Source of the DNA: Candidatus Heimdallarchaeota archaeon
GTDB taxonomy: Archaea > Asgardarchaeota > Heimdallarchaeia > Heimdallarchaeales > Heimdallarchaeaceae
Direction of reading: 5' to 3'
DNA length: 64,000 nucleotides
NCBI GenBank assembly: GCA_018238545.1
Contig: JABCTC010000014.1
Coordinates: 1 to 64,000, forward strand
Below, piece after piece: positions 1-64,000 of the stretch (positions are counted from its first letter, which is position 1; every line of letters starts with the position of its first letter). Both the position numbers and the translations under genes were made by a program. The notes under the pieces were generated by a model, which was not told the DNA's origin, made no database searches, and saw nothing but the letters and a program-made list of their open reading frames with translations.

Positions 1-1
1 A

Positions 2-244
2 CTCCTGCTAGCTTTAGATGCCCTCAACATTAATAAAGATAAAGCAGCAATAGTTGGAGATTTTATAACAGATATAATAGCTGGTAAAAGTGCAGGAATA
101 AAAACAATAGCTATTTTAGGTGAGTATCCAGAAGTGAACCGGTTTCCTTTGGAAAGTGTAGAACCGCATATTATTGTCAATGATATAACTGAAATACCAA
201 ATATACTTCTCCAAATTTTTCATCCAAGCTTTCTATCTGTTTGA
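2..244 (+). CDS. HAD-superfamily hydrolase, C-terminal part (5'-truncated by window edge)
   Basis: Frame 2 reads ...DKAAIVGDFITDIIAGKSAGIKTIAIL...EPHIIVNDITEI...SV*, ending at TGA 242-244. GDxxxD motif IV and AGxxAG are typical of HAD-IA phosphatases. Confidence 0.8.
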   Translation, partial: LLLALDALNINKDKAAIVGDFITDIIAGKSAGIKTIAILGEYPEVNRFPLESVEPHIIVNDITEIPNILLQIFHPSFLSV

Positions 245-310
245 ATTTTTGAAAAAAACATAAATAAGGAAAACTTCAAAAATACTATTGAAAGGGATTG
301 TTAGACTGAA

Positions 311-793
311 ATGAAACGCAGCTTTAGATTTCCAGAACATTACCAATATCAATCTACGTCAGTTTGGTTAGAGGATACGGGTAGAGGTATATTCAAACTT
401 GGAATAACAGACTATGCTCAGTATGTTCTTGACGATATTATCTCAATTTCTTTTCCTGAAACAGGATATCTTATAGAGAAAGATGAGGAACTAGTCTCAA
501 TTGATTCAATCGAAGATACTTTAGTTATAATTTCCCCAATTGGAGGTACTATCTTAGAAATCAATGAAGAGTTAAGACAATCTCCAGAACTCCTAAATGA
601 AAGCCCACATGAGGATGGTTGGATTTTAGTAATTGAACTTAGCTCAGAAGATGATTTGGATCAATTGTATGATATAAATGAAATCTTAGATCAACATCAA
701 GAAGAACTTGCAGAAAATGGCTTTACCGACAATGAAGATGATTTTGATGAAGGATCATATGAGGACTTAGAAGATTCTAATTCTGACTTCTAA
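311..793 (+). CDS. Glycine cleavage H-protein-like protein lacking the lipoyl-lysine, with acidic C-terminal tail
   Basis: GITDYAQ, SPIGGTILEINEEL..SPELLNESPHEDGW are H-protein motifs. The ESVK lipoylation motif reads DSIE. Confidence 0.8.
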   Translation: MKRSFRFPEHYQYQSTSVWLEDTGRGIFKLGITDYAQYVLDDIISISFPETGYLIEKDEELVSIDSIEDTLVIISPIGGTILEINEELRQSPELLNESPHEDGWILVIELSSEDDLDQLYDINEILDQHQEELAENGFTDNEDDFDEGSYEDLEDSNSDF

Positions 794-982
794 ATTTGTA
801 CATTAACTTTCTCAATTATCTTGAACTAGAAACTTTTATATAATTTTATGATAAAAAACATTAAACTAAACTTGATGGGGCGTATCGTGACTTGGAATTT
901 CTATAACATCTTCTGAAAACCCCAAACTAAACAAGTTAACAGTAATTATTTTTTTAAACTATGTAATTAGGAGAGGTAAACA

Positions 983-2473
983 ATGAGTGATTTAGAAGAT
1001 AAAGTAGCTTTACCACCTGAAGCTATCAAATTGTATAAAAGAATTAGTTCTTTGAAAGAAATTTCTATGAAAGAACTTGAGAAAGAAATGCAACTTGATC
1101 GCGGAAAAATGGAGTATCTTCTTTCTTTCTTAATTTCAAATGCACTTGTAGAACGAACAACAACAGTTAATCAGAAGTATATATTGACAGATGCTGGAAA
1201 ACAAGCTGCAGAGAAAGGATTGATTGAAAGACTGATTGTAACTGCACTTTTGAATAAACAATCGCTAAATTTCAGCGAACTAGCGAAAATCTTAGAATGC
1301 AATAAACAGGAAATGAATGCTGGCATAGGATATTTGAAGAAACTAGGATTACTTCAAATCATCCAAGGAAAACTGTCCTTGCTTGATGAAAAAATTGAAA
1401 TCAACGAAGCTATGCAAGAAGTGTTAAAAGAGCTATCAAAAGGTAATGAAGTTGATATTACTCAACATCAAAAAGAATTGATTCAAAGAAATCTTGCGTT
1501 TGTTGAGGAAATTAAGGATTCAATTTTAAAAATAATAATACCTTATTCCAAGAGCAAATCAATGATTACAGAATCTATTGATAAAAGTCGCTTAACACCC
1601 GCAATGATAAGAAACGGGTCCTGGAAGACAACAAAACTAAGATCTTACAATCTTGATGGTGATCCACCCAAATATTATCCTGGTAGAAAACAACCATATG
1701 CACAGTTTCTTGATGAAGTAAAACAAAAACTCGCTGCTCTTGGATTTCAAGAAATGCGTGGTCCAATAGTTGAGCTGGAGTACTGGAATTTTGATGCTCT
1801 CTTTCAAGCACAAGATCATCCTGCTCGAGAATGGTCTGATGTATATAGAGTTGCTAATCCAAAGCTAGGGAAACTTCCCAAAGAAAAACATGTCAAACTC
1901 GTTCAAAAATCTCATGAGGATGGATATGATACTGGAAGCAAAGGGTGGAGATACAAATGGTCTCCCGAGAAAAGTGCAAGATTAGTTTTAAGAGCACACG
2001 GTACATCAGTGAGTGCAAGAACTTTAGTCGGTCTTACTGTACCTTCAAAATACTTCAGTATCTCTCGATGTTTTAGACCTGATACTGTCGATGCAACTCA
2101 TCTTTCAGAATTTAATCAAGCTGAAGGTATTGTTGCAGACCCATCTATAACATTCAGAGATTTGCTGGGAATATTGGAAACTTTTGCTCTAGATGTAGCA
2201 GAAACTGATAAATTTTTGTTCAAACCAGATTACTATCCTTTCACAGAGCCTTCTGTCGAGCTTAGTGTCCGTGATCCCAAATTGGGTAACATTGAATTTG
2301 GTGGCGCTGGAATCTTTCGACCAGAAGTTGTTAGACCATTCGATATTGAAGTTCCCGTTATTGCATGGGGATTAGGCATTGACAGACTCTTCATGGTGAA
2401 AAATGGAATAACTGACATAAGAGAATTATTCAGTCATAAAATGGAGTGGTTACGCTCAGCAAAGATGTCTTAA
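983..2473 (+). CDS. pheS: Phenylalanine--tRNA ligase alpha subunit (archaeal type)
   Basis: WNFDALFQAQDHPARE, FRPDTVDATHLSEFNQAEG, YPFTEPS, GAGIFRPE, AWGLGIDRL. SD-like GGAGAGG upstream. Confidence 0.97.
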   Translation: MSDLEDKVALPPEAIKLYKRISSLKEISMKELEKEMQLDRGKMEYLLSFLISNALVERTTTVNQKYILTDAGKQAAEKGLIERLIVTALLNKQSLNFSELAKILECNKQEMNAGIGYLKKLGLLQIIQGKLSLLDEKIEINEAMQEVLKELSKGNEVDITQHQKELIQRNLAFVEEIKDSILKIIIPYSKSKSMITESIDKSRLTPAMIRNGSWKTTKLRSYNLDGDPPKYYPGRKQPYAQFLDEVKQKLAALGFQEMRGPIVELEYWNFDALFQAQDHPAREWSDVYRVANPKLGKLPKEKHVKLVQKSHEDGYDTGSKGWRYKWSPEKSARLVLRAHGTSVSARTLVGLTVPSKYFSISRCFRPDTVDATHLSEFNQAEGIVADPSITFRDLLGILETFALDVAETDKFLFKPDYYPFTEPSVELSVRDPKLGNIEFGGAGIFRPEVVRPFDIEVPVIAWGLGIDRLFMVKNGITDIRELFSHKMEWLRSAKMS

Positions 2474-2482
2474 GGTGATACT

Positions 2483-4177
2483 ATGGTTTCAATAAAAACA
2501 AGTTATACGAAGATGAAAGAATTACTCGGGAAAGATGTTACTATCGAAGAATTAGATGATCTTCTAGCATTTGCAAAGTCAGAAATCGATGACTATGTTG
2601 AAGAGGAAGACATGCTAGTGATTGACATAAAAACTAGTATTAGACCAGATCTATGGTGTCCAGAAGGAATGGTAAGGGAAATCAAAGGAATCCTTGAACA
2701 AGAAGCAGGAATTCCTGAATATGAGGTGAAGAAAAGCAATTACAAGGTAATTGTAGATCCAAAACTTGCAACTTCTCGTCCATATATTGCATGTGCTATA
2801 GCAAAGAATCTTAACCTAACTGATTATTCCATTAAACAGCTGATGCAACATTCAGAGAAAATTGATAACTCATATGGAAGAAAGAGAAAACGATCATCAA
2901 TTGGAATGTATAACCTTTCAATGATCGAATCACCAATTGAATACAAGGTGATTGATAAATCACATAAATTCGTACCTTTGGAACATGAAGAAGAAATGGA
3001 TTTACCAACAATATTGGAAAAACATGAGAAAGGACATGAATTTGGTGATATTGTAAAAGGATACGGGCATTATCCGCTCCTTCTTTCAGCTAATGGAACG
3101 ACTCTTTCCCTTCCTCCTGTGATAAATAGTGATGATGTAGGGAGAATAACAGAAGATACCAAAGAATTTCTTATTGAAGTAACTGGAACAAATTACGAAA
3201 CAGTTAATGTTGTTCTTAATATACTATGTCAAAACATGGTGGATTATGGTTCAGATATTTATAGCGTTGAGATAATCTACCCTCCAGAAATTAGAAAAGA
3301 AAATGAAGTAACTCCTCTTCTGAAGAAAGAAACAATAATTGTTGATTTAGACAAGATTAACAGAGATCTAGGTGTTAATCTAACTCCTGATGAAGTGATA
3401 GCTGCATTAAGGAAAAGAAGATTTGAATGTAAAGCAACAGGCAAGTCCGAACTTGAAGTAGAAATACCACCTTACCGAAAAGACATTTTACACTGGGTTG
3501 ATATAGTAGAGGAAGTTGCAATAGCATTAGATTACAATAAAATTGGCGCAACAAAATGGGAGGTTATAACAACTGGGGGACTTCTACCAGAAACTGAAAG
3601 CGAAAACAAGGTACGAAGTATTCTAGTTGGTTCTGGAGGGATTGAGATATTTTCCAATATTCTAACTGAACCAGAGATTTTGACTACGAATGTTAATTTG
3701 ACAAAAGTAGATTTAGTCAAATTGCAAAACCCTGTTAGTTCAACGTACAGCGTGCTTAGAGACAGACTCTTTCCTCTCTTAATTAATGTTCTATCAAAGA
3801 ATACTCATGAAACCTATCCTCAATTAATTTTTGAGGTAGGTGAAGTAGTTAAGATTCTAGGTAAAAGAGTTCTAACACAGACTCATGCATCTTTTGGTTT
3901 TGCAGGAGCAGAGGCTAGCTTCGAAGATGTTCATAAGCGATTACACATGATGCTAGATTTGCTAGATACAGAGTACAAAATCGAACCGATATCACACCCA
4001 ACTTTCACAGAAGGAAGAAGTGGTAAAATAATAATTGCTGAAAAAACATGTGGAATTATTGGAGAAATTCATCCTAGTGTGTTGGAGCTGAACCAAATTT
4101 GGGTTCCGGTCGTTGTCTTCGAAATCCAATTGCCCTCTATACCTACATTGAACTGTAAAAAGAAATTCACTGATTAA
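2483..4177 (+). CDS. pheT: Phenylalanine--tRNA ligase beta subunit
   Basis: RPDLW, SLPPVINS, IEVTGT, PPYRKDILHWVDIVEE, GEIHP. Lies 9 nt after pheS with GGTGA SD. Confidence 0.96.
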   Translation: MVSIKTSYTKMKELLGKDVTIEELDDLLAFAKSEIDDYVEEEDMLVIDIKTSIRPDLWCPEGMVREIKGILEQEAGIPEYEVKKSNYKVIVDPKLATSRPYIACAIAKNLNLTDYSIKQLMQHSEKIDNSYGRKRKRSSIGMYNLSMIESPIEYKVIDKSHKFVPLEHEEEMDLPTILEKHEKGHEFGDIVKGYGHYPLLLSANGTTLSLPPVINSDDVGRITEDTKEFLIEVTGTNYETVNVVLNILCQNMVDYGSDIYSVEIIYPPEIRKENEVTPLLKKETIIVDLDKINRDLGVNLTPDEVIAALRKRRFECKATGKSELEVEIPPYRKDILHWVDIVEEVAIALDYNKIGATKWEVITTGGLLPETESENKVRSILVGSGGIEIFSNILTEPEILTTNVNLTKVDLVKLQNPVSSTYSVLRDRLFPLLINVLSKNTHETYPQLIFEVGEVVKILGKRVLTQTHASFGFAGAEASFEDVHKRLHMMLDLLDTEYKIEPISHPTFTEGRSGKIIIAEKTCGIIGEIHPSVLELNQIWVPVVVFEIQLPSIPTLNCKKKFTD

Positions 4178-5126
4178 TCGGAAGTTTTGTCTTCTTTTTT
4201 TTCTTTTCTGCTTTTTTCTCTTGTTTATCAAGCATTACTATTCTTTCCCAAATCTTATCCATGATTTTTTTCAATGCCTCACTACTCTCGGATGTTTCAA
4301 TTATTGGGATTTTTACTTTTGTTGCTTCTTCAACAAGATAAGTCTGAATATTCCTGATTTCAGAGAAGGCGTTAATATACCGATCAGGTTTCCTAAGTTC
4401 TACTTCTGTACCTCTTTCTTGGATTCTTCTTTTGTGCTCCTCTTCCTCTTCTAGATATAAGAGAATCAATATAACATGAGCTTCATCCAATACTGAAGGA
4501 TTCAGTATATTTGGTGCTAAGTGAACACCTTCAATGATTGAATTTTCCCTAGAATAAAGAGCAGTTTGAATTGCTGATTCGACTCCAACAATAACATGAC
4601 GGCATTGTTCCTCGTATCCTACTATCGACTGTCTAAGAATAGGGTTAAGTTTAGGTTTCAATTTTTTATAAGCTTCATAGCTGCTTGAATGAAGCTCTGG
4701 GATTAGTTTTGAGGAAATTGTTTGTCGAAGAACCTGTCTTATCATATCAGTACCTATAATGTGAGAAATTTCCAATCTTTGGGACAGTTGTGAAGCTATT
4801 GTGCTCTTTCCAATACCTGGGACTCCTGCAAGCAAAATGATAATCGGTTTGTAATTTTGCCCCCCCTCGAATACGATATATCTTTCCGCAATTTTAGGGT
4901 CAATGCTTTTAATTTCAGAAGTTATAATTTGAACTAGTTCTTCCTTACTTATAGGCTCTGAAGATACGCTAACAATTTGTTCTACTCTGCTCGCTATTTC
5001 AAATACTAGGTTGGGATCCATTCCAATAGAATTTAAAGAAGTTGACAATATACCTTTTGAGAAATATTCGTACCTATCCTTTCTAAGTTGGATTTTGAGG
5101 AAATTTTCATGTTGATCCGAATTCAT
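4167..5126 (-). CDS. 2-phosphoglycerate kinase-family P-loop kinase with ATP-cone-like N-terminus
   Basis: FSKGIL N-terminus, GVPGIGKST Walker A, IGTDMIRQ, PELHSSSY, IIEGVHL. Confidence 0.85.
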   Translation of the reverse strand: MNSDQHENFLKIQLRKDRYEYFSKGILSTSLNSIGMDPNLVFEIASRVEQIVSVSSEPISKEELVQIITSEIKSIDPKIAERYIVFEGGQNYKPIIILLAGVPGIGKSTIASQLSQRLEISHIIGTDMIRQVLRQTISSKLIPELHSSSYEAYKKLKPKLNPILRQSIVGYEEQCRHVIVGVESAIQTALYSRENSIIEGVHLAPNILNPSVLDEAHVILILLYLEEEEEHKRRIQERGTEVELRKPDRYINAFSEIRNIQTYLVEEATKVKIPIIETSESSEALKKIMDKIWERIVMLDKQEKKAEKKKKKTKLPINQ

Positions 5127-5296
5127 GTTAACCCAAATTATTAATCACCTCTAATAATATAACTGTTTCTTCGAGGAAAAAGTTTTTTGAATATCTGTCT
5201 AATTTTCTTTCTTTTTTCTGAATCCGGTGCTTTTAAATAGGAATTTAGGTAGTGATTTAATTAGAGCTGAATTAAGAAAATAGAAGGAACAAGCTT

Positions 5297-6193
5297 ATGG
5301 AAACAGAAACTCAAATATTCATTCAAGATAGAGATAAGAGGCTATTTTCCCGAGGAATATTAGCTAAAAAACTTAGATTATTAGGAATTCCTTCTTCAGC
5401 TGGATATGAAATATCTATTCAAGTGTATAATGAGATTGCTAGACTTAAAGAAACAAACATTGAAAAAAATATACTTGATGATGTTGTTTTTGACATACTA
5501 AAATCCAGTAATTATAAGGAATGTGCAGATAAATATATGCTTGTTGAAAAGTGGAAAGCATCATCCATGCCTTTGTGGATTCTTATTGCAGGTGCAATAG
5601 GTGTTGGAAAAAGCACACTATCGCAGAAGATAGCTGGTGATCTGGGTATTCAACATGTTATAGGGACTGATGTTGTTAGAGATATTTTGCGGAAAATATT
5701 GTCAGTCGATGTCATGCCGGAATTGCATTCTCCCTCTTATAGTGCATATAAAACTCTGAGACCAATTTATAGCAGTAGATTTGAGGAGGTGCTACTAGGG
5801 TTTGAAAATCATTCCAAATATGTTAATCTAGGTGTAGAGGCCGTTCTTTCTAGAGCTGCCACTGAATCCGTGTCAATAATAATTGAAGGAGAACACCTTT
5901 TACCTGCTCTGTTTGATGAAACTATCCTCTCACAACCAAACGTACTATATATGACAATTGCAATTCCAGATCCTCTGTTGCACAAGGAGAATCTAAGTTC
6001 ACAGTACACCAAAGAAAGAGATGATTTAATAAACCACTTTAATGATATAAGGAAAATACACGATCACATTGTTAATGAAACACGAATTCGAAAGTTGCCC
6101 GTTGTTGAAACAAGTAGGGATTTGAACCCACTAGATACTGTAAGAAAAATTGTTGTGGACAAAATCGTTTCTATGGTTACAACTAAATCATAA
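5297..6193 (+). CDS. 2-phosphoglycerate kinase-family P-loop kinase (paralog of divergent neighbour)
   Basis: FSRGIL, GAIGVGKST, IGTDVVRD, PELHSPSY, IIEGEHL. Confidence 0.85.
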   Translation: METETQIFIQDRDKRLFSRGILAKKLRLLGIPSSAGYEISIQVYNEIARLKETNIEKNILDDVVFDILKSSNYKECADKYMLVEKWKASSMPLWILIAGAIGVGKSTLSQKIAGDLGIQHVIGTDVVRDILRKILSVDVMPELHSPSYSAYKTLRPIYSSRFEEVLLGFENHSKYVNLGVEAVLSRAATESVSIIIEGEHLLPALFDETILSQPNVLYMTIAIPDPLLHKENLSSQYTKERDDLINHFNDIRKIHDHIVNETRIRKLPVVETSRDLNPLDTVRKIVVDKIVSMVTTKS

Positions 6194-6196
6194 TTC

Positions 6197-6203
6197 TTTA
6201 AAA
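6197..6203 (+). promoter_or_regulatory. Putative TATA box for the C/D sRNA
   Basis: TTTAAAA centred about 25 nt upstream of the sRNA 5' stem. Confidence 0.45.
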
Positions 6204-6224
6204 CTCATTTGAATAAATAACATA

Positions 6225-6279
6225 GCCAATGATGTAGTTGCAACGATCTGAAGAATGATGATCGACTTTTGTCTGAGGC
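6225..6279 (+). ncRNA. Box C/D 2'-O-methylation guide sRNA
   Basis: GCC-A-[C: ATGATGT 6229-35]-12-nt guide AGTTGCAACGAT-[D': CTGA 6248-51]-AGA-[C': ATGATGA 6255-61]-11-nt guide TCGACTTTTGT-[D: CTGA 6273-76]-GGC. Terminal GCC/GGC stem, intergenic, canonical archaeal spacing. Confidence 0.9.
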
Positions 6280-6295
6280 GCTAAATGTGATTTAA

Positions 6296-6571
6296 ATGAC
6301 AAAATACTGCTATTTACACAAATCCAAGGAATCTTTCAAAGAATGTGATAGTTGTGGTAATGACATTTGTCATGATTGTTCAGAAACATACTGGAATACT
6401 AATGCGATTTCTTCAATGTTCATGCCAAAAAAAACACCAGAGGAGAAACTAACTTTGTGTCCAAAATGCTTGAGAAAAGCAAAAATGAAAAATGCATCCG
6501 TGGCTTCCTTCTTGTTACTAATGGTTATTGGTTTTGTTGTTCTTACTATTTTACTAGCTCGATCAGGCTAG
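6296..6571 (+). CDS. Small B-box-type zinc-finger protein with C-terminal transmembrane helix
   Basis: CYLH..CDSC..CHDC..CPKC, followed by hydrophobic FLLLMVIGFVVLTILLA. Confidence 0.7.
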   Translation: MTKYCYLHKSKESFKECDSCGNDICHDCSETYWNTNAISSMFMPKKTPEEKLTLCPKCLRKAKMKNASVASFLLLMVIGFVVLTILLARSG

Positions 6572-6587
6572 AAAGGTACTAGCTTGA

Positions 6588-7517
6588 TTATGAATCATCT
6601 TTTTTCTGATCTTCATCATTGAATTCAGTTGAGTCTTCTTCAATGTCTTCTGCAACATATTCTACGTCTATCTCTTCAATTTCCTTTAATAGATCAGCAT
6701 TACATATGGGGCATTCTGAGAAATTACTGGAAATAATAGATCCACAGGAAAAACATGTAATAGGAACATATTCATCACTTTCCCAATTGTAACTATAAGG
6801 CTTCTTCCCCCATGTTTTTTCCTTCCATTTTTCTATGTCTACTTCTCCATCTCCTTTTAAGAATTTTTTAATATCTGTTTCTAATGTTAACTTTAATCTT
6901 CTTTTTGATTGAAATTTATACAAAAAGACTAGGAGCGGAAATACAATAATATGAACAACCAAGAATATGAGATAAACTAATCCAAAAGATTGGGTATCAT
7001 AATTAGTAATAAGACTAGAAATAAATAAGGACAGAATCATAGTAGTAATTGCCATCGTAATCAATTCAATTATGACAAAAATAAGAACTGCAAAAAGAGC
7101 AATAACTCCTATATCTAAAGTGATGATTTGAATTTTGTCTAGGGCACCTAAAGTTTTCGTATCTGCCTTTAGATACTCACTATACGCTCTTAATTTATTG
7201 AATCTAGTACGAGTTAATAGGAATGTCAATAGGATTGTAGCGCATAAAAACACAAAGAAAAGTACAAAGATTAACCACCATCTGTTTGCAATGTAACCTA
7301 AAGCATTAACGCCACCACTGATCTTACCCAAGAGCTGAAGGTCCGCCGATCTGAGATAAGGATACACTCCTCCAGACATGCCAAACATGTAAAGAAGGTA
7401 GTAAAAGAATACAAACAAAATAGAAATAAATTCTCCTAATTCGTGATTCCTTTTTTTGTTTATTTCTTCTTCTTTATCCCATGGGAAAATAATCTGTAAA
7501 ATTTCAGGCATTAACAA
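6588..7517 (-). CDS. Integral membrane protein (~4 TM) with C-terminal Zn ribbon and acidic tail
   Basis: Long hydrophobic segments, CFSC...CPIC, D/E-rich end. Confidence 0.7.
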   Translation of the reverse strand: MLMPEILQIIFPWDKEEEINKKRNHELGEFISILFVFFYYLLYMFGMSGGVYPYLRSADLQLLGKISGGVNALGYIANRWWLIFVLFFVFLCATILLTFLLTRTRFNKLRAYSEYLKADTKTLGALDKIQIITLDIGVIALFAVLIFVIIELITMAITTMILSLFISSLITNYDTQSFGLVYLIFLVVHIIVFPLLVFLYKFQSKRRLKLTLETDIKKFLKGDGEVDIEKWKEKTWGKKPYSYNWESDEYVPITCFSCGSIISSNFSECPICNADLLKEIEEIDVEYVAEDIEEDSTEFNDEDQKKDDS

Positions 7518-7604
7518 AAACTCTACTAGTTAAGAGTATTAAATGTATCTAAAAAGTTTTAAAAAATAGGTTTTTAAAAGATAGATACTAGCGTTTTTTA
7601 TCAG

Positions 7605-8606
7605 ATGATCTCTATTGGAATTGAAAGCTCTGCAGATAAGTTGGGGATAGGTATAATATCTGCTACAGGTGATATATTAGCTAATATTAGAAGAACCTAC
7701 AAACCACCACACGGCAGTGGAATCCATCCAAGAGAAGCAGCTGAATTCCATTCTTCTTATATTGCAGAAGCAATAAGAGATGCATACGTGGAAGCAAACC
7801 TTAAACCTAAAGATGTTGATTTGATTTCTTTTACTAAAGGACCTGGTCTAGGACCATGCTTAAGAGTAGGCGCAGTTGCTTCAAGAACACTTGCTTTGAC
7901 AACGGGGAAGCCAATAATTGCAGTAAATCATCCTATAGCTCATGTAGAAATAGGTCGATTGATAGGTAATATGGATGATCCTGTTGTGCTTTATGTATCT
8001 GGAGGAAACACTCAAGTTATTGCATACTCTCATGGAAGATATCGTGTTTTTGGAGAAACACTAGATATTCCAGTAGGTAATTGTTTGGATGTTTTCGGGA
8101 GAAATGCAGGTTTAAGTGATAAAGAGATGCCAATGGGCAGAGTGATAGAATTAGAGGCAGAAAAAGGAACAGAATATATCCCTATTCCTTATGTAATCAA
8201 AGGTATGGATGTTTCATTCTCAGGTATTTTAACTCACGTTACAAAGCTTTTACAGAGTAATGAGTATAAACTTACAGATTTAGCTTATAGTCTGCAAGAG
8301 ACAGTATTTGCCATGTTAGTTGAAGTAACAGAGAGAGCCTTAGCTCACACTAAGAAATCTGAGGTTCTTGCTTGTGGTGGAGTAGCTTCTAACAAAAGAT
8401 TAAAGGAAATGTTAGCAGATATGTCATCTTCCCATGGGAGCGGTGCTAAGTTTACAGGTTTAGATGCAAATCTAGCAATAGATAACGGTGTTATGATAGC
8501 TTGGTTAGGTCTTATTATGTATAATTCTGGTAACAGAACAAATTTGAGCGATACTCTTGTAGATCAACATTTTAGACCAGATGATGTAGTAGTAAATTGG
8601 AGATAG
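7605..8606 (+). CDS. kae1: tRNA N6-threonylcarbamoyltransferase Kae1 (KEOPS)
   Basis: GIESSA, GIHPREAAEFH, GPGLGPCL, VNHPIAHVEIG, LYVSGGNTQ, GETLDI, DNGVMIAW. Confidence 0.96.
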   Translation: MISIGIESSADKLGIGIISATGDILANIRRTYKPPHGSGIHPREAAEFHSSYIAEAIRDAYVEANLKPKDVDLISFTKGPGLGPCLRVGAVASRTLALTTGKPIIAVNHPIAHVEIGRLIGNMDDPVVLYVSGGNTQVIAYSHGRYRVFGETLDIPVGNCLDVFGRNAGLSDKEMPMGRVIELEAEKGTEYIPIPYVIKGMDVSFSGILTHVTKLLQSNEYKLTDLAYSLQETVFAMLVEVTERALAHTKKSEVLACGGVASNKRLKEMLADMSSSHGSGAKFTGLDANLAIDNGVMIAWLGLIMYNSGNRTNLSDTLVDQHFRPDDVVVNWR

Positions 8607-8608
8607 TT

Positions 8609-9925
8609 ATGCCCACTAATTCAGTTGCAATTGTGTTTGATATTCGAAAAAAGAACTTCTACAGTTTAGCTTCTCTTATAGCTACCATTGATGAAGATGC
8701 AAATTTAAAGAACCTTGACCAGATAATTACTGAAGATTTGTCATGTAATGACATTAAATCTCTCTTAAAGACGTATGATAAATTAATAGTCGCTTACTCT
8801 TTTAGAACTAGTCAATTAGAAGAAATTTATGCAAAAATGAAAATGTTCTATTCTTCTCTTTCAACTGATGAAATACATAGAGTGATTTTTATCGCTGGAG
8901 GAAGTCATCCCACAGGCGATCCACTTACAACATTGAAATTTGGTTTTGACTTCTCTTTTATAGGTGAAGCAGAATATTCCCTTCCCTTCTTCCTGAAAAG
9001 TATTTTAGAGAAAGAAGACATTTACAAAACACCTGGAATCGCTTTCTTGGAAAATGATAATTCTTTATCTCTTACATCTATGCCATCTCCTATAAATTTG
9101 GATGAATATCCCTTTCTATCAAAAAAACGAAAACTATATCCACCACTCGAAATCACAAGAGGTTGCGCATTTGGTTGCACTTTTTGTCAAGTTCCAATGT
9201 TGTTCAAACATAGAGTCCGTCATAGATCCCCTGAAATAATTATTGATATGGTAAAATGGATGGTAACAGAACTATTGAATGATATTCGTTTTATCACACC
9301 TAATTCCTTTGGTTATATGGCAAAAAGCGCAAGATCAGTAAATCAAGAAGAAATCCTGTATCTGCTAAAAAGCCTACGGTCTATAAAGGGCGTAAGAAAT
9401 ATCTTCTATGGAACATTTCCTGGAGAAGTAAGACCTGAAACTGTTTCTGAAGAACTTGTAGGTAAGATTAAACCTCTTATCGCAAACAGGCGAATTTCTA
9501 TTGGTCTCCAATCAGGTAGTAACAAGGTATTAAGGGAAATTAAAAGAGGACATACAGTTGAAGAGGCTGTTTCTGCCATAGATATTTTACTCGCATCAGG
9601 ATATACTCCAATAGTAGATATAATAATTGGATTACCGGGTGCAACAGAAGATGACGAAGAACAAACAATTCATGTCATCGAGGATTTAGTTAAGAAACAC
9701 GCAACAATTCGGGCTCATGTTTTTATGCCATTGCCTGGAACAGCATTAGAAGATTCTATTTATCAGCCAATTTTTCCAAAGATTAGGAAGAAGCTGGGTC
9801 GTTTAAGTACAATCGGTAAAATTGAAGGGAATTGGAATCAACAAGAGTTATATGCTAAAAAGGCTTGGAAGATGATACAAGATTTGCAATCTGTTTCTCC
9901 ATTAACTAGAGAAGATAGTCACTGA
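8609..9925 (+). CDS. B12-binding-domain radical SAM protein (TIGR04013/MJ0865-like)
   Basis: AGGSHPTG, IGEAE, EITRGCAFGCTFC (CxxxCxxC), IRFITPN, FPGEVRPE, FMPLPGT. ATG 8609 preferred over TTG 8597. Confidence 0.85.
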   Translation: MPTNSVAIVFDIRKKNFYSLASLIATIDEDANLKNLDQIITEDLSCNDIKSLLKTYDKLIVAYSFRTSQLEEIYAKMKMFYSSLSTDEIHRVIFIAGGSHPTGDPLTTLKFGFDFSFIGEAEYSLPFFLKSILEKEDIYKTPGIAFLENDNSLSLTSMPSPINLDEYPFLSKKRKLYPPLEITRGCAFGCTFCQVPMLFKHRVRHRSPEIIIDMVKWMVTELLNDIRFITPNSFGYMAKSARSVNQEEILYLLKSLRSIKGVRNIFYGTFPGEVRPETVSEELVGKIKPLIANRRISIGLQSGSNKVLREIKRGHTVEEAVSAIDILLASGYTPIVDIIIGLPGATEDDEEQTIHVIEDLVKKHATIRAHVFMPLPGTALEDSIYQPIFPKIRKKLGRLSTIGKIEGNWNQQELYAKKAWKMIQDLQSVSPLTREDSH

Positions 9926-10601
9926 AAAGCTGTTCTTCATTTAGATGCCTACCTCTTGCCTCAACTTTTACAGCTCTCCTAAAAATGGTTTTAAAATTGC
10001 TCACTGTCTCTTTATATCCTTCTTGAAAAACTAAGAAAAATTCTCTGTTGTATTCAGTATGAGTACTTATGAAACACTTCTTAATCAGCAAAATGTCCAC
10101 TGCTTTGTCTTCTATTGCAACTGAAAACTTGCCAAGCCCAAAATCGATGAAAACTAATTTACTATCATGTTCTAAAATGTTACTAGTTGTTAAATCACCG
10201 TGAATAATGTCATTATTATGCAGTTTCCCCACTTGTATGCCGATTTTTTTCACAATGTTTAGTTTTTTCTGTAATCCCACTTCACTATCTAGAATGCTTT
10301 TTACTAAGTTCCCTTCAATATTCTCCATAACGATAGTCGTATTTATTATATCAATCTCAAATATATAGGGTGTAAGGACTCCATTTTTCTTTGCGGATAC
10401 TAACAATTTTGATTCTGTAACGGTTCTGCTCTTTCGTAATTCTAAATCAAGAGGAGCTATCCGATATTTCTTTGGAATCCTGATTTTTTTTATTGCCTTA
10501 TAATCTAACCAATCGCTTCTACTGAGAATTGCCTCTGCTCCCCATTTATCTTTGCTAAGGTTGCTACTAGATTTATTTGCTATATTTTCAACCATCTTCA
10601 A
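9906..10601 (-). CDS. bud32: KEOPS kinase/ATPase Bud32
   Basis: GAEA, KIRIPKKYR, IIHGDLTTSN, FIDFGL, EDKAVD, VEARGR. Confidence 0.95.
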   Translation of the reverse strand: MKMVENIANKSSSNLSKDKWGAEAILSRSDWLDYKAIKKIRIPKKYRIAPLDLELRKSRTVTESKLLVSAKKNGVLTPYIFEIDIINTTIVMENIEGNLVKSILDSEVGLQKKLNIVKKIGIQVGKLHNNDIIHGDLTTSNILEHDSKLVFIDFGLGKFSVAIEDKAVDILLIKKCFISTHTEYNREFFLVFQEGYKETVSNFKTIFRRAVKVEARGRHLNEEQLFSDYLL

Positions 10602-11628
10602 TTTTCTCCAATTCTTCTAAAGCTTTGACGATATCGTCTCCATCTGGTTTATCAATGGTTATATTATCAAGGATAACTTCACCCTTACTTTTAGTAACTG
10701 TTCCTATAATTTTACAAGGAATGTCATTCAATTTGCAATATTCAACCACATCTAGGGCTTTCTCTCTATTGGTGGATAGGATTATCGCGCCTGATGATAT
10801 TAGACGGTATGGGTTAAAATTCAATCTCTCTGCTAGTTTTTTTGTTACACATGATATTGGTGCATTGTCTTCTAATATAATTCCAACATCTGTATATGCT
10901 ACAATTTCTGATAAAGCCCCATATACTCCACCTTCAGTTGCATCATGTATTAAGGAAGGGCTGAACCTCTTGTTTAGCTCCAGTGCTAATTCAGTAATGT
11001 TTATGTTGGAACCTATTCTTCTACCCTCCTTGATTTCGTCCTTATCCAGTATTCTGTTTATCCTTTTGCCTCCCTCTTTAATTATGATTCCAGTTCCCTC
11101 TGCACCCGTATATCCAATTACCATTATCTTCTCATCTAGTGATAATTTATTTTGGATGAGATATGCTTTTGGTACAAATCCAAACATATGACCAGATAAT
11201 ATGATAGAATTAACTGATGATGAAATCTCGGTGTGTCCCCCAAGAATTGCTATATTCTGTTTTGTACATTGTTCATGCATCTGCTCCTGGATTTCATGAA
11301 TTTCTTCGTAGTCCATTGATTTGGGAGCAATTATTGTAGATAGAAAACCATAAGGTAATGCACCAGAACAAGCAATATCATTTGAATTAACAATTACAAC
11401 ATGTTTTCCTGGTTCTGAAGTAGGAAAAGTTATTGGATCAGATTTTTCTATAAGATAAACATCAGAGTTTTCATTATAGAATTCATTTGCTTTATCTTTA
11501 GCTAATTCAATATCAATAATTGCTACATCAGATCCAATTTTTCCAGATAAAACTATACCTTTGTTTTTACTCCCACTTAGTTTAAGAAGTTCTTTTAAGA
11601 GTGGAAGTTTTAGCTTTCCTTCATCCAT
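10588..11628 (-). CDS. AIR synthase (PurM)-fold protein, HypE/ThiL-related
   Basis: GKL N-terminus, SDPITF, VNSNDIACSGA, ILGGHTE, HDATEGG, LISSG. Confidence 0.8.
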   Translation of the reverse strand: MDEGKLKLPLLKELLKLSGSKNKGIVLSGKIGSDVAIIDIELAKDKANEFYNENSDVYLIEKSDPITFPTSEPGKHVVIVNSNDIACSGALPYGFLSTIIAPKSMDYEEIHEIQEQMHEQCTKQNIAILGGHTEISSSVNSIILSGHMFGFVPKAYLIQNKLSLDEKIMVIGYTGAEGTGIIIKEGGKRINRILDKDEIKEGRRIGSNINITELALELNKRFSPSLIHDATEGGVYGALSEIVAYTDVGIILEDNAPISCVTKKLAERLNFNPYRLISSGAIILSTNREKALDVVEYCKLNDIPCKIIGTVTKSKGEVILDNITIDKPDGDDIVKALEELEKIEDG

Positions 11629-11703
11629 TAATTGATAATTCTTTCTGAATCTCTAAAACTTTTCTGATTTGGTATGAATTTGAAAGAGTGAAGTAGAAAA
11701 TAG

Positions 11704-12660
11704 TTAAAAACCCATTGTATCGAGAATGTGTTTAATTATTTTGAATTTATATGCAACATTCATAACATCATTTACGTTTGTAGTCATTCCAACTAAGATT
11801 TTGTCTTCTAAACAGCTTTCAACTATAATTTGCACAACTCCTGCATTGAGGAATTTAATCTCTTCTTCTGACTGTAACATTTCAAATATTACTCTGGGAT
11901 ATTTGGTTAAAGTTTCTAGAACATAGATGATTTTCTTTTCCTCAAGATTTCCTGCATAAAGCTGTCCCATTGAACCATGTTCTTTTGGAAAAATATATGC
12001 TGAAGCGGAAGGTGAATCGCAGCTTCTTATAGAGGAAAATAATAGCGATGTTGTTGCTCTTTTATTTGCTTCATCCAAAATTTTTTGTGTCATTTCAGAT
12101 ACTGGGATCATAGGTACAGTTTCAAATGGTTTTATTTTTTCAAATGTTTCAACTCTTGCTTCAACGCTATCCATAACAGGATATCTTACTGCAGGAGCAA
12201 TTACAAATTTCGGTTTTTCAATTCCAAATCTATCAAAAATGCTTTCTATTTTATTGCGTAAAGATGAAGTGCCTTCTGCCATTATGCTTTTACAGGTGAG
12301 TTCTATCAAATCTGTTGAATCGTTTGCATTAAGAGAGTTAAGAAGGGTATTCCCTAACACCTCAATATAATTTTTGATTAGGGGACGAAGTTCTAAGGAA
12401 AAATTTTCTACACGAGAAACAAATAAAATAGTTAAATCAATGAATGTAACATAGGTGGCCCTGAATTTTCCTCTGAAAATAGTAATTTCGCTATATCTTC
12501 TAACCCATTGATAAAATTCTATTGGATGAACAAAGTATCTATTGACCTCAATTCTCTCTATTTCACTGTTCGTTTTATCAATAGAAAAGATGTTAGCACC
12601 TTCAGTGTCATATATTATTATTGCTACTAAGGGGCTAATATCAATCTCTGGGAATAGCAT
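11704..12660 (-). CDS. Hypothetical protein: longin-like N-domain + roadblock-like 'KYP' C-domain (paralog A)
   Basis: C-terminal ~120 aa align by eye with ORFs 12803 and 14051. N-terminus has a beta-beta-alpha-beta-beta-beta-alpha hydrophobicity pattern. Confidence 0.6.
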   Translation of the reverse strand: MLFPEIDISPLVAIIIYDTEGANIFSIDKTNSEIERIEVNRYFVHPIEFYQWVRRYSEITIFRGKFRATYVTFIDLTILFVSRVENFSLELRPLIKNYIEVLGNTLLNSLNANDSTDLIELTCKSIMAEGTSSLRNKIESIFDRFGIEKPKFVIAPAVRYPVMDSVEARVETFEKIKPFETVPMIPVSEMTQKILDEANKRATTSLLFSSIRSCDSPSASAYIFPKEHGSMGQLYAGNLEEKKIIYVLETLTKYPRVIFEMLQSEEEIKFLNAGVVQIIVESCLEDKILVGMTTNVNDVMNVAYKFKIIKHILDTMGF

Positions 12661-12802
12661 AAGACCTCTGTCTTAAATTATGCAATTCTTTGCTAATAAG
12701 CTTATTGGACAATTTTATTGTGCTAATAATTGCAAAAATTAATCAACGGAACCAAAGAAATATTTTTAGATTTTATCGTTAAAAGGAATATGAGGTTATG
12801 TA

Positions 12803-13384
12803 ATGAGCAAGAATTCTAGTAGTTCAGAATCACCATCAACAAAAATATCCTCCAGAAAGAGAAAAACTACAAAAAAAGATATATTTGTAGAAATGGAAGA
12901 TGTCGCTTACGAGGCTTTAAACATCTCAAAACGCAAACTAAAAAGTGGACAATATCTTAAAGCTTTTCTGGATCAAACTTCGTCTAAAGAATCTGTTCTT
13001 GAAGCAATAAAAGTTACTGTCGATGCTTTATTAGATAGCATTGCTTCTGATTTGGACTCACTTTCAGCAGCTGCTTTGGTTCCACACCCTGAAAGCGAAG
13101 ATTCAAAAGCAATTGTTAGAGGGCCTTTAAATCGAGATGTTGTAAAACAAATTTTATCTATATTTAGAAAATACCCCCCTGTTATTAATGACCTTCTTGG
13201 GTCTGACGACGAATTGAAGGTTCTTGATACTGGAATTGGTTATGTAGTATTAGAAAATTGTCAGAAGGATAATTACTTGGTTGGGATAGTTAAGAAGCAA
13301 AAAGATGTTGATGAATTATCTAGAAAGCTAAGACATGTACAAAATGTAGTAGTAGACAATACATTGCTTCTTGATGGATTGTAG
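12803..13384 (+). CDS. Hypothetical protein: basic/Ser-rich N-tail + roadblock-like 'KYP' domain (paralog B)
   Basis: ILSIFRKYPPVINDLLGSDDELKVLDTGIGYVVLE aligns with paralogs A and C. GAGG SD. Confidence 0.6.
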   Translation: MSKNSSSSESPSTKISSRKRKTTKKDIFVEMEDVAYEALNISKRKLKSGQYLKAFLDQTSSKESVLEAIKVTVDALLDSIASDLDSLSAAALVPHPESEDSKAIVRGPLNRDVVKQILSIFRKYPPVINDLLGSDDELKVLDTGIGYVVLENCQKDNYLVGIVKKQKDVDELSRKLRHVQNVVVDNTLLLDGL

Positions 13385-13389
13385 AATAT

Positions 13390-14043
13390 TTAATGTCTAT
13401 CAACCAAACTTTTTTTACATTTTTCACATATATCTTGTTTTAAATGTACTTCCTTGAAGCAGTTCCAACATTTCTTTGAAACTGTTTCTTGATTTGGATA
13501 ATCAAAAATTATCTTATCTATTTTATCTGCGATTTCAAGTATTGCTTTGTTCCTTCTAGACAATGCAAATGAGAATATTTTAACTAATGGATTGTAAAAT
13601 ATCACAGCTAGAACAGCTAAAATAACTGAAGAAATTCCGATAATTAGTAATGCTTGTGCATTTTGCCAAAATACTGTGATTAACACACTTAATACGCATA
13701 ACAACACTGCTAAAATGATTGTCGAACTTATTTTAACTCCAAACAGTTGCTTGTTTGTTAATGAGTTAAAAAACTGTTTAAATCTTGATCTCTTTGAAGT
13801 AAAATCAAGATTAAGGAAATTACCCTTAACAGAACATTGAATCTCTACTAAAACTAACCATTGTTGTATTCTTGTTGTGAACGATAATATATTATTTTCT
13901 TGTAATCCAATGTTTGGGTATTCATCTTTCAGTTGTTGAATAATATATTTGAAAAGATTTGATGTATTCTTAATGTCTGTATTGATATCTTTGGAAAATA
14001 TAATGCATTTATCTTTGTTTGTAAAATCGATTATACTCACCAT
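13390..14043 (-). CDS. Two-TM membrane protein with C-terminal Zn ribbon
   Basis: Two hydrophobic helices, CWNC...CEKC. Starts 7 nt after the stop of 14051-15118. Confidence 0.65.
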   Translation of the reverse strand: MVSIIDFTNKDKCIIFSKDINTDIKNTSNLFKYIIQQLKDEYPNIGLQENNILSFTTRIQQWLVLVEIQCSVKGNFLNLDFTSKRSRFKQFFNSLTNKQLFGVKISSTIILAVLLCVLSVLITVFWQNAQALLIIGISSVILAVLAVIFYNPLVKIFSFALSRRNKAILEIADKIDKIIFDYPNQETVSKKCWNCFKEVHLKQDICEKCKKSLVDRH

Positions 14044-14050
14044 CAGTTTT

Positions 14051-15118
14051 TTAGAATGTGGATATTAGAAACTCAGATATCATGACATTAACCAATTTCA
14101 TTCTTTTAGCAATGATTGGTATTTCATCTCTGTTTTTTGTTATACTTACAAGAATTCCTTTATCAGATCCCTCTAGAATAACTACTCCATCTCCTGCATC
14201 TATAGTTTTTTCATCAGATTCTGTTTCCAAAGTTTGTTTTACAATTTCAGGATATTTTGAAAGAATTCCTAAGACAAATTCTCCATGTTTTTCTGACATA
14301 CCGAATGTGATAGTTTCTAAAGATCCTTCCTCTCCTGTATAAACAAAACATACACCAGTTTTCGTTGATAATCCTTTTACGATAGAGGATAATACCCTCT
14401 CAACTGATAGTCTCTTTGTTTCTTCTAATAGCTGTTGTGTTAGTTCTACCTTACTGGAATCCTTAACTGTTTCTGTTATTTTGTCTGACTTATGACCAAT
14501 GAATTCAAGAAGCCCCCCTACATCTGTAGATGCTGTTGAGTGTGCAGTTTGGGCTGAACTAGAAGTTGCTGTAGGCTGTGAGTATTTTTGTTCTACTTCT
14601 GAGGTTTGCTCAACTGATGTTGAAACTGGCTTTTCCGCCTGAACTGGTTCATCTATATCTGATTCATATTGCTGAGGTTTTTTGGTTGGATAATAATCGT
14701 ATTTAATCTGACTTGCTGCTCTTTCGGAGATTAGGCTGCCTAACCGTTTAATCAAAGCTGTTTGTGATTTAGGTTCCATTTTATCGATAGCTCCGTAATC
14801 TTGCAGTTGATCTAGAAGCTTACTCTTAACAATCTCAATAATTTTCTCTGCTTCATGATCTTCAATATCTGGTAGAAACATATTGCTTAGTATTATGTTA
14901 AAGAAAAGATGGTAGTCGACTCTAAATATCTCGTTTTTTAGTGTTATGGTTTGTGATCTTCTTAATTCTTCTCTTGTTTTTGCACTTGTATCAATTACTT
15001 GAAAAATTGTTGAAAAAGAAGTTTTTTGGTTAATTACTTTATCGAAAATCATGTCTTCATCTAGTGTAAAGAGGCTAAAACCTACAAACTTTTTCCAAGG
15101 TAAATCGAACTCACTCAT
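14051..15118 (-). CDS. Hypothetical protein: longin-like N-domain + S/T/Q-rich linker + roadblock-like 'KYP' C-domain (paralog C)
   Basis: VLGILSKYPEIVKQTLETESDEKTIDAGDGVVILE. N-domain RRSQTITLKNEIFRVDY matches RRYSEITIFRGKFRATY of paralog A. Confidence 0.6.
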   Translation of the reverse strand: MSEFDLPWKKFVGFSLFTLDEDMIFDKVINQKTSFSTIFQVIDTSAKTREELRRSQTITLKNEIFRVDYHLFFNIILSNMFLPDIEDHEAEKIIEIVKSKLLDQLQDYGAIDKMEPKSQTALIKRLGSLISERAASQIKYDYYPTKKPQQYESDIDEPVQAEKPVSTSVEQTSEVEQKYSQPTATSSSAQTAHSTASTDVGGLLEFIGHKSDKITETVKDSSKVELTQQLLEETKRLSVERVLSSIVKGLSTKTGVCFVYTGEEGSLETITFGMSEKHGEFVLGILSKYPEIVKQTLETESDEKTIDAGDGVVILEGSDKGILVSITKNRDEIPIIAKRMKLVNVMISEFLISTF

Positions 15119-15127
15119 GTTTCATAC

Positions 15128-15145
15128 CTCACATACTTATGTGAG
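15128..15145. promoter_or_regulatory. Perfect 8-bp inverted repeat overlapping the RBS of 14051-15118
   Basis: CTCACATA-CT-TATGTGAG. On the minus strand it runs into GAGGT ~7 nt before the ATG. Confidence 0.4.
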
Positions 15146-15216
15146 TAATTATTTTCTGCTTTTTGAGACTTATACAACAATCAATATTCTCTTCTATTAA
15201 TAGCTTATGGCAAATA

Positions 15217-16320
15217 CTATTTCTTCTTTTTCTTTTTCTTCTTTTTATCCTCTTTTTGTTGTTGTTTTGCTATTCTCTTCCATTTTTTGAGATTTCTATT
15301 TGATTCTTGTCCAAAAACCACAGCTGAATACTTTCTTCCTTCAGTTTCACCTAAACCTCTAACAGTCAGATCTTCTTCTTCCTTTTTCTTTGCTTCTTTG
15401 AGCATCTGTTGAATAATCTCCTCCCTTCTTTTCATCTTTTCTTGAAGATCTGTATCAACTTCTTGCTCTGGTTCAGAAACTACCTCTGGTTCTAGAACTT
15501 TCTTTGTAGCAATATCTTTTTCAATCTTAGTGATTTCTTTGACTAACGAGATATCCTGGGTTCTTAAGGCCTCTTCATCTACTTCTACATGTAGAATTTC
15601 TTCTTCTGTAATAGGAACACTTGATGCTTCTCCAACGAATACAAATTTGTGAATATCTTCTGGAATATTTTCTGGTTTGATTAGAACATCTTCATCAATT
15701 ATAGGTTCTGTGACTATTGGAGTTGAAGAATCTAATGTTTCAATTTCAGTTTGATGTTCTTCTATGATTTCTAATTGTTCAATGAACTCTTTAGTTTCTA
15801 ATACCTCAGTTTCTTTAATCTCTCCCTCTGTTTTTAATTTTTCAATTTTTGATTCCAGTTCAGGTTCCGTCACAGAAGGATCTACTGTAGATTCGGTGGT
15901 TTTGGTTAATAGTTTTTCAGGAGTTGTTTCTTTTTCTTCGGAAGGTAATGGGATTTTTTCTTGTTCAATTATTTCTTTAATCTCTTCCAAATTTTTATCA
16001 GAAACAATCTCTTCTACATCTTCTCCTGATACTGCTTTTGCTAAACCGATAGTAACCTCTTCAAGCTCTCTAGATCTTTTAACCTGTTCATGAACAATTT
16101 CTTCTTCTTCAACAACGCTTTCTTCAACAATTTCATGAACAATTTCTTCTTCTTCAACAACGCTTTCTTCAACGGTTACCTCTTGTTCTTTCAGTTCATT
16201 TGCTTGAGCTGCTTCTTCTTTAGCTTTGGTCTTTGCTAAATCATACAGATATTGGGCAAATCTAGATATATTCTTCTTGTCCCATTCAAGCATTTCATTC
16301 TCGTTTTCGTCGGAATTCAT
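15217..16320 (-). CDS. Highly acidic, low-complexity (likely disordered) protein with poly-Lys C-terminus
   Basis: E-rich throughout. Short possibly ordered ends (WDKKNISRFAQYLYDLAK; YSAVVFG..WKRIAK). Ends in a run of Lys. Confidence 0.7.
   Translation of the reverse strand: MNSDENENEMLEWDKKNISRFAQYLYDLAKTKAKEEAAQANELKEQEVTVEESVVEEEEIVHEIVEESVVEEEEIVHEQVKRSRELEEVTIGLAKAVSGEDVEEIVSDKNLEEIKEIIEQEKIPLPSEEKETTPEKLLTKTTESTVDPSVTEPELESKIEKLKTEGEIKETEVLETKEFIEQLEIIEEHQTEIETLDSSTPIVTEPIIDEDVLIKPENIPEDIHKFVFVGEASSVPITEEEILHVEVDEEALRTQDISLVKEITKIEKDIATKKVLEPEVVSEPEQEVDTDLQEKMKRREEIIQQMLKEAKKKEEEDLTVRGLGETEGRKYSAVVFGQESNRNLKKWKRIAKQQQKEDKKKKKKKKK
16087..16173. repeat. Intragenic tandem duplication: two identical 42-bp copies, 45-bp period
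   Basis: TTCATGAACAATTTCTTCTTCTTCAACAACGCTTTCTTCAAC at 16087-16128 and 16132-16173, encoding VEESVVEEEEIVHE twice. Confidence 0.95.
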
Positions 16321-16518
16321 AAGATAACCACTTATCTAGAAATTCTAAATCCTTACTCTTACTTCTTTTCTTGTCTTATTAAATTTTCTTAAGCTTCTAA
16401 GATACAATTTTACAAAAATAAAAAACTTAATCTATCTTAAATCTCTTTGCACATAGGAAAATAGACGCAAGAAGAAATAAACTAAACTTTAATAAGATAT
16501 TTTAAGAATCATAGTCTG

Positions 16519-17562
16519 ATGAGTGATTCCCTTAAACCATTATTAATTCGATTGGTAGATTCTTTCTCCTATTATCTGATAAATGAAGCAAGAATTAGCA
16601 CTGGTAAAGAGGTTGTAAAGTCAAAAATCAATGATATTGCATATAGAAAAGCAAGTGGGAGATTTGGAGAAGTATATGTCATTGACGTGTTTTACAGTTC
16701 TGAGCATGGGGATCATAAGAGCAAATTAGCTATTAAATTCATTGATAATGTTGAAGATATAATTACAGAAATAAAAAATACTGCACTTCTAGAAAAGAAG
16801 TTTTCAACTCGGTCTATAGTTAGAATCCCACGTTATATTTATGTAAATTTAAAAAAACCTACTTATATTGCCTATGAAGGAATGACAGGAATCAACTATG
16901 AGGACGCACATTCAGTTTCTGATAAGAGCTTCTGGGCAGGCTATATTCTATCAATTATACATGAAGGTAAGCCAAAGCCGGTGATTAAAGATATCTATGA
17001 AGAATTATACAGACGATTGATTTTATCCGTATTTGGTGGTTCTGAAGAAGAACAAAGAATAATGGAAAAATCCAAAGTCTTGATTGAGATGGTTAAAGCT
17101 TCTCAAGGAGGTAGCGATTCTTTTGGTGATTATCATCAAAGCAACCTTATGATTCGCGTTGCTCCAGAGGGTGAGACTGTGAGTATAGCATTAATTGATC
17201 CAACTTTCTGGATGCAAGGATCTTTTGATAGATTTGAAGATATAGGGACATTCTTTGGAAGACAAGCATTTCTTGAATTTCGAGTTACAAAATTGCTAAC
17301 GTCTGCGATAAGTGATATTCAACAATTTATTCAAGGTTATTCTGTTCACTTGAAAGAAATAAATGGTGTTCCTTTGGAGGAAATGTATACAAAAGGGTAT
17401 CCCATAGATTTGTTTTTAGCAACATGGGCTATGATGGATGTATTAGATAAAACTAATAGCTTCAACATAGCTGCTGATCATCCAGACATTATCTTGTTAA
17501 AAGAACTAGCACATTATCTGTTAACAGAACAACCCATAGGAAATGAAGTAAACAATTTTTGA
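16519..17562 (+). CDS. Protein-kinase-like (PKL/APH-type) phosphotransferase
   Basis: SGRFGEVY Gly-loop, LAIKF Lys, helix-C Glu (ITEI), catalytic loop FGDYHQSN, metal-binding IDPTF, downstream EDIGTF. Confidence 0.75.
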   Translation: MSDSLKPLLIRLVDSFSYYLINEARISTGKEVVKSKINDIAYRKASGRFGEVYVIDVFYSSEHGDHKSKLAIKFIDNVEDIITEIKNTALLEKKFSTRSIVRIPRYIYVNLKKPTYIAYEGMTGINYEDAHSVSDKSFWAGYILSIIHEGKPKPVIKDIYEELYRRLILSVFGGSEEEQRIMEKSKVLIEMVKASQGGSDSFGDYHQSNLMIRVAPEGETVSIALIDPTFWMQGSFDRFEDIGTFFGRQAFLEFRVTKLLTSAISDIQQFIQGYSVHLKEINGVPLEEMYTKGYPIDLFLATWAMMDVLDKTNSFNIAADHPDIILLKELAHYLLTEQPIGNEVNNF

Positions 17563-17613
17563 TTCAATGAAGGGGAAAAAATTTATAGAACTAATACAAT
17601 ATAATTTTGAACA

Positions 17614-18456
17614 ATGACGGATTCTAATTCAGAAATAATGATATCAGCATATGCAATTGCTAAGATACTAGAGGTAGATGCTCTAGATACTTCAAAAGAA
17701 TCTGCTGGTGTTCTCTTAGGTTATTTTGATGAAGAAACACAGAAGCTAATAATAACTGATTTTGATACTGGAAAACAAAGACAAACATCAACCTTTGTCG
17801 TTTTAGATGATGAAGCTCTTGTTCAGATTGTTACAGATTTGCAGAAAAGAGATAAGAAAGAAACAATTGTTGGCTGGGCACATACGCATCCTTCATATGG
17901 TTGTTTCCTCTCTGGTACAGACAAGGGAACTCAAAGAATCTATCAAAATCTCTTCTCAAAAGCAGTAGCTTTAGTGATTGATCCTTCAAAATATTATCAG
18001 TCTCAAAAGAGTTCTGATTTAGAAATTCAGTTCTTTAGGTTAATAGATGATATAGATTACAAAGCAATACCTTATCATCTATATTTTGATGAACACACCA
18101 TACACATTTCTAACTTAGCCAAGGTTGACCTCAAATGGGAATTGCCAAAACTAAGAAAAGAAGAGGTTCTACTTCTACATAAGAAGTTGGAAACGATTGT
18201 GACTCCGTCTTTAATTGAACAAGATAAGAAATTACTTCATGGACTTGTTGATATACTCAGCGAATCTCATGAAATTCTTTCAGAAGTTGGCGAAGAGAAA
18301 GAAATTCTTGAAACTATTGATAAAAAACTACACTCAATAAACGAGAATGTTACCCGAATTTACAATGAGGAAACAAATAACATCTATTCAATAATGAATG
18401 TAGTAGCTGTAATTGTATTAACTATATCTTGGTTTTTAATTGCTTACTTTGTGTAA
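17614..18456 (+). CDS. JAMM/MPN+ metalloprotease (Rpn11/AMSH-like) with C-terminal coiled coil and TM anchor
   Basis: KESAGVLLG (catalytic E), VGWAHTHPSYGCFLSGTD (HxHx7Sx2D), AVALVIDP. Ends IMNVVAVIVLTISWFLIAYFV*. Confidence 0.85.
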   Translation: MTDSNSEIMISAYAIAKILEVDALDTSKESAGVLLGYFDEETQKLIITDFDTGKQRQTSTFVVLDDEALVQIVTDLQKRDKKETIVGWAHTHPSYGCFLSGTDKGTQRIYQNLFSKAVALVIDPSKYYQSQKSSDLEIQFFRLIDDIDYKAIPYHLYFDEHTIHISNLAKVDLKWELPKLRKEEVLLLHKKLETIVTPSLIEQDKKLLHGLVDILSESHEILSEVGEEKEILETIDKKLHSINENVTRIYNEETNNIYSIMNVVAVIVLTISWFLIAYFV

Positions 18457-18528
18457 TTTATTGAATATATTTCTAATCTTTCTTCAATTGATAGAAGGAT
18501 TTTTCTAATCGAAATTTTAACTTGTTTC

Positions 18529-19344
18529 ATGCCTAACATTGAAATTATTGCAATTCCATCCCACAAAATAATTGAGGAGACTGATGATTTGTTTGATATA
18601 TTAGTGGAATCAATGCAATCAAAATCAATAGTTTTTCAAGAAAATGATGTTTTAATTGTTGCTAGTAAAGTTGTTTCTGTAACTGAGGGAAGAGTGGTGA
18701 GTTTTGCTACAGTTTCTCCATCTCAGCTTGCAAAAAATCTTGCTGAACAAATGCATACTGCTGATGAATTCACTCAAATTATACTTAATGAGTGTGAAAA
18801 TAATTATATTGGTGTTGTCCCAGGAGCTTTAACTACCATTAACAAGTATGGCTTATTAGCAAATGCTGGTGCAGACCAATCCAATGTCAAAAAAAATGAA
18901 GTCATAGTTCTTCCTGTAAATAGCAAGAAATCGGCACGTAGTCTTAACTCAAAAATATTTGAGGCAACTCAACAAAAGGTTGGTGTAATAATTGCTGACT
19001 CCAGAACAATGCCAATGAGATTAGGCACTGTTGGCACTGCTTTGGCAACATATGGATTCAGATCAATAATTGATGAAAGAGGAAAGAGTGATCTATTTGG
19101 GCGACCAATGCACATTACTTCAAGGGCAATTGCAGACCAACTTGCTACAGCAGCTGAAATAGTAATGGGTGAAACAGATGAAAAAACACCTTTCGTAATT
19201 ATCCGAAATTACCCCCTGATTCTTATATCTGAAGAAGATGAAAAGGACATAAATGAGTTGATCCCAGCTGATCTATGCATGTTTCTCGGACCACTCATGT
19301 CGTGCATTAAAGAGAAAATAGAAGGAGAAAAGTATAATGATTAA
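18529..19344 (+). CDS. cofE: CofE-family gamma-glutamyl ligase (F420-0:L-glutamate ligase-like)
   Basis: VASKVVSVTEGR, ANAGADQSN, VIIADS, DLFGR, ADQLA, MGETDEKTP. Confidence 0.85.
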   Translation: MPNIEIIAIPSHKIIEETDDLFDILVESMQSKSIVFQENDVLIVASKVVSVTEGRVVSFATVSPSQLAKNLAEQMHTADEFTQIILNECENNYIGVVPGALTTINKYGLLANAGADQSNVKKNEVIVLPVNSKKSARSLNSKIFEATQQKVGVIIADSRTMPMRLGTVGTALATYGFRSIIDERGKSDLFGRPMHITSRAIADQLATAAEIVMGETDEKTPFVIIRNYPLILISEEDEKDINELIPADLCMFLGPLMSCIKEKIEGEKYND

Positions 19345-20188
19345 TGGATTTCTCGGAAATCTCCAAATTGGTGATAACTATCCAACTAGAATAATAGGGA
19401 TTGTAAATTTATCAGAAACTTCATTTTTTAAAGGTTCAATAGCTTCTTCTCAAAATGAATTGCAAATCTCGATTGAGAAAATGATTGAAGATGGAGCAAG
19501 TGGAATCGATATAGGCGCTCAATCTACACGACCAATTCAAATCTATGGCGGCAAAGGTCGACTCAATGAGAATCAAGAGCTAGAAATTATTAAAGAAGCA
19601 GTTAAAGCATCTCTAGATGTTCTGAGTAGTTACGATAAAATAGTGCTATCAGTTGATACAACAAGAATATCTGTAGCAGAACATTCTCTTAAAGCAGGTG
19701 TTAAGGTAATAAACGATATTTCAGGTTTTAAGAAAGAGAAAGAAATAGCGAAATGCATTGCTGAATTTGATGCTAGTGTTGTTTTGATGGCAGCTAAATC
19801 TGAACCTGGTGACGTGTATGAAATTAACGATATTTTACACGAGCTACGGACGAGTCTCTCCATTGGTGTTAGAGCTGGAATTGAAAAGCAAAATATGTTA
19901 GTGGATCCTGGAATTGGAAGCTGGGAAGCTCGAGATTTTAAGCATGATTATTCAATAATTAAGAATCTAAAAGAATTTCGGAAATTAGAATCGCCTATTT
20001 ATGTTGGTATAAGTAGAAAAACGTCTATAGGGAAAATTCTTAATGATGCTCCACCTGAAGAACGGTTGTTTGGATCGTTAGGAGCTACTATTATAGCTAT
20101 TGTAAATGGAGCTCATGTCATTAGAACTCATGATGTCAGACCAACATTCGAAGCTGTTAAAGTTGCTGAGACAATCTTAAATTACTAA
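19337..20188 (+). CDS. folP: Dihydropteroate synthase
   Basis: IGIVNLSETSF, IDIGAQSTRP, SVDT, INDISG, VDPGIG, GISRKT, IRTHDV. Confidence 0.93.
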   Translation: MINGFLGNLQIGDNYPTRIIGIVNLSETSFFKGSIASSQNELQISIEKMIEDGASGIDIGAQSTRPIQIYGGKGRLNENQELEIIKEAVKASLDVLSSYDKIVLSVDTTRISVAEHSLKAGVKVINDISGFKKEKEIAKCIAEFDASVVLMAAKSEPGDVYEINDILHELRTSLSIGVRAGIEKQNMLVDPGIGSWEARDFKHDYSIIKNLKEFRKLESPIYVGISRKTSIGKILNDAPPEERLFGSLGATIIAIVNGAHVIRTHDVRPTFEAVKVAETILNY

Positions 20189-20195
20189 GTTATCG

Positions 20196-21299
20196 TTAGA
20201 TTGATGAATCATTGAAACTGTCTTTAAAGTAAACACCCTCATCAAATTCAGCTAACCATGTTGGTAATTTTAATCTCGTTTTTATCCTTTGAAGAATATC
20301 TGCTCCATTTTCTTCTACCAGGAAAACGACACATCCTCCTAACCCGGCACCAGTTAATTTTCCTCCTAATGCTCCCTCTTCTATACCCGTTTTTACGATT
20401 CTATCCAGTATTGGTAGAGATACTTTAATACCATCTCGGAGTGCATCTTGTTGTGAAGATAATAACTCTCCTAAATAATGGAGATCAGGTTTTATGCTCT
20501 GAAGTTCTCTTTCAGCAAGATCAGTATTTTCTCTAATTGATACTACTGCTCGAATGATACTAAATTCTTCATTCGAGAAATTTTTCTCATATTTTCCAAT
20601 ATCCTCTCTCTGGATGTTTTCTAGCTCTAAATTTGTCATTTTTTTAATTTTTTGAACAACATTTTTTATTTTGGTAACTTTGGAACCATGCACATCACTT
20701 GTTAGTTTGGGTGTGTTGCTATTTACTATAATGAGACCAGAATTAGGCTTATTTAAGTACTTAAGTTTAGGGGGATCTGTGCACGATAAACTGATAATTG
20801 ATCCGTATGCGCTGGAATATTGATCCATTTTTCCACAAGGTATTTTCATTACATTATGTTCCGCATTATATGCTAATTCTGCTATTTCATCATTTTTCAA
20901 GTTTAACTCAAGAATTCCTGCAAGATGTGAGATCCAACCAACCTGTAGTGCAGCAGAGCTAGAAAGACCACTTGCCACTGGTATGAGACTTTCAATTGTT
21001 GCACTAATCAAAGGTGTCTGTATGTCTTTGAAGTTTTGTTTAAGAGAAATAATCCCTGACTCCATGAATGATTTGAATGAATCGTTAGGGTTAGATAGTT
21101 TCTCAACTCTAGGAGAAACTCTAATAGATTTATTCAAATTCTTGCTTGATATTGTTATATACTCTTTATTGATTTTCGCAGAAATTATGTTCAATCGGAG
21201 GTTAATTGCTGCAGGAATTACTTTTTGAAGCAAATAATCTTGATGTTCTCCGTATAAACATACTCTCGCTGGTGCGGATGATAGGTACACTATTATCAT
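20196..21299 (-). CDS. GHMP kinase, galactokinase-like
   Basis: APARVCLYGEHQDY, PVASGLSSSAA, CGKMDQ, KLTGAGLGGC. Confidence 0.85.
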   Translation of the reverse strand: MIIVYLSSAPARVCLYGEHQDYLLQKVIPAAINLRLNIISAKINKEYITISSKNLNKSIRVSPRVEKLSNPNDSFKSFMESGIISLKQNFKDIQTPLISATIESLIPVASGLSSSAALQVGWISHLAGILELNLKNDEIAELAYNAEHNVMKIPCGKMDQYSSAYGSIISLSCTDPPKLKYLNKPNSGLIIVNSNTPKLTSDVHGSKVTKIKNVVQKIKKMTNLELENIQREDIGKYEKNFSNEEFSIIRAVVSIRENTDLAERELQSIKPDLHYLGELLSSQQDALRDGIKVSLPILDRIVKTGIEEGALGGKLTGAGLGGCVVFLVEENGADILQRIKTRLKLPTWLAEFDEGVYFKDSFNDSSI

Positions 21300-21474
21300 C
21301 TTCCAATAATCCTCTGTCCTAATAATTCTTTCTTGAAAAATTAATTTGTGTGTAGGTCACCACTTGGATTTCTCGTTTCCGTTGTAACAAAGTATTTAAG
21401 GAAAAATTACTGTATAAAGCGTGGGAATAAATTTCAAACAGCAGAGGTCATTTCCTTCAATTTGGTGTTAGAAT

Positions 21475-22716
21475 ATGAATTTATTAGAAAGAATATTCAA
21501 AATTTCACAATACCTTAAAGACGGAAACTATAATGTTCAAGACCAAGAGTTTCAAAAAGACCCTTGGACAATGGAGTATTTACCTGAGTTATTTATTTCT
21601 TCTGAACAAGTTAACAGTCAGATTGCGCATTTAATTCAACATTTAACTGGTGGGAATGCCATGTGCTCAATTGTCGGTGGGCAAAAATCTGGTAAATCAT
21701 ATCTGATGAACATATTATATGATGGTCTGAGAGAAGATTTATGGAAATATACGAAGTATAGCAAAGTACATGTTTTGTTATTTAATCCTGATAATTTGAA
21801 GGAATGTTCTCGTACAAATTACTATATGGCAATTGCGGATCAAGTGTTATCAAGGCATTTCACTTCATATGAAGAAGTGATTGTGGAGTTAAAGAGATAT
21901 TTAGAAGGCAATAATGTTCTTCTAGTAGTTATGCTAGACAACTTCCAAACTGACAATCTTTCTTCTATCATAAAAAATACCGCATTACTTCTAAAACCTC
22001 TGAAGAATCATTTCTCTTGTGTTTTATCAAATCAAATCTACGAAGTTAAACTTTGTATTGAAAGTTTAGATAAAGGAGGAATGAAGCATTTCTCATATAC
22101 AATTAGGATTCCTGAAGTTCTTTCACTAGAAGAAACTAAGTTATTGATTCAGAAACGCATATCATATGCTTTGAATCAAATTATTGTGAACGCAACTGAC
22201 TTTTTCTCTGAAAGGGCAATAGAAGCTGCATGGATAGAATCTCAAGGAAAACCTTGGCAGTTAATCTCATTATTAGAAGATTCATATACTTATTCCAGGA
22301 ATCAAGAATCAACAATTGTTTCCCATGATGATGTGCTTACTGTAGCTAAACTATTTGATAGGTCAACAAATCAAGCGGGTGTTGAAGATCACGATACTTT
22401 TGCTATTCAACAAGCTTTGAACAATTTCCCCTATCGAGAAAGACAAGTTTGCCAGTATCTTATGCAAAAGGATGCTAGCGCTAAAGAAATAACAATTTAT
22501 CTATATGGCGAGCTTCCTTCTAATGAGTACAGGAGCAAATATATGGGAACTAAGAGTTTCTTAAAACGACTTAAAGATAAAAATGTAGTAGTGGTCAAAA
22601 AACAAACTGGGAGATCGTTGATATTTGGTTTAAACCCAAAGATGAAGGCTATGTTCTCTCAAGGAACTGATAAAAGAGATTCATCTTTAACAATAGAAAG
22701 TAAAATGGAAACTTAA
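21475..22716 (+). CDS. Divergent AAA+ ATPase with C-terminal winged helix (Cdc6/Orc1-like architecture)
   Basis: EYLPELF N-motif, GGQKSGKS Walker A, VVMLDN Walker B, SQGKPWQL lid, C-terminal RERQV..LKRLKDKNVV wHTH pattern. Confidence 0.6.
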   Translation: MNLLERIFKISQYLKDGNYNVQDQEFQKDPWTMEYLPELFISSEQVNSQIAHLIQHLTGGNAMCSIVGGQKSGKSYLMNILYDGLREDLWKYTKYSKVHVLLFNPDNLKECSRTNYYMAIADQVLSRHFTSYEEVIVELKRYLEGNNVLLVVMLDNFQTDNLSSIIKNTALLLKPLKNHFSCVLSNQIYEVKLCIESLDKGGMKHFSYTIRIPEVLSLEETKLLIQKRISYALNQIIVNATDFFSERAIEAAWIESQGKPWQLISLLEDSYTYSRNQESTIVSHDDVLTVAKLFDRSTNQAGVEDHDTFAIQQALNNFPYRERQVCQYLMQKDASAKEITIYLYGELPSNEYRSKYMGTKSFLKRLKDKNVVVVKKQTGRSLIFGLNPKMKAMFSQGTDKRDSSLTIESKMET

Positions 22717-22738
22717 AAAAGGAAAAAAGGGAGAAAAA

Positions 22739-23872
22739 CTATTTTTTGGCTATTAATTTGATTATTGTTATGATCTTGAAAATCACATATGCTAATAATA
22801 GATTTATTAACAGAAGGTTGGTGAATTCAGTAAATATTGGGAACCAAGTTGCTGATTCTAGATAGAAATAACCACCTTCAAAGAGATTCTGCAGAGGATA
22901 ACTATAAGCGCATATTATTAGAAATGGAACAAGATTCAGTATAAAGAATGGTCCTTCAAAGTTATATCGTATTTTACCTGATGTTCCTTCAGCTCTTTGA
23001 TAAGTGATAAAGGCCAAACCTATTCCAATTCCAAATCCTACTATTGGTAATATGTATAACCCATTCAGACCTGTAATAGCCATAAAACTACCATTTGGGA
23101 CTTTCGAAAACATTTCGTTGAGAAATTGAGTGTTTGTTTCTCCAAAGATAGAAACTGCTGTAGCATAATCAAATATAGTATTTGATAAAACTATAAATGC
23201 AAGAGCTCCTATAATGCTTAATAATATTATAATTTGACCAATGATCTCGAATTTCTTACCATTCAATTGTTTTGTAACGATTTTTCTTGAAATAATAATG
23301 AATATAATCATGAATATCAATGAAAAAACAGCTACAATAGTATCCCAAACTGGAACATTATTTATAAATTCTCCAAATGATATTCTTACTGAATTATTAT
23401 GAAAATCAGTTTGAGCTTCTTGAAGAGATAAGAATATACTTACTCCCGATCCAATAAATCCTTGAAGACCGAAAACTATTCCTATTAATAGTAACCCAGT
23501 TCTTCCAGTCATCTCAATTGATGCAAAGAATCCTGCGAAGAAGGCTGTTACAATAAATATGATAAGAAGTGCAGCCAATCCTAATTCAACTGTTTCATAT
23601 GGGTTGTAGAATGACAATACTGCCGCAGCACCTATAAGAATAGAAGCAACAACATTTTTTGCCATAGCACATGAAACAAAAATAATTGCCAAAGTGAAAG
23701 TTATTGTAATTGGAGTGATCCAGTTCCACAAAGTTTCTGCTTGTAGAATTCCCAACCATGGAAGAAGGAATTCAGTTACTGCAACCAAACCTGCTCCGAA
23801 AAACGTTGATAGTAAGGCTCTAAGCGAGAAAAATTGTCCTAGATGAAAGTATTTTACGTTTGTCATATACAT
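22739..23872 (-). CDS. Polytopic membrane protein, unknown function
   Basis: About 10 hydrophobic segments. Confidence 0.7.
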   Translation of the reverse strand: MYMTNVKYFHLGQFFSLRALLSTFFGAGLVAVTEFLLPWLGILQAETLWNWITPITITFTLAIIFVSCAMAKNVVASILIGAAAVLSFYNPYETVELGLAALLIIFIVTAFFAGFFASIEMTGRTGLLLIGIVFGLQGFIGSGVSIFLSLQEAQTDFHNNSVRISFGEFINNVPVWDTIVAVFSLIFMIIFIIISRKIVTKQLNGKKFEIIGQIIILLSIIGALAFIVLSNTIFDYATAVSIFGETNTQFLNEMFSKVPNGSFMAITGLNGLYILPIVGFGIGIGLAFITYQRAEGTSGKIRYNFEGPFFILNLVPFLIICAYSYPLQNLFEGGYFYLESATWFPIFTEFTNLLLINLLLAYVIFKIITIIKLIAKK

Positions 23873-23959
23873 CGTACTCTCTGATATAATTTAACTAATA
23901 TTATGGATATTAAGTCTTATGGGAAAAAAAAGCTTTTGGCTGTACCCAATCGAATACAG

Positions 23960-24334
23960 CTATTGAGGTTTCATTGAAATCATCGTACATCCAATGAACG
24001 TAATTAAACCAGATCCTGCTGCAATCATTATTGTCGCAATACTACTGATTGCGGGTTGAAGGGCTGCAAGATCATTTTGCCAAACAGCTAAGTATACTGT
24101 AAAAATTATCAGAGCTGCTATCATTAATCCTGTGAAAACAAGATATGCATTCTTTTCTTCAGATTTGAAGACTCTTGAAACTGATCCTAGCGAGAAACCA
24201 CCTAATATTCCTATACCTAGATAAAACAAAAGCCACCAGAACTGTGTAGTTAATTCAACGATGGTAATCGTAACACCTGCGATTCCTATGGCAACTAATA
24301 TTCCACCAATGAATGATATGGGTCTAGCACTCAT
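23960..24334 (-). CDS. Small 4-TM membrane protein
   Basis: Four hydrophobic segments. GGAGATGA SD upstream. Confidence 0.7.
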   Translation of the reverse strand: MSARPISFIGGILVAIGIAGVTITIVELTTQFWWLLFYLGIGILGGFSLGSVSRVFKSEEKNAYLVFTGLMIAALIIFTVYLAVWQNDLAALQPAISSIATIMIAAGSGLITFIGCTMISMKPQ

Positions 24335-24448
24335 TAAATCATCTCCAGTATTTTATCTCCAAGTTTATTATATTAATATTTCTAAATCATTTGTGAATAC
24401 AAATTTACTTTATTAGTTTCAAACCTTTCTTAATAATAGAAAGAACAG

Positions 24449-25186
24449 CTATTCTTTAGACAAATCCTCGATAATTGTTCCATCATTCATTACAAGCTGT
24501 CTTTGAGCTAAAATTGCTTGGTCATTAGAGTGAGTAACATAAATTAGCGTTTTTTTATGTTCTTTGCTTAAGTCTATTAGAAGATCAAGGATTCTCTTAC
24601 CTGTACTTGAATCAAGATTCCCTGTCGGTTCATCCGCAAGTATTATCTCTGGATCATTTGCCAGAGCCCGTGCAATTGCAACTCGTTGTTGCTCTCCTCC
24701 GCTCAATTGGTCGGGTTTGTGATTTCTCCGTTCCAACAACCCTACAGCGCCAAGCAACTCTTCTACTCTTATTTTTCGCTCTTCTTTAGGTTTTTTTGAT
24801 AGAATCAATGGAATTTCTATATTCTTTTCTGCGTTTAATTCTTCTAACAAATTGAAATTTTGAAAAACATATCCAATTGTTTCTCTTCGTACAAAGCTTA
24901 ATTCCCTATCACTTAATTTGTTAAGCTCTTGACCATCAACTGTAATGGTTCCTGAATCTAAGTAATCTAAAGCCCCAATTAGGTTTAGTAATGTTGTTTT
25001 GCCTGATCCCGAAGGACCAACTATGGATACTATCTCACCTCTATGTATTGACACTGTAACGCTATCTAGCGCTTTGACCATCACTTCACCTAGAGAATAC
25101 TTCTTCGAAACATCTATGATATTTATGAAGTTCTTTTTTGTTTTTCTCTTAGTTTTCCTTGCAGTGCTCGTAGATTCTTGAGACAT
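24449..25186 (-). CDS. ABC transporter ATP-binding protein (LolD/MacB type)
   Basis: [43 protein letters not shown]. Confidence 0.95.
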
Positions 25187-25208
25187 TATTTTCTACTCTC
25201 TCAAAATA

Positions 25209-25532
25209 TTATTTGTAGTTGTCGATTGTAGAAAACCTCTCTCTCATGGTTTCCATTTCTTTTATCCAAGCTTCTTCTAGGTTAATATCGTGAAGTATGC
25301 ATAATTGCAAAAAGAGAGTGAAAACCTGCGCAAATTCTCTAGATAATCCTTGATTATCTGGTTTTTGGTGACCTTGTTCCTCAGTTTTATATCCTGAAGC
25401 AAAAATCAGATGTTTTCCTATCTCTCCTAGTTCTTCTACTAAATGAATGAAAACGTCGTTGGGGGAAAATTTTAACCAATTACGTTCTTCTAAAAAATTT
25501 TTCAAAGTGTTAATTATCTCATCTAATTCCAT
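25209..25532 (-). CDS. MazG-like nucleotide pyrophosphohydrolase
   Basis: FLEERNW, HLVEELGE, REFAQ (canonical ELAD), INLEEA. Confidence 0.75.
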   Translation of the reverse strand: MELDEIINTLKNFLEERNWLKFSPNDVFIHLVEELGEIGKHLIFASGYKTEEQGHQKPDNQGLSREFAQVFTLFLQLCILHDINLEEAWIKEMETMRERFSTIDNYK

Positions 25533-25546
25533 TAAACATCACGTTC

Positions 25547-27622
25547 TTAAGTAGAATACGTTTTTAGTGTCCTTTTTGTAACGCGGGTTTTGCAAATTGG
25601 GCACTCTTCTTTTATTTTAAGCCACTGTTCCATGTGCTCTTTGTGGGCTAAATTGGTACATGTAGGGCATTCCATAACAGTCTCACCGTGCTTAATTAGT
25701 CCTTGACATATTGAGCACTTGGTAGGAAGCTCCTTACAGTTCTTACATGGTTCATTTACAGATTCAATAACATGCCCACATTTCAAACAGTGTGTCTTTT
25801 TAGATGGGAGTCTAATTCTTGTTAGTCTTTCAAAAGTTGATTGAGTTAGAGAACCTTGATAATAACCATGAGCAATAAGTTGACTAGTCATTTTGAAAAT
25901 GTCAATTTCTGGCAGATTCAACTTCTCAGCAATCGTTACTAGTCGGATTTTCCTTCTTCTGGATTTTTCTATCTCATTTACAACCCTAATATAGATTTCT
26001 CCAAGATCTTTTAGCTCTCTACTAGGTAAGATTTTCTGGAAAGATTCAACGTATACAGCGCTTCCTCTGAGCTCAATATTTAGCAATCCAGAACCCACTA
26101 GTTCAAAAATTATGTTGGTTACAGCTACAGCTGATTTTTCCCAAATTTTCTGTATAGATTTCAAAGATGTTTTTGGATTAGAAATGATGTAGCCAAATAT
26201 TTCCTGATAGTGAATAGGCAAGTCATCTAATTGAACAAGAGGTGGAAATAGAGGAATCTCTTCTGGAATGAGTTTATTTCCTTCTATTGATCCTTTAATT
26301 AACCCCTTACCATAGAAACCATATAGTCTTTCTTTTGCATGGTGCTTGTCAATACCTAATGCAAGCGATATATCTTTGGTTGTAATATAAGCTTTAGAAA
26401 CAATCATTCCTAGAACTATTTTTTCCCATCTTTCTAATGTTCCTTCTTGAGCCCTACTATATCTCTTGATTCCTTCTATAATCAGAACGTTTCCACTTAA
26501 TGAGCATTTTACAAATCCTTCCAAAAGTAAGTTAATGACTCCTTCTAAAATCTCTCCATCGGTTCTATTCATTAAGGCACCAAGTCTTCGTAACGAAATT
26601 TTCTTTTGTGTCGAAAGAAGGCCAAATAGTGCTTCATAACTAAAGAATGATAAAGTCGCCATCTCCTCTATTGTTCTTGTTGGACTAAATTCAGGTATAG
26701 TAACTGGTACAATATCGTTTGTTCCTAAAAATACAACTTGGAAGGTTCCTCTTGCAGTTAGAGTTGCTAAAGTTCTTAGAATTTCGTTTCTTTCCTTTCC
26801 TATGAATTTGCTAATCTCTTGATGAGAAGCTTTTTTGGTTAATAAGAGGTAACCTATAACTTCTTTTTCAATTCCTTGTAAAGTTGATAAAGGAATAATC
26901 TTAGGTTCGATAATATATTTTGTAATATTGATGAATACTGAAGTGGTTCCAAGTTTTTTCTTCTTGAATTCCAATTCTGCTTCTAATTTCTTTAACAGCA
27001 AAAGCTTTGATATTTTTTCTATGATTACTTCTTTAGGAAATTCAGTAATTTTTGAAATTGTGATTATGTTTGCTTTTCTCAGCATCATAGCAATTCCAAC
27101 AATAAATGTATCGTCTTCCGTAAGTTTAATTTTCTCGTCTGGTGCCCAGTTCCATTGTACAAAAACATTCTCTTGCTTTATTGATCCTATAAATAAACCC
27201 CGACTTGTCAGGAAAAATAAGTGATTAATAAGTTCTTTCTTTGATATGCCTACTATTTCTGAAAGATTCGACATACTCACTTTTTCTGATTGAGATAAAA
27301 ATCCAAGAATTATCTTTCTTAATGGTGTCACTCGTGAAGAATTTATTTTGGGATACTTGTATATTGTTGCTATAGAAAATATGCTTCTTCTGTATGAACC
27401 TCTCACAATGAGAGCTTGTACCATTAACTGAATATAATCTTTAATTGCTTCAACTGGAATTTTATAGTTAGTTGAAAACTCTGTTAAATTAATCTCTCTC
27501 AGCAAGTATAATTGAGTTAAAATTTGTGCTCTCATACGTTTTGAAATGTCAACTTCTGGAAGATCTAAATCACTAAACTTAATTTCATAGACATCATCTC
27601 TCTCAAAAGCCAGTTGTACCAT
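25547..27622 (-). CDS. Tandem winged-helix (PCI-like) repeat protein with C-terminal Zn ribbon and RING finger (putative E3 ligase)
   Basis: Eight ~70-aa repeats ending in L..G.h.G.h. Then CLKC..CKNC and CSIC-x12-CPTC-x4-H-x2-H..W..CPIC. Confidence 0.75.
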   Translation of the reverse strand: MVQLAFERDDVYEIKFSDLDLPEVDISKRMRAQILTQLYLLREINLTEFSTNYKIPVEAIKDYIQLMVQALIVRGSYRRSIFSIATIYKYPKINSSRVTPLRKIILGFLSQSEKVSMSNLSEIVGISKKELINHLFFLTSRGLFIGSIKQENVFVQWNWAPDEKIKLTEDDTFIVGIAMMLRKANIITISKITEFPKEVIIEKISKLLLLKKLEAELEFKKKKLGTTSVFINITKYIIEPKIIPLSTLQGIEKEVIGYLLLTKKASHQEISKFIGKERNEILRTLATLTARGTFQVVFLGTNDIVPVTIPEFSPTRTIEEMATLSFFSYEALFGLLSTQKKISLRRLGALMNRTDGEILEGVINLLLEGFVKCSLSGNVLIIEGIKRYSRAQEGTLERWEKIVLGMIVSKAYITTKDISLALGIDKHHAKERLYGFYGKGLIKGSIEGNKLIPEEIPLFPPLVQLDDLPIHYQEIFGYIISNPKTSLKSIQKIWEKSAVAVTNIIFELVGSGLLNIELRGSAVYVESFQKILPSRELKDLGEIYIRVVNEIEKSRRRKIRLVTIAEKLNLPEIDIFKMTSQLIAHGYYQGSLTQSTFERLTRIRLPSKKTHCLKCGHVIESVNEPCKNCKELPTKCSICQGLIKHGETVMECPTCTNLAHKEHMEQWLKIKEECPICKTRVTKRTLKTYST

Positions 27623-27720
27623 CTCTAAAAGGTTAGATTAAATTAGTTAAACATGACTTATTAAAGTTCCCTTATTAAAAATGATTGAATAGTTAATACA
27701 GTGAAGAATAGAAGAGTAGT

Positions 27721-29055
27721 TTAAGCTCTCTCTAAATATTTTAGATATTCCCATTCCCATTCTGCTTCTTTGCTTGTAGATTTAGCTTCCGAATGCTCTT
27801 TACATTCTTTTCTTTTCACTTCTAAGAAAATGTCTGTGATTTCTTTCCCTATTACTTCAGAAACTAAAGTGCTACTTTCTAAATGATCCAAGGCATCACT
27901 TAAGCTGGAAGGGAGTTGGGTGATTCCCATTTCTTTTCTTTCTTGGATAGTTAGTTTTTCTATGTTTTTTACAGTAGATTGAATGGGTTCAATTTTCTTC
28001 TTCATACCATCTAATCCAGCAGCTAAAAGTAAAGCAGAAGCAAGGTAGATGTTTGTAGCACCATCCGTTGCACGAAATTCAAGTCTTGCTTTCTTTTCAT
28101 ATCCTGGAACTCGGATCAACGCTGTACGATTAGCGATTCCCCACGATTTGAATGCTGGTGCTTCATGACCAGGTACTAATCTTTTGTACGAGTTTGTAGT
28201 TGGATTGAATATTGCAGTCATTGCATCGACATTTTCTAATATACCACCAACAAAATATCTTAAATTGTCACTTATTCCTTTTTCTTTATCTGAAAAAATA
28301 TTAACTCCGTTCTGAGTAAGAACCTGATGTATATGTAATCCATTTCCAGCCAGATTCTCAAAAGGTTTAGGCATGAAAGTAGCAATTACTTCATCAAAAA
28401 GCGAGTTTGCTTTGATGATTAACTTTGCAGTTTGGGTATTATCAGCTTGTTTTAAAGCGTCTAAAACACCAAATTCTATCTCTTGTTGAGCATGTCCACA
28501 TTCATGATGAATTGTCTTAACGGGTATTCCCATCTCTAACATATCCCTTGCCATATTTCGTCTTAAGATACCTAAAATATCAAATGGCAAAGTATCCATG
28601 TATTCGCCGTCTTCAACTGGATCTAATTCATCATCAAGAAAATACCACTCTAGTTCAGGTCTGGTTTTGTATTCAAATCCAAGATTATTGGTCTGACCCA
28701 TCACTTTTTTTAGCACGTTCCTTGGGTCTGTAGGATGAGGAGTACCATCATTTTTTTGAATGTCACAGATGAACCTAGCAATTCTTGGTTCCCACGGGAT
28801 TATGGTCACTGTTTCCAAATCTGGGACAACAATCATGTCGCTTTGCTCAGTTTGTAAGAAGCCTAATGAAGACCCGTCTACTCCACTTCCTTCCTGCATC
28901 TCTTCCCAGATACTTGCTGGAAATTCTACTGACTTTAGTTCTCCAAAAATTGTTGTAAACTGAAATTGTATAAACTCGATTTTGTTTTCTGTAAAGAACT
29001 TATTCAAATCACTCATTTCAATCATCACGCTTTCTAACTCTGTGTCAACCATCAT
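27721..29055 (-). CDS. glnA: Glutamine synthetase type I family
   Basis: DGSS, PELEWY, HHECGHAQQEI, TFMPKP, GNGLHIH, NSYKRLVPGHEAP, NRTALIRVP, RLEFR. Confidence 0.9.
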   Translation of the reverse strand: MMVDTELESVMIEMSDLNKFFTENKIEFIQFQFTTIFGELKSVEFPASIWEEMQEGSGVDGSSLGFLQTEQSDMIVVPDLETVTIIPWEPRIARFICDIQKNDGTPHPTDPRNVLKKVMGQTNNLGFEYKTRPELEWYFLDDELDPVEDGEYMDTLPFDILGILRRNMARDMLEMGIPVKTIHHECGHAQQEIEFGVLDALKQADNTQTAKLIIKANSLFDEVIATFMPKPFENLAGNGLHIHQVLTQNGVNIFSDKEKGISDNLRYFVGGILENVDAMTAIFNPTTNSYKRLVPGHEAPAFKSWGIANRTALIRVPGYEKKARLEFRATDGATNIYLASALLLAAGLDGMKKKIEPIQSTVKNIEKLTIQERKEMGITQLPSSLSDALDHLESSTLVSEVIGKEITDIFLEVKRKECKEHSEAKSTSKEAEWEWEYLKYLERA

Positions 29056-29143
29056 TTGAATTCTATTTATATAGTTTTGTCAAGGATGGAACAATTTGAT
29101 GAATTATTTATTTCAATTCGACAATTATTTAAGGCTGTAACAA

Positions 29144-29722
29144 TTGAATAACAAGACACGAATGACAACACCAAGTAGATTCTGGATTACCAGCGGGATA
29201 GGTGAATCTAATGTATCAGAGCTTTCTGCATTCGATGAATCTTTAATGAAAGCAGGAATAGGTTATCAAAACCATGTGTTAGTTTCGTCCATACCCCCAT
29301 CTATTGAAATCCAACCAAAAATTGTTGCTCAACATGGTTTAACACATGTTCCTGTAGGCGATGAATGGAAACTTATACCTTCGAGCTCGATACTCTATGT
29401 TGTTCGGGCTATGAAAACTGGTAAAAGAGGAGATAATATCGCAACCTGTATTTCTTTAGCTAAGATTGCTGTAGATACAACCGATCCAAGTCTTGAATGT
29501 ATTTTAGCATATGAGGCTAAAGGGTCAAGTCTAGAATTAGTAGAAGCGATGGCATTATCTGGTTTAAAGGAGATGGTAAAAAGAAGACAAGCAATTCTCG
29601 ATGAAAGTTGGGGAAAATTTGGATTTAAAACTATTTCATCTTCTTTAGAAATAACGAAGGAATACGGATGTTCAGTATCTTTTGTTGTCATGGATCCTTT
29701 TACTTTCAAACATGAAATTTAA
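29144..29722 (+). CDS. pdaD: Pyruvoyl-dependent arginine decarboxylase family
   Basis: SGIGES..LSAFDESLMKAGI..NHVLVSSIPP (SS self-cleavage site). Start may be ATG 29162. Confidence 0.75.
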   Translation: MNNKTRMTTPSRFWITSGIGESNVSELSAFDESLMKAGIGYQNHVLVSSIPPSIEIQPKIVAQHGLTHVPVGDEWKLIPSSSILYVVRAMKTGKRGDNIATCISLAKIAVDTTDPSLECILAYEAKGSSLELVEAMALSGLKEMVKRRQAILDESWGKFGFKTISSSLEITKEYGCSVSFVVMDPFTFKHEI

Positions 29723-29793
29723 ACTTCACAAAAGAAGGTACGAGACAAAAAGCATAAAAACACTATAATTTACACCTACCAAGCAGAGTTAAA

Positions 29794-31668
29794 GTGGAAG
29801 ATATGAATATTAGAAAAGTTAACACATTAATAATCTTAACAATATTATTTGCCTCAATGACATTAGGTTTTAGTGCGAATTATAATGTCCTTGCTGCTAA
29901 CACAGCAGAACCTACAATAGAGCGTATTATGGTTGATGAAGAAGAAATAGATTATTACAGTTTTGAAAATAATACAATTGTCACAGTGGAATACTCAGTA
30001 AACCGAGACGTTGGAGTAGATGGAGTTATTCTAATTGGTTTTGGTTCTGAATTGGATATGGATCCATTCAATAGTATTAACCTAACCTGTTCCTACTCTC
30101 TACAAGATAGAACATACTATGTTGGTGATATTGAGCTTACTGGTAACAGTTATTTCAAAGGTTATGGGTGGGTTGGAGATATAACAAATGGAACATATGA
30201 AGAAGTTGAAGAATTCAATCATCTTGGTCAATGGCACTATTTGTTTGTAAATGAGGATGGTGTCCCTCCACAATTTCATGGAATTGAAAATGCAACATCC
30301 ACAGGATTTCATACCTACTATGCTCCAGCAAACCAAACTAATCATACCATAGTAATTTCTTATAGAGTTTATGGAGGAACAGAAAATGATTCTGTGACTC
30401 TTGTCTATTCTGTTTATCGAGATAAACTTTACAATGCATCACTCAATATTTTTGATAGCACTGTCATTTTTAAGAATATGACTTATGCTGATGACTCAAC
30501 AGAAACCTATGTTGTTTTTAACACGACCATAGAACTCACAGAGAGAACACTTTACTTTGCGGCCAATAATTCTTATGGTTGGGACACATGGGATGATGGT
30601 CTTCTTAAGAATAACTTGAATATTTATAAAATTAACAATGGATTCGATTTTAATTCAGATACTGTGCTTCATGAATCAATAACAGATGTTGATGAGGTTG
30701 ATATTATCATAACAACATTAAACAGTACAGAATATGACTCATTTGGTATAGGGTATTATGTTATTGAAAGTTTAGAAAATGATACTGAAATTGTTTCATG
30801 GACTGAGATTGATGGGACATTACAAAGCAATTATACAGAGGTAAACGACCTTGGTTTCAATGATACAATGCGGGAATATAATGTGTCCCTTGGGATATTT
30901 GACGTTGATAATATCATCTACTTTGAAGCTTACAATATCTATTATGGCGAACTTTACAACGAAACAGTTGGACACTATCACACTATTAGAATTTATGATT
31001 CCAAGCCTTATCTAGAACTGTTCCCTGTAAGTGGATCTTATGTGAACCACGAAGATGTCTCTTTCAGTTTTGATATCTTGTTAAATAGAGGGAATATAAC
31101 CGAAATCTTAATGGATTATGGTGATGGTTCCCCCGTTGCTAACCTTACAGCTTTAGAAGCAGATGAAGACACTGGAATATATTATGTAATCCATTCTTAT
31201 CCTGTAGCAACTGATGGTTACAATGTTACACTCACAGTTAATACTTCTTTAGGAACATTCAACACTACGACAAACTATCTTTATCTCGATTTCGATGCTC
31301 CGACTCTTGAAATCACTGATTTCACGAATAATATCACTGAGATAACAGATGGTTATGTTGAGTTATACTTTACTTACGTTGATGACTATTCTGGTGTTTG
31401 GAAAGTAACCATAGATTGGGGAGATGGTATTGTTCAAAATGTAACAGATGATAATTTTGCTTTCCATTACTATGTTAAAAATGGTACTTATAATGTCGTA
31501 GTAGAGGTTCAAGATAAAGGAGGCAACACTTTCAGCATGAATATTGTTTATACAATTGAACTGCCAGAGACTACTCCAACTGATCAGGCACCATTCGCAG
31601 CTCTATCTGTATTTATCTCACTACTTTCCTTGGGCTGTATTGTATTCCTAATAAGGAAGAGAAAATAA
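29794..31668 (+). CDS. Secreted, C-terminally anchored acidic surface glycoprotein with PKD-like domains
   Basis: Signal peptide, many N-x-S/T sequons, DYGDG and DWGDG..HYY..GTYNV PKD motifs, TM + RKRK end. Confidence 0.8.
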   Translation: MEDMNIRKVNTLIILTILFASMTLGFSANYNVLAANTAEPTIERIMVDEEEIDYYSFENNTIVTVEYSVNRDVGVDGVILIGFGSELDMDPFNSINLTCSYSLQDRTYYVGDIELTGNSYFKGYGWVGDITNGTYEEVEEFNHLGQWHYLFVNEDGVPPQFHGIENATSTGFHTYYAPANQTNHTIVISYRVYGGTENDSVTLVYSVYRDKLYNASLNIFDSTVIFKNMTYADDSTETYVVFNTTIELTERTLYFAANNSYGWDTWDDGLLKNNLNIYKINNGFDFNSDTVLHESITDVDEVDIIITTLNSTEYDSFGIGYYVIESLENDTEIVSWTEIDGTLQSNYTEVNDLGFNDTMREYNVSLGIFDVDNIIYFEAYNIYYGELYNETVGHYHTIRIYDSKPYLELFPVSGSYVNHEDVSFSFDILLNRGNITEILMDYGDGSPVANLTALEADEDTGIYYVIHSYPVATDGYNVTLTVNTSLGTFNTTTNYLYLDFDAPTLEITDFTNNITEITDGYVELYFTYVDDYSGVWKVTIDWGDGIVQNVTDDNFAFHYYVKNGTYNVVVEVQDKGGNTFSMNIVYTIELPETTPTDQAPFAALSVFISLLSLGCIVFLIRKRK

Positions 31669-31711
31669 ATTTTCTCTCTTCTACAATCATTTTTTACTTT
31701 TTCAAAGATAC

Positions 31712-33628
31712 TTACAGTTTTCTTAGAATTTTTCTTAGAATTTTAATCTTAAAAGAGAAACTTTTTTCTTCCATTCTTTGAAGTTGTGGTATTATCATTC
31801 TAAGACTGAGTTCATAATTTCCGAAATCTTTCTCAATTTTCACGTCAATGTTTTCTGGGATATTAACTTCTAAACCTGAGTTAAGTTCTTTATTGAAAAT
31901 TTTAACGTTACTACTTTTGTCGATTTGTTTTTCTTCAAACACTTCAATCACCTCTTGTGAAAGGAAATGTGTATGGTGTTCTCCTAAGTTTATTTTTGAT
32001 AAACTTATAATGCTGAATTCATCTGATTTATTACCAAAATTCTTTAGATTATAATGAACATTGAAACTAGATGAGTTTTTTTCAAATTCGAAATGTTTTG
32101 ATAACAAAATATCTTCCGTAGCATAGATTGAAAGCATTATTACTTTACTGTCTTCTTTATCTAACCAATTGTATGTGTATCTTTCATTAAAAAGATTAAA
32201 TTGACCACTATGTCGTTTGGAGATGACATCGTACATAAGCCCGTATCTTGGTTCATGAGTTACTTTGTCTATAGCCAAATCTTTGGAAGGACATGAAGTA
32301 AGAACTATCCCTTTTTTTAAATCTATAAGATTAGTAATTATTCCTCCTTTATCCGTTAAACTACAAAACAAGTCATTGTCAATGAATGTGAATTCTGTAC
32401 ATTCTTGTCCATGACTTGTGAGTGTATCTATTTGATTAGTTTCTTTTTCCAAAAACATTTTCGCTATACTTTCTATCAAATCTAGATGCTTAATGCTTTC
32501 CCAGTTATTTGCATTTGCTAATGTGTTTGTCCCTTTAATTGGTGTAGAAAATATATCAAAACAGAAATTGTGTTGTTTTGTTATTAAGTAATTGTGAGCA
32601 TACCTTAGAAGATTTGCAACTTTCAGATTTATTTCATTCGAGGAAGCATTACTATGTTTTTCTATACTCTCTAAAATTGTTAAGTGTTTTTGAAATGCTT
32701 TACTACATCTTAAGCAATATGGAGTTAACTTCAATCCTCGTTGATACCCCATTGTCAAAGTAACTTCGTAAGGATATGCTGATTTTATATCAATCTCCTG
32801 AATATCTTCAAACTTTTCTATAATTTCAGAAGGTTTCAGAAAAATTGCCGGTTGTTCCATTAACTTGCTTGCTTCACGAAGATAGTTTTCGAAATCGAAA
32901 TGAGGTTGAAAAACAGGAAATTTCATGTCGTTTAAATCGATTGAAAGAAGACCGCAATAATCTTGGTTAGTATCTTTTGAGATTTCAATTCCGTCTTTAA
33001 TTACTTTCATTAAGTTCTCTAATTCTCCTGAACGTATTGCTTCATCATATGTTTCAGGATAATTCCTGTAAACGCTACGCAGGTTAAATGATGGAAGAAC
33101 GAAAATATTTTTGTCCTTTAGCTTAAAAGGTTTAAAATACTCAACTTCAAAAACTCCAGATGGTTTTGGATTGAGAGTTTTCGCTATAATATGCCAATCT
33201 ATTATTACATATCTGTATTCTTGATTTACTAATGTGTCAGAAGATCTTTTATCCCACACTCCAAAAGGTGGATAATATCCTTTGATATATTTTGCTGGAA
33301 AAATATTGTTAAGAATTGTTGTTGCTTGGTTGATTTGGAGATTAATAAGACGCTCTTCATACGGTAGGTTCATCGGAATGAAGTTGGAATACATCGAAGA
33401 TGATAACTCAATTTGACCCGCTAAGCACAATTTTGACAAATTTTTAAGAATAGTTTTATTTCCCCACATGTTTGATAATAAGAAAAGAGAGTTTGTTGAT
33501 ATAACTCCTCTTGCGGATTGGTTAACTAAGAACCAATTGACGATTTTGGTATACTTGTCATACTCATCTCGTGTAACTGGAACTAAAAATCTAGCTAAAT
33601 TGAAATGAGTTGAAATGTATACTACCAT
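31712..33628 (-). CDS. Degenerate GH57-like protein (4-alpha-glucanotransferase-type architecture)
   Basis: GQIELSSSMYS..QI..KGYYPPFGVWD..YRYVIID resembles the GH57 N-domain. C-terminal beta-sandwich contains KGGIITNL. Confidence 0.55.
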   Translation of the reverse strand: MVVYISTHFNLARFLVPVTRDEYDKYTKIVNWFLVNQSARGVISTNSLFLLSNMWGNKTILKNLSKLCLAGQIELSSSMYSNFIPMNLPYEERLINLQINQATTILNNIFPAKYIKGYYPPFGVWDKRSSDTLVNQEYRYVIIDWHIIAKTLNPKPSGVFEVEYFKPFKLKDKNIFVLPSFNLRSVYRNYPETYDEAIRSGELENLMKVIKDGIEISKDTNQDYCGLLSIDLNDMKFPVFQPHFDFENYLREASKLMEQPAIFLKPSEIIEKFEDIQEIDIKSAYPYEVTLTMGYQRGLKLTPYCLRCSKAFQKHLTILESIEKHSNASSNEINLKVANLLRYAHNYLITKQHNFCFDIFSTPIKGTNTLANANNWESIKHLDLIESIAKMFLEKETNQIDTLTSHGQECTEFTFIDNDLFCSLTDKGGIITNLIDLKKGIVLTSCPSKDLAIDKVTHEPRYGLMYDVISKRHSGQFNLFNERYTYNWLDKEDSKVIMLSIYATEDILLSKHFEFEKNSSSFNVHYNLKNFGNKSDEFSIISLSKINLGEHHTHFLSQEVIEVFEEKQIDKSSNVKIFNKELNSGLEVNIPENIDVKIEKDFGNYELSLRMIIPQLQRMEEKSFSFKIKILRKILRKL

Positions 33629-33798
33629 AGTAACATCTTATACTTGACTTTAAAATCTCTTTCGCTTAATTTTGACAATTTTTTAATCTATTGTCATTAT
33701 TTCTAAGTAAACTGTAAGAATTACTTTTTAATTAATCCTTCTCTATACATATCAAATTTATGTATTATGGCGCTTCTAACGTCTTTTGATTGGTTAGA

Positions 33799-33806
33799 TT
33801 TATATA
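33799..33806 (+). promoter_or_regulatory. TATA box of tfb (probable leaderless transcript)
   Basis: TTTATATA ~25 nt before GTG/ATG at 33829-33838. Confidence 0.55.
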
Positions 33807-33831
33807 CGTGAGTGCGCATCGTATCATAGTG

Positions 33832-34791
33832 ATGATGATGAGTGAAGAACGTTGCTCCAACTGCAATTCAAATGAGATAGTTAGTGACTACTCTCGTGGT
33901 GAATCTATTTGTAGTAACTGTGGCGTTGTCCTCTCTAAACTAATAGATACCACTCCAGAGTGGAGAAGTTTTACAGCTGAGGAGAAATCTAACAGAAGTA
34001 GAACAGGTGCCCCAATCTCTTCTTTGAAATCTGATTTTGGGATTTCATCCCAGATTAGTTTTAGCAATATAGATATTTATGGTAGGAAGCTAGAGCCTGC
34101 TGTTGTTGCAAAGATGCGAAGATTGCGATGGTTAAACAGACGAGATTCAAGATCTCATATTAGAAACCTTCGTATAGCTTTACGAGAGTTGCGAAGAATT
34201 GTAAGCCAACTTGAATTAAGTGACGAAATCGCTGAATCTGCAGCGACAAATTACAGGAAAGCATTGAAAGCAGATCTAATCAGAGGAAGAAGCATTGAAT
34301 CCATGGTAGCAGCTGCAATATATATTGCTTCTCGACAATATAATAATCCTACAACTTTAAAGGACATTGAAAAACACATCCACGCTGATAGAAAAGTTAT
34401 AGCAAGATGTTTTCGAATATATGTTCAAGAGCTGAATATGAAGCCTACACCACTTGATCCTGCAGTATTATTGGCTAAATTATGTAATGAATTAGACCTA
34501 ACTGTTGCAACTCAAAACGAGGCTTTGAAAATTTTGGAGGAGAGTAGATCACGACGTTTAGATATGGGTAAAAACCCCCTAAGTGTCGCAGCAGCTGCAA
34601 TTTACATTGCAAGTATTAGAACAGGAGAGAGAAGAACCCAACAACAAGTTGCCAAAGTTGCAAAAACAACACCAGTTACATTACGAAATCGTTTCAGAGA
34701 AATAGTTGATTCTCTAGATTTGGCAAATGTGATTGTTAAACGAGGAGCCGCAAGTGCCCCTGTTTATGTAAGAGATCCCTGGAAGTTTTAG
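33832..34791 (+). CDS. tfb: Transcription initiation factor IIB
   Basis: CSNC..CSNCG Zn ribbon, PEWRSF, RTGAP, GRSIES.AAAIY, GKNP..AAAAIY, VTLRNR. True start is among the ATGs at 33832-33838, not TTG 33790. Confidence 0.95.
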   Translation: MMMSEERCSNCNSNEIVSDYSRGESICSNCGVVLSKLIDTTPEWRSFTAEEKSNRSRTGAPISSLKSDFGISSQISFSNIDIYGRKLEPAVVAKMRRLRWLNRRDSRSHIRNLRIALRELRRIVSQLELSDEIAESAATNYRKALKADLIRGRSIESMVAAAIYIASRQYNNPTTLKDIEKHIHADRKVIARCFRIYVQELNMKPTPLDPAVLLAKLCNELDLTVATQNEALKILEESRSRRLDMGKNPLSVAAAAIYIASIRTGERRTQQQVAKVAKTTPVTLRNRFREIVDSLDLANVIVKRGAASAPVYVRDPWKF

Positions 34792-34933
34792 AAACTCCTA
34801 TCTCCTTTATTTCTTTGTTATATTTGCTCTTTTTTCTTGATATTCTTTCTTTAACTAGTAGTACCACCATATTATTACTGTATTAATGTTGTTTTAAGAA
34901 TGAAAATAGCTTCTTTTGCATGGTGAAAACCAT

Positions 34934-35287
34934 ATGGGAATAAAACGATTAGTTTCTCGTAAGTCCACAGAAAAGAAAGAGGACACTAAGATTGTTAATC
35001 AAACACCAGGTGTAAAATTCTATTCACTATTGGATGTTGTAAAAACTGAAAGAATTATCGATGATGTTGAAAAAGGCAATCTCGTTTTTCTAAATATTAG
35101 TAGGATATCAGCATTTCCTGAAAGAAAGAGAGATTTTCTTAAAACACTCAAAGCTAAATCTGCGGAATTACACGCAACCCTAAAAATGGTTTCAGAAGAA
35201 ACAGTGATGGTTGCCCCTCCATCTGTACCAATTGAAATTAGATCTTTGTCGCCACTAAACGTTGACAAATACAATAAAAAAGAGTAG
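34934..35287 (+). CDS. sepF: Archaeal SepF-family cell-division protein
   Basis: SLLDV..IIDDVEKGNLVFLNI..LK..VMVAPPSV. GGTGA SD before ATG 34934. Confidence 0.7.
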   Translation: MGIKRLVSRKSTEKKEDTKIVNQTPGVKFYSLLDVVKTERIIDDVEKGNLVFLNISRISAFPERKRDFLKTLKAKSAELHATLKMVSEETVMVAPPSVPIEIRSLSPLNVDKYNKKE

Positions 35288-35312
35288 ATTGGTTTTAGAG
35301 GAGATACTTAAT

Positions 35313-38072
35313 CTAAACCATCTTTTTGATAATCTCTTTCGCTTGAATTAGGATATGGGGTATTTTGTCTACTGCTAATCCTCCACCTATGGCTACTTCT
35401 CCTTTTCCTCCACCAGATCCCCCAGCAATTGTTGATAATTCTTTTATTACAGCTACAATATCAAAATCCAGCTCTTTGTTTCTCGCACCAACTAAAACTA
35501 CCCTATTGCTATCTGAGGAAACTAGAATGCATATTCCATTTGGATATTGTTTAACAGCTTCTGTAGCTTGAAGAATTAACTCTTTTTGACCACCACTTGC
35601 TTCTTGAACAATAACGTCAATCTGTTCTATTTTCTCTGGTTTTGTTGAATTATTGGAGTATTGCAACTCAGCAATTTTCTTTGTTAGAACTTCAATTGTC
35701 TTTTTCTGTTCCTTCCACTCATTGAAAAACCTCTTTGCTGTTTTTGGTAGCATTTTAGGTTCAACACTTAAGATAGCAGAAGATTCCTTGAGTATGTTTT
35801 CTTGCTCTTGAATGTATCTTAGAGCAGGTTCTCCTGCCAAAATGTCCAATCTTACAATACCATCTTGTATCCTCTCGCTACTTGTAAGTTTGATTATCCC
35901 GATATCACCTGTATTATCTAAATGTGTTCCACCACAAGCTTCAGTATCCCATTTATCAATTGAAACAATATGAAGCGTTTTTCCAGGAACAACTCCACCT
36001 TGATAAATTTGAAAACCATAATCTTTCTCTGCTTCATCTCGATCTACATCTACTTTTGAAATCTTTCTCTTCTCGAAGATAATTCTATTTGCAATATTTT
36101 CCATCTCTTGTAGTTCTTCAGTGCTAACGGATTGATAATGTGTGATGTCCAACCTTGCTTTTTTCTCTGTTTTGTCCGCTCCTGCTTGCCAAATATGTTT
36201 TCCTAGTACCTCTCGCGCAGCATTATTAATAACATGAACTGCAGTATGGTGGCGCATTATTGCCATTCTCCTCTTTGAATCAATTTCTCCAGTAATTGTC
36301 ATTCCTTTCTTTAAGTCACACCGCTCTTTTAATTTATGCAAAATAGAAGAACCTCTTTTTACAACTTCAACAACATAATATTTCTTTGCTTCAAATACAA
36401 TGGTTCCTGTATCATGAATTTGACCCCCACCTGTAGGATAAAACATAGTTTTGTCAAGAATCAAATATTGATCACTAATGATTTCTAAAATTTTTGCTGT
36501 AAATTTACTTTTGTAAACATTCTCATAGTAGAGTAGATCAGTTTGAAACTCCTTTTCTAGTTGTATCTCTGTTTCATCTTTTCTAATCTTTTGCTGTTTC
36601 TTTTGTTCAGCAAAATATTCTTCAATCCTGATATAGAAATCTTCAGGCACATCTATTTCTAAATTCTTCTCTTTTGCAAGTTCTTTAACCATCAATGGAT
36701 TAATGCCATTATTCTGATAAAGATCTACAAGTGTTTTGAAACTGAATTCAGTTTTCTCTTGTAGTAATTTGCTGATTATTCTTCTACCAGATTTTTTAGT
36801 TTCACTATAACGCTTAACTTCTAAATCTACTATCTTATGAATCTCCTCCTTATGTTCCTTTACTCTTGGGAAGGAAACGCTTAGATTATTAATTTGAAAA
36901 TCAAATAATTTTTCGATAGAAAATTGCAATTTGTACAGTTCCTTCAAAGCAATGATTCTACGAAGTAAAATTCTTAGATTATACCCTCCTCCAACGTTAG
37001 ATGGAATTGCTCCATCTGCGATGGTCATGGATAAAGTTCTAGCATGATCTCCAATTGCATAAATTGCTTCTTGTGGTCCTAGAATATCAAGCATTTCTTC
37101 ATAAGACATCCCTAGCTTGCCAGCTAATTCCACCCGCTCTTCTTTAAGATCCTTGACGTCTTCTACTGCTAATAGACCAGATAACTTACTGTAATCCATT
37201 AGTAATTTTTGATCTACTTTGTATCCATTTTCTTTTTGTAAATATTCTATAACATTTGGAAAAATCGCTTCGTAAATAGTTGGAGTACCTTGAGTGAACC
37301 ATGATGTTCTGTCAAGTCCCCAACCAACATCTATAACTTGCATATCAAGCTTCTTTACAGCTCCGTTTTCAAAACCATAGGCAATAAAAACGTTGTTTAC
37401 AAGTTCTGTTCCATATGCAAAAGCTTCAAGGTTTGGACCAAAATTTCCTCCACCAGACCAAATTCCTTCTGCATAAGTAATTTCTTCAGGTTTGAGACCA
37501 ATTTCTTCAGTTAGGTATTGGAAGTTTAGATCAATACACCTATCCATCCAATAACCACCAGTCAGTTTCTCTGAATTAAACGCGTGCTGACCAAACATAA
37601 CAAAGCTTGTTAGATGTCTAGCTGTTTTTCCTATATTGTCTATATCGGAGAACTCTCCACCTGTTCGTATACACATCTGAGGGACTACTAATGGGTTAGC
37701 AGGTGGGTCAATAATGCCCTCTAATACCCAAGGTTGAAAATCTGCAATGGAAGCAATTGTAAATTCCATATCGGCTCTCCATCTAGCAACAACAGGATAG
37801 TCCTTAATGGCAGTATGGCCATTTTTTACAAAGAAGTTTGTTAAACTTTTAATAGTTTCATCAAAATTAAGGTTCGTGCCCTTTTTTCCTAAGAACTGGT
37901 ATCCACCGGAACAACGGGTGTCACCACAAGTTTCTTGATCAGAAACTAAAGTCCAAAATTTATGATTACAAATTGAACAAGATTTTCTAATGAAACCTTT
38001 TTCTTTGAAGAGTTTCACCTCATAATCTTCTCTTTTGAACTTTTCTTTTAGTTGTTTTTTAGACATAGACAT
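35313..38072 (-). CDS. alaS: Alanine--tRNA ligase (archaeal type)
   Basis: YPVVARWR, FTIASIADFQP, PPANPL, IDVGWGLDR, DHAR, HTAVH, EACGGTH, GSGGG. Real start is ATG 38072 or 38066. Confidence 0.96.
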   Translation of the reverse strand: MSMSKKQLKEKFKREDYEVKLFKEKGFIRKSCSICNHKFWTLVSDQETCGDTRCSGGYQFLGKKGTNLNFDETIKSLTNFFVKNGHTAIKDYPVVARWRADMEFTIASIADFQPWVLEGIIDPPANPLVVPQMCIRTGGEFSDIDNIGKTARHLTSFVMFGQHAFNSEKLTGGYWMDRCIDLNFQYLTEEIGLKPEEITYAEGIWSGGGNFGPNLEAFAYGTELVNNVFIAYGFENGAVKKLDMQVIDVGWGLDRTSWFTQGTPTIYEAIFPNVIEYLQKENGYKVDQKLLMDYSKLSGLLAVEDVKDLKEERVELAGKLGMSYEEMLDILGPQEAIYAIGDHARTLSMTIADGAIPSNVGGGYNLRILLRRIIALKELYKLQFSIEKLFDFQINNLSVSFPRVKEHKEEIHKIVDLEVKRYSETKKSGRRIISKLLQEKTEFSFKTLVDLYQNNGINPLMVKELAKEKNLEIDVPEDFYIRIEEYFAEQKKQQKIRKDETEIQLEKEFQTDLLYYENVYKSKFTAKILEIISDQYLILDKTMFYPTGGGQIHDTGTIVFEAKKYYVVEVVKRGSSILHKLKERCDLKKGMTITGEIDSKRRMAIMRHHTAVHVINNAAREVLGKHIWQAGADKTEKKARLDITHYQSVSTEELQEMENIANRIIFEKRKISKVDVDRDEAEKDYGFQIYQGGVVPGKTLHIVSIDKWDTEACGGTHLDNTGDIGIIKLTSSERIQDGIVRLDILAGEPALRYIQEQENILKESSAILSVEPKMLPKTAKRFFNEWKEQKKTIEVLTKKIAELQYSNNSTKPEKIEQIDVIVQEASGGQKELILQATEAVKQYPNGICILVSSDSNRVVLVGARNKELDFDIVAVIKELSTIAGGSGGGKGEVAIGGGLAVDKIPHILIQAKEIIKKMV

Positions 38073-38178
38073 AAGTAATCTATATTTAGGAAAGAGCTGA
38101 AATATAATAAAATTTTGCTTCAATATTAATTTTATTGAGTGACAATATCTTTTTAAGAGTTTTTTACCGCATTTTTGT

Positions 38179-39369
38179 ATGAAAAAGATTAGAATTGAAG
38201 AATTGCAAGGAGATAACATTGATCCAATACTCGAAATGGCCTTCTATGCTTTTTTCAGCTCTCCTGGTAATCTCGAGCAAATGGTTAAAAAAAAACCATT
38301 CTTCAAAGAAGATCTGTGTTTAGCTCTTTATGAAAATGATGAAGTTGTAGCAGGTTTAATGTGTAAACCTATAATGCAAAATGTTCGAGGAGCCATTAAA
38401 CCCATGTGTGGTGTTGCAGAAGTTGTAACTAAACCTGAAGCTCGAAGGCAAGGTTACTCTAAAAAATTGATGAATTTGGCTCTAAAGAAAATGAAAGTGC
38501 AAGGACAGATATTCTCAACATTGTATCCTTTCAAGGAGTCGTTTTACGAAAAATTAGGTTATATTACTTTCCCTCAATATAGAAATGCTATTTTCTCACC
38601 AACCTCTTTAGTTAGTCTATTGAAGGAAAATTATGAAGGAAAAATTGAAAGGGTTAACATAAAAGACGGGTTAGATATTTATCTGAATTTCTTAGAAAAA
38701 ATTCAGAAAAAGGTTCATGGAATGGGGATAAAACATAGAACTGAGCAAGAACGTTTAAAGGAATCACCAAATTTCTGGTTAGCAATTGCTAGAAATAACG
38801 AAGACGAAGTAATTGGTATAATGACTTATCGAATAACTGGTTTCTGGAAGGAATTAAAGGTAAGAAGTTTTTTCTATATTAATTCTCTAGCTAAGTATTT
38901 GCTCTTACAATGGTTAGCTCATCATTCAGATCAAGTTAGAGAAGTTCATTTGCCTGTTCCTCATCATACTTATCCTGAAACTTGGTACAATGATACATTC
39001 TGGGGAGAGAAAGGGAAAATTGTAAATAGAGAATGGGTGCCTTCTGTGATGGGTAGAGTGGTTTCTGTAAATGAATTATCTGGAATAAATGTTGGAGAAG
39101 GGAAAGTGTCAATTAAAATCACAGATGAGCAATGTGAATGGAATAATAATTCATATGTTTTTACAGGTAGTAATGGTGTTCTAGAAGTTTCAGAGACCTC
39201 AGATTATGACTGCGAACTTACTATACAAGGATTTTCAGCAATTGTTTATGGATGTTATAACTTGGATGATTTTCCATTCAAGAAATGGGGTAATATATCA
39301 GAAGAAACTAAAATCAAAATTGAAAATCTGTTTCCACCAGCTTATCCATATCTACATGCTGACTTTTGA
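38179..39369 (+). CDS. GNAT acetyltransferase, Eis-like
   Basis: VVTKPEARRQGYS acetyl-CoA motif, LYPFKESFYEKLGY, MGRVV, C-terminal SCP2-like region ending DF. Confidence 0.85.
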   Translation: MKKIRIEELQGDNIDPILEMAFYAFFSSPGNLEQMVKKKPFFKEDLCLALYENDEVVAGLMCKPIMQNVRGAIKPMCGVAEVVTKPEARRQGYSKKLMNLALKKMKVQGQIFSTLYPFKESFYEKLGYITFPQYRNAIFSPTSLVSLLKENYEGKIERVNIKDGLDIYLNFLEKIQKKVHGMGIKHRTEQERLKESPNFWLAIARNNEDEVIGIMTYRITGFWKELKVRSFFYINSLAKYLLLQWLAHHSDQVREVHLPVPHHTYPETWYNDTFWGEKGKIVNREWVPSVMGRVVSVNELSGINVGEGKVSIKITDEQCEWNNNSYVFTGSNGVLEVSETSDYDCELTIQGFSAIVYGCYNLDDFPFKKWGNISEETKIKIENLFPPAYPYLHADF

Positions 39370-39391
39370 TTTACAGAAGTTTCTCACTTTT

Positions 39392-40369
39392 TTACATTAA
39401 AGCTTCCCAGACTGTTGGAGCCGAATCTGGGTAGAAATTTTTTATGTCCTTTATTACAATAGCAATTTGACCAGTCTTTCCATGAACAGAGTAAGGCATT
39501 CTACTAACTCTATTGGTGTCCATCGTTACTTTTCTATCAATTCTTGGGTAACGGCGCAAAACTATCTCACTAGAGAGTTTCTTTCTAACAGCTGAATCAT
39601 TGGGGATGAGAATATTGTACTTTGTGTGATCAAAATCATCACTATTTTGAACCTGTTTTATGATGTCTTTCGCTTTATTTACAGATATGCCAAATTCATG
39701 TAATTTCTTAGATGTTACTTTTTCAAGATAAGATTTGGCAGTAAGAGCATAAATTCTATTTCTCAAAGGTTTGGCTTCATTAGGAATTTCATCTATAGAT
39801 TGAGATCGTTTTTCATCATGGATAAATGTTAAATAGTCTAGAATTGCAACTCTTTCATTTTTATCAAATTTTTGAATAATAGGATCCCTTACCCATCCAT
39901 GCACTCCTCTTCTTCCGGAAAAAATCCAGATTATATCGTTAAAACCAAAATCTTCTCGCATTGTTTGATCGATAAAGACTGCTGCATCTTGAATGAGAGA
40001 CCAACATTCTTTACAGTATTGAGCACCTTGACAACCACAGGTTCTCACTAAATCATATTCATCAATATCAATATCATAGATAAATTCCCTATAGTTCCAC
40101 TTTAGTTTCTGTATTGGATGTTCTTTTGATGGAGGAGTATCGAAAACTGCCCCAACATAGGCATCTTTTACGGAATTTTTTACCATAAACTCTAGCAGTT
40201 TTTCTGTGTTCTTAAAAGAAATATTTCTCACAAATCTGTTTTTACCAACCACAAAACCAAATTCTCTATTCTTAAAATTGGAGAGACCTATAAATGACAT
40301 GAATTTGTCAATTGGAAATTTTGTTTCATAATAAGTAGAGATTATTTCTGGTGTCAATTTCTTTTTCAT
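39392..40369 (-). CDS. priS: DNA primase small (catalytic) subunit, eukaryote-like
   Basis: REFGF, REFIYDID, CGC..CKECW, FSGRRGVHGW, RMPYSVHGKTG. Confidence 0.95.
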   Translation of the reverse strand: MKKKLTPEIISTYYETKFPIDKFMSFIGLSNFKNREFGFVVGKNRFVRNISFKNTEKLLEFMVKNSVKDAYVGAVFDTPPSKEHPIQKLKWNYREFIYDIDIDEYDLVRTCGCQGAQYCKECWSLIQDAAVFIDQTMREDFGFNDIIWIFSGRRGVHGWVRDPIIQKFDKNERVAILDYLTFIHDEKRSQSIDEIPNEAKPLRNRIYALTAKSYLEKVTSKKLHEFGISVNKAKDIIKQVQNSDDFDHTKYNILIPNDSAVRKKLSSEIVLRRYPRIDRKVTMDTNRVSRMPYSVHGKTGQIAIVIKDIKNFYPDSAPTVWEALM

Positions 40370-40371
40370 AT

Positions 40372-41739
40372 CTAGACCTTCTTTTGCTTGTCATTTGTTT
40401 TTGAATTGTTTGTTTTAGTTTCCTTCTTCTTATAGAAGCGCTTGTATGCATCTTGGGCATATTTTAACATGTGATTTATTTGAAATCCTCTAACTTTCCA
40501 ACCAGTTAATAATGTAAAATACCTTGCGCACGCTGATTGATATCTCTGGTTTATGATTAATCTGGAAATTTCCTCTATCGCTTTATCTACAACTTCACTA
40601 TTTCTTTTAGACATCTTTACTTTGATATCTTCAATTATGTCTTCGAGTTTTTTGTGAGCCCAATAACAGTAATATCCATTAATACACGTTTTGCAGCTTG
40701 GAGGATCATAGTCAACACCACCACCAGTTTTGCCATAAATATGATTGATTTGGTATCCTACACGTTGAACAAATTCTTCATAAGACATCCCAACATTATC
40801 AATTGAATTGCTATACCAAAATCGTAATTGATCATCTACACTCATACCTATCCTTTTCAAAAATGTTCCAAGTTGCCAGTTTTCAACATGGGAAAGATGC
40901 CCTTTAGCTTTCAGTGTGGTAACTAATTCTTGGATACAAGGTGGGAATATATCCGGTTTGGTGTGTATGGCGTCTCCTTCAGCAAACCCTAGATTCTTGA
41001 AATCTCCAGAATATCTTGTTGATCTCGCAATTTTTGATATTCTATCTTTGATTGGTTTAACTGTTACTTCTAATTCCTCGTCCTTTTCGATTAAAACTTT
41101 AGATTTTTCTATAACATCTTTTAGTTGTTTCTCAAACTCTCTTTTTACTGAAAGTCGGATATCAGCTAATCTAACTATCCCCCAACCTTTATAGAGCAAA
41201 GCTTTCTTTGCTCCTATGACCTTAGGAATTTTATGAAAACGAACAGCTAATCTTGTATCTAGAACCTTCACCTTTGATCCATATTTTTGTTTTGATTTTG
41301 CATACTTACCAGATCTGTAAACTGAGTCTGCTAAGTTGAATTCTCGGTTCAGATTTATTTTGAAAAGTTCATTAATTTCTTCTGTAGTTTTTACATTATT
41401 TTTTCCATATAAATCTTTTAAAACTTGGATTCTTTCCTCAAATTTATTACTGCTAATAAAACGGAATTCGAAAAGATCTCCTTCAACTTCTACTAACCAA
41501 GAACTTAATCTTGGATCTGTTGCTACAGCAAGTCTAAGAAGAAGATGCCCCCCTATATCTTCTGATATCGTTGAAAACCAATCCTCATCGGACATCCAGT
41601 TAGGTCTATTTATAATCCACTCATCTTCAGCTAAAAAACGTTCTAATCTTGTTTCTGCAAATTTGTACCAACTAGCTACGTCTATACTAATGTCTCCTGG
41701 ATCTTTTAATACATACCAATCTGGAAGCTTGATAGACAT
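40372..41739 (-). CDS. priL: DNA primase large subunit with Fe-S domain, eukaryote (p58)-like
   Basis: HLLLRLA, EGDLFEFRF, FPPCI, HLSH, LGTFLKRIG, YQINHIYG, YDPPSC, YQSACARYF. Confidence 0.93.
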   Translation of the reverse strand: MSIKLPDWYVLKDPGDISIDVASWYKFAETRLERFLAEDEWIINRPNWMSDEDWFSTISEDIGGHLLLRLAVATDPRLSSWLVEVEGDLFEFRFISSNKFEERIQVLKDLYGKNNVKTTEEINELFKINLNREFNLADSVYRSGKYAKSKQKYGSKVKVLDTRLAVRFHKIPKVIGAKKALLYKGWGIVRLADIRLSVKREFEKQLKDVIEKSKVLIEKDEELEVTVKPIKDRISKIARSTRYSGDFKNLGFAEGDAIHTKPDIFPPCIQELVTTLKAKGHLSHVENWQLGTFLKRIGMSVDDQLRFWYSNSIDNVGMSYEEFVQRVGYQINHIYGKTGGGVDYDPPSCKTCINGYYCYWAHKKLEDIIEDIKVKMSKRNSEVVDKAIEEISRLIINQRYQSACARYFTLLTGWKVRGFQINHMLKYAQDAYKRFYKKKETKTNNSKTNDKQKKV

Positions 41740-41766
41740 GAGATACTCCTTTCTCTATGTCCTTAT

Positions 41767-42909
41767 TTAGTCTGACTTATTAAAAAATTGTGCTAAAGTT
41801 TTTTGATGAGCATCTATTTTTTTTAGATTTGATATTTTTACACCAACTAATCTTATACTAAAAGGGTTTTTTGAAGAATATTCTTCTAATAAACCCCTTA
41901 CTACCTCTCTAACTTGCTTTTCAGATGTTTCATGACATTGAAGAGAACGAGCTCTTGTAGCTGTTTCAAAATCATTGAACCTTATTTTTAGAGTTATCGT
42001 TCTAAAATGCATTTTCTTTTCTTTAGCTTTTGAAACTATAGTTTTTATAGCAGAATCAATATGAATCCAAATGTCCAACCACGAGCTATAATTGTTGAAG
42101 AATGTACGTTCTTCACTTATCGATTTCCTTTCGTGATTACTGAATTTGTCATCAGTTTTTTCTGTATTATAACCATTAACTAACTTCCATGTCTTCAATC
42201 CGTATTTTCCGAATCTTTGGAATACTATCTGATATGGTAAATTAGCTAAATCACCGCAAGTTTCTATCGATTTGCTTTGAAATACTTGGTAGCTTTTTTT
42301 ACCTATTCCGGGAATAACCGTTATTTTTAAAGGTGCAAGAAATTCACTTATCTCCAAGGGTTTTAACACAGTTAATCCATTAGGTTTATCTACTTCACTT
42401 GCAATTTTCGCTAATATTTTTGTTGGTGCAACACCTATAGAGCAAGTTAAATGCTCACTTGCATAGACATCGTCCTTCAACTCCATTGCTAATCTTTTAG
42501 CTTCTTCATAATCACTAACTACATTAGTGATATCTAGATATGCTTCATCATTTCCTGCTATCTTCATAATAGGAGAATAATTGGATAAAACCTTCATAAT
42601 ATTTTCTGATACTTTAGAGTAGAGATTGTAAGTTCCTCTGACCATTGTAACGTGAGGGCATAATTTCACTGCTTGAGAAATGGGCATGCCTGAATGAATG
42701 CCATACTCTCTAGCTTCGTAAGAGCAAGTACTTACTACTCCTCTCTTTGTCTGAGGATTACCTCCTACAATTAAGGGAATACCAGAAAGTTTTGGATTTT
42801 CTCGAATTTCAACACTAGCAAAAAAAGCATCTAAATCCATGTATAAGATGATTTTATCAAATGATTGTTCCTTTTCAGAGAAATATGTCATTTGATTAGC
42901 TAATGTCAT
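41767..42909 (-). CDS. dinB: Y-family DNA polymerase IV (DinB/Dpo4) with C-terminal PIP box
   Basis: MDLDAFFASVE, CSYEAREYGI, NDEAYLD, LAKIAS..KPNG, PGIG, RLVGV. C-terminal QKTLAQFF. Confidence 0.95.
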   Translation of the reverse strand: MTLANQMTYFSEKEQSFDKIILYMDLDAFFASVEIRENPKLSGIPLIVGGNPQTKRGVVSTCSYEAREYGIHSGMPISQAVKLCPHVTMVRGTYNLYSKVSENIMKVLSNYSPIMKIAGNDEAYLDITNVVSDYEEAKRLAMELKDDVYASEHLTCSIGVAPTKILAKIASEVDKPNGLTVLKPLEISEFLAPLKITVIPGIGKKSYQVFQSKSIETCGDLANLPYQIVFQRFGKYGLKTWKLVNGYNTEKTDDKFSNHERKSISEERTFFNNYSSWLDIWIHIDSAIKTIVSKAKEKKMHFRTITLKIRFNDFETATRARSLQCHETSEKQVREVVRGLLEEYSSKNPFSIRLVGVKISNLKKIDAHQKTLAQFFNKSD

Positions 42910-42967
42910 ACTAGCTTAAGGTGATTTTAATATAAAAATACAAAAAAGAAAAAAATGAAGTAAAGGG

Positions 42968-45016
42968 TTATTTTCTTCTCTTAACAAAGAAGATAGATGT
43001 TATACCAATCAATCCAATTATTATAATGAAGAACCCTAATTCAGTGAATTCAGTTGCAGCTGTAATCTCTACATCTCCGGGAGATGGAGTGTCAATTATG
43101 AAATCAGTATCGCAGTTGTTAGTATCTTCATTAGCTGGATATCTTTGTAAGGTTTCATCCTCACCTGTGGTAGAACCGCTCCAAGAAGTTGTACCTGATG
43201 CGCTTCCTGATCCCCAAGCAACTGCATCTTTGGTGTTTCCTGCTGAATCCTTTAGTATCACTTCATCACCAGTATTTCCAAGAGCTAAATTTCCAAGACC
43301 ATAATCTGCTGCAGCTACTGTTATGCCTAAAGCACTCATTTCACTAACATAAGTTGCACTATCTTGAGCAAATACTAAAACCTCAGAACTACTAATTTCT
43401 GCTCCTTCAGGTATTGTGATTACGCCTTCATTGTCTGTTATCGTCCATCCTTCAATAGATACAGCAAAACTAAAACCATTATAGATTTCAGCATACTCGC
43501 CATTTGGTTCTGAATCGCCATCATACCTAACTTCTGATATTAGGAGTAACCAATCTCCAGTGTTGATAATATTAACATCTTTTATGATTTCTATCGGACT
43601 TCCCACTGTTGGTGTTCCTATTATTTTGATTGTGTGAATACCATCAGTATATGATGATGTATCAACACTTTTGCTTACAATTCCAATTGGATTTGTCCAA
43701 GTATGAATTGAAACAGAATCTATCAGCAGTTCACCGGAAGTATATGTGTTTACTGCAAATGAGGCTTGAAAGTTGTAATTTCCAGAAGCAATTCCACCTG
43801 GAGTTGGTGATACAAGAGCAACTGGTTGAGCATAACCAACTGGAGTTTCTCCAGCAGCCCAATCATAGTCAAATACTGTTTTGAAATAAGCTGCTACATT
43901 TGCATTCTTTACTATAGCTCCAGCTTCCCGATTATTTACAAACGAGTTATTAGACCAGTTTATACTAGAAACTTGAACTGTTTCATCATCAACTGAAATA
44001 TATTTATTGTGATCATACATTCCTTTGAAGAACTTAACTTGAATACCATTATTAATTAATAATTCAGTTACATTTCCAGTAGCTGAATCAGGTTCAGGAA
44101 TTAGAACTCTTACAGCTACTCCTCTTAAAGCTGCATCTATAACATCATACAAAGCATCACAATCAAATTTGATGTATTGTAATTCTAAATCTATAGAAGT
44201 TGTAGCGTTTTTTATCATACTAGAAATAAGCTCGTAACTGTTATCTGGAGCGAATATTGGTGTTACTTCAGCGTATTCAACAAAGGTAGTTGGAGAAAAT
44301 GGGTGTTCGTATGTACCGCTTGTTTCAGGTGATTGTAAATCGTCTCCATGGACCATTACTGAATATGGTGTGGAAATTAAACCATCATCATTAAACACAT
44401 CTTCGTAATATGCTGCTATACTAGCATCATTAAACACAAATCCCATCTCTCTATTCGTTCTAGCTTCAGGTGATTCAGGCATGCTTGATGGTGCCCAGTT
44501 ACCTGAATAAACGTATGCGATTTGACTATCTACAATCCAGAACTTTGCGTGAGTGAAAACAAATGTAGAACTTGTCCAGTATACATCAATTCCAGCATCA
44601 TTTAACCTCCATGCTGCTTCTTCTGTGTAGGCATCTTCATAACTATTAACTCTATCATCAGACAGTTGAACAATGACTTCAACACCTCTGCCATGTGCTG
44701 CGATCAATTCATCAACTAAAGATTCACTCGAAAGCGTGTAGACTTCTAAATAAAAAGAAGTTACGGCATTCTTTATAGATCCTATCACTATAGCATGAGC
44801 ATTATCTGGTCCTACGAAAGCTGTGATATTTGTAGTTCCTTTAAAAGTCGTCGTCGTAAGTGCGTCAAGTTTTGTATCAGTTGGTGTTTGTATGTTGGAT
44901 TCTTCCCCTGAGACAGTATGTGAAAAATCAAGAACTACAAACGAACTGAATAGTAAAACTAACAAGACAAAATTAGTAATCTTTATTCTTTTCATAATTA
45001 TATGATATTTTTTCAC
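42968..45016 (-). CDS. Secreted/membrane-anchored phospholipase D-family protein with lamin-tail domain
   Basis: Signal peptide, two HKD motifs (HAKFWIVD, HNKYISVD), LLISEV..EYAEIYN..LGNTGDEVIL (LTD), TM + KRRK. Confidence 0.85.
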   Translation of the reverse strand: MKKYHIIMKRIKITNFVLLVLLFSSFVVLDFSHTVSGEESNIQTPTDTKLDALTTTTFKGTTNITAFVGPDNAHAIVIGSIKNAVTSFYLEVYTLSSESLVDELIAAHGRGVEVIVQLSDDRVNSYEDAYTEEAAWRLNDAGIDVYWTSSTFVFTHAKFWIVDSQIAYVYSGNWAPSSMPESPEARTNREMGFVFNDASIAAYYEDVFNDDGLISTPYSVMVHGDDLQSPETSGTYEHPFSPTTFVEYAEVTPIFAPDNSYELISSMIKNATTSIDLELQYIKFDCDALYDVIDAALRGVAVRVLIPEPDSATGNVTELLINNGIQVKFFKGMYDHNKYISVDDETVQVSSINWSNNSFVNNREAGAIVKNANVAAYFKTVFDYDWAAGETPVGYAQPVALVSPTPGGIASGNYNFQASFAVNTYTSGELLIDSVSIHTWTNPIGIVSKSVDTSSYTDGIHTIKIIGTPTVGSPIEIIKDVNIINTGDWLLLISEVRYDGDSEPNGEYAEIYNGFSFAVSIEGWTITDNEGVITIPEGAEISSSEVLVFAQDSATYVSEMSALGITVAAADYGLGNLALGNTGDEVILKDSAGNTKDAVAWGSGSASGTTSWSGSTTGEDETLQRYPANEDTNNCDTDFIIDTPSPGDVEITAATEFTELGFFIIIIGLIGITSIFFVKRRK

Positions 45017-45058
45017 TTAATAAATATTTATCGACAAAACAAAAATTTGAAATGCTGT

Positions 45059-45529
45059 TTACAGTATTTTCTCTAAAATTTCATAAGCATTTACTATATC
45101 TGCAGAAGCTGAAGATCTTCTTGCTGCTGACCTTAACATTCGTGAATATTGTCTTAAATCTCTATCTGTTACATCTAACAGAGTCATTATGTCTTCTTTT
45201 GTTAGTTTATCTGCGTTAGGGATTTCATTCAATTCAGAAGCAAATGCGAGAGGTGTCATTTTTTCAACTATTTTTTGAATTGGTTCTCCAAAAAACTGTT
45301 TTAGGTAAATTATATCTTCATCCTTAGCTCCCCATACATATATCAACGTTTTTTGATCTCTAAATTTTTCTACGATTTTAATTTTAGATTTAACAAAAAC
45401 AAATTTTCCTTTACCAATATCCTGTTCTAACACAGATGTTTGATAATATTCTGCAATTTTCTCTAATTGGTTTGAGATATTTTGCTTATTTTCAGGTTCA
45501 AAAATGACTTTCATATTACTACTTTTCAT
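45059..45529 (-). CDS. Hypothetical protein
   Basis: 156-aa ORF filling the gap between same-strand genes. No motif recognised. Confidence 0.6.
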   Translation of the reverse strand: MKSSNMKVIFEPENKQNISNQLEKIAEYYQTSVLEQDIGKGKFVFVKSKIKIVEKFRDQKTLIYVWGAKDEDIIYLKQFFGEPIQKIVEKMTPLAFASELNEIPNADKLTKEDIMTLLDVTDRDLRQYSRMLRSAARRSSASADIVNAYEILEKIL

Positions 45530-45569
45530 ACTTAAAATAAAATTGTTTCTAACGAATCATTGTATTCTC

Positions 45570-47768
45570 TTAACCATGGAATTCGAAGAACTTCTTTAAC
45601 CTCTCTGAAATTTTTTCTTTTACTGGTTGAACGACATGAAAGTTCTCTTTTAACCAGTTGGGGAGGTGTTTTTTATAATAGTGACGAGCAAATCGGTAAT
45701 CTAGGAGTACGATAACGGCATAATCCTCTAAGCTACGAATAGGTCTTCCAGCTGCTTGAGAAGCTCTAGTTAATGCAGGAATATTATACCCAAATTCTCT
45801 TCCTTTGGTTGGAAATTGGCTTTCCAAATATTCTATAGATGCATTGACAGTAGGCGTTGGTCGAGCATAAGGTATCCCCACTACAATCACACTTTGCATT
45901 TGGCTACCAGGATAGTCGCTCCCCTCTGATGACCTTCCTCCAAGTACGGATAATAAGACTCCACCCTCTCTCTTAGATTCTTTCTTGAAGGCATTGATTA
46001 AATCATCTGTTTCTAAAGAAGACATACCTTTGTGAGTTGTGAATAACGGTTTTGACAACTTCTTTTCAAGATCCGAATCGAGTAGACTCTCCATTACAAC
46101 ATAACTTGCACAAAAAATACCCGTGTTTTTCGGAGTTGAATCTACAACTGCTTCAATGATACTTACCATGCTTGCATAAGTTGTAGGTGTTCTATCTTCC
46201 AATTTTGATGATAATTTGTCGATTACTAAAGTTACATGATTTTCATTTTTATATGGTGATGGTAATAGTAAAGGTACAACCTTATTTGAATTTAAACCAA
46301 TTAAAGACATATATGATTCAATTGGGTCAAGTGTTCCAGATGCAGAAACTGTCGAATATGCTTTTGAGAATATTTCTTCTGTCATTGTTCGTGGATCTAA
46401 CGACAGTGTTACTAATCTTGGAATTGGGTTACCAGTTTTTGATTCACTTTTTGTCAGAAAATGGGCGAATTCAACCTTTTCTTTAGTTTCTACTAAAACA
46501 CTAAGATGATTTGCAACAGCTGAAGCATAGGATAGAGGTGCTTTGTTTTGCTTGATTTGCTGATTTTTTACTAAATCACCTAGATGGTTGAGAGACTGAA
46601 TTAATTCTTTATCTATTGTCATATTAGCTCTTCTTTCTACAGTAAGAAGAAAATCCGATGAATCAATTCTTATTTCCTGATTTTTGTCCATGTTTTTTAT
46701 TTCATTCATCAAAGTAGCTGAAAAAGATTCAAGAAAATCATAAACTTCTCCTTCTCTGTGTTTCATAGCTTCTGACAAAGCAGTATCAATAGAATAGTTT
46801 GACAAACTTGAACTACTTATATCAACAGCAGTTGAAGGAAGATTGTGTGCTTCATCAATAATAACTATAAGATTTGAAAGCTCTTTCTCAAGCTTGGTTA
46901 AGAGAATTTTTCTAATGAATGGATTGAAAACATATTGATAACTTGTTGCAACCACATCTACTTTAGGAAGTGACCTGACTGAAATTTCAAAAGGGCACAC
47001 TTCGAGATTCTGACCAATTTCTATTAATTCTTTACTGTCTAGAACCTTATTTTGAATTATTTTATCTGCACTATCTGACTTTGATTTATTTGCAAGGTTT
47101 GTGAAATATTTGCATTTTCCTTCCTTCTTTAGAAACCTGCAGATGTCAGCTGCATTAGCTGCATCCACTGAGAATTTTTTGATAATATGATGTAAACATA
47201 ATTCTCTTCTCCCCCTTAGTGCTAAACCTGATATTTGATTGAGTTGTTTTATTAGTTTTAATTCTTCAACAACTCTACTCATTTGTTGATGAGTTCTACA
47301 ACAATATACAATTGTTTTCTTTTTTTCTTTTGCTATTGGCAAAGTAGCTGATAATAAAGAGATGGTTTTTCCAACACCATTTGCAGCTTGAATAATAATT
47401 TGAGAGCCTTCAGACATATTTTCAGAAATCGTTTCTATCATCTGTTTTTGTAGGGGTCTTATCTCTAGATAAGGAAAGTACTTCTCCCATTCTACAGTTG
47501 CTGAACTTATGTCCTTTTTAATGCCTACTGTGCTCTCTTTCAATTCTTCTTGTAAATGATCTGAATCAATGTCTCCGTTTCCTAAGCTGTCATTTACAGC
47601 GATATATGATCCACATTTTGTGCATCTAGATTTTCCGTCTATCACCAGAATTTTTCCACAGGTGGGACAAAAAGTGTAGTGATCTTCAATCTTGGATACT
47701 TTGCCCGAGCGATTATTGTTCATAAGTTCGTTTCTTCTTTCAATGTGCCTTATTAAAATCTTTGTCAA
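45570..47768 (-). CDS. XPD/Rad3-family Fe-S DNA helicase with extra N-terminal Zn ribbon
   Basis: RPLQ, AANGVGKT, RTHQQ, four Fe-S Cys, IIDEAHNL, SGTL, SEGSD, QAAGRPIR, LDYRF. Likely start ATG 47723. Confidence 0.9.
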   Translation of the reverse strand: MTKILIRHIERRNELMNNNRSGKVSKIEDHYTFCPTCGKILVIDGKSRCTKCGSYIAVNDSLGNGDIDSDHLQEELKESTVGIKKDISSATVEWEKYFPYLEIRPLQKQMIETISENMSEGSQIIIQAANGVGKTISLLSATLPIAKEKKKTIVYCCRTHQQMSRVVEELKLIKQLNQISGLALRGRRELCLHHIIKKFSVDAANAADICRFLKKEGKCKYFTNLANKSKSDSADKIIQNKVLDSKELIEIGQNLEVCPFEISVRSLPKVDVVATSYQYVFNPFIRKILLTKLEKELSNLIVIIDEAHNLPSTAVDISSSSLSNYSIDTALSEAMKHREGEVYDFLESFSATLMNEIKNMDKNQEIRIDSSDFLLTVERRANMTIDKELIQSLNHLGDLVKNQQIKQNKAPLSYASAVANHLSVLVETKEKVEFAHFLTKSESKTGNPIPRLVTLSLDPRTMTEEIFSKAYSTVSASGTLDPIESYMSLIGLNSNKVVPLLLPSPYKNENHVTLVIDKLSSKLEDRTPTTYASMVSIIEAVVDSTPKNTGIFCASYVVMESLLDSDLEKKLSKPLFTTHKGMSSLETDDLINAFKKESKREGGVLLSVLGGRSSEGSDYPGSQMQSVIVVGIPYARPTPTVNASIEYLESQFPTKGREFGYNIPALTRASQAAGRPIRSLEDYAVIVLLDYRFARHYYKKHLPNWLKENFHVVQPVKEKISERLKKFFEFHG

Positions 47769-48043
47769 GACTAAGGTGCATAATTAAGAAACTATAAATT
47801 TAGTATATTTTCACTAGAATTTTTTGTTCGATTGCTTAACTTTATATGAATTCGTGTACAATATATGTATAGTTGCTACTTAAACCAGATTTGAATAGAA
47901 ATTCAAGTAAATGTTTATATACAACAGATTCACAAAAGTAATTTCGTGAGAATTAAGCTCACAAAATATGGTTCAGAACTAATTCAGCAAGTTTTACTTG
48001 CTTTAGAGGTCACAGTAGAAAGTCTGGTTTCAGGTAAAGCTTA

Positions 48044-49819
48044 ATGACTCAAGAACAGAATAGAAATTTAGAAGAATTGTTGGAAAATACCGCCGTCCTA
48101 TTGGATACTATAGCTTCTGAAATCATACATTCGACAAATAAAATCTATGCCTGCTACCACCCTGGTGACATTAATTCTAGTCTGTTCGATTTTAAAAACA
48201 GAAATATAATTGATGATTTTAATCAAAACTTTGGTGTAATTAAGGAAACACTGAAGAAAAACATTGCTTCTCTTCCATACAAAGAGAAAAACGATGAAAT
48301 TCTAATTTTAGCAAACCTTCTCTCCGAATTGAAGGAATTTGATTTAGCTTTAGATTTGTACAAAAATCTCGCGAAACTAGACAATAACCACTTTGCTTGG
48401 ACAAATCTTATGACAATTTATATCCATAAGGGGATGCATTCAGATGCAATGGAATGTTATCTTTATTTGCCTCCTGATTTCATTGAGCATTCAACCAATG
48501 AAAAAACTGATTCAAGTGCAGATTCTTACAGGATTTTGAATATTTCAACTACTTACCCCATGTATCATTCACTTCGTTCTTTAGGGAGTCAAGTGAAAGA
48601 ATCTAAAGAATTAAAACAACAATATGAACAAGAACTGAGAGACTTGTACTCCATAAAAGAATTTGTGAAAGGTCAAGAAGAATTAGCAAATGGGAACTTC
48701 GATGAAGCTTTCATTCAGCTTACAAGTATCTCACAGAAATTCTCTGATAGTCATGTTCTGCAATTTTTCATTGGTAGTGCTGCTTTGGAAGGCAAACATT
48801 ATATCATAGCAGAAGAATACTTTAAGAAAGCAATTCAGATCAAAAGTGAGATTCCCGAGTATTGGGGTGAGCTCGCTGAATGTTTCTTTGCACAACATAA
48901 GAATGATCAAGCTATAAAGTCTTTGAAAACAGCTTTAACAATTGATCCTGCCAGCCAAAGATGTTGGGAATTGGCAGGGAGAATGATTTTTACTATTGAA
49001 TCACAAGGAGAATATGATTATTTTATCAAACAGATACAGTTGATGCCTTCAGCTGCTGCGATTCTAAATTTTGTTGATGGACTTATACAAAAGAAGAGAT
49101 ATGATAATACATTAGAAATTCTTCAAATTGGTGTTTCTAAGTTTCCTGAAAATACTAACATAATGGAAAACCTAGCTCTAGTTTATGAACGAATGGGTAA
49201 ATTTGATGAAGCAATTGGGATATACGAAGAGCTTCTTATGTCTGGTAAATCAGTTCAGAAATACTTAAGAAAAATCACTTCAATCCTTACAGTTTTACAC
49301 GATGACAAGAGACTTGTAAAAATCCTCAAGATGGTATCCTCCTATCTTCCATGGGATGAAACTACTCTATGGAATAAAATAGGTGATTTGCTTATGAGAG
49401 CTAAAGATTATCTTGGAGCAAGTGAAGCGTTCAGAAAAGTAATCTCTTTTGATGCTGCTGATCCTCGTATTCTATTCAATTTAGGTCTTGCCTATCAAGA
49501 ATTAAACCTTTACAAGAAAGCTGAAGAAACATATAGAAAAGTACTTTCCTTAAATCCTAATGATCATGCTGCATTAAATAATCTTGGAAATGTATTGAAA
49601 GAGTTAAAGCGATATGATGAAGCTATTGACACATATCAAACAACTATTGATATTGAACCAAAGAAAGCTATTTCTTGGGCTAACTTAGGTATTCTTTACG
49701 AAGAACTAAAATTAAAAAATGAAGCAAGAGAGTGCTATCAGAAAGCTAAGGACATTGCTTTAAAAAACAAGGATTACAAATCAGCTGCCCAATTCGAAGA
49801 ATGGGAAAACTCCTTATGA
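48044..49819 (+). CDS. Tetratricopeptide repeat protein
   Basis: Repeated W/F-NLG..Y..A...Y.K.L...P units in the C-terminal two thirds. Confidence 0.9.
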   Translation: MTQEQNRNLEELLENTAVLLDTIASEIIHSTNKIYACYHPGDINSSLFDFKNRNIIDDFNQNFGVIKETLKKNIASLPYKEKNDEILILANLLSELKEFDLALDLYKNLAKLDNNHFAWTNLMTIYIHKGMHSDAMECYLYLPPDFIEHSTNEKTDSSADSYRILNISTTYPMYHSLRSLGSQVKESKELKQQYEQELRDLYSIKEFVKGQEELANGNFDEAFIQLTSISQKFSDSHVLQFFIGSAALEGKHYIIAEEYFKKAIQIKSEIPEYWGELAECFFAQHKNDQAIKSLKTALTIDPASQRCWELAGRMIFTIESQGEYDYFIKQIQLMPSAAAILNFVDGLIQKKRYDNTLEILQIGVSKFPENTNIMENLALVYERMGKFDEAIGIYEELLMSGKSVQKYLRKITSILTVLHDDKRLVKILKMVSSYLPWDETTLWNKIGDLLMRAKDYLGASEAFRKVISFDAADPRILFNLGLAYQELNLYKKAEETYRKVLSLNPNDHAALNNLGNVLKELKRYDEAIDTYQTTIDIEPKKAISWANLGILYEELKLKNEARECYQKAKDIALKNKDYKSAAQFEEWENSL

Positions 49820-50379
49820 ACTCTGAAGAAAAAGTAAATCTTCCAGATTGGAAGATAGCTCAAAAGTCCATAGCTAAGTTTCTATCAGACAAAAGTTTTA
49901 ACGTGTGGGAAGAAAGATCTATAGGGAAAAAACGAGTAGATGTATTAGCTAAACGTGAATATAAGGGAAAAACATTCTATCTTATTTTTGAGGTAAAGCA
50001 TTATCAAAATGTTACTCCCAGTGTAGAAGAAAAATTTGTTCTACAACTAGAAGAATACGTACAAGCTCTTATTTTAAGAGAAACAAAAAGGAAATCAAGC
50101 AACCAAATTTTTGAACATTATGTATTCATAGGATATCTGATACTATCAAAGGATTATGGTATTTTTTTGAATAGAAAAAAGAATTGGCGGAAAAAACCAT
50201 TTTTTATAGAAAATGTTGAGTTAAGTAAAATATGGAAGAGAAATGTTCACTTTTATTGTTCATCACCCAAATTCATTAGAAAAAACTTGGAGTCACAGGG
50301 AATTTCTTTCTATACACAATCTAAGATATCAGATTTTCTGACGCACAGTAGCAATAATCATAAAAATCCTAAATTGTAA
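49816..50379 (+). CDS. PD-(D/E)XK nuclease-fold protein with C-terminal PIP-like motif
   Basis: WEE..RVDVLA..IFEVKHY and QLEEY. C-terminal QSKISDFL. ATG 49816 overlaps the TPR stop (ATGA). Confidence 0.65.
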   Translation: MNSEEKVNLPDWKIAQKSIAKFLSDKSFNVWEERSIGKKRVDVLAKREYKGKTFYLIFEVKHYQNVTPSVEEKFVLQLEEYVQALILRETKRKSSNQIFEHYVFIGYLILSKDYGIFLNRKKNWRKKPFFIENVELSKIWKRNVHFYCSSPKFIRKNLESQGISFYTQSKISDFLTHSSNNHKNPKL

Positions 50380-50390
50380 TTATCTAATAG

Positions 50391-51314
50391 ATGAGTATTA
50401 ATCTTTCATCACTAAAGGATCAAATGTTTGCAATCCATATAATCGATCAAGGTATAAGTTTACATAGTGAGAAATTCTCTGATTTTCTTAACATAGACAA
50501 TGTTTTGGTTTTGGGGTTTATCTCTGCTCTTCAAAGTTATACATATTCAATTGGTGATGAAGAAGTTCTCTCGATGGACTTTGGAAAAGCGAAGTTTTTG
50601 TTTAGATCTCTTTATGATAAAAAATTACTTATTGTTATAATGAAGAAAGCTTTATCTCAAGAACAAGAACAAGCTATACTCGATGAATTAGCAACAAAAT
50701 ATGAGTTCATAGTATCTGATAAAGATATATCTGAAATTCAATCTCTTATTGATATTAAAGAGAGATTAATACCACTTGAATTAGTTGTTGAAATGAGGAG
50801 AAAAGGTGAAAAGCTCCCATCGTCAGTTTCAATTGACGACGCAATACTTATTCCTCCTCCACCTTCTATCTTAGCAATACCGGAGGTGAAAGTGGAACAA
50901 TTTTATCTAGAGGTTTTGGTAAACGAAATTGTTCTTACAGAGGAAATCATGAATCAAATAAAGAAAACTCTTAGTAACTTCTTTCTAGGTTACAAAAAAC
51001 TTTTAGTGGGTCTATTTGTAATTGCAAAAAATAACGCTCTTATTCCATTCGCTTTTAGCAGAAAACCAATAGACGAAGTATACCCCCTAATACAGAATGT
51101 TCTAGCCAATCCTGTTATTCGAGATAAAACATTAGATACGGATCATAACTACCCTCAGAAGATTGAGATAGAAAACCAAGAACTCTGGGTTCTTACAAAT
51201 ACAGCGAGCAAACATGCTGCTCGTACTGTTTTGTTCAGTCTTTCAGAAGACGAACTTAACTCAATGATTCCACATTTGAGCAGAATTATGCATTTTTTCA
51301 AGAAGATAGTGTGA
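50391..51314 (+). CDS. Longin-like N-domain protein with Pro-rich linker and second alpha/beta (roadblock-like) domain
   Basis: AIHIIDQGISLHS..LVLGFISALQSY..SMDFG..LLIVI is a typical Asgard longin-like pattern. IPPPP linker. Confidence 0.6.
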   Translation: MSINLSSLKDQMFAIHIIDQGISLHSEKFSDFLNIDNVLVLGFISALQSYTYSIGDEEVLSMDFGKAKFLFRSLYDKKLLIVIMKKALSQEQEQAILDELATKYEFIVSDKDISEIQSLIDIKERLIPLELVVEMRRKGEKLPSSVSIDDAILIPPPPSILAIPEVKVEQFYLEVLVNEIVLTEEIMNQIKKTLSNFFLGYKKLLVGLFVIAKNNALIPFAFSRKPIDEVYPLIQNVLANPVIRDKTLDTDHNYPQKIEIENQELWVLTNTASKHAARTVLFSLSEDELNSMIPHLSRIMHFFKKIV

Positions 51315-51455
51315 TTTATTGCCACTTTTTATATTAATCTCCCATTTTACTATAAATGAACATTAGTCAGAATAATTTTTAAACACGCGAAATATTTAAA
51401 TCACAAACAAAGATAAGATTGATAAAGGGTAAACTGTTAAACATTCTTTAGAGAA

Positions 51456-51845
51456 TTGGTGGATAAAATGAGCTTATCAGGACAACAGATAGAAAAAATG
51501 CTACATGAGTTTGAATCAAATACTGAAGGAGTACTTGGTTGTTCAATAATAACTGCTAAGGATGCACTATTATTAGCTGAATCCTCACAAAAATTTGAAC
51601 GATTGGTTATTCAATGGTTAAGTGAAAAAATGTTATCTTTAGCAAAAGAATCGCTTAAACAACTCATGAATGAATTTACTTTGATGAGTGTAACCATTGA
51701 GGAAAAAGATAATTTAATATATCTGAGACCAATCGGTGAATATTACTATGCTGTGATAATTACAACGAAAGAAGAAAATAGAGGTCTTTTAGAGCACAAT
51801 ATCAAGAGATTATTGCAACAGCTTGCCCCAATGATGATTAAATAA
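51456..51845 (+). CDS. Roadblock/LC7-domain protein
   Basis: GVLGCSIITAKDALLLAE..VTIE..IYLRPIG..NRGLL. Probable start ATG 51468. Confidence 0.75.
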   Translation: MVDKMSLSGQQIEKMLHEFESNTEGVLGCSIITAKDALLLAESSQKFERLVIQWLSEKMLSLAKESLKQLMNEFTLMSVTIEEKDNLIYLRPIGEYYYAVIITTKEENRGLLEHNIKRLLQQLAPMMIK

Positions 51846-51860
51846 TCTAAGTACTAAAGG

Positions 51861-52256
51861 TTGAAAATTATGGATGTTACAACGTTAAAAATATTAGCAA
51901 AAATGGCTAATGGTGAGGAAGGGAAAAATATCAGATTCCAATTTGTTTCTTCTGATAGTGATGAAGTTATTTGTTCATCCAGCACTTTAGAGGAACTTTA
52001 TGAATGTGTTACTAAGATTGATCCTGATGTTTTGCATAAGCACGTTTGTGCATGCGAAGATTCAGAAGAGACTACTAATGCAAAAGATCTTGCTTTTTAT
52101 GTTCATTATGTTTTTGGTGACATAGAATTATCCATGAAATTGTATAGTGCAGCAGAACGATTTCAAGATGATCCTAAAAAGTTGAAACTTGAAATTGGGA
52201 ACCTATTTTTTACTAGACTTCTAAATTTCAGTGAAATAGCACTAATTCCAGATTAA
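51861..52256 (+). CDS. DUF5752-like hypothetical protein
   Basis: F.F..STLEELYECV..ID..LHKH..DLAFYVHYVFGDIELS resembles the DUF5752 pattern. Confidence 0.5.
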   Translation: MKIMDVTTLKILAKMANGEEGKNIRFQFVSSDSDEVICSSSTLEELYECVTKIDPDVLHKHVCACEDSEETTNAKDLAFYVHYVFGDIELSMKLYSAAERFQDDPKKLKLEIGNLFFTRLLNFSEIALIPD

Positions 52257-52324
52257 GGTGATAATCACAATTCTTTTTTATAATTTCTTTTTGTTAGTTA
52301 TTATTCTAAATTAACAGGTGTTAT

Positions 52325-54457
52325 ATGTTGAAAGCTAAATGTCCGAATTGCAAAGGTAAAGGCACTGTAATTACTGAAAAGATGAACTGTCCAACATGTT
52401 TAGGGATTGGAAAAACATCCTTTTCGTTAGGAAGTGGAGATGAAGGTCAACCTTGTGAGAAATGCAAAGGTACAGGAAAAGTTATTTTTCAGTCCAAATG
52501 CAAGACATGTGATGGCTCAAAATTCGTTTTCTTCTGCAAACAATGTAATAAAATGATGAAAACCCAAACTTCTTCAGGTTTGTGTTTGACTTGCCAAAAC
52601 AAAAAAGATCCTGTAGTATACTCGCTTAAACCTCCAATGGATTCCCAATTAGTGAGAAAGGAGATGCATCTTCTGTCAAGAGTTGAAAGTGTGAAAAAGA
52701 TGGGTGTTTTTGTTAAGGTTGCACCAGATACCAATGTACTAATACGCTCAAATGATGTAACACAAGATTATGCATGGGATATAGGGGAAGAAGTAATTGT
52801 AAAGATATCTTATATCAATGATAAAGGAAAATTCTTCGGTGTTCCTGTCCATTTCAAAAAATTTGTTGTTGAACCGTTAAGAGGAAGAGTTAGGAAGCTT
52901 CGGGTTGAGGATTTAAAACCTAATATGATGGGCTCATTTATAGGACTAACTGCTAAGATTGTATCAGTTATGCAGACACCTGGTCCAACAAGATTCAATT
53001 TAGTTGATCCTACAGGCTCAATAAGTGGAGCGGCTTTCACTAAACCCGGTGAAAGAGCCTTCCCTGAATTTGAAGAAGATATGGTAGTTTCTGTATTTGG
53101 TGAAATTAATACTCATCGTGATGTTATTCAGATTGAGATTCGTGATATGGACCAATTAGATTCTGATGAAAGTAATATCCTAATCGATGAAATTGAAAAA
53201 GCGATAGATAAAAAAGCAACTCCTAAGAAAATTGATTTTTCAATAAAAAGTCCGATACTCGATAAGCTGCGACCTGGTTTAACAGATGCTGCTAAACGAA
53301 TAAAACGGGCAATTTTAACTGGGCAACCAATTCACGTTCGAAATCATGCTGATGCGGATGGAACTGTTGCTGGTTTTGCAGTACAATTAGCTATTAAGAA
53401 ACTTATGGAGACGGAAGGATACGATCCTGATACTATACGAACTAGACTGAAAAGACTTCCAAACAAGCCTCCTTTTTATGATGCTATTGATGTTACAAAG
53501 GATTTGGATTTTGCTTTAGCTGATCAAGTTAGATTTGGAGATAAACTACCTCTGTTTGTGTGTCTGGATTTTGGATCTAGTACAGAGTCCTTATTCCCAT
53601 ATCTACAGATAAAAGCTTTAGATTTAGAAATAATTGTAATAGACCACCATTTACCAGACAAGGAAATACAAGATCTGGTTGACATTCATGTTAATCCTTA
53701 TTTTGTTGGTGGAGGTTATGAGCTTTCAGCTGGAATGTTAGGTGTTGAACTAGCTAGAATTATCTATCCTGATGTTCACGAAGAAATCATTCATTTACCC
53801 GCAATAGCGGGGTTAATGGACAGGGTCGAAGGGAAAGAAATTATAGCGTATATAAAACTTGCAGAGAAAAAAGGTTACTCTGTTGATGATCTAAGAACTA
53901 TAGGTTTAGCTATTGATTTTGAGGTTTATCAGCTAAGATTTTCTGAAGGTTATAATACTATGAAAATACTTTTTGGAATTGAAACTAATCAAGAATGGCA
54001 TTCTAAAATGTATAATCTAATTGGGAATGAAGCAAAAAAATTACTTGAAACTTCCTTAAAAGACTCATTACCTCATTGTAAAAAGAAAGTATTAGCAAAT
54101 GGAACACTTCTAGTTACAATTGATGTTGAATTGTATACCCATCGTTTCACATTTCCAAATCCTGGAAAAATAACCGGACTGATATTTGACCATTTTTGCT
54201 CTAAAAATAAGGACAAAGCAGTTGTAACACTGGGGGAAGGACCAGATTTTCTTATACTTCGCTCCAAAGGATTAAACATCAATTTCCCTGAAGTAGTAAA
54301 ATTAATGCGAAAGGAGATATCTGAAGCTGGAGTCGAGGGAGGAGGACATGAAGTTGTAGGTTCTCTGAAGTTTTATGAAGGGGAACGAGATAAAGTTAAA
54401 ACATTTTTTGTAGAACACCTGACAAAATTAAAAACTAATATAGAAAAAGCAGAATGA
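52325..54457 (+). CDS. Archaeal RecJ-like DHH exonuclease with DnaJ-type Zn finger, S1 and OB domains (COG1107 type)
   Basis: CxxCxGxG repeats, QTPGPTRF, HADADG, LDFGS, IDHH, GGGHE. Confidence 0.9.
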   Translation: MLKAKCPNCKGKGTVITEKMNCPTCLGIGKTSFSLGSGDEGQPCEKCKGTGKVIFQSKCKTCDGSKFVFFCKQCNKMMKTQTSSGLCLTCQNKKDPVVYSLKPPMDSQLVRKEMHLLSRVESVKKMGVFVKVAPDTNVLIRSNDVTQDYAWDIGEEVIVKISYINDKGKFFGVPVHFKKFVVEPLRGRVRKLRVEDLKPNMMGSFIGLTAKIVSVMQTPGPTRFNLVDPTGSISGAAFTKPGERAFPEFEEDMVVSVFGEINTHRDVIQIEIRDMDQLDSDESNILIDEIEKAIDKKATPKKIDFSIKSPILDKLRPGLTDAAKRIKRAILTGQPIHVRNHADADGTVAGFAVQLAIKKLMETEGYDPDTIRTRLKRLPNKPPFYDAIDVTKDLDFALADQVRFGDKLPLFVCLDFGSSTESLFPYLQIKALDLEIIVIDHHLPDKEIQDLVDIHVNPYFVGGGYELSAGMLGVELARIIYPDVHEEIIHLPAIAGLMDRVEGKEIIAYIKLAEKKGYSVDDLRTIGLAIDFEVYQLRFSEGYNTMKILFGIETNQEWHSKMYNLIGNEAKKLLETSLKDSLPHCKKKVLANGTLLVTIDVELYTHRFTFPNPGKITGLIFDHFCSKNKDKAVVTLGEGPDFLILRSKGLNINFPEVVKLMRKEISEAGVEGGGHEVVGSLKFYEGERDKVKTFFVEHLTKLKTNIEKAE

Positions 54458-54465
54458 AGAGGAAA

Positions 54466-55992
54466 TTATCTCTTCTTTTTCTTATCTTTTCTTCTGAAAA
54501 CTTTGTTGAAACCTTTCGTTACGCCTTTTTTGCTTGCGGTATATGCTCCAGTTATGGTTCCAGCTACTTTTTTAGATGGATCAACAAATACTTTCTTTGC
54601 AGTTGATTTAGCTCCGGCCTTTACACCTTGTTTAATAAGCGTATTTGCATATTGTTTCCAAGAATCTTCTCCTTTTCGAACTCTGTCTATTCTCTCTACT
54701 AGTTCTTCGTAAGGTGGTAGAAACTCAAATCGATATAAAGTTGGTGAGCCATATCTCCTAAAATCTTCAGACCATAAATAGTTAAGCAAGAAGAATATCA
54801 ATAAACAAGTAAGTAATATTACTGCAAATTTATCTTTTATTCCAACTAGTTCATTCTTTGTCAAGAAGAACTCACTAAAAATATCGTCACCCGATAGAAA
54901 TTGCAGATAAGTCACATGATAGCTTAGAATCAAACCCATAACAGTCATAAGTATCCCTAATGGTCCGATTGATCTAGGGATATTAAGAAGAGCCCATCTT
55001 TCCTCCCCTTCCTCATCTATCTTTTCTATTTCTATGTCTCCTATCTCTATTGATTTCTTTTCTTTTTCTTCTTGTTCAACAGTTTCATCTTTAGTTGAAT
55101 CTGCTTCTATTTTCTTGATTTTCTTTGCATAATTAGAAACAGTATAGAAAATGAAAAACAATGCAACTAGTACGCTTCCAACATTATCGCTAGGTAATGA
55201 ATCCGTTACAGTGTAATATGTTAGTTTCCAAAGAGTAAAGGAAGCTATAACGTAGAAGAAAGATAAAATTGTGTAAAATACATCATCTTTTTTGCCAAGC
55301 TTAAAAATAATTATGTTAACTAAAATAATAGCTATTAGCGAGAATCCAGCTGTTATTAGCAAAGAAAGATTGAATTGATTAAATGACCTGAAGATGAGAT
55401 ATCCCGTCATGCCCAAGTTAACTAATGACAAAATGAAAACAACACTTCCAAACAGTACCGAGCCTTCATCAGCTCTCTTTCCAATAAACATTACACTCCC
55501 AAACATTCTATTTCCCCAAAAATTTCGTGATAAAGAGAATGTTAGAAATACAGAAATTAAAATCCAACCAAGATACCCAATTGCTGCAATATAGGGTGAT
55601 ATTGCGGGGAGGAAATATATTGTCGCAGATCCACCCGCAGCTGCTATGAAAGCAGGAATTCCCCAATACTTTAAGGGATATCTAGCAAATAGTAAACCAA
55701 AAAACACATATGTAACAGCGAAGGATAATTCCACCACGATTAAGATAGAACTTATCTCTCTTAGAAGTTCAGCGGAAACCGATTGTATATTTGCTCCAAT
55801 TAAGTAGAAAACCGTTGAAGTAACTGATATTAGAAAGAATGCTATTGTATAAAATAAGTATTTCTTACTAAAGAGTATTCTGAAACCACTTGTGAATATG
55901 TTCTTGATATACTGATAAAATGCTTTTTCAACATATGACATGAAGATATAATAGACGGAGATAAATAAAAAACTTCGCATAACAAGCTTCAA
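54466..55992 (-). CDS. Polytopic membrane protein with acidic loop and basic C-tail
   Basis: About 11 hydrophobic segments. Likely start ATG 55941 (MSYVEKAF). Confidence 0.7.
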   Translation of the reverse strand: MKLVMRSFLFISVYYIFMSYVEKAFYQYIKNIFTSGFRILFSKKYLFYTIAFFLISVTSTVFYLIGANIQSVSAELLREISSILIVVELSFAVTYVFFGLLFARYPLKYWGIPAFIAAAGGSATIYFLPAISPYIAAIGYLGWILISVFLTFSLSRNFWGNRMFGSVMFIGKRADEGSVLFGSVVFILSLVNLGMTGYLIFRSFNQFNLSLLITAGFSLIAIILVNIIIFKLGKKDDVFYTILSFFYVIASFTLWKLTYYTVTDSLPSDNVGSVLVALFFIFYTVSNYAKKIKKIEADSTKDETVEQEEKEKKSIEIGDIEIEKIDEEGEERWALLNIPRSIGPLGILMTVMGLILSYHVTYLQFLSGDDIFSEFFLTKNELVGIKDKFAVILLTCLLIFFLLNYLWSEDFRRYGSPTLYRFEFLPPYEELVERIDRVRKGEDSWKQYANTLIKQGVKAGAKSTAKKVFVDPSKKVAGTITGAYTASKKGVTKGFNKVFRRKDKKKKR

Positions 55993-56111
55993 ATCTAGAA
56001 GAAATTGTCTTAAACTACTCTTTTTAAATCTGCATTGATTTTCCTTTAATAATTCTCTTTATTGTGTCATCTACGCTCCAATGTATTTATGAATAAGGAG
56101 AAGATTGTTTT

Positions 56112-56993
56112 TTGAATACTATGGATTCCCTATCTAATCCTTTCGACATGTTCAATACTTTTCTGTTTGATGGTGACGGAGTTATCTATAAGGAAAATGA
56201 GCCTCTTCTTGGAGGAATAGAATTTATCAAGTTGTTACAAAAAAGAGAAAAAAAGGTTTTTTTACTCACAAATAATAGCACAAAAACTAGAGATGAATTT
56301 AAAGCTAAATTTTCTGCTTTAGGTTTAGATTTACCTATTGAGAATATTCTTTCATCAGCATACTTAACAGCTCACTATATATCTAAAGAAAAACCCTCTG
56401 CTAGTGTATATATTATTGGTGAGGAGGGTCTTAAGAAAGAATTTACCAATTTTGGAGTGGATATTGTAAACAGAAATGAAGAAACTAATGAGGAAGACAT
56501 CTTTGCTATGGATATGAATAACATAGATTATGTTGTGACAGGGATGGATAGAGAATTAAATTATGTTAAAATCTCTCGAGCAGTTAATATACTAATGTCA
56601 TATGAAGAAACAAAATTCATTGCAACAAATGCTGATTTTACTTTTCCAACGGTTCAAGGTCTTATACCAGGAGGTGGGGCAATGATAAAAATTCTTGAGG
56701 AACTATCAGGAAGGAAAGTAGAAACAATAATAGGTAAACCTAATTCGGAAATGTTTGAAATTGCAATAGAACTCTCACAAACCAATAAGGAGCAAACAAT
56801 TATGTTTGGAGATAGATTAGAAACTGATATTTTAGGTGCAAAGCTAGCAGGAATAAAAACTTGTCTAGTTCTTTCTGGTGTAACCTCCATGAAGGATTTG
56901 GCTGATCTCACGGATGAAAATAGTCCTGATTTGATAATGAATAATCTACAAGATGCATACGATTCTTTTCTAAATACTAACCTAGAAAAATAG
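56112..56993 (+). CDS. HAD-IIA (NagD-like) phosphatase
   Basis: FDGDGV, LTNNS, IATNAD, IGKP, GDRLETDI, VLSGV. Confidence 0.92.
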   Translation: MNTMDSLSNPFDMFNTFLFDGDGVIYKENEPLLGGIEFIKLLQKREKKVFLLTNNSTKTRDEFKAKFSALGLDLPIENILSSAYLTAHYISKEKPSASVYIIGEEGLKKEFTNFGVDIVNRNEETNEEDIFAMDMNNIDYVVTGMDRELNYVKISRAVNILMSYEETKFIATNADFTFPTVQGLIPGGGAMIKILEELSGRKVETIIGKPNSEMFEIAIELSQTNKEQTIMFGDRLETDILGAKLAGIKTCLVLSGVTSMKDLADLTDENSPDLIMNNLQDAYDSFLNTNLEK

Positions 56994-57063
56994 AAAAACA
57001 ACAACAAATACTATTCGCAGTTAATCCCCCTACATTTTTAAATATTTAATACTACATTCTTAC

Positions 57064-59871
57064 GTGAGATATCTAACGAAAATTAAATACCACATTGGTT
57101 GCTTTGTACTGATTTGTTGTTGCATTTTCTCCTACAGTTCAATTATGAACGTGCAATCATCTAATCTAGTTAATGTAAAAGAAACTAAACTATCTATAAA
57201 TGATATATTTAGAGAAACAAAATTTCTTGAACAATTCACAAAAGCAAACTGTGATACTGAATTCAGGGTGGTTGTAAAAATATCTCCAACTACAACTGAG
57301 TTATATTTGGAGAAATTTGGGCACAGTATATCTTATTTTCATTCTTTTCAAGGTCTAGCTATCTCGATTTCCAAAGAAAATTTACTTCATCTGATACATA
57401 AACAGAAGATTAACGAAATTTGGAATAATTCTCTAATTTATGGTGCAAATTCAGTCAATGAACTCTTGATTAATGACACAAGATCCCTCTGTGATTTCAA
57501 TGAAAAAATAGGTTCAGATTTTTTGTGGAATTTAACTCTATATGGAGACGATGTAAAAATAGCCATCTTGGATACAGGATTGAACGCAAGTAATCCAGCT
57601 TTGAATCAAACAATGACTCATCAAAGTAGGATAATTGGTAAATGGAATTTTCTTCAAAGAAATGAAGATGTTTTCGATGATAATGGACATGGAACAGAAG
57701 TAGCTGGTATTATAGGAAGTAATGGATTATTCGGTTATATGTCTGGAGTTGCTCCTAATTGTAAATTCTTGATAGGGAAAATCTTAGACTATAATTCAGT
57801 TGGAACAGTAGAAACACTTATTCAGGGAATTGATTGGGCTATAGAGAACGATGCCGACGTAATTAATCTGTCGTTAGGAAAAGTAGTTTCAAATTTAACC
57901 TCTCCAGAAGTAGAAGCAGTAAATTTTGCAGTAAAAAGCGGCGTATTAGTATGTGTCTCAGCAGGCAATGCTCGCGGAATAGAAGAGTTTGGTTACAATG
58001 ATCTTCACACAATACTAAGCCCTGGAATTGCCTCTAAAGCAATTACAGTAGGAGCTATTGATAATAATAATGTCCTTTATGAATACAGTAGTGCTGGACC
58101 AGTAGCTATAAATTTTGACAGCGAAACTTCTGACTATCTATATGACTCAATTCCTAAAACTACAACTTGGCTAAAACCAGATGTTGTAGCGCCCGGTGTT
58201 CTTCTTAATACTACATCTGCAAATGGAAAAAATTTGAATGTAGTTTCAGGAACTAGTTATGCAACTGCTGTTGTTTCTGGGTTATGTCTCCTTCTAATAC
58301 AACAATACTATGACACAGATCCTTCCTTAGTGAAAGCTTCATTAATTAAAACTTGTAATCCAATATCGCTGAATGTTGTTTCCCCATTTTTACAGAATAT
58401 TAACATACCAATTGCTCCATATTTTCAAGGTTCTGGTTTAGTAGATTCTTCTGGGGCTTTTTCATATATTAATACTCATGGAGATTTTGCATTAACGAGT
58501 TCATTAATCCCTTACTTGGACAATTATTATTTCAAAAATACAGAAACAAGTTTCAATATCCAGTTATACGTACATCAAGCACTTGACAACATCGAACTAA
58601 CAATTTCTGAAAACTTAGCAAATGTTTTGTATGTTTCTCCTCTTCCCTCTTCATTAGCTGTGGGTCAATATGATCTCATGATAAATATTGATACTGAACA
58701 AGCTCTAACTGGTTTCCATCAAGGATTTTTAATGTTTGAAAGTGCTGATTCAATTCAAAAAATTAATGTTGCATTTAATGTGAAAAAGGCTTATGGGAGA
58801 ATTTTACTAGATTACCAAGATGAAGGAAGCGATATCAGATATTCTTTAAATGGTAATCTATACAACATTATTTCTATTTCAAAGAAATATGGTCTAATAC
58901 CCATAATTAATTCACAAGATATACATTACTCCACATTTAACTCTATGAATCTCAATGAATTTGAAGTGATTGCATTAATCAATTCGAAGAATACCTTGCT
59001 TAACCCAATTTCAAACGCAGATGTAGCTGCTCTTTCTGATTACGTTCTTCCAGAAGGAGCATATTCAGGAGGAGCTTTAATTGTTTTACCATCAAGAAAT
59101 AGTGATTTTAATATAATAAACGAGATACTTTCTGAAGTTAATGTATCCTATTACCAAGATTTTTCTGTAAATGTTAGTTTAGATGTATCTTCATCGTTTA
59201 ATATCTTACTTTCAGACCCATTTTTCTTAAATAATCTTTTTCTTCCATATCCTGTTTCATTAAATGTAACTAATACAAATTACAATCCTTACAGTGACAA
59301 ATTGGTTTATGGTAACCAACATTATTCAAATGGTTCTCTCTTCGTAGGGGGAAACACTTTAGACATGTTTCTGGATTCTCCTTATCTCTATTCATCCTAT
59401 GAATCTGAATACTCAGAAATTTTCGTGAGCGCATATTATGGTGATAATTATCAACTTCTTGAAAATATGATAAGTTCAACTGTGGTTAGAAGTTTGATGT
59501 TCAACTATTCTCTTAAATCCTCAGAGGTTTCTATAAAAGACAATATAATGATGACCATTAACTCTGCAAATACATTAAAAATTATGCCAAATTGGGAGTT
59601 TTATATGACGCTTTCAAATGAATATGGCACGCACGTTAAAGAAAACACGTTTGAGTCATTCGCTAATGGTACAACTATTTTCAATATGAAAATCGAAGAT
59701 ATGGATATCTCAGCAGGCTCGTACATTCTGAAAATTCATTCATTGTCTGGAACAGAATCTTGGGATATCAAAATTGTTGCATCTGTTTCATTAGGACCTA
59801 TAATAATTAGTGTATCGCTAGTTCTATGCAGTGTTTTCTTAATTATGTTTAGGAAGAAAACTAAGAAGTAA
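57064..59871 (+). CDS. Membrane-anchored S8 (subtilisin-like) serine protease with long C-terminal extension
   Basis: Triad ILDTG / GHGTEVAG / SGTSYA, oxyanion AGN, KPDVVAPG, signal peptide, C-terminal TM + RKKTKK. Confidence 0.9.
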   Translation: MRYLTKIKYHIGCFVLICCCIFSYSSIMNVQSSNLVNVKETKLSINDIFRETKFLEQFTKANCDTEFRVVVKISPTTTELYLEKFGHSISYFHSFQGLAISISKENLLHLIHKQKINEIWNNSLIYGANSVNELLINDTRSLCDFNEKIGSDFLWNLTLYGDDVKIAILDTGLNASNPALNQTMTHQSRIIGKWNFLQRNEDVFDDNGHGTEVAGIIGSNGLFGYMSGVAPNCKFLIGKILDYNSVGTVETLIQGIDWAIENDADVINLSLGKVVSNLTSPEVEAVNFAVKSGVLVCVSAGNARGIEEFGYNDLHTILSPGIASKAITVGAIDNNNVLYEYSSAGPVAINFDSETSDYLYDSIPKTTTWLKPDVVAPGVLLNTTSANGKNLNVVSGTSYATAVVSGLCLLLIQQYYDTDPSLVKASLIKTCNPISLNVVSPFLQNINIPIAPYFQGSGLVDSSGAFSYINTHGDFALTSSLIPYLDNYYFKNTETSFNIQLYVHQALDNIELTISENLANVLYVSPLPSSLAVGQYDLMINIDTEQALTGFHQGFLMFESADSIQKINVAFNVKKAYGRILLDYQDEGSDIRYSLNGNLYNIISISKKYGLIPIINSQDIHYSTFNSMNLNEFEVIALINSKNTLLNPISNADVAALSDYVLPEGAYSGGALIVLPSRNSDFNIINEILSEVNVSYYQDFSVNVSLDVSSSFNILLSDPFFLNNLFLPYPVSLNVTNTNYNPYSDKLVYGNQHYSNGSLFVGGNTLDMFLDSPYLYSSYESEYSEIFVSAYYGDNYQLLENMISSTVVRSLMFNYSLKSSEVSIKDNIMMTINSANTLKIMPNWEFYMTLSNEYGTHVKENTFESFANGTTIFNMKIEDMDISAGSYILKIHSLSGTESWDIKIVASVSLGPIIISVSLVLCSVFLIMFRKKTKK

Positions 59872-60244
59872 GTACCTGATAAACTTTCTTTGCATGTTTT
59901 CCAAGAACATTCATTGCTAAAGCAAGGCTATAATTCTCTTTTGAAGCTGCTAATACAATAAATCTATCCAAATTTTGGAGAATAACAAATCCTTCAGATC
60001 CTTTTATTATTACCTGATCAAGGCTTCCACATTTAATCTGCCCTACTGTTTGTTGTCCTGCCGAATTCAAAGCGGAAGCTAAAGCAGACATGATTACTTG
60101 GTCTGTTCCTTTTTCAGCAAAAAAGGCTAGTTCTTGACCCTCTGAGCTAACTACTGCAATTGCTTCCAAACTACAATCTTTTGAAATTTCTCTTAAAATT
60201 TCCAGTAAATTATTCTTTTTTTCAGGCGCTAAATCTCCAATCAT
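59861..60244 (-). CDS. Roadblock/LC7-domain protein
   Basis: EAIAVVSSEGQELA..MSALASAL..LDQVIIKGSEGFVIL. Confidence 0.85.
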   Translation of the reverse strand: MIGDLAPEKKNNLLEILREISKDCSLEAIAVVSSEGQELAFFAEKGTDQVIMSALASALNSAGQQTVGQIKCGSLDQVIIKGSEGFVILQNLDRFIVLAASKENYSLALAMNVLGKHAKKVYQVLTS

Positions 60245-60287
60245 AAAAACAATAAAACATCTAAAAATTAAAAAGTTTCTTCTAGTT

Positions 60288-60923
60288 CTAGATTAAACGA
60301 TGTCTGTGTGTTTTGCACACAGGTGTATATACTTCTTCACTTGAGCCTTTATTTTTATAGATCCATCTATTGTAGACATACGCAGGTTTACCACAGATAT
60401 AACACGAGCGCTCATCTCTGAGAGGAAATTTCTTTCTAGACGTCCTATTCCAATGATCTTTGAAATCTTCAAAGCTATCAGTATACTTCTTATGAAATCT
60501 TTTAGCTTCCTCATCTTCACTCGGTTTCTTGCCTAATATGAACAAGATATAGCTCCAGACTGCTATTGTAAGTATATTTCCAAAAGATTTGATAGGTATG
60601 TAATGATAACCACTTAATTTAATTGTACTAGAACTGTGTCCTGTTGCATAATCTATCATTAGGTCTTTTCTGTGAGATTTTTGACCTACATCAATGCCAT
60701 ATTTTTTGGATATAGCGACGAGTCGTTTACTGAGTTCATCAAATAACCAATCCACAGTTTTTTGGCTACCTTTTCTTCTTACATTTAGAAATTTTATTTC
60801 AATAATAGGAAAAGAGATCGTAATAAAGGTTTCATTTACAGAACTATTAGCCTTTCTAACCAGATACTCATAGATTTCAGATGGGAAGGTTATTTTCTTT
60901 CTTTCAGTTGACAACTTATTCAC
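60288..60923 (-). CDS. Hypothetical protein with C-terminal C3H Zn finger
   Basis: CYICG..PVCKTH. GTG start. Confidence 0.6.
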   Translation of the reverse strand: MNKLSTERKKITFPSEIYEYLVRKANSSVNETFITISFPIIEIKFLNVRRKGSQKTVDWLFDELSKRLVAISKKYGIDVGQKSHRKDLMIDYATGHSSSTIKLSGYHYIPIKSFGNILTIAVWSYILFILGKKPSEDEEAKRFHKKYTDSFEDFKDHWNRTSRKKFPLRDERSCYICGKPAYVYNRWIYKNKGSSEEVYTPVCKTHRHRLI

Positions 60924-60983
60924 TTATGGGTAGTGATATACTAAAGAAATAGATGTTTCCCCCCCTAAAAATGTAACGCTAAA

Positions 60984-61313
60984 TTAATTCTTTTTAATAG
61001 TTTCTTCAATTAATTTACTTAGTTTTCCTCGATTTGAACCTATTAGAGAACTGTATGGTTTACCTTCTTTGAAGATTATGAAAGTAGGTAGACTTTGCAC
61101 CATATATCTTTGTGCAAATGTATATTCTTCGTCCATATTCATTCTTACGAATCTCATATTTTGACTATGCTTTTCAGCTAATTGCTCAAAAAGAGGCTCT
61201 ATACTCTTACATGGTCCACACCATGGAGCCCAAGTGTCAACAATTATAAGCTTAGATTCGTTTTTCAATATTTCATTGAATTCATCAGTAGTTATATTAG
61301 AAACGTTACCCAT
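60984..61313 (-). CDS. trxA: Thioredoxin
   Basis: WAPWCGPC, SLPT. Confidence 0.95.
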   Translation of the reverse strand: MGNVSNITTDEFNEILKNESKLIIVDTWAPWCGPCKSIEPLFEQLAEKHSQNMRFVRMNMDEEYTFAQRYMVQSLPTFIIFKEGKPYSSLIGSNRGKLSKLIEETIKKN

Positions 61314-61528
61314 ACTTTTCCCCTTTACTCAGTAGATAGTTTTGTTCGAAATTTCTTACACTTATATTTATCTGTTACTTTTGTATTAGGAATTTTATCA
61401 AATTATAAATTTATGTAAAACATTGGTGGAAAATTACTTCTATGAATATACCTCGTAGAAGCAAACTTTTTATTGTTAATAACGCTTTTTAGCAAGAAAA
61501 GAGTTATATTCAAGGAGTAATTTAAAAT

Positions 61529-63553
61529 ATGATTTCACGTCCTTACGATGAAATAAAACAATTGATAGAAAGTTATCTCGAGAAGGAATTTTCAATGAAA
61601 TCTGATTTGATTTGGTCAAAGCCACCTTCAATTGAATTAGGTGATATTAGTTTTCCTCTTTTCAATATTGCAAAAGAGCTAAAGATTAAACCTATAGAAC
61701 TGGGTGAGAAAATAATCTCGGAAATCAGTTTTCCAAAAATTATCGAGAAAGTAAATCTACAAGGAGGCTTTCTTAATCTGGCATTCAACAGAAGTATTTT
61801 CGTTACTCAAGTACTTCAAACAATTTTGGAACAAACTAAATATGGTCAAAATTCCAGTCTGAACTCTGAAAGGATAATTGTTGAGCATACTTCTAGCAAT
61901 CCAACCGGCCCCCTTCATATTGGTAATTTTAGGGGTTCAGTTCTAGGGGATGTTCTTGGAAGACTTTTTTCATTTCTAGGAGCTGCAGTTAATGTACGAT
62001 ACTATGTAAATGATTTAGGAAGACAAATTGCCCCCTTAGTAATAGGCTATTTTCTTTTGAAAGAAACAAAATTTGAAATTGAAGAAAAAGGTGACCTATG
62101 GCTTGGTAAAGTATATGCTAGCATGTACACATTTCTAGAGATACAACAACTCAAAAAGAAGTTAATCGTGCTAGGCTGGAAACTTCAAAGCAGTGCATCT
62201 CTCTATAGTTTAGATGATTCTGATCTCAAGACCATACCTGATTTCTTGAATATTTTACCTGTAGAAAATAAAGAAAAAGACAATACCCACAAATGGTTTT
62301 CAAAATTAGCAAGAATCCAGAGCTCACTTATTGAAAGAATCCCAGATGTATATGAAAAACTCAATAAATTGACATCTTCAAGAATAGAGAATTTAGAATC
62401 TATGACAAATCAGTATGTTAAGAACTATCAGGAAGGTAAGGATAAATCAATAGTTGAAAAGTTTAGAGAAGTTACAAAAATGGCTTTAGATGGACATGTG
62501 GAGACCTTAAACCTATTTGAAATATATCATGATGATTTTGATTGGGAATCAGATGTAGCTTGGTCAGGTGAAGTTCAAACTATGTTAACTGAATTAGAAG
62601 ACAAGAAATACCTAAGACATGATGGAAAAGCTCGACTTCTAAGAAATGATACAATTGCTGAAGAATTAGGATACAAAACAAAATATTCAATAAATTATGA
62701 AATTCCTGATACTATAATAATAAACTCAGAAGGCATCACTCTTTATCCATGTCGAGATATTGTTTATCATCTTCATAAACTTGAGAAATTCAATGCTTCA
62801 TTATGCTATAATGTAATCGCTAAAATGCAACAATTGCCTCAATTATCTGTCAGATTAGCTCTTTATGGTTTAAACCGAATAGATACTGCAGACAAAGTTC
62901 ATCATTTTGATTATGAATATGTATCTCTAATTGGTAGAAAGATGGCGGGAAGAGAATTTGATTATGTGACACCAGATGAGTTATTCGTTTTAGCTCAGAA
63001 GGAAATTAAAATAATTATTGAAGAGAGAGATTATTCAGAAGAAGAGCAACAAAAAATTATAAAAAAAGTTGCTGCAAGTAGTATCAAATATCACATCCTA
63101 AAAATGGATCCACAAAAGTCTGTAGCTTTTGATGTAAAGAAAGCTGTTGATCCAAATGAAAATTCAGGATCTTTTCTACAATATTCCTATGCAAGAGCAT
63201 TAAGTATTCTTAATAGATCTTCGAAACATGGGATAAATATTCAAAAAATCCTAGAATCTACTGAAAAAGAGAAGCTGATAATAGAAAAACAAGCAGAATG
63301 GGAACTGGTTAAACTAATGGAAGAACTCCCATCAATCTTGGTTAAAGCAGCGAAGTTCTTAAGACCAGATTCTGTAGCCAACTTTTCATATTCACTTGCC
63401 TCAGCGTTTCACAAATTCTACGATGCATGTCCAGTATTAAAAGCAGAGAATCCCAAATTAGTTAAGTCTAGAGTAATGATTGTACTTTCAATAACTAAGT
63501 GTTTAGAAAGCTTGTTCGAAGTAATGGGTATTGAAACATTAGAGAAAATGTGA
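61529..63553 (+). CDS. argS: Arginine--tRNA ligase
   Basis: VEHTSSNPTGPLHIGN, YYVNDLGRQ, KMAGR, LQYSYAR, FHKFY..CPVL, ends EKM. Confidence 0.96.
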   Translation: MISRPYDEIKQLIESYLEKEFSMKSDLIWSKPPSIELGDISFPLFNIAKELKIKPIELGEKIISEISFPKIIEKVNLQGGFLNLAFNRSIFVTQVLQTILEQTKYGQNSSLNSERIIVEHTSSNPTGPLHIGNFRGSVLGDVLGRLFSFLGAAVNVRYYVNDLGRQIAPLVIGYFLLKETKFEIEEKGDLWLGKVYASMYTFLEIQQLKKKLIVLGWKLQSSASLYSLDDSDLKTIPDFLNILPVENKEKDNTHKWFSKLARIQSSLIERIPDVYEKLNKLTSSRIENLESMTNQYVKNYQEGKDKSIVEKFREVTKMALDGHVETLNLFEIYHDDFDWESDVAWSGEVQTMLTELEDKKYLRHDGKARLLRNDTIAEELGYKTKYSINYEIPDTIIINSEGITLYPCRDIVYHLHKLEKFNASLCYNVIAKMQQLPQLSVRLALYGLNRIDTADKVHHFDYEYVSLIGRKMAGREFDYVTPDELFVLAQKEIKIIIEERDYSEEEQQKIIKKVAASSIKYHILKMDPQKSVAFDVKKAVDPNENSGSFLQYSYARALSILNRSSKHGINIQKILESTEKEKLIIEKQAEWELVKLMEELPSILVKAAKFLRPDSVANFSYSLASAFHKFYDACPVLKAENPKLVKSRVMIVLSITKCLESLFEVMGIETLEKM

Positions 63554-63563
63554 GCGATAATAT

Positions 63564-64000
63564 ATGTCAAATAATGATAGAATATTTGGTGGGTTTGATT
63601 TAACTTTTGTAGATATCAACATTCGCCCATTAGATGTTAATAATAACTTAATTGAAAAATTTCCTGCTCTAGGTTCTCATCATGCTAAAACTGATATAGA
63701 GTTCACACCTGGTGGCAATGGATTCAATTTCTGTCGTACATTAGCTAATTTAGGTAGAAAGGTTACATTTGTAGGTGCTTCATCAGATTTCTTTGAAAAT
63801 CTTGTTTCGATGAGGAAAATACCTCTGGAAATAGAAGTTATTGATTGTGCTAAAGTAAATTACACTTCAATCCTCAATCTAAATGATGGGGAAATACAGT
63901 TCAATTCAGTGAAAAACAATCTATCACCTAATCACTTGACTGAAAAATTAGTGTCCATCTATCGTGGAAGTAAACTGAAGCATATCAGCAACATTGCACT
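63564..64000 (+). CDS. PfkB/ribokinase-family carbohydrate kinase (3'-truncated)
   Basis: MSNNDRIFGG..FTPGGNGFNFCRTLANLGRKVTFVG matches PfkB signature 1. Open to the window end. Confidence 0.7.
   Translation, partial: MSNNDRIFGGFDLTFVDINIRPLDVNNNLIEKFPALGSHHAKTDIEFTPGGNGFNFCRTLANLGRKVTFVGASSDFFENLVSMRKIPLEIEVIDCAKVNYTSILNLNDGEIQFNSVKNNLSPNHLTEKLVSIYRGSKLKHISNIA

Follow-up and report, generated by a model that had tools for sequence, protein, structure and literature searches.

A Heimdallarchaeaceae-specific cluster of roadblock and longin-roadblock paralogues as a candidate platform for small GTPases

The window analyzed here, a 64,000-nucleotide stretch of a Candidatus Heimdallarchaeota contig, carries three related genes, A, B, and C. 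Their coordinates, strands (-, +, -), and quoted sequence segments were all as given in the original prediction. Gene A (11704..12660, - strand, 318 aa) encodes an N-terminal longin-fold domain (12226..12633, -; residues ~10-145), modeled in the order bb-a-bbb-aa with alpha1 split in two, a linker, and a roadblock domain (11707..12087, -; residues ~192-318) with the tripeptide KYP at 11896-11904. The linker contains a conserved motif (12106..12150, -; residues 171-185, a low-confidence stretch of the model) whose residues E174, P178, F179, and P183 are invariant or nearly so in the alignment of A orthologues, making it a candidate short binding motif. Gene B (12803..13384, +, 193 aa) is divergently oriented to A, 142 nt apart, and encodes a basic, conserved N-terminal extension (12803..12982, +; 12 lysines or arginines in residues 1-50, followed by a conserved helical segment) and a roadblock domain (12986..13372, +; KYP at 13169-13177), which has its own alpha1 and whose fold is assigned by homology to A. 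Gene C (14051..15118, -, 355 aa) encodes a longin domain with many invariant polar residues (14696..15097, -; residues ~8-141), a long linker, and a roadblock domain (14054..14446, -; residues ~225-355; KYP at 14249-14257). The C linker is variable except for an amphipathic conserved island (14489..14521, -; residues 200-210), to which a functional role may be ascribed.

A 217-aa membrane protein with a C-terminal zinc ribbon is encoded between B and C (13390..14043, -); its gene is optional, being present in two genera and absent from the locus in three. Gene E (15217..16320, -, 367 aa) lies directly upstream of C on the same strand and encodes an acidic protein, a candidate fourth component. 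It is followed by a gene for a kinase-like protein (16519..17562, +; recognized by eye, without a Pfam match), a usual but not obligatory neighbor, and by another usual neighbor encoding a JAMM/MPN+ protease with a C-terminal hydrophobic anchor (17614..18456, +; PF01398, E 1.4e-12). Protein E and a fourth paralogue, D, are new here beside the trio.

A, B, and C are old duplicates with a common homologous C-terminal domain of ~125 residues, which confirmed the proposed paralogy. The local alignment scores were 157 (A-B), 171 (A-C), and 119 (B-C), against maxima of 63-67 in 2000 shuffles, and the profile-profile probabilities of the C-domain pairs were 98.9% (A-B), 98.8%, and 97.4%. Old duplication with retention was likewise supported: identity was 21-30% among paralogues versus 37-90% among orthologues, and the genera of the family have all three genes. 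The dN/dS values of 0.05-0.15 across A, B, and C (0.03-0.12 for the roadblock domains) indicated strong purifying selection. In the roadblock tree, A and C were sister groups, and B had the shortest branches. As described originally, the three proteins are unannotated: none belongs to a Pfam or NCBIfam family, and searches against Pfam, NCBIfam, and PDB sequences retrieved nothing significant. The cut-off of Pfam Robl_LC7 (PF03259) was reached neither by A, B, and C nor by 36 aligned domains. Weak links were obtained to 3LEQ in the PDB sequence search (E 0.41) and, using a profile of the four paralogues, to the canonical roadblocks of the genome (probability 60%, E 9e-5, 112 columns). ESM Atlas searches provided leads only (clusters at ~0.9; Robl_LC7-bearing clusters at 0.85-0.90).

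AlphaFold2 models together with fold searches bore out the expected orders, roadblock at the C-terminus and, in A and C, longin at the N-terminus. The modeled elements of the A roadblock domain were H192, E218, E231, H242/255, E270, E277, E288, and H296, and its fold matches included MglC (Z 10.4, rmsd 3.0, 110 aligned), Mon1 (Z 10.3), LAMTOR (Z 10.2-10.3), the LokiRagO C-domain (Z 9.8-10.0), and MglB (Z 9.5-9.9); with Asgard roadblocks included, Z spanned 9-10.4. The roadblock fold is thus predicted from the model for A and by homology for B and C. The N-domains of A and C are both modeled as longin folds, that of A matching AP-3 sigma (Z 8.2, rmsd 3.2, 104 aligned) and that of C (pLDDT 86) matching AP-3 mu (Z 10.2), VAMP7 (10.1), and delta-COP (10.1) with ~120 aligned residues, as well as a CPLANE chain (9.3). 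A longin-like domain common to A and C, as originally claimed, is therefore supported by the predicted folds and by the sister grouping in the roadblock tree but not by significant sequence likeness. The segment RRxxxITxxxxxFRxxY is present and gives the best alignment of the two N-domains, but comparison of their profiles gave no significant similarity (probability 0.36%, E 0.17; single-sequence score 59 versus a shuffle maximum of 55), and most C orthologues have KK in place of RR.

An iterated profile of canonical Asgard longins, which found 35 longins in the same genome, did not recognize the N-domains of A and C. The alpha1 motif of canonical Asgard longins is of the small-residue, L-x-x-G-L-x-x-A-x-x-x-F type, and A and C have lost it, making their longins more likely specialized interaction modules than a catalytic core of the Mon1-Ccz1 type. 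This loss, the top longin matches (adaptin mu/sigma, COP, and VAMP7 rather than GEF longins), and the frequent proximity of the kinase-like and JAMM genes would suit a heteromeric scaffold or adaptor that acts without a small GTPase, either organizing its neighbors (the kinase-like protein, the JAMM protease with its tail anchor, and the zinc-ribbon membrane protein) or binding cargo as adaptin longins do. We consider such a scaffold unlikely, as the kinase-like family is far wider than the trio (69/82 class genomes) and is not adjacent in one genome (G049), the membrane gene is absent from the locus in three genera, and the longin Z values differ little and reveal no function.

Paralogue D is a longin-roadblock protein encoded elsewhere in the genome as a single copy; it was found across the order and is also single-copy in the sister families. 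It keeps a canonical longin, being among the 35 found by the iterated profile (E 1.6e-12), and its N-domain profile matched those of A and C with E values of 0.016 and 0.23, respectively. D members match Intu_longin_1 (E 0.0011) and Fuz_longin_1 weakly, and weak matches to these Pfam families are common among the canonical longins of Asgards. Uniqueness of the longin-then-roadblock arrangement to this order was not upheld; three proteins (L189:525-1376, which is Loki-type, and the same-order proteins L166 and L167) resemble a longin joined to a roadblock by eye, though profiles did not confirm their C-domains. The N-terminus of B showed no detectable relation to the linkers of D, A, and C in profile comparisons, and the idea that B retains the linker helix of D, suggested by HMM matches reaching D position ~153, was dropped on this null result.

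The best full-length structural matches were subunits of tri-longin Rab GEFs (Mon1-Ccz1, HPS1-HPS4, and Fuzzy-Inturned), in which, as in A and C, two diverged paralogues each have a longin ahead of a roadblock-type domain. With full-length A, the top nine Foldseek matches were tri-longin proteins (E 5e-6 to 2e-4), and the C longin and A roadblock aligned with Drosophila Mon1 114-264 and 265-392, respectively. Together with the identical domain order and the weak Intu_longin_1 and Fuz_longin_1 matches of D, these alignments could suggest that A and C are archaeal orthologues or direct precursors of Mon1/Ccz1 (LD1-LD2), with B as LD3, forming a Rab-type GEF. We regard this as very improbable. 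Tri-longin GEFs are defined by a canonical longin LD1, a roadblock LD2, and a lamtor-type LD3 completed by alphaX from the LD1-LD2 linker (PMC8833172), whereas A and C end at the roadblock, lacking the third domain and hence the alphaX-betaX completion, and B is a full roadblock rather than a lamtor-type LD3 (Klink 2022, PMC8833172). The TM-scores were only 0.2-0.27, any longin-plus-roadblock chain would put tri-longins on top, Mon1 LD2 ties with MglC and LAMTOR, the weak Pfam matches of D are of a common kind, and the trio is limited to one family. Tri-longin GEFs, for their part, heterodimerize via LD1-LD1 and LD3-LD3 contacts and have GEF activity. A and C further differ from tri-longin GEFs in having no significant sequence similarity to them, in the lost alpha1 motif, and in the additional roadblock-only B. 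Two domain assignments were rejected: B as LD3, because B is a full roadblock whose alpha1 is a homologue of the A and C alpha1, and the A C-domain as Mon1 LD3, because the aligned Mon1 range comes directly after LD1. A complex prediction for full-length A and C, run without controls, scored 0.00 and speaks neither for nor against their pairing.

Two paralogous N-terminal longins and invariant arginines (R67 in A, R49 and R66 in C) might also be expected of longin GAP complexes such as FLCN-FNIP, GATOR1, NPRL2-NPRL3, or C9orf72-SMCR8. Neither A nor C has an arginine in the beta4-beta5 loop, which we take to be the position of the GAP arginine, and the C-terminal part is a roadblock, not a DENN or winged-helix domain. 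The GP motif that longin GAPs have before beta2 (defined in PMC12290439) is missing from the beta1-beta2 loop of both proteins (A has an invariant Gly21 but no proline, and C has neither), so this assignment is extremely doubtful.

KYP had been proposed as a common motif of the roadblock domains. It holds for C (24/24 orthologues) and, as K/R-YP, for B (31/31), but it is variable in A, where RFP/KFP dominate, KYP occurs in 7/34, and the proline is absent in 3, and it is not family-wide; D mostly has KYL/KFL and other forms without proline at this position. Its predicted location in the dimerization helix agreed with the A model, in which it forms the kink of the long alpha2 (H242-253/H255-263). 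In roadblock dimers, alpha2 together with beta3 provides both the dimer interface and the face that binds the GTPase (Levine 2013, PMC3747258). The alpha2 segment was among the most conserved blocks of each paralogue (C, 1.00; B, 0.95; A, 0.91, residues 241-250), and the C block 281-290 containing KYP was identical across all 24 orthologues. This segment is conserved within each paralogue and different between paralogues, as expected of specific interfaces. The gene clustering and the behavior of such folds elsewhere suggest that A, B, and C may form specific heterodimers.

The trio was found only in Heimdallarchaeaceae, with all three genes in 24/30 genomes of the family. The two single-contig genomes have A, B, and C side by side in an identical order, and adjacency is retained over five genera with differing flanking genes. 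A-B are divergent and B-C convergent, so that in most genomes the trio is not one operon. A was not found in one genome (G051; 91% complete, 710 contigs), which keeps B and C and has B, E, C, and the kinase-like gene all on one strand. A sigma-70 promoter scan, not suited to archaea, returned chance counts only, and a match to P0130, a repeat protein, was discarded as a chance hit.

Gene E was directly upstream of C in 25/25 genomes and has the same distribution as the trio; a search of 52 genomes from other families did not find it. The protein contains 28% D+E, short conserved islands, and a lysine-rich, polybasic C-tail; judging from its sequence, it is probably disordered. Pfam revealed no similarity to LAMTOR1. 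Its composition and synteny make E a candidate scaffold.

Gene order also bears on an alternative in which A, B, and C each act independently as a homodimer, having diverged toward different tasks, and are clustered as a remnant of local duplication. Judging from PDB titles and PMC10933270, most Asgard and bacterial roadblocks with solved structures are homodimers, D of the sister families is single-copy and has no close paralogue to pair with, and the mixed orientation and the missing A of G051 fit as well. The adjacency over five genera despite changing flanks and the constant association of E with C, in the distribution of the trio, argue against independence, and we judge it rather unlikely.

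Longin and roadblock folds are docking platforms for small GTPases in eukaryotes. Our favored reading, held tentatively and at slightly less than an even chance, is that A, B, and C belong as subunits to a single longin/roadblock platform, specific to Heimdallarchaeaceae, whose genes originated from a longin-roadblock gene duplicated locally. It draws on the homology and folds, the joint retention in 24/30 genomes, the low dN/dS, the alpha2 conservation, the conserved islands in the A and C linkers and in E, and the E-C synteny. The paralogy, predicted folds, domain order, distribution, constraint, and gene order are established above; the assembly and docking steps are what we infer. D would be the persisting single-copy relative of the gene that was duplicated locally. 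The roadblock domains of A, B, and C would pair via beta3 and the kinked KYP helix, and disordered E could wrap the assembly via its short conserved islands. The lysine tail of E and the basic N-terminus of B may hold the assembly at the membrane, which is the role of LAMTOR1 in Ragulator. The conserved two-helix face would dock one of ~40 Ras-family GTPases encoded elsewhere, and the platform, putatively heteromeric and membrane-tethered, would place the docked GTPase or tune its nucleotide state.

The genome has 41 Ras-family matches, none of which is on the contig of the trio, and a comparison of its neighbors in seven other genomes, made by eye and through similarity to genes of the window, found no GTPase gene. 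The platform thus has no named client, which counts against it, as do the mostly non-operonic arrangement, the A gene not found in G051, three roadblocks without an obvious even pairing, the divergence of the A and C longins from the canonical profile, and the non-GTPase roles that longin and roadblock folds also have. In Asgards, regulator and GTPase genes are usually not adjacent, and Asgard roadblocks dimerize (Tran 2024, PMC10933270); longin and roadblock dimers serve as GTPase platforms (Levine 2013, PMC3747258).

The trio resembles Ragulator (LAMTOR1-5) with the Rag C-terminal roadblocks in comprising several paralogous roadblocks and possibly an extended scaffold (E); in Ragulator, such a scaffold is membrane-anchored and holds roadblock-only subunits. 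It differs in that two members carry longins and only B is roadblock-only, that no GTPase domain is fused or adjacent, and that E has a polybasic C-tail where LAMTOR1 has N-terminal acylation. Myxococcus MglB/MglC have the same roadblock fold, whereas the trio has a bulky, kinked alpha2 and fused longins, falls below Robl_LC7, and has no mglA-like neighbor. The same folds occur in other Asgard longin/roadblock proteins, including longin/roadblock-GTPase fusions (PMC10933270; bioRxiv 10.1101/2020.10.19.343400), for which shuffled, lineage-specific architectures are typical; the N-domain of D belongs to a common Asgard longin family, and a Lokiarchaeota Roadblock-Longin protein (PDB 8YQG) has the reverse order to A and C. 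Compared with these, the trio roadblock is a distinct subfamily found only in this order, and the trio consists of clustered paralogues with a dedicated partner gene. No description of the A/B/C family was found in the literature searched.

A, B, C, and E are probably parts of a single complex peculiar to the family, a lineage-restricted counterpart of eukaryotic Mon1-Ccz1 or Ragulator and not their ancestor; the restriction of the trio to one family makes it an analogue of the eukaryotic machines and limits the surprise. A bolder version, which we think somewhat unlikely, is that they are a four-component, membrane-tethered small-GTPase regulator built within Heimdallarchaeaceae by duplication of a single gene, an independent archaeal parallel to the passage from homodimer to Mon1-Ccz1 heterodimer and to Ragulator; single-copy D in the sister families would then represent, in living form, the state before duplication. 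Assigning regulators to Asgard small GTPases is an unsolved problem, since the genes rarely cluster (PMC10933270). Gene order by itself marks out this locus as encoding a candidate regulator complex, one small enough for reconstitution. The trio and D would offer a natural before-and-after pair for the transition of a longin/roadblock homo-oligomer to a heteromer, the proposed route of eukaryotic GEF complexes.

A (11704-12660, minus strand), B (12803-13384, plus strand), and C (14051-15118, minus strand) are open reading frames of 318, 193, and 355 aa, with one gene for a 217-aa membrane protein between B and C. These frames and the segments quoted from them were confirmed in the sequence. 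The C-terminal domain that the original prediction took to be common to the three was upheld: their orthologue profiles matched at 97–99% probability over 117–128 columns, and pairwise local alignments scored 157, 171, and 119, whereas shuffled sequences reached 63–67 at most. Pfam and NCBIfam held no family for A, B, or C. They are real genes under constraint, with dN/dS of 0.05–0.15 overall, 0.03–0.12 in the shared domain, and 0.27–0.43 in the linkers. The KYP motif proposed for this domain was invariant in C (24/24) and present as K/R-YP in B (31/31). In A orthologues, by contrast, RFP or KFP prevailed, and the proline was missing from three. Similarly, the RR...IT...FR..Y pattern suggested for the N-domains of A and C was recovered as their best alignment, but the N-domain profiles were not significantly related (probability 0.36%, E 0.17). 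In P0076, a protein from a 713-nt metagenome contig, the B N-terminus is fused to the A roadblock at the common α1 motif, which is probably an assembly chimera and possibly recombination between paralogues. In genome G010 (L020, G010:C191:2873-3452), B seems to be interrupted by a frameshift and internal TAG stops, which reflects either a sequencing error or a pseudogene.

Modelled with AlphaFold2 (mean pLDDT 69.5), A showed longin order at 13–145, a low-confidence linker at 151–185, and roadblock order at 192–316, with KYP at the kink of the long α2. The C N-domain, folded alone (pLDDT 86), also showed longin order, and its first 23 structural matches were all longin-bearing entries (AP-3 mu, Z 10.2; VAMP7, 10.1; delta-COP, 10.1; CPLANE, 9.3). 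The proposed folds were thus borne out, the roadblock by the A model and the longin by the A and C models; B is predicted by homology to be a roadblock. For the A C-domain, the scores of MglC (Z 10.4, rmsd 3.0, 110 aligned), Mon1 (10.3), LAMTOR (10.2–10.3), and the roadblock of an Asgard Rag-like GTPase (9.8–10.0) were all tied, followed by GAF/IclR-type domains at 9.6 and below. Foldseek with full-length A placed tri-longin proteins on top (E 5e-6 to 2e-4), with TM scores of just 0.2–0.27. The trio resembles LD1-LD2 of the tri-longin GEFs in domain order, but it lacks two of their defining elements, the lamtor-type third domain and the αX completion of that domain (Klink 2022, PMC8833172), and is therefore not a member. 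A true Mon1–Ccz1 precursor, with the Mon1 match on one side and these missing elements on the other, is very improbable. Even harder to credit is a longin GAP, as A and C have longin domains but neither the GP motif nor the DENN part of those proteins (PMC12290439).

The shared-domain profile matched 28 of 30 Heimdallarchaeaceae genomes (all three copies in 24) and one sister-family genome; a search of the other 368 Asgard genomes gave no match, and among 1.8 billion representatives the profile matched only 10 proteins. The homologues carried the database names Candidatus Heimdallarchaeota or Heimdallarchaeaceae, and the trio is restricted to a single archaeal family. In G051, a fragmented genome of 91% completeness, gene A was not detected. 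Across the genera compared, two single-contig genomes among them, the genes keep the order C-B-A; the flanks vary and the 217-aa membrane gene is optional. Gene E (15217-16320, minus strand), encoding an acidic, probably disordered protein (28% acidic, short conserved islands, a lysine run at the end), sits immediately upstream of C, in the same orientation, in 25/25 genomes. Its conserved C-terminal segment, a short query, was present in 25/30 Heimdallarchaeaceae genomes and 0/52 other genomes of the class. Kinase-like and JAMM genes are common neighbours beyond E. The kinase-like gene (16519-17562, plus strand; no Pfam match), not adjacent in G049, belongs to a much wider family than the trio: 69 of 82 genomes of the class carry between one and five copies, and none turned up in the 12 genomes of family f7.

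The window also encodes a protein of 307 aa whose N-terminus is a canonical longin (50391-51314, plus strand), followed by a 129-aa roadblock-like gene (51456-51845, plus strand; Robl_LC7 E 0.039), and a 127-aa canonical Robl_LC7 protein (59861-60244, minus strand). By eye, a 130-aa gene about 1.3 kb from E in G049 resembles the 129-aa gene. A second pair of divergently oriented paralogues (4167-5126, minus strand; 5297-6193, plus strand), P-loop and 2-phosphoglycerate-kinase-like by eye, is retained in relatives.

A fourth paralogue, D, was found via the sister-family protein P0129 (E 1.9e-5 library-wide, shared-domain profile). It is a single-copy gene at a locus apart from the trio and encodes a longin, linker, and roadblock in about 300–400 aa (327 aa in G000, C124:28760-29740, L119:4761-5744, plus strand). 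Full-length D occurred in 29/30 Heimdallarchaeaceae genomes, the sister-family genome, and 11/12 genomes of a third family (Kariarchaeaceae by the source name of P0132); outside the order, the matches listed span only its N-terminal ~100 positions. Its N-domain is an ordinary Asgard longin with a small-residue α1 motif, weakly matching Intu_longin_1, Fuz_longin_1, and Clat_adaptor_s. Its roadblock profile matched B, C, and A at 97%, 95%, and 90% probability, and through D the trio/D family was weakly linked to canonical roadblocks (60%, E 9e-5). A profile built from 35 canonical longins of the trio's genome failed to detect the longin domains of A and C, which have lost the canonical α1 motif. 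In the roadblock tree, built on few columns with long branches and a midpoint root, A and C were sisters (95/100), D was separated from A, B, and C (100/98), and B branches were shortest. In the simplest history, one duplicate of a longin-roadblock ancestor would have triplicated in the Heimdallarchaeaceae stem, the B longin would have been lost or replaced, and the A and C longins would have diverged fast.

In G000, D adjoins a radical-SAM/TGT-like gene pair, separated from it by an IS200/605 TnpB-like ORF (L119:5811-7019; both by eye). A 726-aa protein in G036 (L162:1927-4104, minus strand), with an Ig-like region, membrane segment, longin, and C-terminal D-type roadblock (E 1.5e-13), represents a membrane-anchored form of the family. 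Two 287-aa proteins of family f4 in the same order (L166:944-1804; L167:2533-3393, minus strand), with a canonical longin and, by eye, a roadblock-like C-terminus, are possibly very diverged D.

Asgards are rich in longin and roadblock proteins and shuffle them freely, with 130 Roadblock-superfamily clusters (bioRxiv 10.1101/2020.10.19.343400). The Lokiarchaeota roadblock-longin fusion PDB 8YQG has the reverse order of A and C, while a 284-aa protein of another Asgard class (G158, L189:525-1376, minus strand) has the same order, its apparent roadblock looking like an unrelated subfamily. Literature searches retrieved no paper on the trio, which by these searches is undescribed as a family.

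Longin and roadblock dimers form via β3 and the top helix, with small GTPases docking on the two-helix face (Levine 2013, PMC3747258), and Asgard roadblocks make such dimers (Tran 2024, PMC10933270). Within each trio paralogue, the top (α2) helix ranks with the best-conserved blocks, yet it differs between paralogues. The original prediction favoured specific heterodimers; independent homodimers of A, B, and C, to be set against the retained gene order, are unlikely. The trio contig has no Ras-family gene (41 matches in the genome), and the GTPase genes of Asgard roadblocks generally lie outside their operons (Tran 2024, PMC10933270). A scaffold or adaptor without a GTPase is rather doubtful. 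The flexible linkers of A and C contain conserved islands, and the B N-terminus is basic. Tentatively, at somewhat under even chances, we infer that A, B, and C would come together on the probably disordered protein E by way of their roadblock domains, with basic segments keeping them at the membrane, and would give Heimdallarchaeaceae a platform for a GTPase whose gene lies elsewhere.

Follow-up and report, generated by a model that had tools for sequence, protein, structure and literature searches.

The ubiquitin system of Asgard archaea, the nearest relatives of eukaryotes known so far, is fused to an ESCRT cluster. The identity of the enzyme that takes ubiquitin off in this pathway, and its site of action, have not previously been addressed, a published survey having counted MPN-domain genes only (PMC9192718). 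A gene bearing on this question is found in a 64,000-nucleotide stretch of contig JABCTC010000014.1 from a Candidatus Heimdallarchaeota archaeon (hereafter the window). Located at positions 17614..18456 of the forward strand (stop codon 18454-18456), it encodes, according to its open reading frame, its Pfam JAB match and its orthologs, a tail-anchored Rpn11-like JAMM protease of 280 residues. This protease is probably the enzyme for ubiquitin removal that had been missing from the ubiquitin–ESCRT system of Asgard archaea.

Regarding its catalytic part, residues 1-168 (17614..18117, forward strand) constitute an MPN/JAMM domain, as delimited by a sequence match to 6FJV, an AlphaFold2 model and Foldseek; a Pfam-based domain search sets the start of the MPN domain at residue 5 and matches JAB PF01398 with E=1.4e-12 (47.9 bits vs a cut-off of 22.5). 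A preliminary description of this DNA had claimed a complete JAMM motif close to that of Rpn11 and CSN5, and both points are borne out. Indeed, the zinc-binding and catalytic motif HxHx7Sx2D (H90, H92, S100 and D103; 17881..17922, forward strand), which reads HTHPSYGCFLSGTD at residues 90-103, is nearly identical to the Rpn11/CSN5 one and is preceded by the catalytic glutamate E29 (codon 17698-17700), all five residues being identical in an alignment of 22 orthologs sharing 49-91% identity. This invariance rules out an Rpn8-like pseudo-enzyme. Heimdallarchaeota orthologs of about 280 residues are numerous (n=50), and the gene was retrieved in 25 of the 27 genomes of the same family (E<=1e-118), together with one fragment.

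Among proteins of known structure, the top sequence match is CsRpn11 from Caldiarchaeum subterraneum (6FJV, E=7.5e-25, about 36% identity over 142 residues), followed by Rpn11 (E=6.5e-17), then CSN5, and by AMSH (5e-8 to 2e-5), for which the alignments span residues 23-127 only; no Cys/His-rich insertion is evident. The AlphaFold2 model, with pLDDT values mostly of 75-92 over residues 1-168, is matched by Foldseek to 6fjv with a TM-score of 0.81 and an rmsd of 3.3; 6FJU and 6FJV are among the best fold matches, and CsRpn11 and Rpn11 structures give TM-scores of 0.77-0.81. Moreover, both Ins-1 and the residues lining the catalytic groove can be closely aligned to the ubiquitin-binding CsRpn11, and the NCBIfam haloarchaeal desampylase model gives a weak match (E=0.0046, 16.8 bits vs a cut-off of 130). 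By these comparisons, the window protein is a catalytically intact JAMM of the Rpn11/CsRpn11 type, with a predicted isopeptidase activity.

CsRpn11 has been shown to cleave ubiquitin precursors and ubiquitin conjugates (Fuchs et al. 2018, PMC6043591). This enzyme (PDB 6FJU/6FJV/6FNN) has the MPN+ core and the Ins-1 region in common with the window protein, and both stand alone, without a proteasome lid. However, CsRpn11 is soluble, about 200 residues long and encoded inside a Ub-E1-E2-RING operon, whereas the window protein, which is never encoded in a ubiquitin operon, carries in addition a stalk some 90 residues long and, at its C-terminus, a transmembrane segment. Eukaryotic Rpn11/PSMD14 and CSN5 share the fold of the window protein, with helices following the MPN domain in both cases, but they are devoid of membrane anchor and require an inactive MPN partner (Rpn8/CSN6) together with a PCI lid. 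No such Rpn8-like inactive partner is present among the two MPN genes detected in the window genome, both of which carry the JAMM motif.

The catalytic domain is followed by a helical stalk specific to the family, some 90 residues long and modelled by AlphaFold2 at pLDDT 47-70 only. It comprises two helices, also family-specific (residues 182-194 and 202-217; 18157..18264, forward strand; pLDDT 60-70), and ends with a juxtamembrane amphipathic helix of three heptads (residues 231-250; 18304..18363, forward strand). In a per-column analysis of 22 orthologs, the a/d positions of this helix (232/235/239/242/246/249) are hydrophobic in 95-100% of the sequences, with polar positions interspersed, in agreement with the helical stalk and heptad-like segment proposed beforehand. 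A polar hinge (residues 251-256) then leads to a stretch of 24 apolar residues, the C-terminal transmembrane anchor (residues 257-280; 18382..18453, forward strand), residues 227-279 being modelled as one continuous helix. This anchor, first read from the single sequence as a transmembrane helix at the extreme C-terminus, is kept in 22/22 orthologs according to hydropathy and per-column analysis: the C-terminal 19-mer has a Kyte-Doolittle mean of 2.3-3.0 (next-best window per protein <=1.66), the summed Hessa free energy of the segment is negative in every ortholog, 0-3 residues follow it, and Y258, N262 and W273 are invariant. The protein thus has the features of tail-anchored proteins, namely one hydropathy peak (residues 257-280), an N-terminus formed by the MPN domain itself and no signal peptide. 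Altogether, the sequence supports an arrangement in which the protease domain would face the cytosol while being tethered to the membrane by a conserved tail anchor.

The stalk does not represent an independent family: a protein-atlas search with residues 150-280 returned no look-alike, and an exhaustive profile search of the stalk region gave matches solely in JAMM proteins or their fragments. The SNARE-like topology evoked for the C-terminal half holds as a topological likeness only. SNARE homology is ruled out, no SNARE or synaptobrevin Pfam match being obtained at E<=0.01, and the three heptads of residues 231-250 contrast with the about 8 heptads of SNARE proteins, whose motif covers about 60 residues and 16 layers.

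The tail-anchored design is not local but widespread in Asgard archaea, a breadth that the preliminary description missed; lineages are designated here by family codes (f1, f2, ...) and genomes by G-codes. A C-terminal transmembrane segment is present in 35 of the 43 JAMM genes sampled, from about 15 families; across lineages, the anchor sequences are unrelated while their hydrophobicity, length and terminal position are retained. In the literature searched, outside which most subscription journals lie, no Asgard JAMM was found to be described as membrane-anchored. In counts drawn from genomes that are related and hence not independent as samples, the family tallies of this JAMM parallel those of E2, families without E2 being without it (e.g., f11, 1/76 vs 0/76), and every family with a tail-anchored JAMM also has a type-A E1. 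Among families with E2, those in which type-A E1 is missing (f14, 0/68; f27, 0/7) yielded soluble JAMMs only, as judged from four genomes searched in full and two operon loci for f14 and from one best-hit locus for f27. Since f5 and f20 possess a type-A E1 with only soluble JAMMs seen, the anchor is not obligatory for the type-A system. In G001, G013 and G007 (two Odin-like genomes and one other, 96-98% complete), the tail-anchored protein is the sole JAMM detected with the models PF01398 or PF14464 at E<=0.01. In these genomes it would also have to mature the ubiquitin precursor, a housekeeping task that the preliminary description left out of account.

In a phylogeny, the window protein falls in an archaeal clade (branch value 98) and not with eukaryotic Rpn11 and CSN5, which form their own clade (99). 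The JAMMs of type-B operons (95) stand apart from the assemblage holding the tail-anchored forms, a single origin of which is not supported by this tree, built by a quick search on about 170 columns and weak in its deep branches.

The genome of the window (92% complete) contains exactly two detected JAMMs and two Ubl/E1 systems. Its second JAMM is soluble and encoded inside the type-B ubiquitin operon, while the gene for its type-A ubiquitin, a protein of 78 residues ending in GG-Y, lies at the head of a complete ESCRT cluster. The type-A Ubl-E1 genes are contiguous with those of ESCRT-I, ESCRT-II, Vps4 and ESCRT-III in this genome, in f8 and in f19; in f25, Vps4 and ESCRT-III are located about 6 kb away from the type-A operon. 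This operon has the organization RING–Ubl–E2–E1 and is without JAMM in f8, f13, f17, f19 and f25. The soluble JAMMs of f14, f18 and f27 lie inside ubiquitin operons, that of f18, a member of the assemblage holding the tail-anchored forms, being inside a ubiquitin–ESCRT cluster. This pattern suggests a division of labour, with a separate soluble JAMM clade for type-B operons and a tail-anchored JAMM tracking the JAMM-less type-A operon. The ubiquitin and ESCRT link proposed beforehand gains indirect support from this tracking of the operon that heads the ESCRT cluster, but it does not extend to gene order: the 35 tail-anchored JAMM genes have no Ub, E1 or E2 gene in the surrounding 6 kb or so and never adjoin ESCRT genes, so that direct operon evidence is absent. 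As for the residues to be removed from the precursors, several type-A Ubls continue after the GG with SVKY, DP or RADTRRGGIL, and with Y in the window genome. Other protease families could mature ubiquitin precursors.

On balance, we lean towards a cytosol-facing, membrane-tethered ubiquitin hydrolase or isopeptidase serving the ESCRT-linked ubiquitin system, whose activity, substrate and localisation we infer; its ubiquitin specificity is suggested by homology at about 36% identity and by co-occurrence in related genomes. A more specific version, which we advance tentatively, is that the tail-anchored JAMM may reside in the membrane as the deubiquitinase dedicated to the Asgard ubiquitin–ESCRT pathway, maturing the ESCRT-linked ubiquitin and stripping it from membrane cargo at the ESCRT site. 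In the favoured reading, the protein would be inserted posttranslationally by a Get3/ArsA-type ATPase and an EMC3/Ylp1-type insertase. Candidate genes for both are present in the genome (ArsA/Get3 family, E=4.8e-80; EMC3/Ylp1 family, E=9e-16), the ArsA model matching also 14/14 control genomes and hence giving permissive evidence only for Get3-type insertion. The stalk would set the JAMM domain off from the membrane by a few nanometres, and a dimer or oligomer might form through the heptad helix and the conserved Asn and Trp of the anchor. The JAMM domain would then bind the type-A ubiquitin by its beta-grasp body and its C-terminal tail and cut after the di-glycine, by which the precursor would be matured and ubiquitin released from membrane-proximal conjugates and recycled where ESCRT acts, while the second, soluble JAMM would serve the type-B operon that encodes it.

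The role proposed here resembles that of AMSH/STAMBP and AMSH-LP, JAMM enzymes that deubiquitinate at membrane sites of cargo sorting by ESCRT. However, AMSH is soluble, is recruited by its MIT domain and STAM-binding motifs and owes its K63 specificity to a zinc-bearing Ins-2, whereas a Pfam search found no MIT domain in the window protein. Of the earlier notion of a membrane-tethered AMSH analogue acting on ubiquitinated membrane cargo, the tether is supported and the cargo is hypothetical; the protein is nearer to CsRpn11 and Rpn11 than to AMSH, and the relation is best described as an analogy, not an orthology. Single-pass anchors are known in the cytosol-facing deubiquitinases USP19 (ER, a true tail-anchored protein) and USP30 (mitochondrial outer membrane), which are cysteine proteases of the USP fold, unrelated to JAMM. 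No eukaryotic deubiquitinase of the JAMM type is known to carry a tail anchor.

If the proposed role is correct, a member of the JAMM fold joins the short list of tail-anchored deubiquitinases, and ubiquitin removal in Asgard cells would be hard-wired to the membrane, which would argue that the ubiquitin–ESCRT system acts on membrane-associated substrates. One archaeal genome would moreover harbour two separate ubiquitin systems, each with its own JAMM. In the more specific version, membrane recycling of ubiquitin would predate eukaryotes, in which the permanently anchored enzyme would have been replaced later by recruited soluble enzymes such as AMSH and Doa4/USP8. The protease domain and the ubiquitin precursor of 78 residues form a small, easily expressed pair, open to direct biochemical test.

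Other roles can be envisaged for an anchored JAMM. The first is an ERAD-like membrane quality control, in which the protein would act like Rpn11 beside a membrane-associated unfoldase (Cdc48/PAN-proteasome) and strip ubiquitin from membrane proteins during their extraction and degradation, instead of taking part in ESCRT sorting. The nearness of its sequence and fold to Rpn11/CsRpn11, the lack of MIT or another ESCRT-binding domain and a gene not encoded with ESCRT genes are all in line with such a role, which we nevertheless regard as unlikely: the genome offers no Rpn8-like inactive MPN protein, the conserved neighbours of the JAMM gene include neither an unfoldase nor a proteasome gene, and the ubiquitin system that the tail-anchored form tracks is the one fused to the ESCRT cluster.

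Somewhat less likely still is a substrate other than type-A ubiquitin, either the type-B Ubl (C114 operon) or a SAMP/Urm1/MoaD-like protein. JAMM domains are promiscuous among beta-grasp modifiers, and the desampylases HvJAMM1 and PfJAMM1 are likewise archaeal stand-alone JAMM isopeptidases; these are however soluble proteins of about 130-160 residues and of Prok-JAB type that act on SAMPs, whereas the window protein co-occurs with E2-type ubiquitylation. The weak desampylase match and the missing operon link to type-A ubiquitin would fit a different modifier, but the type-B operon has its own JAMM from a separate clade and, among the families examined, those with type B only have no tail-anchored JAMM. 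Moreover, G011 and G029 retain the tail-anchored form despite having separate small Prok-JAB proteins, and this JAMM is absent from Asgard families without E2, which would still have sulfur-carrier beta-grasp proteins.

A third possibility arises from the gene located directly upstream, which encodes a predicted kinase of the APH/choline-kinase/MTR-kinase fold (347 residues; 16519..17562, forward strand), identified by synteny, invariant motifs, AlphaFold2 and Foldseek. In Heimdallarchaeales, the JAMM gene is always paired with this predicted-active kinase, a pairing that the preliminary description missed: the kinase gene immediately precedes the JAMM gene, in the same orientation, in 25/25 Heimdall loci and lies within 3 kb of it in 11/11 genomes of the sister family. 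Its catalytic motifs are intact (G47, G50, K73, E84, D204, N209 and D227 invariant), and its AlphaFold2 model (pLDDT 90) has PsiK, Mph, APH(2''), MTRK and ChoK as best Foldseek matches; sequence searches were empty in the PDB (E<=10) and in Pfam and NCBIfam (E<=0.01), so its class comes from the fold search only. The JAMM protein could be a non-ubiquitin amidase that works with this kinase at the membrane on a small molecule or a lipid head-group, for instance a cofactor or lipid-linked intermediate or a conjugate between a Ubl and a lipid. The adjacency kept across the order, the small-molecule type of the kinase fold (PsiK, APH, ChoK, MTRK) and the presence of cofE and folP downstream of the JAMM gene in most same-family genomes point in this direction. 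We find this improbable, since only two families show the kinase link, a tail-anchored JAMM occurring without kinase in f6 and in most other lineages and a kinase without tail-anchored JAMM in f5, and since Ins-1 and the groove align closely to ubiquitin-binding CsRpn11. A functional link to cofE and folP is itself ruled out, four loci having the two genes inverted and two loci lacking them. If the protein is instead the membrane-tethered ubiquitin isopeptidase that we favour, the adjacent kinase may, in Heimdallarchaeales, act in the JAMM pathway or regulate it; for a dedicated deubiquitinase of the ESCRT system, it could add a phosphorylation-based switch or a lipid-linked step.

Finally, the hydrophobic C-terminus might be a buried helix by which the protease docks into a complex that is itself soluble. 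Rpn11 and CSN5 assemble into their complexes through C-terminal helices (those of Rpn11 in the proteasome lid bundle), and the invariant Y258, N262 and W273 could mark a specific helix-helix contact. This is very improbable given 19-24 consecutive apolar residues with a negative predicted insertion energy, the divergence of anchor sequences at constant hydrophobicity, length and position that is typical of lipid-embedded anchors, and the fact that PCI complexes or lid partners are not known in archaea (PMC6043591).

Regarding local gene order, a seven-gene membrane signalling locus (longin/roadblock paralogs, a Zn-ribbon protein, an acidic protein, the kinase and the JAMM) was considered and set aside, its synteny being confined to the family; in the sister family, only the kinase of this neighbourhood accompanies the JAMM gene. 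Strict co-transcription of the kinase and JAMM genes is not claimed either, because transcription of the JAMM gene seems to be driven separately from the 51-nt spacer, where a BRE-like purine tract and a TATA box (17572..17587, forward strand; TTTATA at 17582-17587, 26 nt before the ATG) form a putative promoter. In most of 25 orthologous loci, as judged by eye, without statistics and with varying flanking bases, a purine tract followed by TTTATA or TTTAAA recurs about 25-35 nt before the start codon. This putative promoter probably serves the JAMM gene itself, which would give rise to a leaderless or near-leaderless mRNA.

The gene at window:17614-18456 (+ strand) is an intact ORF of 280 aa with an intact catalytic domain of the Rpn11 type. 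In Pfam, PF01398 (JAB/MPN) matches residues 5-113 (E=1.4e-12) and the prokaryotic JAB model PF14464 matches more weakly (E=1.1e-5). The top match among all PDB sequences is 6FJV, the Rpn11-like protease of Caldiarchaeum subterraneum (CsRpn11; E=7.5e-25, residues 4-145), followed by yeast and human Rpn11 (~1e-16), CSN5 (~1e-11) and AMSH-type enzymes (5e-8 to 1e-4). An AlphaFold2 model built with 22 orthologs (mean pLDDT 75) comprises the MPN domain (residues 1-168), two helices (residues 182-194 and 202-217) and a single long helix (residues 227-279), and a Foldseek search with it retrieved CsRpn11, Rpn11 and CSN5. The complete JAMM motif close to Rpn11/CSN5 reported in the preliminary description is borne out, as E29, H90, H92, S100 and D103 are all present and invariant among orthologs with identity down to 49%. 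A pseudo-enzyme is therefore discarded.

The protein family also possesses a conserved tail anchor. In 22/22 aligned orthologs, the sole strong hydropathy peak is formed by the last 19-24 residues, with Kyte-Doolittle means of 2.3-3.0 (next-best window ≤1.66), a negative summed Hessa insertion energy and only 0-3 residues after the segment. Column analysis delineated a polar hinge (residues 251-256) and an apolar stretch (residues 257-280) in which Y258, N262 and W273 are invariant. The C-terminal transmembrane helix initially described thus holds across orthologs, and the heptad-like segment preceding it proved to consist of fully conserved hydrophobic positions (232/235/239/242/246/249) with a 3-4-3-4-3 spacing. 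There is no signal peptide, since the MPN domain itself forms the N-terminus, and the predicted topology is classically tail-anchored, placing the protease on the cytosolic side. This genome also encodes an ATPase of the ArsA/Get3 family and an insertase of the EMC3/Ylp1 type, which is only permissive for tail-anchor insertion.

Regarding the distribution of the gene, 50 orthologs of ~280 aa, labeled in databases merely as "Mov34/MPN/PAD-1 family", were found in Heimdallarchaeota and Heimdallarchaeaceae MAGs, and 26 species-level genomes carry it, including both closed Heimdallarchaeum chromosomes. Among 300 sampled genomes of the phylum, 25/27 from the same family have it (E≤1e-118), the remaining two containing either a fragment at a contig end or no gene (81% complete genome); full-length but weaker relatives occur in sister families. 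Tail-anchored JAMMs are in fact widely distributed in Asgard archaea: among 43 distinct JAMM genes sampled from ~25 families, 35 end with a single C-terminal transmembrane helix. These comprise long proteins of 272-312 aa, in the order and in family f6, and short ones of 218-251 aa, in many other lineages. Between lineages, the anchors are unrelated in sequence but alike in position, length and hydrophobicity. In families f14 and f5, the JAMM paralogs are all soluble; f14 genomes contain up to nine, of 300-540 aa with diverse C-terminal domains, some arranged as tandem pairs or triplets (loci L130, L134, L140 (G206:C17) and L138 (G182:C39)). An exhaustive profile search retrieved further forms with a mid-protein transmembrane helix followed by large C-terminal domains. 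In seven of these proteins (P0115, P0116, P0126, P0152, P0159, P0170 and P0191; 430-760 aa), the helix is located at ~residues 170-210 and the domains after it look extracellular, an architecture different from a tail anchor.

In the literature searched, we found no description of a membrane-anchored JAMM in Asgard archaea: CsRpn11 was termed "primordial soluble Rpn11" (Fuchs et al., PMC6043591), MPN genes were only counted by Hatano et al. (PMC9192718), and a survey of prokaryotic SNARE-like proteins that applied a tail-anchor filter to its candidates makes no mention of JAMMs.

This genome (92% complete) encodes exactly two JAMMs by either Pfam model, the second being a soluble protein of 242 aa, 38% identical to the tail-anchored one over the core. 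This second JAMM belongs to a ubiquitin operon of type B (contig C114, locus L005:6384-13047), which contains an E2, the soluble JAB, unknowns of 368 and 192 aa, a 244-aa ORF on the opposite strand, a Ubl and an E1. The Ubl of this operon, 119 aa in length, carries a long acidic extension at its N-terminus and ends with AG rather than GG, and a gelsolin-repeat gene adjoins the operon. The type-A cluster (contig C21, locus L141:4278-11678), which is the Ub-ESCRT cluster of Hatano et al. (PMC9192718), has a 78-aa Ubl ending with GG-Y and an E1 directly continued by the full ESCRT set: Vps22/36, Vps25, Vps4, two ESCRT-III and a single 487-aa ESCRT-I fusion with UEV/E2-like, Vps23-core and Vps28 domains. 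This cluster encodes no deubiquitinase.

Likewise, the type-A operons of f8, f13, f17, f19 and f25 consist of a small RING-like gene, Ubl, E2 and E1 and contain no JAMM, several of their Ubls having residues after GG (SVKY, DP, RADTRRGGIL). ESCRT genes abut the operon in f8 and f19, and Vps4 and ESCRT-III lie ~6 kb off in f25. Conversely, no Ub/E1/E2 gene was found near a tail-anchored JAMM (0/35 loci, fetched flanks up to 6 kb), whereas ubiquitin operons hold soluble JAMMs in f14, f27 and f18. In f18, a 149-aa soluble JAMM (locus L083, G012) is located between two ESCRT-I genes and RING-Ubl-E2-E1; Vps4, Vps25 and Vps22/36 lie upstream in this compact cluster, and it is the only sampled JAMM inside a Ub-ESCRT cluster.

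For the MPN core, a quick maximum-likelihood tree with weak deep branches separated three groups: eukaryotic Rpn11 and CSN5 (support 99), a type-B operon clade including the soluble JAMM of this genome (95), and a large archaeal assemblage holding all Asgard tail-anchored forms as well as the L083 JAMM. The protein studied here falls in an order-level clade (98), tail-anchored except for two fragments. Tail-anchored JAMMs are hence separate from the clade of the operon type; given the weak deep branches, it is at most possible that the anchor arose only once. In tallies per family, this JAMM mirrors E2 (PF00179), E2-less families being devoid of it (JAMM vs E2: f11, 1/76 vs 0/76; f21, 0/5; f24, 0/7 vs 1/7). 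Type-A E1 is present in every family with tail-anchored forms and missing in E2-positive f14 (0/68) and f27 (0/7), whose examined genomes and loci yielded soluble JAMMs only. The tail-anchored protein is the only detectable JAMM in one f13 genome and in two Odin-like genomes that are 1.4 Mb in size and 97-98% complete. As related genomes are not independent samples, these patterns are suggestive of a link with the type-A system and not statistical proof. The enzyme may thus be specific for ubiquitin, pair with this ESCRT-linked system and perform precursor maturation and deconjugation at the membrane. The resemblance to ESCRT-associated AMSH proposed at the outset gains indirect support from this context but does not go beyond analogy: the protein more closely resembles CsRpn11/Rpn11, lacks the MIT domain that AMSH possesses, and its gene is unlinked to ESCRT genes.

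Directly upstream of the JAMM gene lies a kinase-like gene (16519-17562, + strand, 347 aa). It has this position and orientation in 25/25 Heimdall loci whose sequence extends upstream, also in those with cofE/folP inverted or missing downstream, and it lies ≤3 kb from the JAMM in 11/11 sister-family genomes. Although its sequence has no match in Pfam, NCBIfam or PDB, its confident model (pLDDT 90) adopts a fold of the APH/macrolide/choline/MTR-kinase type. The G-loop, Lys73, Glu84 and the catalytic loop (D204-x4-N209) are invariant, as is the IDP motif that replaces DFG. The link is lineage-limited: both genes are on different contigs in f3 and f4, the kinase is missing from f6, which has the JAMM, and f5 has the kinase but no tail-anchored JAMM. 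Any role of this kinase would be presumptive. The JAMM gene probably has its own promoter, because the 51-nt spacer contains a conserved BRE/TATA element 26 nt before the ATG. Outside the family, the longin/roadblock paralogs, Zn-ribbon and acidic protein do not accompany the pair. Downstream (window:18529-20188), a cofE-family gamma-glutamyl ligase gene and folP (dihydropteroate synthase) share 8 nt at the start of the latter; the two genes are inverted together in four related loci, and Heimdallarchaeum lacks them downstream of its JAMM. Finally, the match to a kinase paralog (G000:C125:4165-5217, with equivalents in many Heimdall genomes) spans one in-frame stop (TAA, TAG or TGA) in numerous genomes from several families, which may reflect two adjacent ORFs, a match extending past a true stop or a recurrent interruption.

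Follow-up and report, generated by a model that had tools for sequence, protein, structure and literature searches.

Tandem PCI-like winged helices within an E3 scaffold have been described for UFL1 and DDRGK1 (PMC9627666), and both proteins are reported to have Asgard origins (PMC10183829). Subunits of the PCI complexes are defined by a helical-repeat domain that lies ahead of their winged helix (PMC9467303). A ubiquitin cascade of Asgard E1, E2 and RING proteins works in vitro (10.1101/2023.07.25.550441), and in the reconstituted archaeal RING protein srfp the residues I30 and W58 matter for activity, with R69 as a further site (PMC5654768); in the literature found, the archaeal E3 ligases that have been tested are small stand-alone RING proteins. 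RINGs of the GATOR2/SEA type are structural, those of SEA forming heterodimers (PMC9646525), and the RINGs of IFT-A are degenerate binding sites (10.1101/2022.08.09.503213).

The window analyzed here, a stretch of 64,000 nt from a Candidatus Heimdallarchaeota archaeon (contig JABCTC010000014.1), carries a gene that brings these elements together in one chain. Its product is probably a soluble, single-chain RING-type ubiquitin E3 ligase in which the repeats would serve as a substrate platform, a reading given a probability of about 0.68. The ORF and its domains are as follows.

25547..27622, minus strand: ORF of 691 aa with an ATG start, encoding eight winged helices, a C4 zinc ribbon and a RING, and no transmembrane segment
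27350..27547, minus strand: winged helix 1, aa 26-91 (AlphaFold2 model and repeat profiles)
27140..27334, minus strand: winged helix 2, aa 97-161 (AlphaFold2 model and repeat profiles)
26903..27127, minus strand: winged helix 3, aa 166-240, whose wing hairpin is long (AlphaFold2 model and repeat profiles)
26693..26884, minus strand: winged helix 4, aa 247-310; the conserved linker of 15 residues after it includes a short helix
26459..26647, minus strand: winged helix 5, aa 326-388; this repeat and repeat 6 are the two best conserved
26252..26440, minus strand: winged helix 6, aa 395-457, aligned to DDRGK1 (8c0d_E) at Z 8.4 and rmsd 1.8 over 59 residues
26024..26224, minus strand: winged helix 7, aa 467-533; the linker ahead of it is proline-rich and conserved
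25817..26008, minus strand: winged helix 8, aa 539-602, aligned to a DDRGK1-UFL1 chimera (8b9x_B) at Z 9.2 and rmsd 2.4 over 62 residues
25736..25789, minus strand: C4 zinc ribbon (C612, C615, C626, C629)
25589..25717, minus strand: C4-H2-C2 RING, aa 636-678, with I638, W667, P675 and K678 at the linchpin position

The ORF lies where the initial annotation had placed it, and the three repeat segments quoted there are all present in the 691-aa translation. The count of eight tandem winged-helix repeats given by that annotation was also upheld. An AlphaFold2 model, built from a 35-sequence alignment, has a mean pLDDT of 87.9 and a pTM of 0.68, a value at which the global shape is uncertain, and contains eight units of helix-strand-helix-helix-hairpin form that span aa 26 to 602, with the two zinc modules after them. 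In the model all eight are complete and none is a split winged helix; 25 residues precede the first, and the linkers between repeats are 4-15 residues long. When the units were compared with one another, profile against profile, all 28 pairs matched with 93.8-98.7% probability (E 1.7e-7 to 2.3e-16), while 40 column-shuffled controls gave 0.1-13%. With a repeat profile, exactly eight copies are counted in the protein, and the same holds for most full-length homologues whose identity is about 20% or more; the count is partly circular because the profile was built from those same homologues. A scan for sigma-70 promoters and terminators, a model not suited to archaea, returned chance-level results.

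In a search of solved structures with the repeat profile, the DDRGK1-UFL1 chimera comes top (E 2.1e-10) and DDRGK1 alone second (E 2e-8 to 3e-7), above all subunits of the PCI complexes; below them come the archaeal regulator PF0095 (1e-5), then CSN2 (1.5e-4) and, at 0.016 or weaker, proteasome subunits. Foldseek with the whole 691-aa model likewise places UFL1/DDRGK1 first (E 2.4e-7), with whole-chain TM-scores to UFL1 of only about 0.1-0.2, followed by TFIIIC tauB (E 2.1e-5) and SelB (5e-4), also at low TM-scores. UFL1, which had been mentioned beforehand only as a side lead, is the better comparison. The assignment of the repeats to the PCI-like winged-helix type also stands: Pfam PCI is the commonest family among the homologues (22 of 24 at E<=0.05, best 2.7e-14), the 691-aa protein itself reaching 17.6 bits against a cut-off of 22 bits, and the Pfam family E3_UFM1_ligase is matched in only two of the 24. 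Comparisons of single structures are less discriminating. For repeat 8 the top VIA rows are tied, a TREX-2 PCI subunit (Z 8.9) standing beside DDRGK1-UFL1 (Z 9.2), and Rpn, CSN and eIF3 chains follow at Z 7.4-8.9; single-repeat scores, all at Z 8-9, cannot separate DDRGK1/PCI from DNA-binding winged helices, and the whole-chain VIA search, with ties at Z 7.8-9.4, is unable to rank the winged-helix families. In the ESM Atlas, one archaeal cluster was found by features at 0.83 (a lead only), and the nearest cluster by structure is an Asgard PCI/UFL1/DDRGK group at TM 0.26.

The resemblance to UFL1-DDRGK1 (UFBP1) lies in tandem PCI-like winged helices of an E3 scaffold, and there are clear differences. 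The eight complete repeats are carried on one chain, with no split winged helix that a partner would complete; the protein has a RING, which UFL1 does not, and has no membrane anchor, no hydrophobic segment being present; and the packing of the repeats does not superpose (rmsd about 14-15).

The surface of the array bears on whether it would contact proteins or nucleic acids. Conservation is centred on repeats 5-7 and two linkers, and the conserved array residues are mostly acidic, aromatic or structural. The recognition helices have a mean net charge of -1.5 to +0.5, with no net basic charge, and neither a basic recognition helix nor a basic wing is conserved. Judged from these sequence properties, the low recognition-helix charge and the position of the conserved residues, the array would fit a packed protein-binding platform better than a DNA reader. 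The opposing idea is a nucleic-acid- or chromatin-bound ligase or regulator, with DNA or RNA enclosed by the winged helices in the manner of TFIIIC tauB or SelB and nearby proteins modified by the RING as in Nse1. The Foldseek matches to TFIIIC tauB and SelB agree with this, as does a match of the C-terminal model to Nse1 (5hvq_C, E 7.8e-4); so do relatives whose array is joined to a resolvase, a PadR domain or an Mrr nuclease domain, the weak matches of TrmB, ArsR and Csa3 profiles to single repeats, and the basic charge of close homologues (+23 to +31). That charge is not conserved in divergent orthologues, however (-13 to +22), and among 144 single repeats PCI is the commonest family (27, against 7 for TrmB), so that a nucleic-acid-bound function appears quite unlikely. 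Nse1, of the Smc5/6 complex, does resemble the protein in that a variant RING is joined directly to winged helices in tandem, but it has two repeats where there are eight here, and it is not known to have a ribbon between array and RING; no kleisin/MAGE-type gene of an SMC complex was recognized among the neighboring genes. An assignment to CARF/Csa3 or to defense was rejected, since the PADLOC and NCBIfam matches are to generic winged helices and fall far below cut-off.

The array is followed by the zinc modules. No substitution occurs at the four ribbon cysteines or the eight RING ligands (C636, C639, C652, C655, H660, H663, C674 and C677) among 24 divergent homologues, or among 60 homologues of the ribbon and RING module, down to 18% identity. 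The initial annotation had described a C4 ribbon and a RING with the E2-contacting tryptophan and CP motif; this proved correct, with P675 invariant and W or Y at position 667, and with the qualification that the ligand order is a C4-H2-C2 variant and not canonical RING-H2. Among the 24 divergent homologues position 638 is V or I and 667 is W or Y in every case, 675 is always P, and 678 is K or R in 22, and the E2-contact residues are retained across the 60 module homologues. The RING superposes on RNF4 at Z 8.6-8.7 (rmsd 2.0-2.3 over 57-58 residues) and on RNF165 with an rmsd of 1.0-1.1 across 46-48 residues, and its sequence matches catalytic RINGs at E 1.5e-6. A match to ribosomal aS34 (E 1.1e-4) was set aside as similarity at the level of the RING only. 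The spacing of I638, W667 and the basic residue 678 resembles that of I30, W58 and R69 in srfp, a comparison of residue spacings only (PMC5654768). With Arkadia/RNF111, ARK2C/RNF165, RNF4 and srfp the protein shares the RING fold, hydrophobic E2 contacts, CP motif and a basic linchpin position, but it has a CxxC pair in place of the C-x-H pair of catalytic RING-H2 ligases, its sixth ligand is His, and a C4 ribbon and the array of eight repeats stand ahead of its RING.

The pairing of ribbon and RING has its own relatives, and these supply the main rival to a ligase. The ribbon and RING profile aligns over both zinc units with IFT144 (6.5e-8), MIOS (6.6e-7), WDR24 (5.8e-6) and WDR59 (6.5e-6), and IFT122 is also aligned across both, so that the order and spacing of zinc finger and RING are those of the C-termini of GATOR2/SEA and IFT-A. 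As in those complexes, the two modules could serve mainly for assembly, pairing with another ribbon-RING protein and making the whole a non-catalytic winged-helix scaffold, for which the heterodimers of SEA and the degenerate sites of IFT-A are precedents. GATOR2/SEA chains do take the top Foldseek ranks for the C-terminal model, but at an rmsd above 10. About a dozen other proteins of the host genome match the zinc module, eight of 12 having membrane segments, and would be candidates for such pairing. On the RING alone, however, catalytic RINGs score equally well or better (Arkadia, E 1.6e-8), and the protein retains its E2-contact residues, unlike IFT144, in which the alignment shows both histidines and the tryptophan to be lost; the model also has neither the beta-propeller nor the alpha-solenoid of those proteins. 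An assembly role is for these reasons considered unlikely.

A ligase would need partners, and the host genome encodes ubiquitin, E1-like genes and four UQ_con matches. The ubiquitin-system loci are spread over three contigs: C21 has a ubiquitin-ESCRT locus, C114 a cluster, and C71 an E2 gene on its own. The 691-aa gene is not within a ubiquitin-system operon. The ubiquitin, E1 and E2 genes considered are listed below.

C21:30277-30513: ubiquitin gene
C21:30651-31667: E1 gene
C71:43169-43636: E2 gene
C114:27663-28196: E2 gene

Nearly all genomes of the class (79 of 82) have the C71 E2. Co-folded with aa 535-691, it gave a weakly supportive score of 0.54, against 0.00 for the best control, a value that may reflect likeness to, or memory of, solved RING-E2 complexes; contact agreement among the runs was at least 67% and partner pLDDT at least 81. 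The calibration used 80 solved and 110 mismatched pairs, of which 58 and two, respectively, passed the mark; passes at 0.60 or under came from only seven of the 80 solved pairs, yet from both of the passing mismatches. Ufm1 (PF03671) was not found in the host genome, which is 91.8% complete and in which a divergent Asgard Ufm1 could be missed, and a separate UFL1-like protein of 257 aa is encoded on C86.

The preferred reading remains that of a RING-type ubiquitin ligase. The RING would bind ubiquitin-loaded E2 via I638, W667 and P675, and K678 may help to keep the closed conformation. By analogy with the UFL1-DDRGK1 array, the winged helices would wrap around a large substrate or partner as an elongated platform for protein binding and present lysines to the E2, giving overall a UFL1-DDRGK1-like scaffold with the RING as its catalytic head.

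Two neighboring genes were considered.

17614..18456, plus strand: JAMM/MPN+ protease whose MPN+ motif is intact and whose C-terminus carries one membrane segment; not a conserved neighbor
29794..31668, plus strand: PKD-domain surface protein with a signal peptide and a C-terminal membrane anchor; the most constant neighbor

The initial annotation noted an MPN+ gene about 7 kb away, which is indeed present at a distance of 7.1 kb, and proposed a single-chain winged-helix scaffold E3 that conceivably mimics the PCI horseshoe. The scaffold E3 is still the likeliest function; the horseshoe, with the JAMM protease as partner of the eight repeats, is not upheld. What speaks for it is the PCI-like character of the repeats, the intact JAMM motif, JAMM matches in all 46 genomes of the order, and a separation of 7-15 kb in much of the window's family. 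But a JAMM orthologue lies near the gene only in that family, and even there the two closed genomes have the pair 37 kb apart; every scorable genome of the three other families has the JAMM gene on a different contig, including cases where the 691-aa gene homologue sits on contigs of 163 kb and 474 kb. At one outside locus, a small JAB gene that is unrelated stands about 4 kb upstream. The proximity is local synteny. The JAMM protein is, in addition, tail-anchored, which Rpn11 and CSN5 are not known to be. While the protein shares the PCI-type winged helix with subunits of the proteasome lid, CSN and eIF3, it has eight per chain where those have one per subunit, no conserved MPN linkage, and no helical-repeat domain, its model consisting of winged helices throughout up to the zinc modules. 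Since helical repeats are absent, DDRGK1/UFL1 match ahead of CSN2 and the JAMM gene is linked only locally, the PCI-horseshoe/MPN idea is unsupported, and is judged very improbable.

A match spanning the array is present in 43 of the 46 genomes of the order, the three without one being 63-82% complete, and the 691-aa gene is a core gene of this one Heimdallarchaeia order. Full-length copies also occur in genomes G396-G398, and shorter relatives in G308 and G004; with this query, and with two or three candidates scored per genome, other Asgard genomes were matched only via the ribbon and RING module. Related arrays bear Kariarchaeaceae and Hodarchaeales labels, and close homologues are labelled Candidatus Heimdallarchaeota or Heimdallarchaeaceae. 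Databases already label close homologues as E3 ligases, one being annotated 'E3 ubiquitin protein ligase'. The array is single-copy in the host genome.

In a FastTree phylogeny of the C-terminal 385 residues (midpoint root), the core clade is separated from a second group with a support of 0.984. At seven distinct loci a member of the second group is the first gene of an operon of three, the other two encoding large polytopic membrane proteins, and the reading frames are tightly packed or overlap; P0086, also of this group, is without the operon. These paralogues are patchily distributed. Five of the order's 46 genomes yielded the first operon partner, the host genome not being one of them. 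These paralogue operons point, indirectly, to membrane partners in the family, and not for the core copy. For the core copy, 33 genomes have it and the PKD gene on one contig, and in 32 of these the two are 5 kb apart or less, in several gene arrangements. Other genes of the block persist nearby as well: TFB, an ABC ATPase and a membrane protein, and in other families pdxS/pdxT. Because of this, and because the genomes are not independent of each other by kinship, the PKD linkage may be regional synteny only. On such indirect genomic grounds, membrane-proximal protein quality control is the preferred setting of the putative ligase. A wider picture, which is rather doubtful, is of an Asgard membrane-proximal ubiquitin ligase system that would combine a UFL1/DDRGK1-type winged-helix clamp with a GATOR2/IFT-A-type ribbon-RING head, the core copy being linked to the surface PKD protein and accessory copies to the two co-encoded polytopic membrane proteins, as an ERAD-like or defensive complex made of modules that eukaryotes later used separately.

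No description of the architecture of eight winged helices, ribbon and RING was found in the literature searched, and its novelty is relative to what was searchable. Every module is already known, and it is the combination that is new in relation to that literature. Domain shuffling is documented in Asgard archaea (10.1101/2020.10.19.343400), and the free shuffling of such domains in their genomes limits the significance of any one combination. As ubiquitin, E1 and E2 are encoded in the same genome, a ligase assay is direct. The protein also suggests a connection, open to testing, with two modules of eukaryotes, namely the C-terminal zinc finger-RING of GATOR2/IFT-A and the winged-helix array of UFL1/DDRGK1, an array reported to be older than UFM1 and to have some UFM1-independent role (PMC10183829). 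If the ligase reading is true, Heimdallarchaeia would possess a large, vertically inherited, multi-domain E3, and elaborate substrate scaffolds of ubiquitin ligases would predate eukaryotes.

The genes neighbouring the RING gene in the window include a JAMM/MPN+ protease, a surface protein and four conserved, unannotated genes, three of which (kinase-like, polytopic membrane and MazG-like) were named by sequence inspection:

16519-17562, + strand, kinase-like protein
17614-18456, + strand, JAMM/MPN+ protease whose catalytic motif is intact and which has one membrane segment, at the C-terminus
21475-22716, + strand, P-loop ATPase-like protein with a winged helix at its C-terminus
22739-23872, - strand, polytopic membrane protein
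25209-25532, - strand, MazG-like protein
29794-31668, + strand, PKD-domain surface protein that has a signal peptide and, at its C-terminus, an anchor whose tail is short and basic

The JAMM/MPN+ protein, which has orthologues across the order, is probably a tail-anchored deubiquitinase. The PKD surface protein is present in all 46 genomes of the order, and lies less than 5 kb from the RING gene in 32 of the 33 that could be scored. Outside the window's family, distant lineages included, the RING gene usually follows the PLP synthase genes pdxS/pdxT (loci L032, L033, L054-L056, L058, L059, L061, L114 and L115), and within the family their place is held by glutamine synthetase.

The winged-helix array of the RING gene is also found fused to other domains, as seen in three database proteins:

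P0066, N-terminal HTH-resolvase
P0073, PadR domain
P0075, Mrr-like nuclease domain

In the window's own genome (G000), a separate 257-aa protein (C86:28577-29350, locus L043) has an E3_UFM1_ligase match that passes the Pfam cut-off, yet Ufm1 itself was not found in this genome. A PCI match at C41:66062-66232 (L041) exceeds the Pfam cut-off; it lies within an 891-aa frame that is possibly a true helical-repeat PCI protein. The same genome carries two ubiquitin loci, one (C114:22383-31715) with E1, a ubiquitin-like protein, membrane RINGs, JAMM and E2, and the other (C21:30277-36294) with ubiquitin, E1, a UEV protein, ESCRT-II-like genes and a Vps4-like ATPase, the ESCRT names having been assigned by eye from the sequences.

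Accessory array and ribbon-RING paralogues (5-7 repeats detected) head a tightly packed operon (L116:8001-17520, L117:3244-13240, L119, L122, L123, L125 and L126), patchily distributed in 5/46 genomes of the order. It includes two large membrane proteins, one of 950-1250 aa with about 16-21 membrane segments and the other of 1100-1430 aa with about 26-34; no clear Pfam family was found for either (a DUF2339-like lead scored 0.86). The operon is a candidate membrane ubiquitin-ligase or defence system.

The ribbon+RING module (alignment A4) is used promiscuously in Asgard archaea as the tail of many proteins, often membrane-anchored ones, and in G000 it occurs on contigs C41, C48, C62, C94, C100, C101, C109, C114 and C119. 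The C-termini of IFT144, IFT122 and GATOR2 subunits were matched over both zinc units, and the Asgard module is possibly an archaeal source of this eukaryotic C-terminal module.
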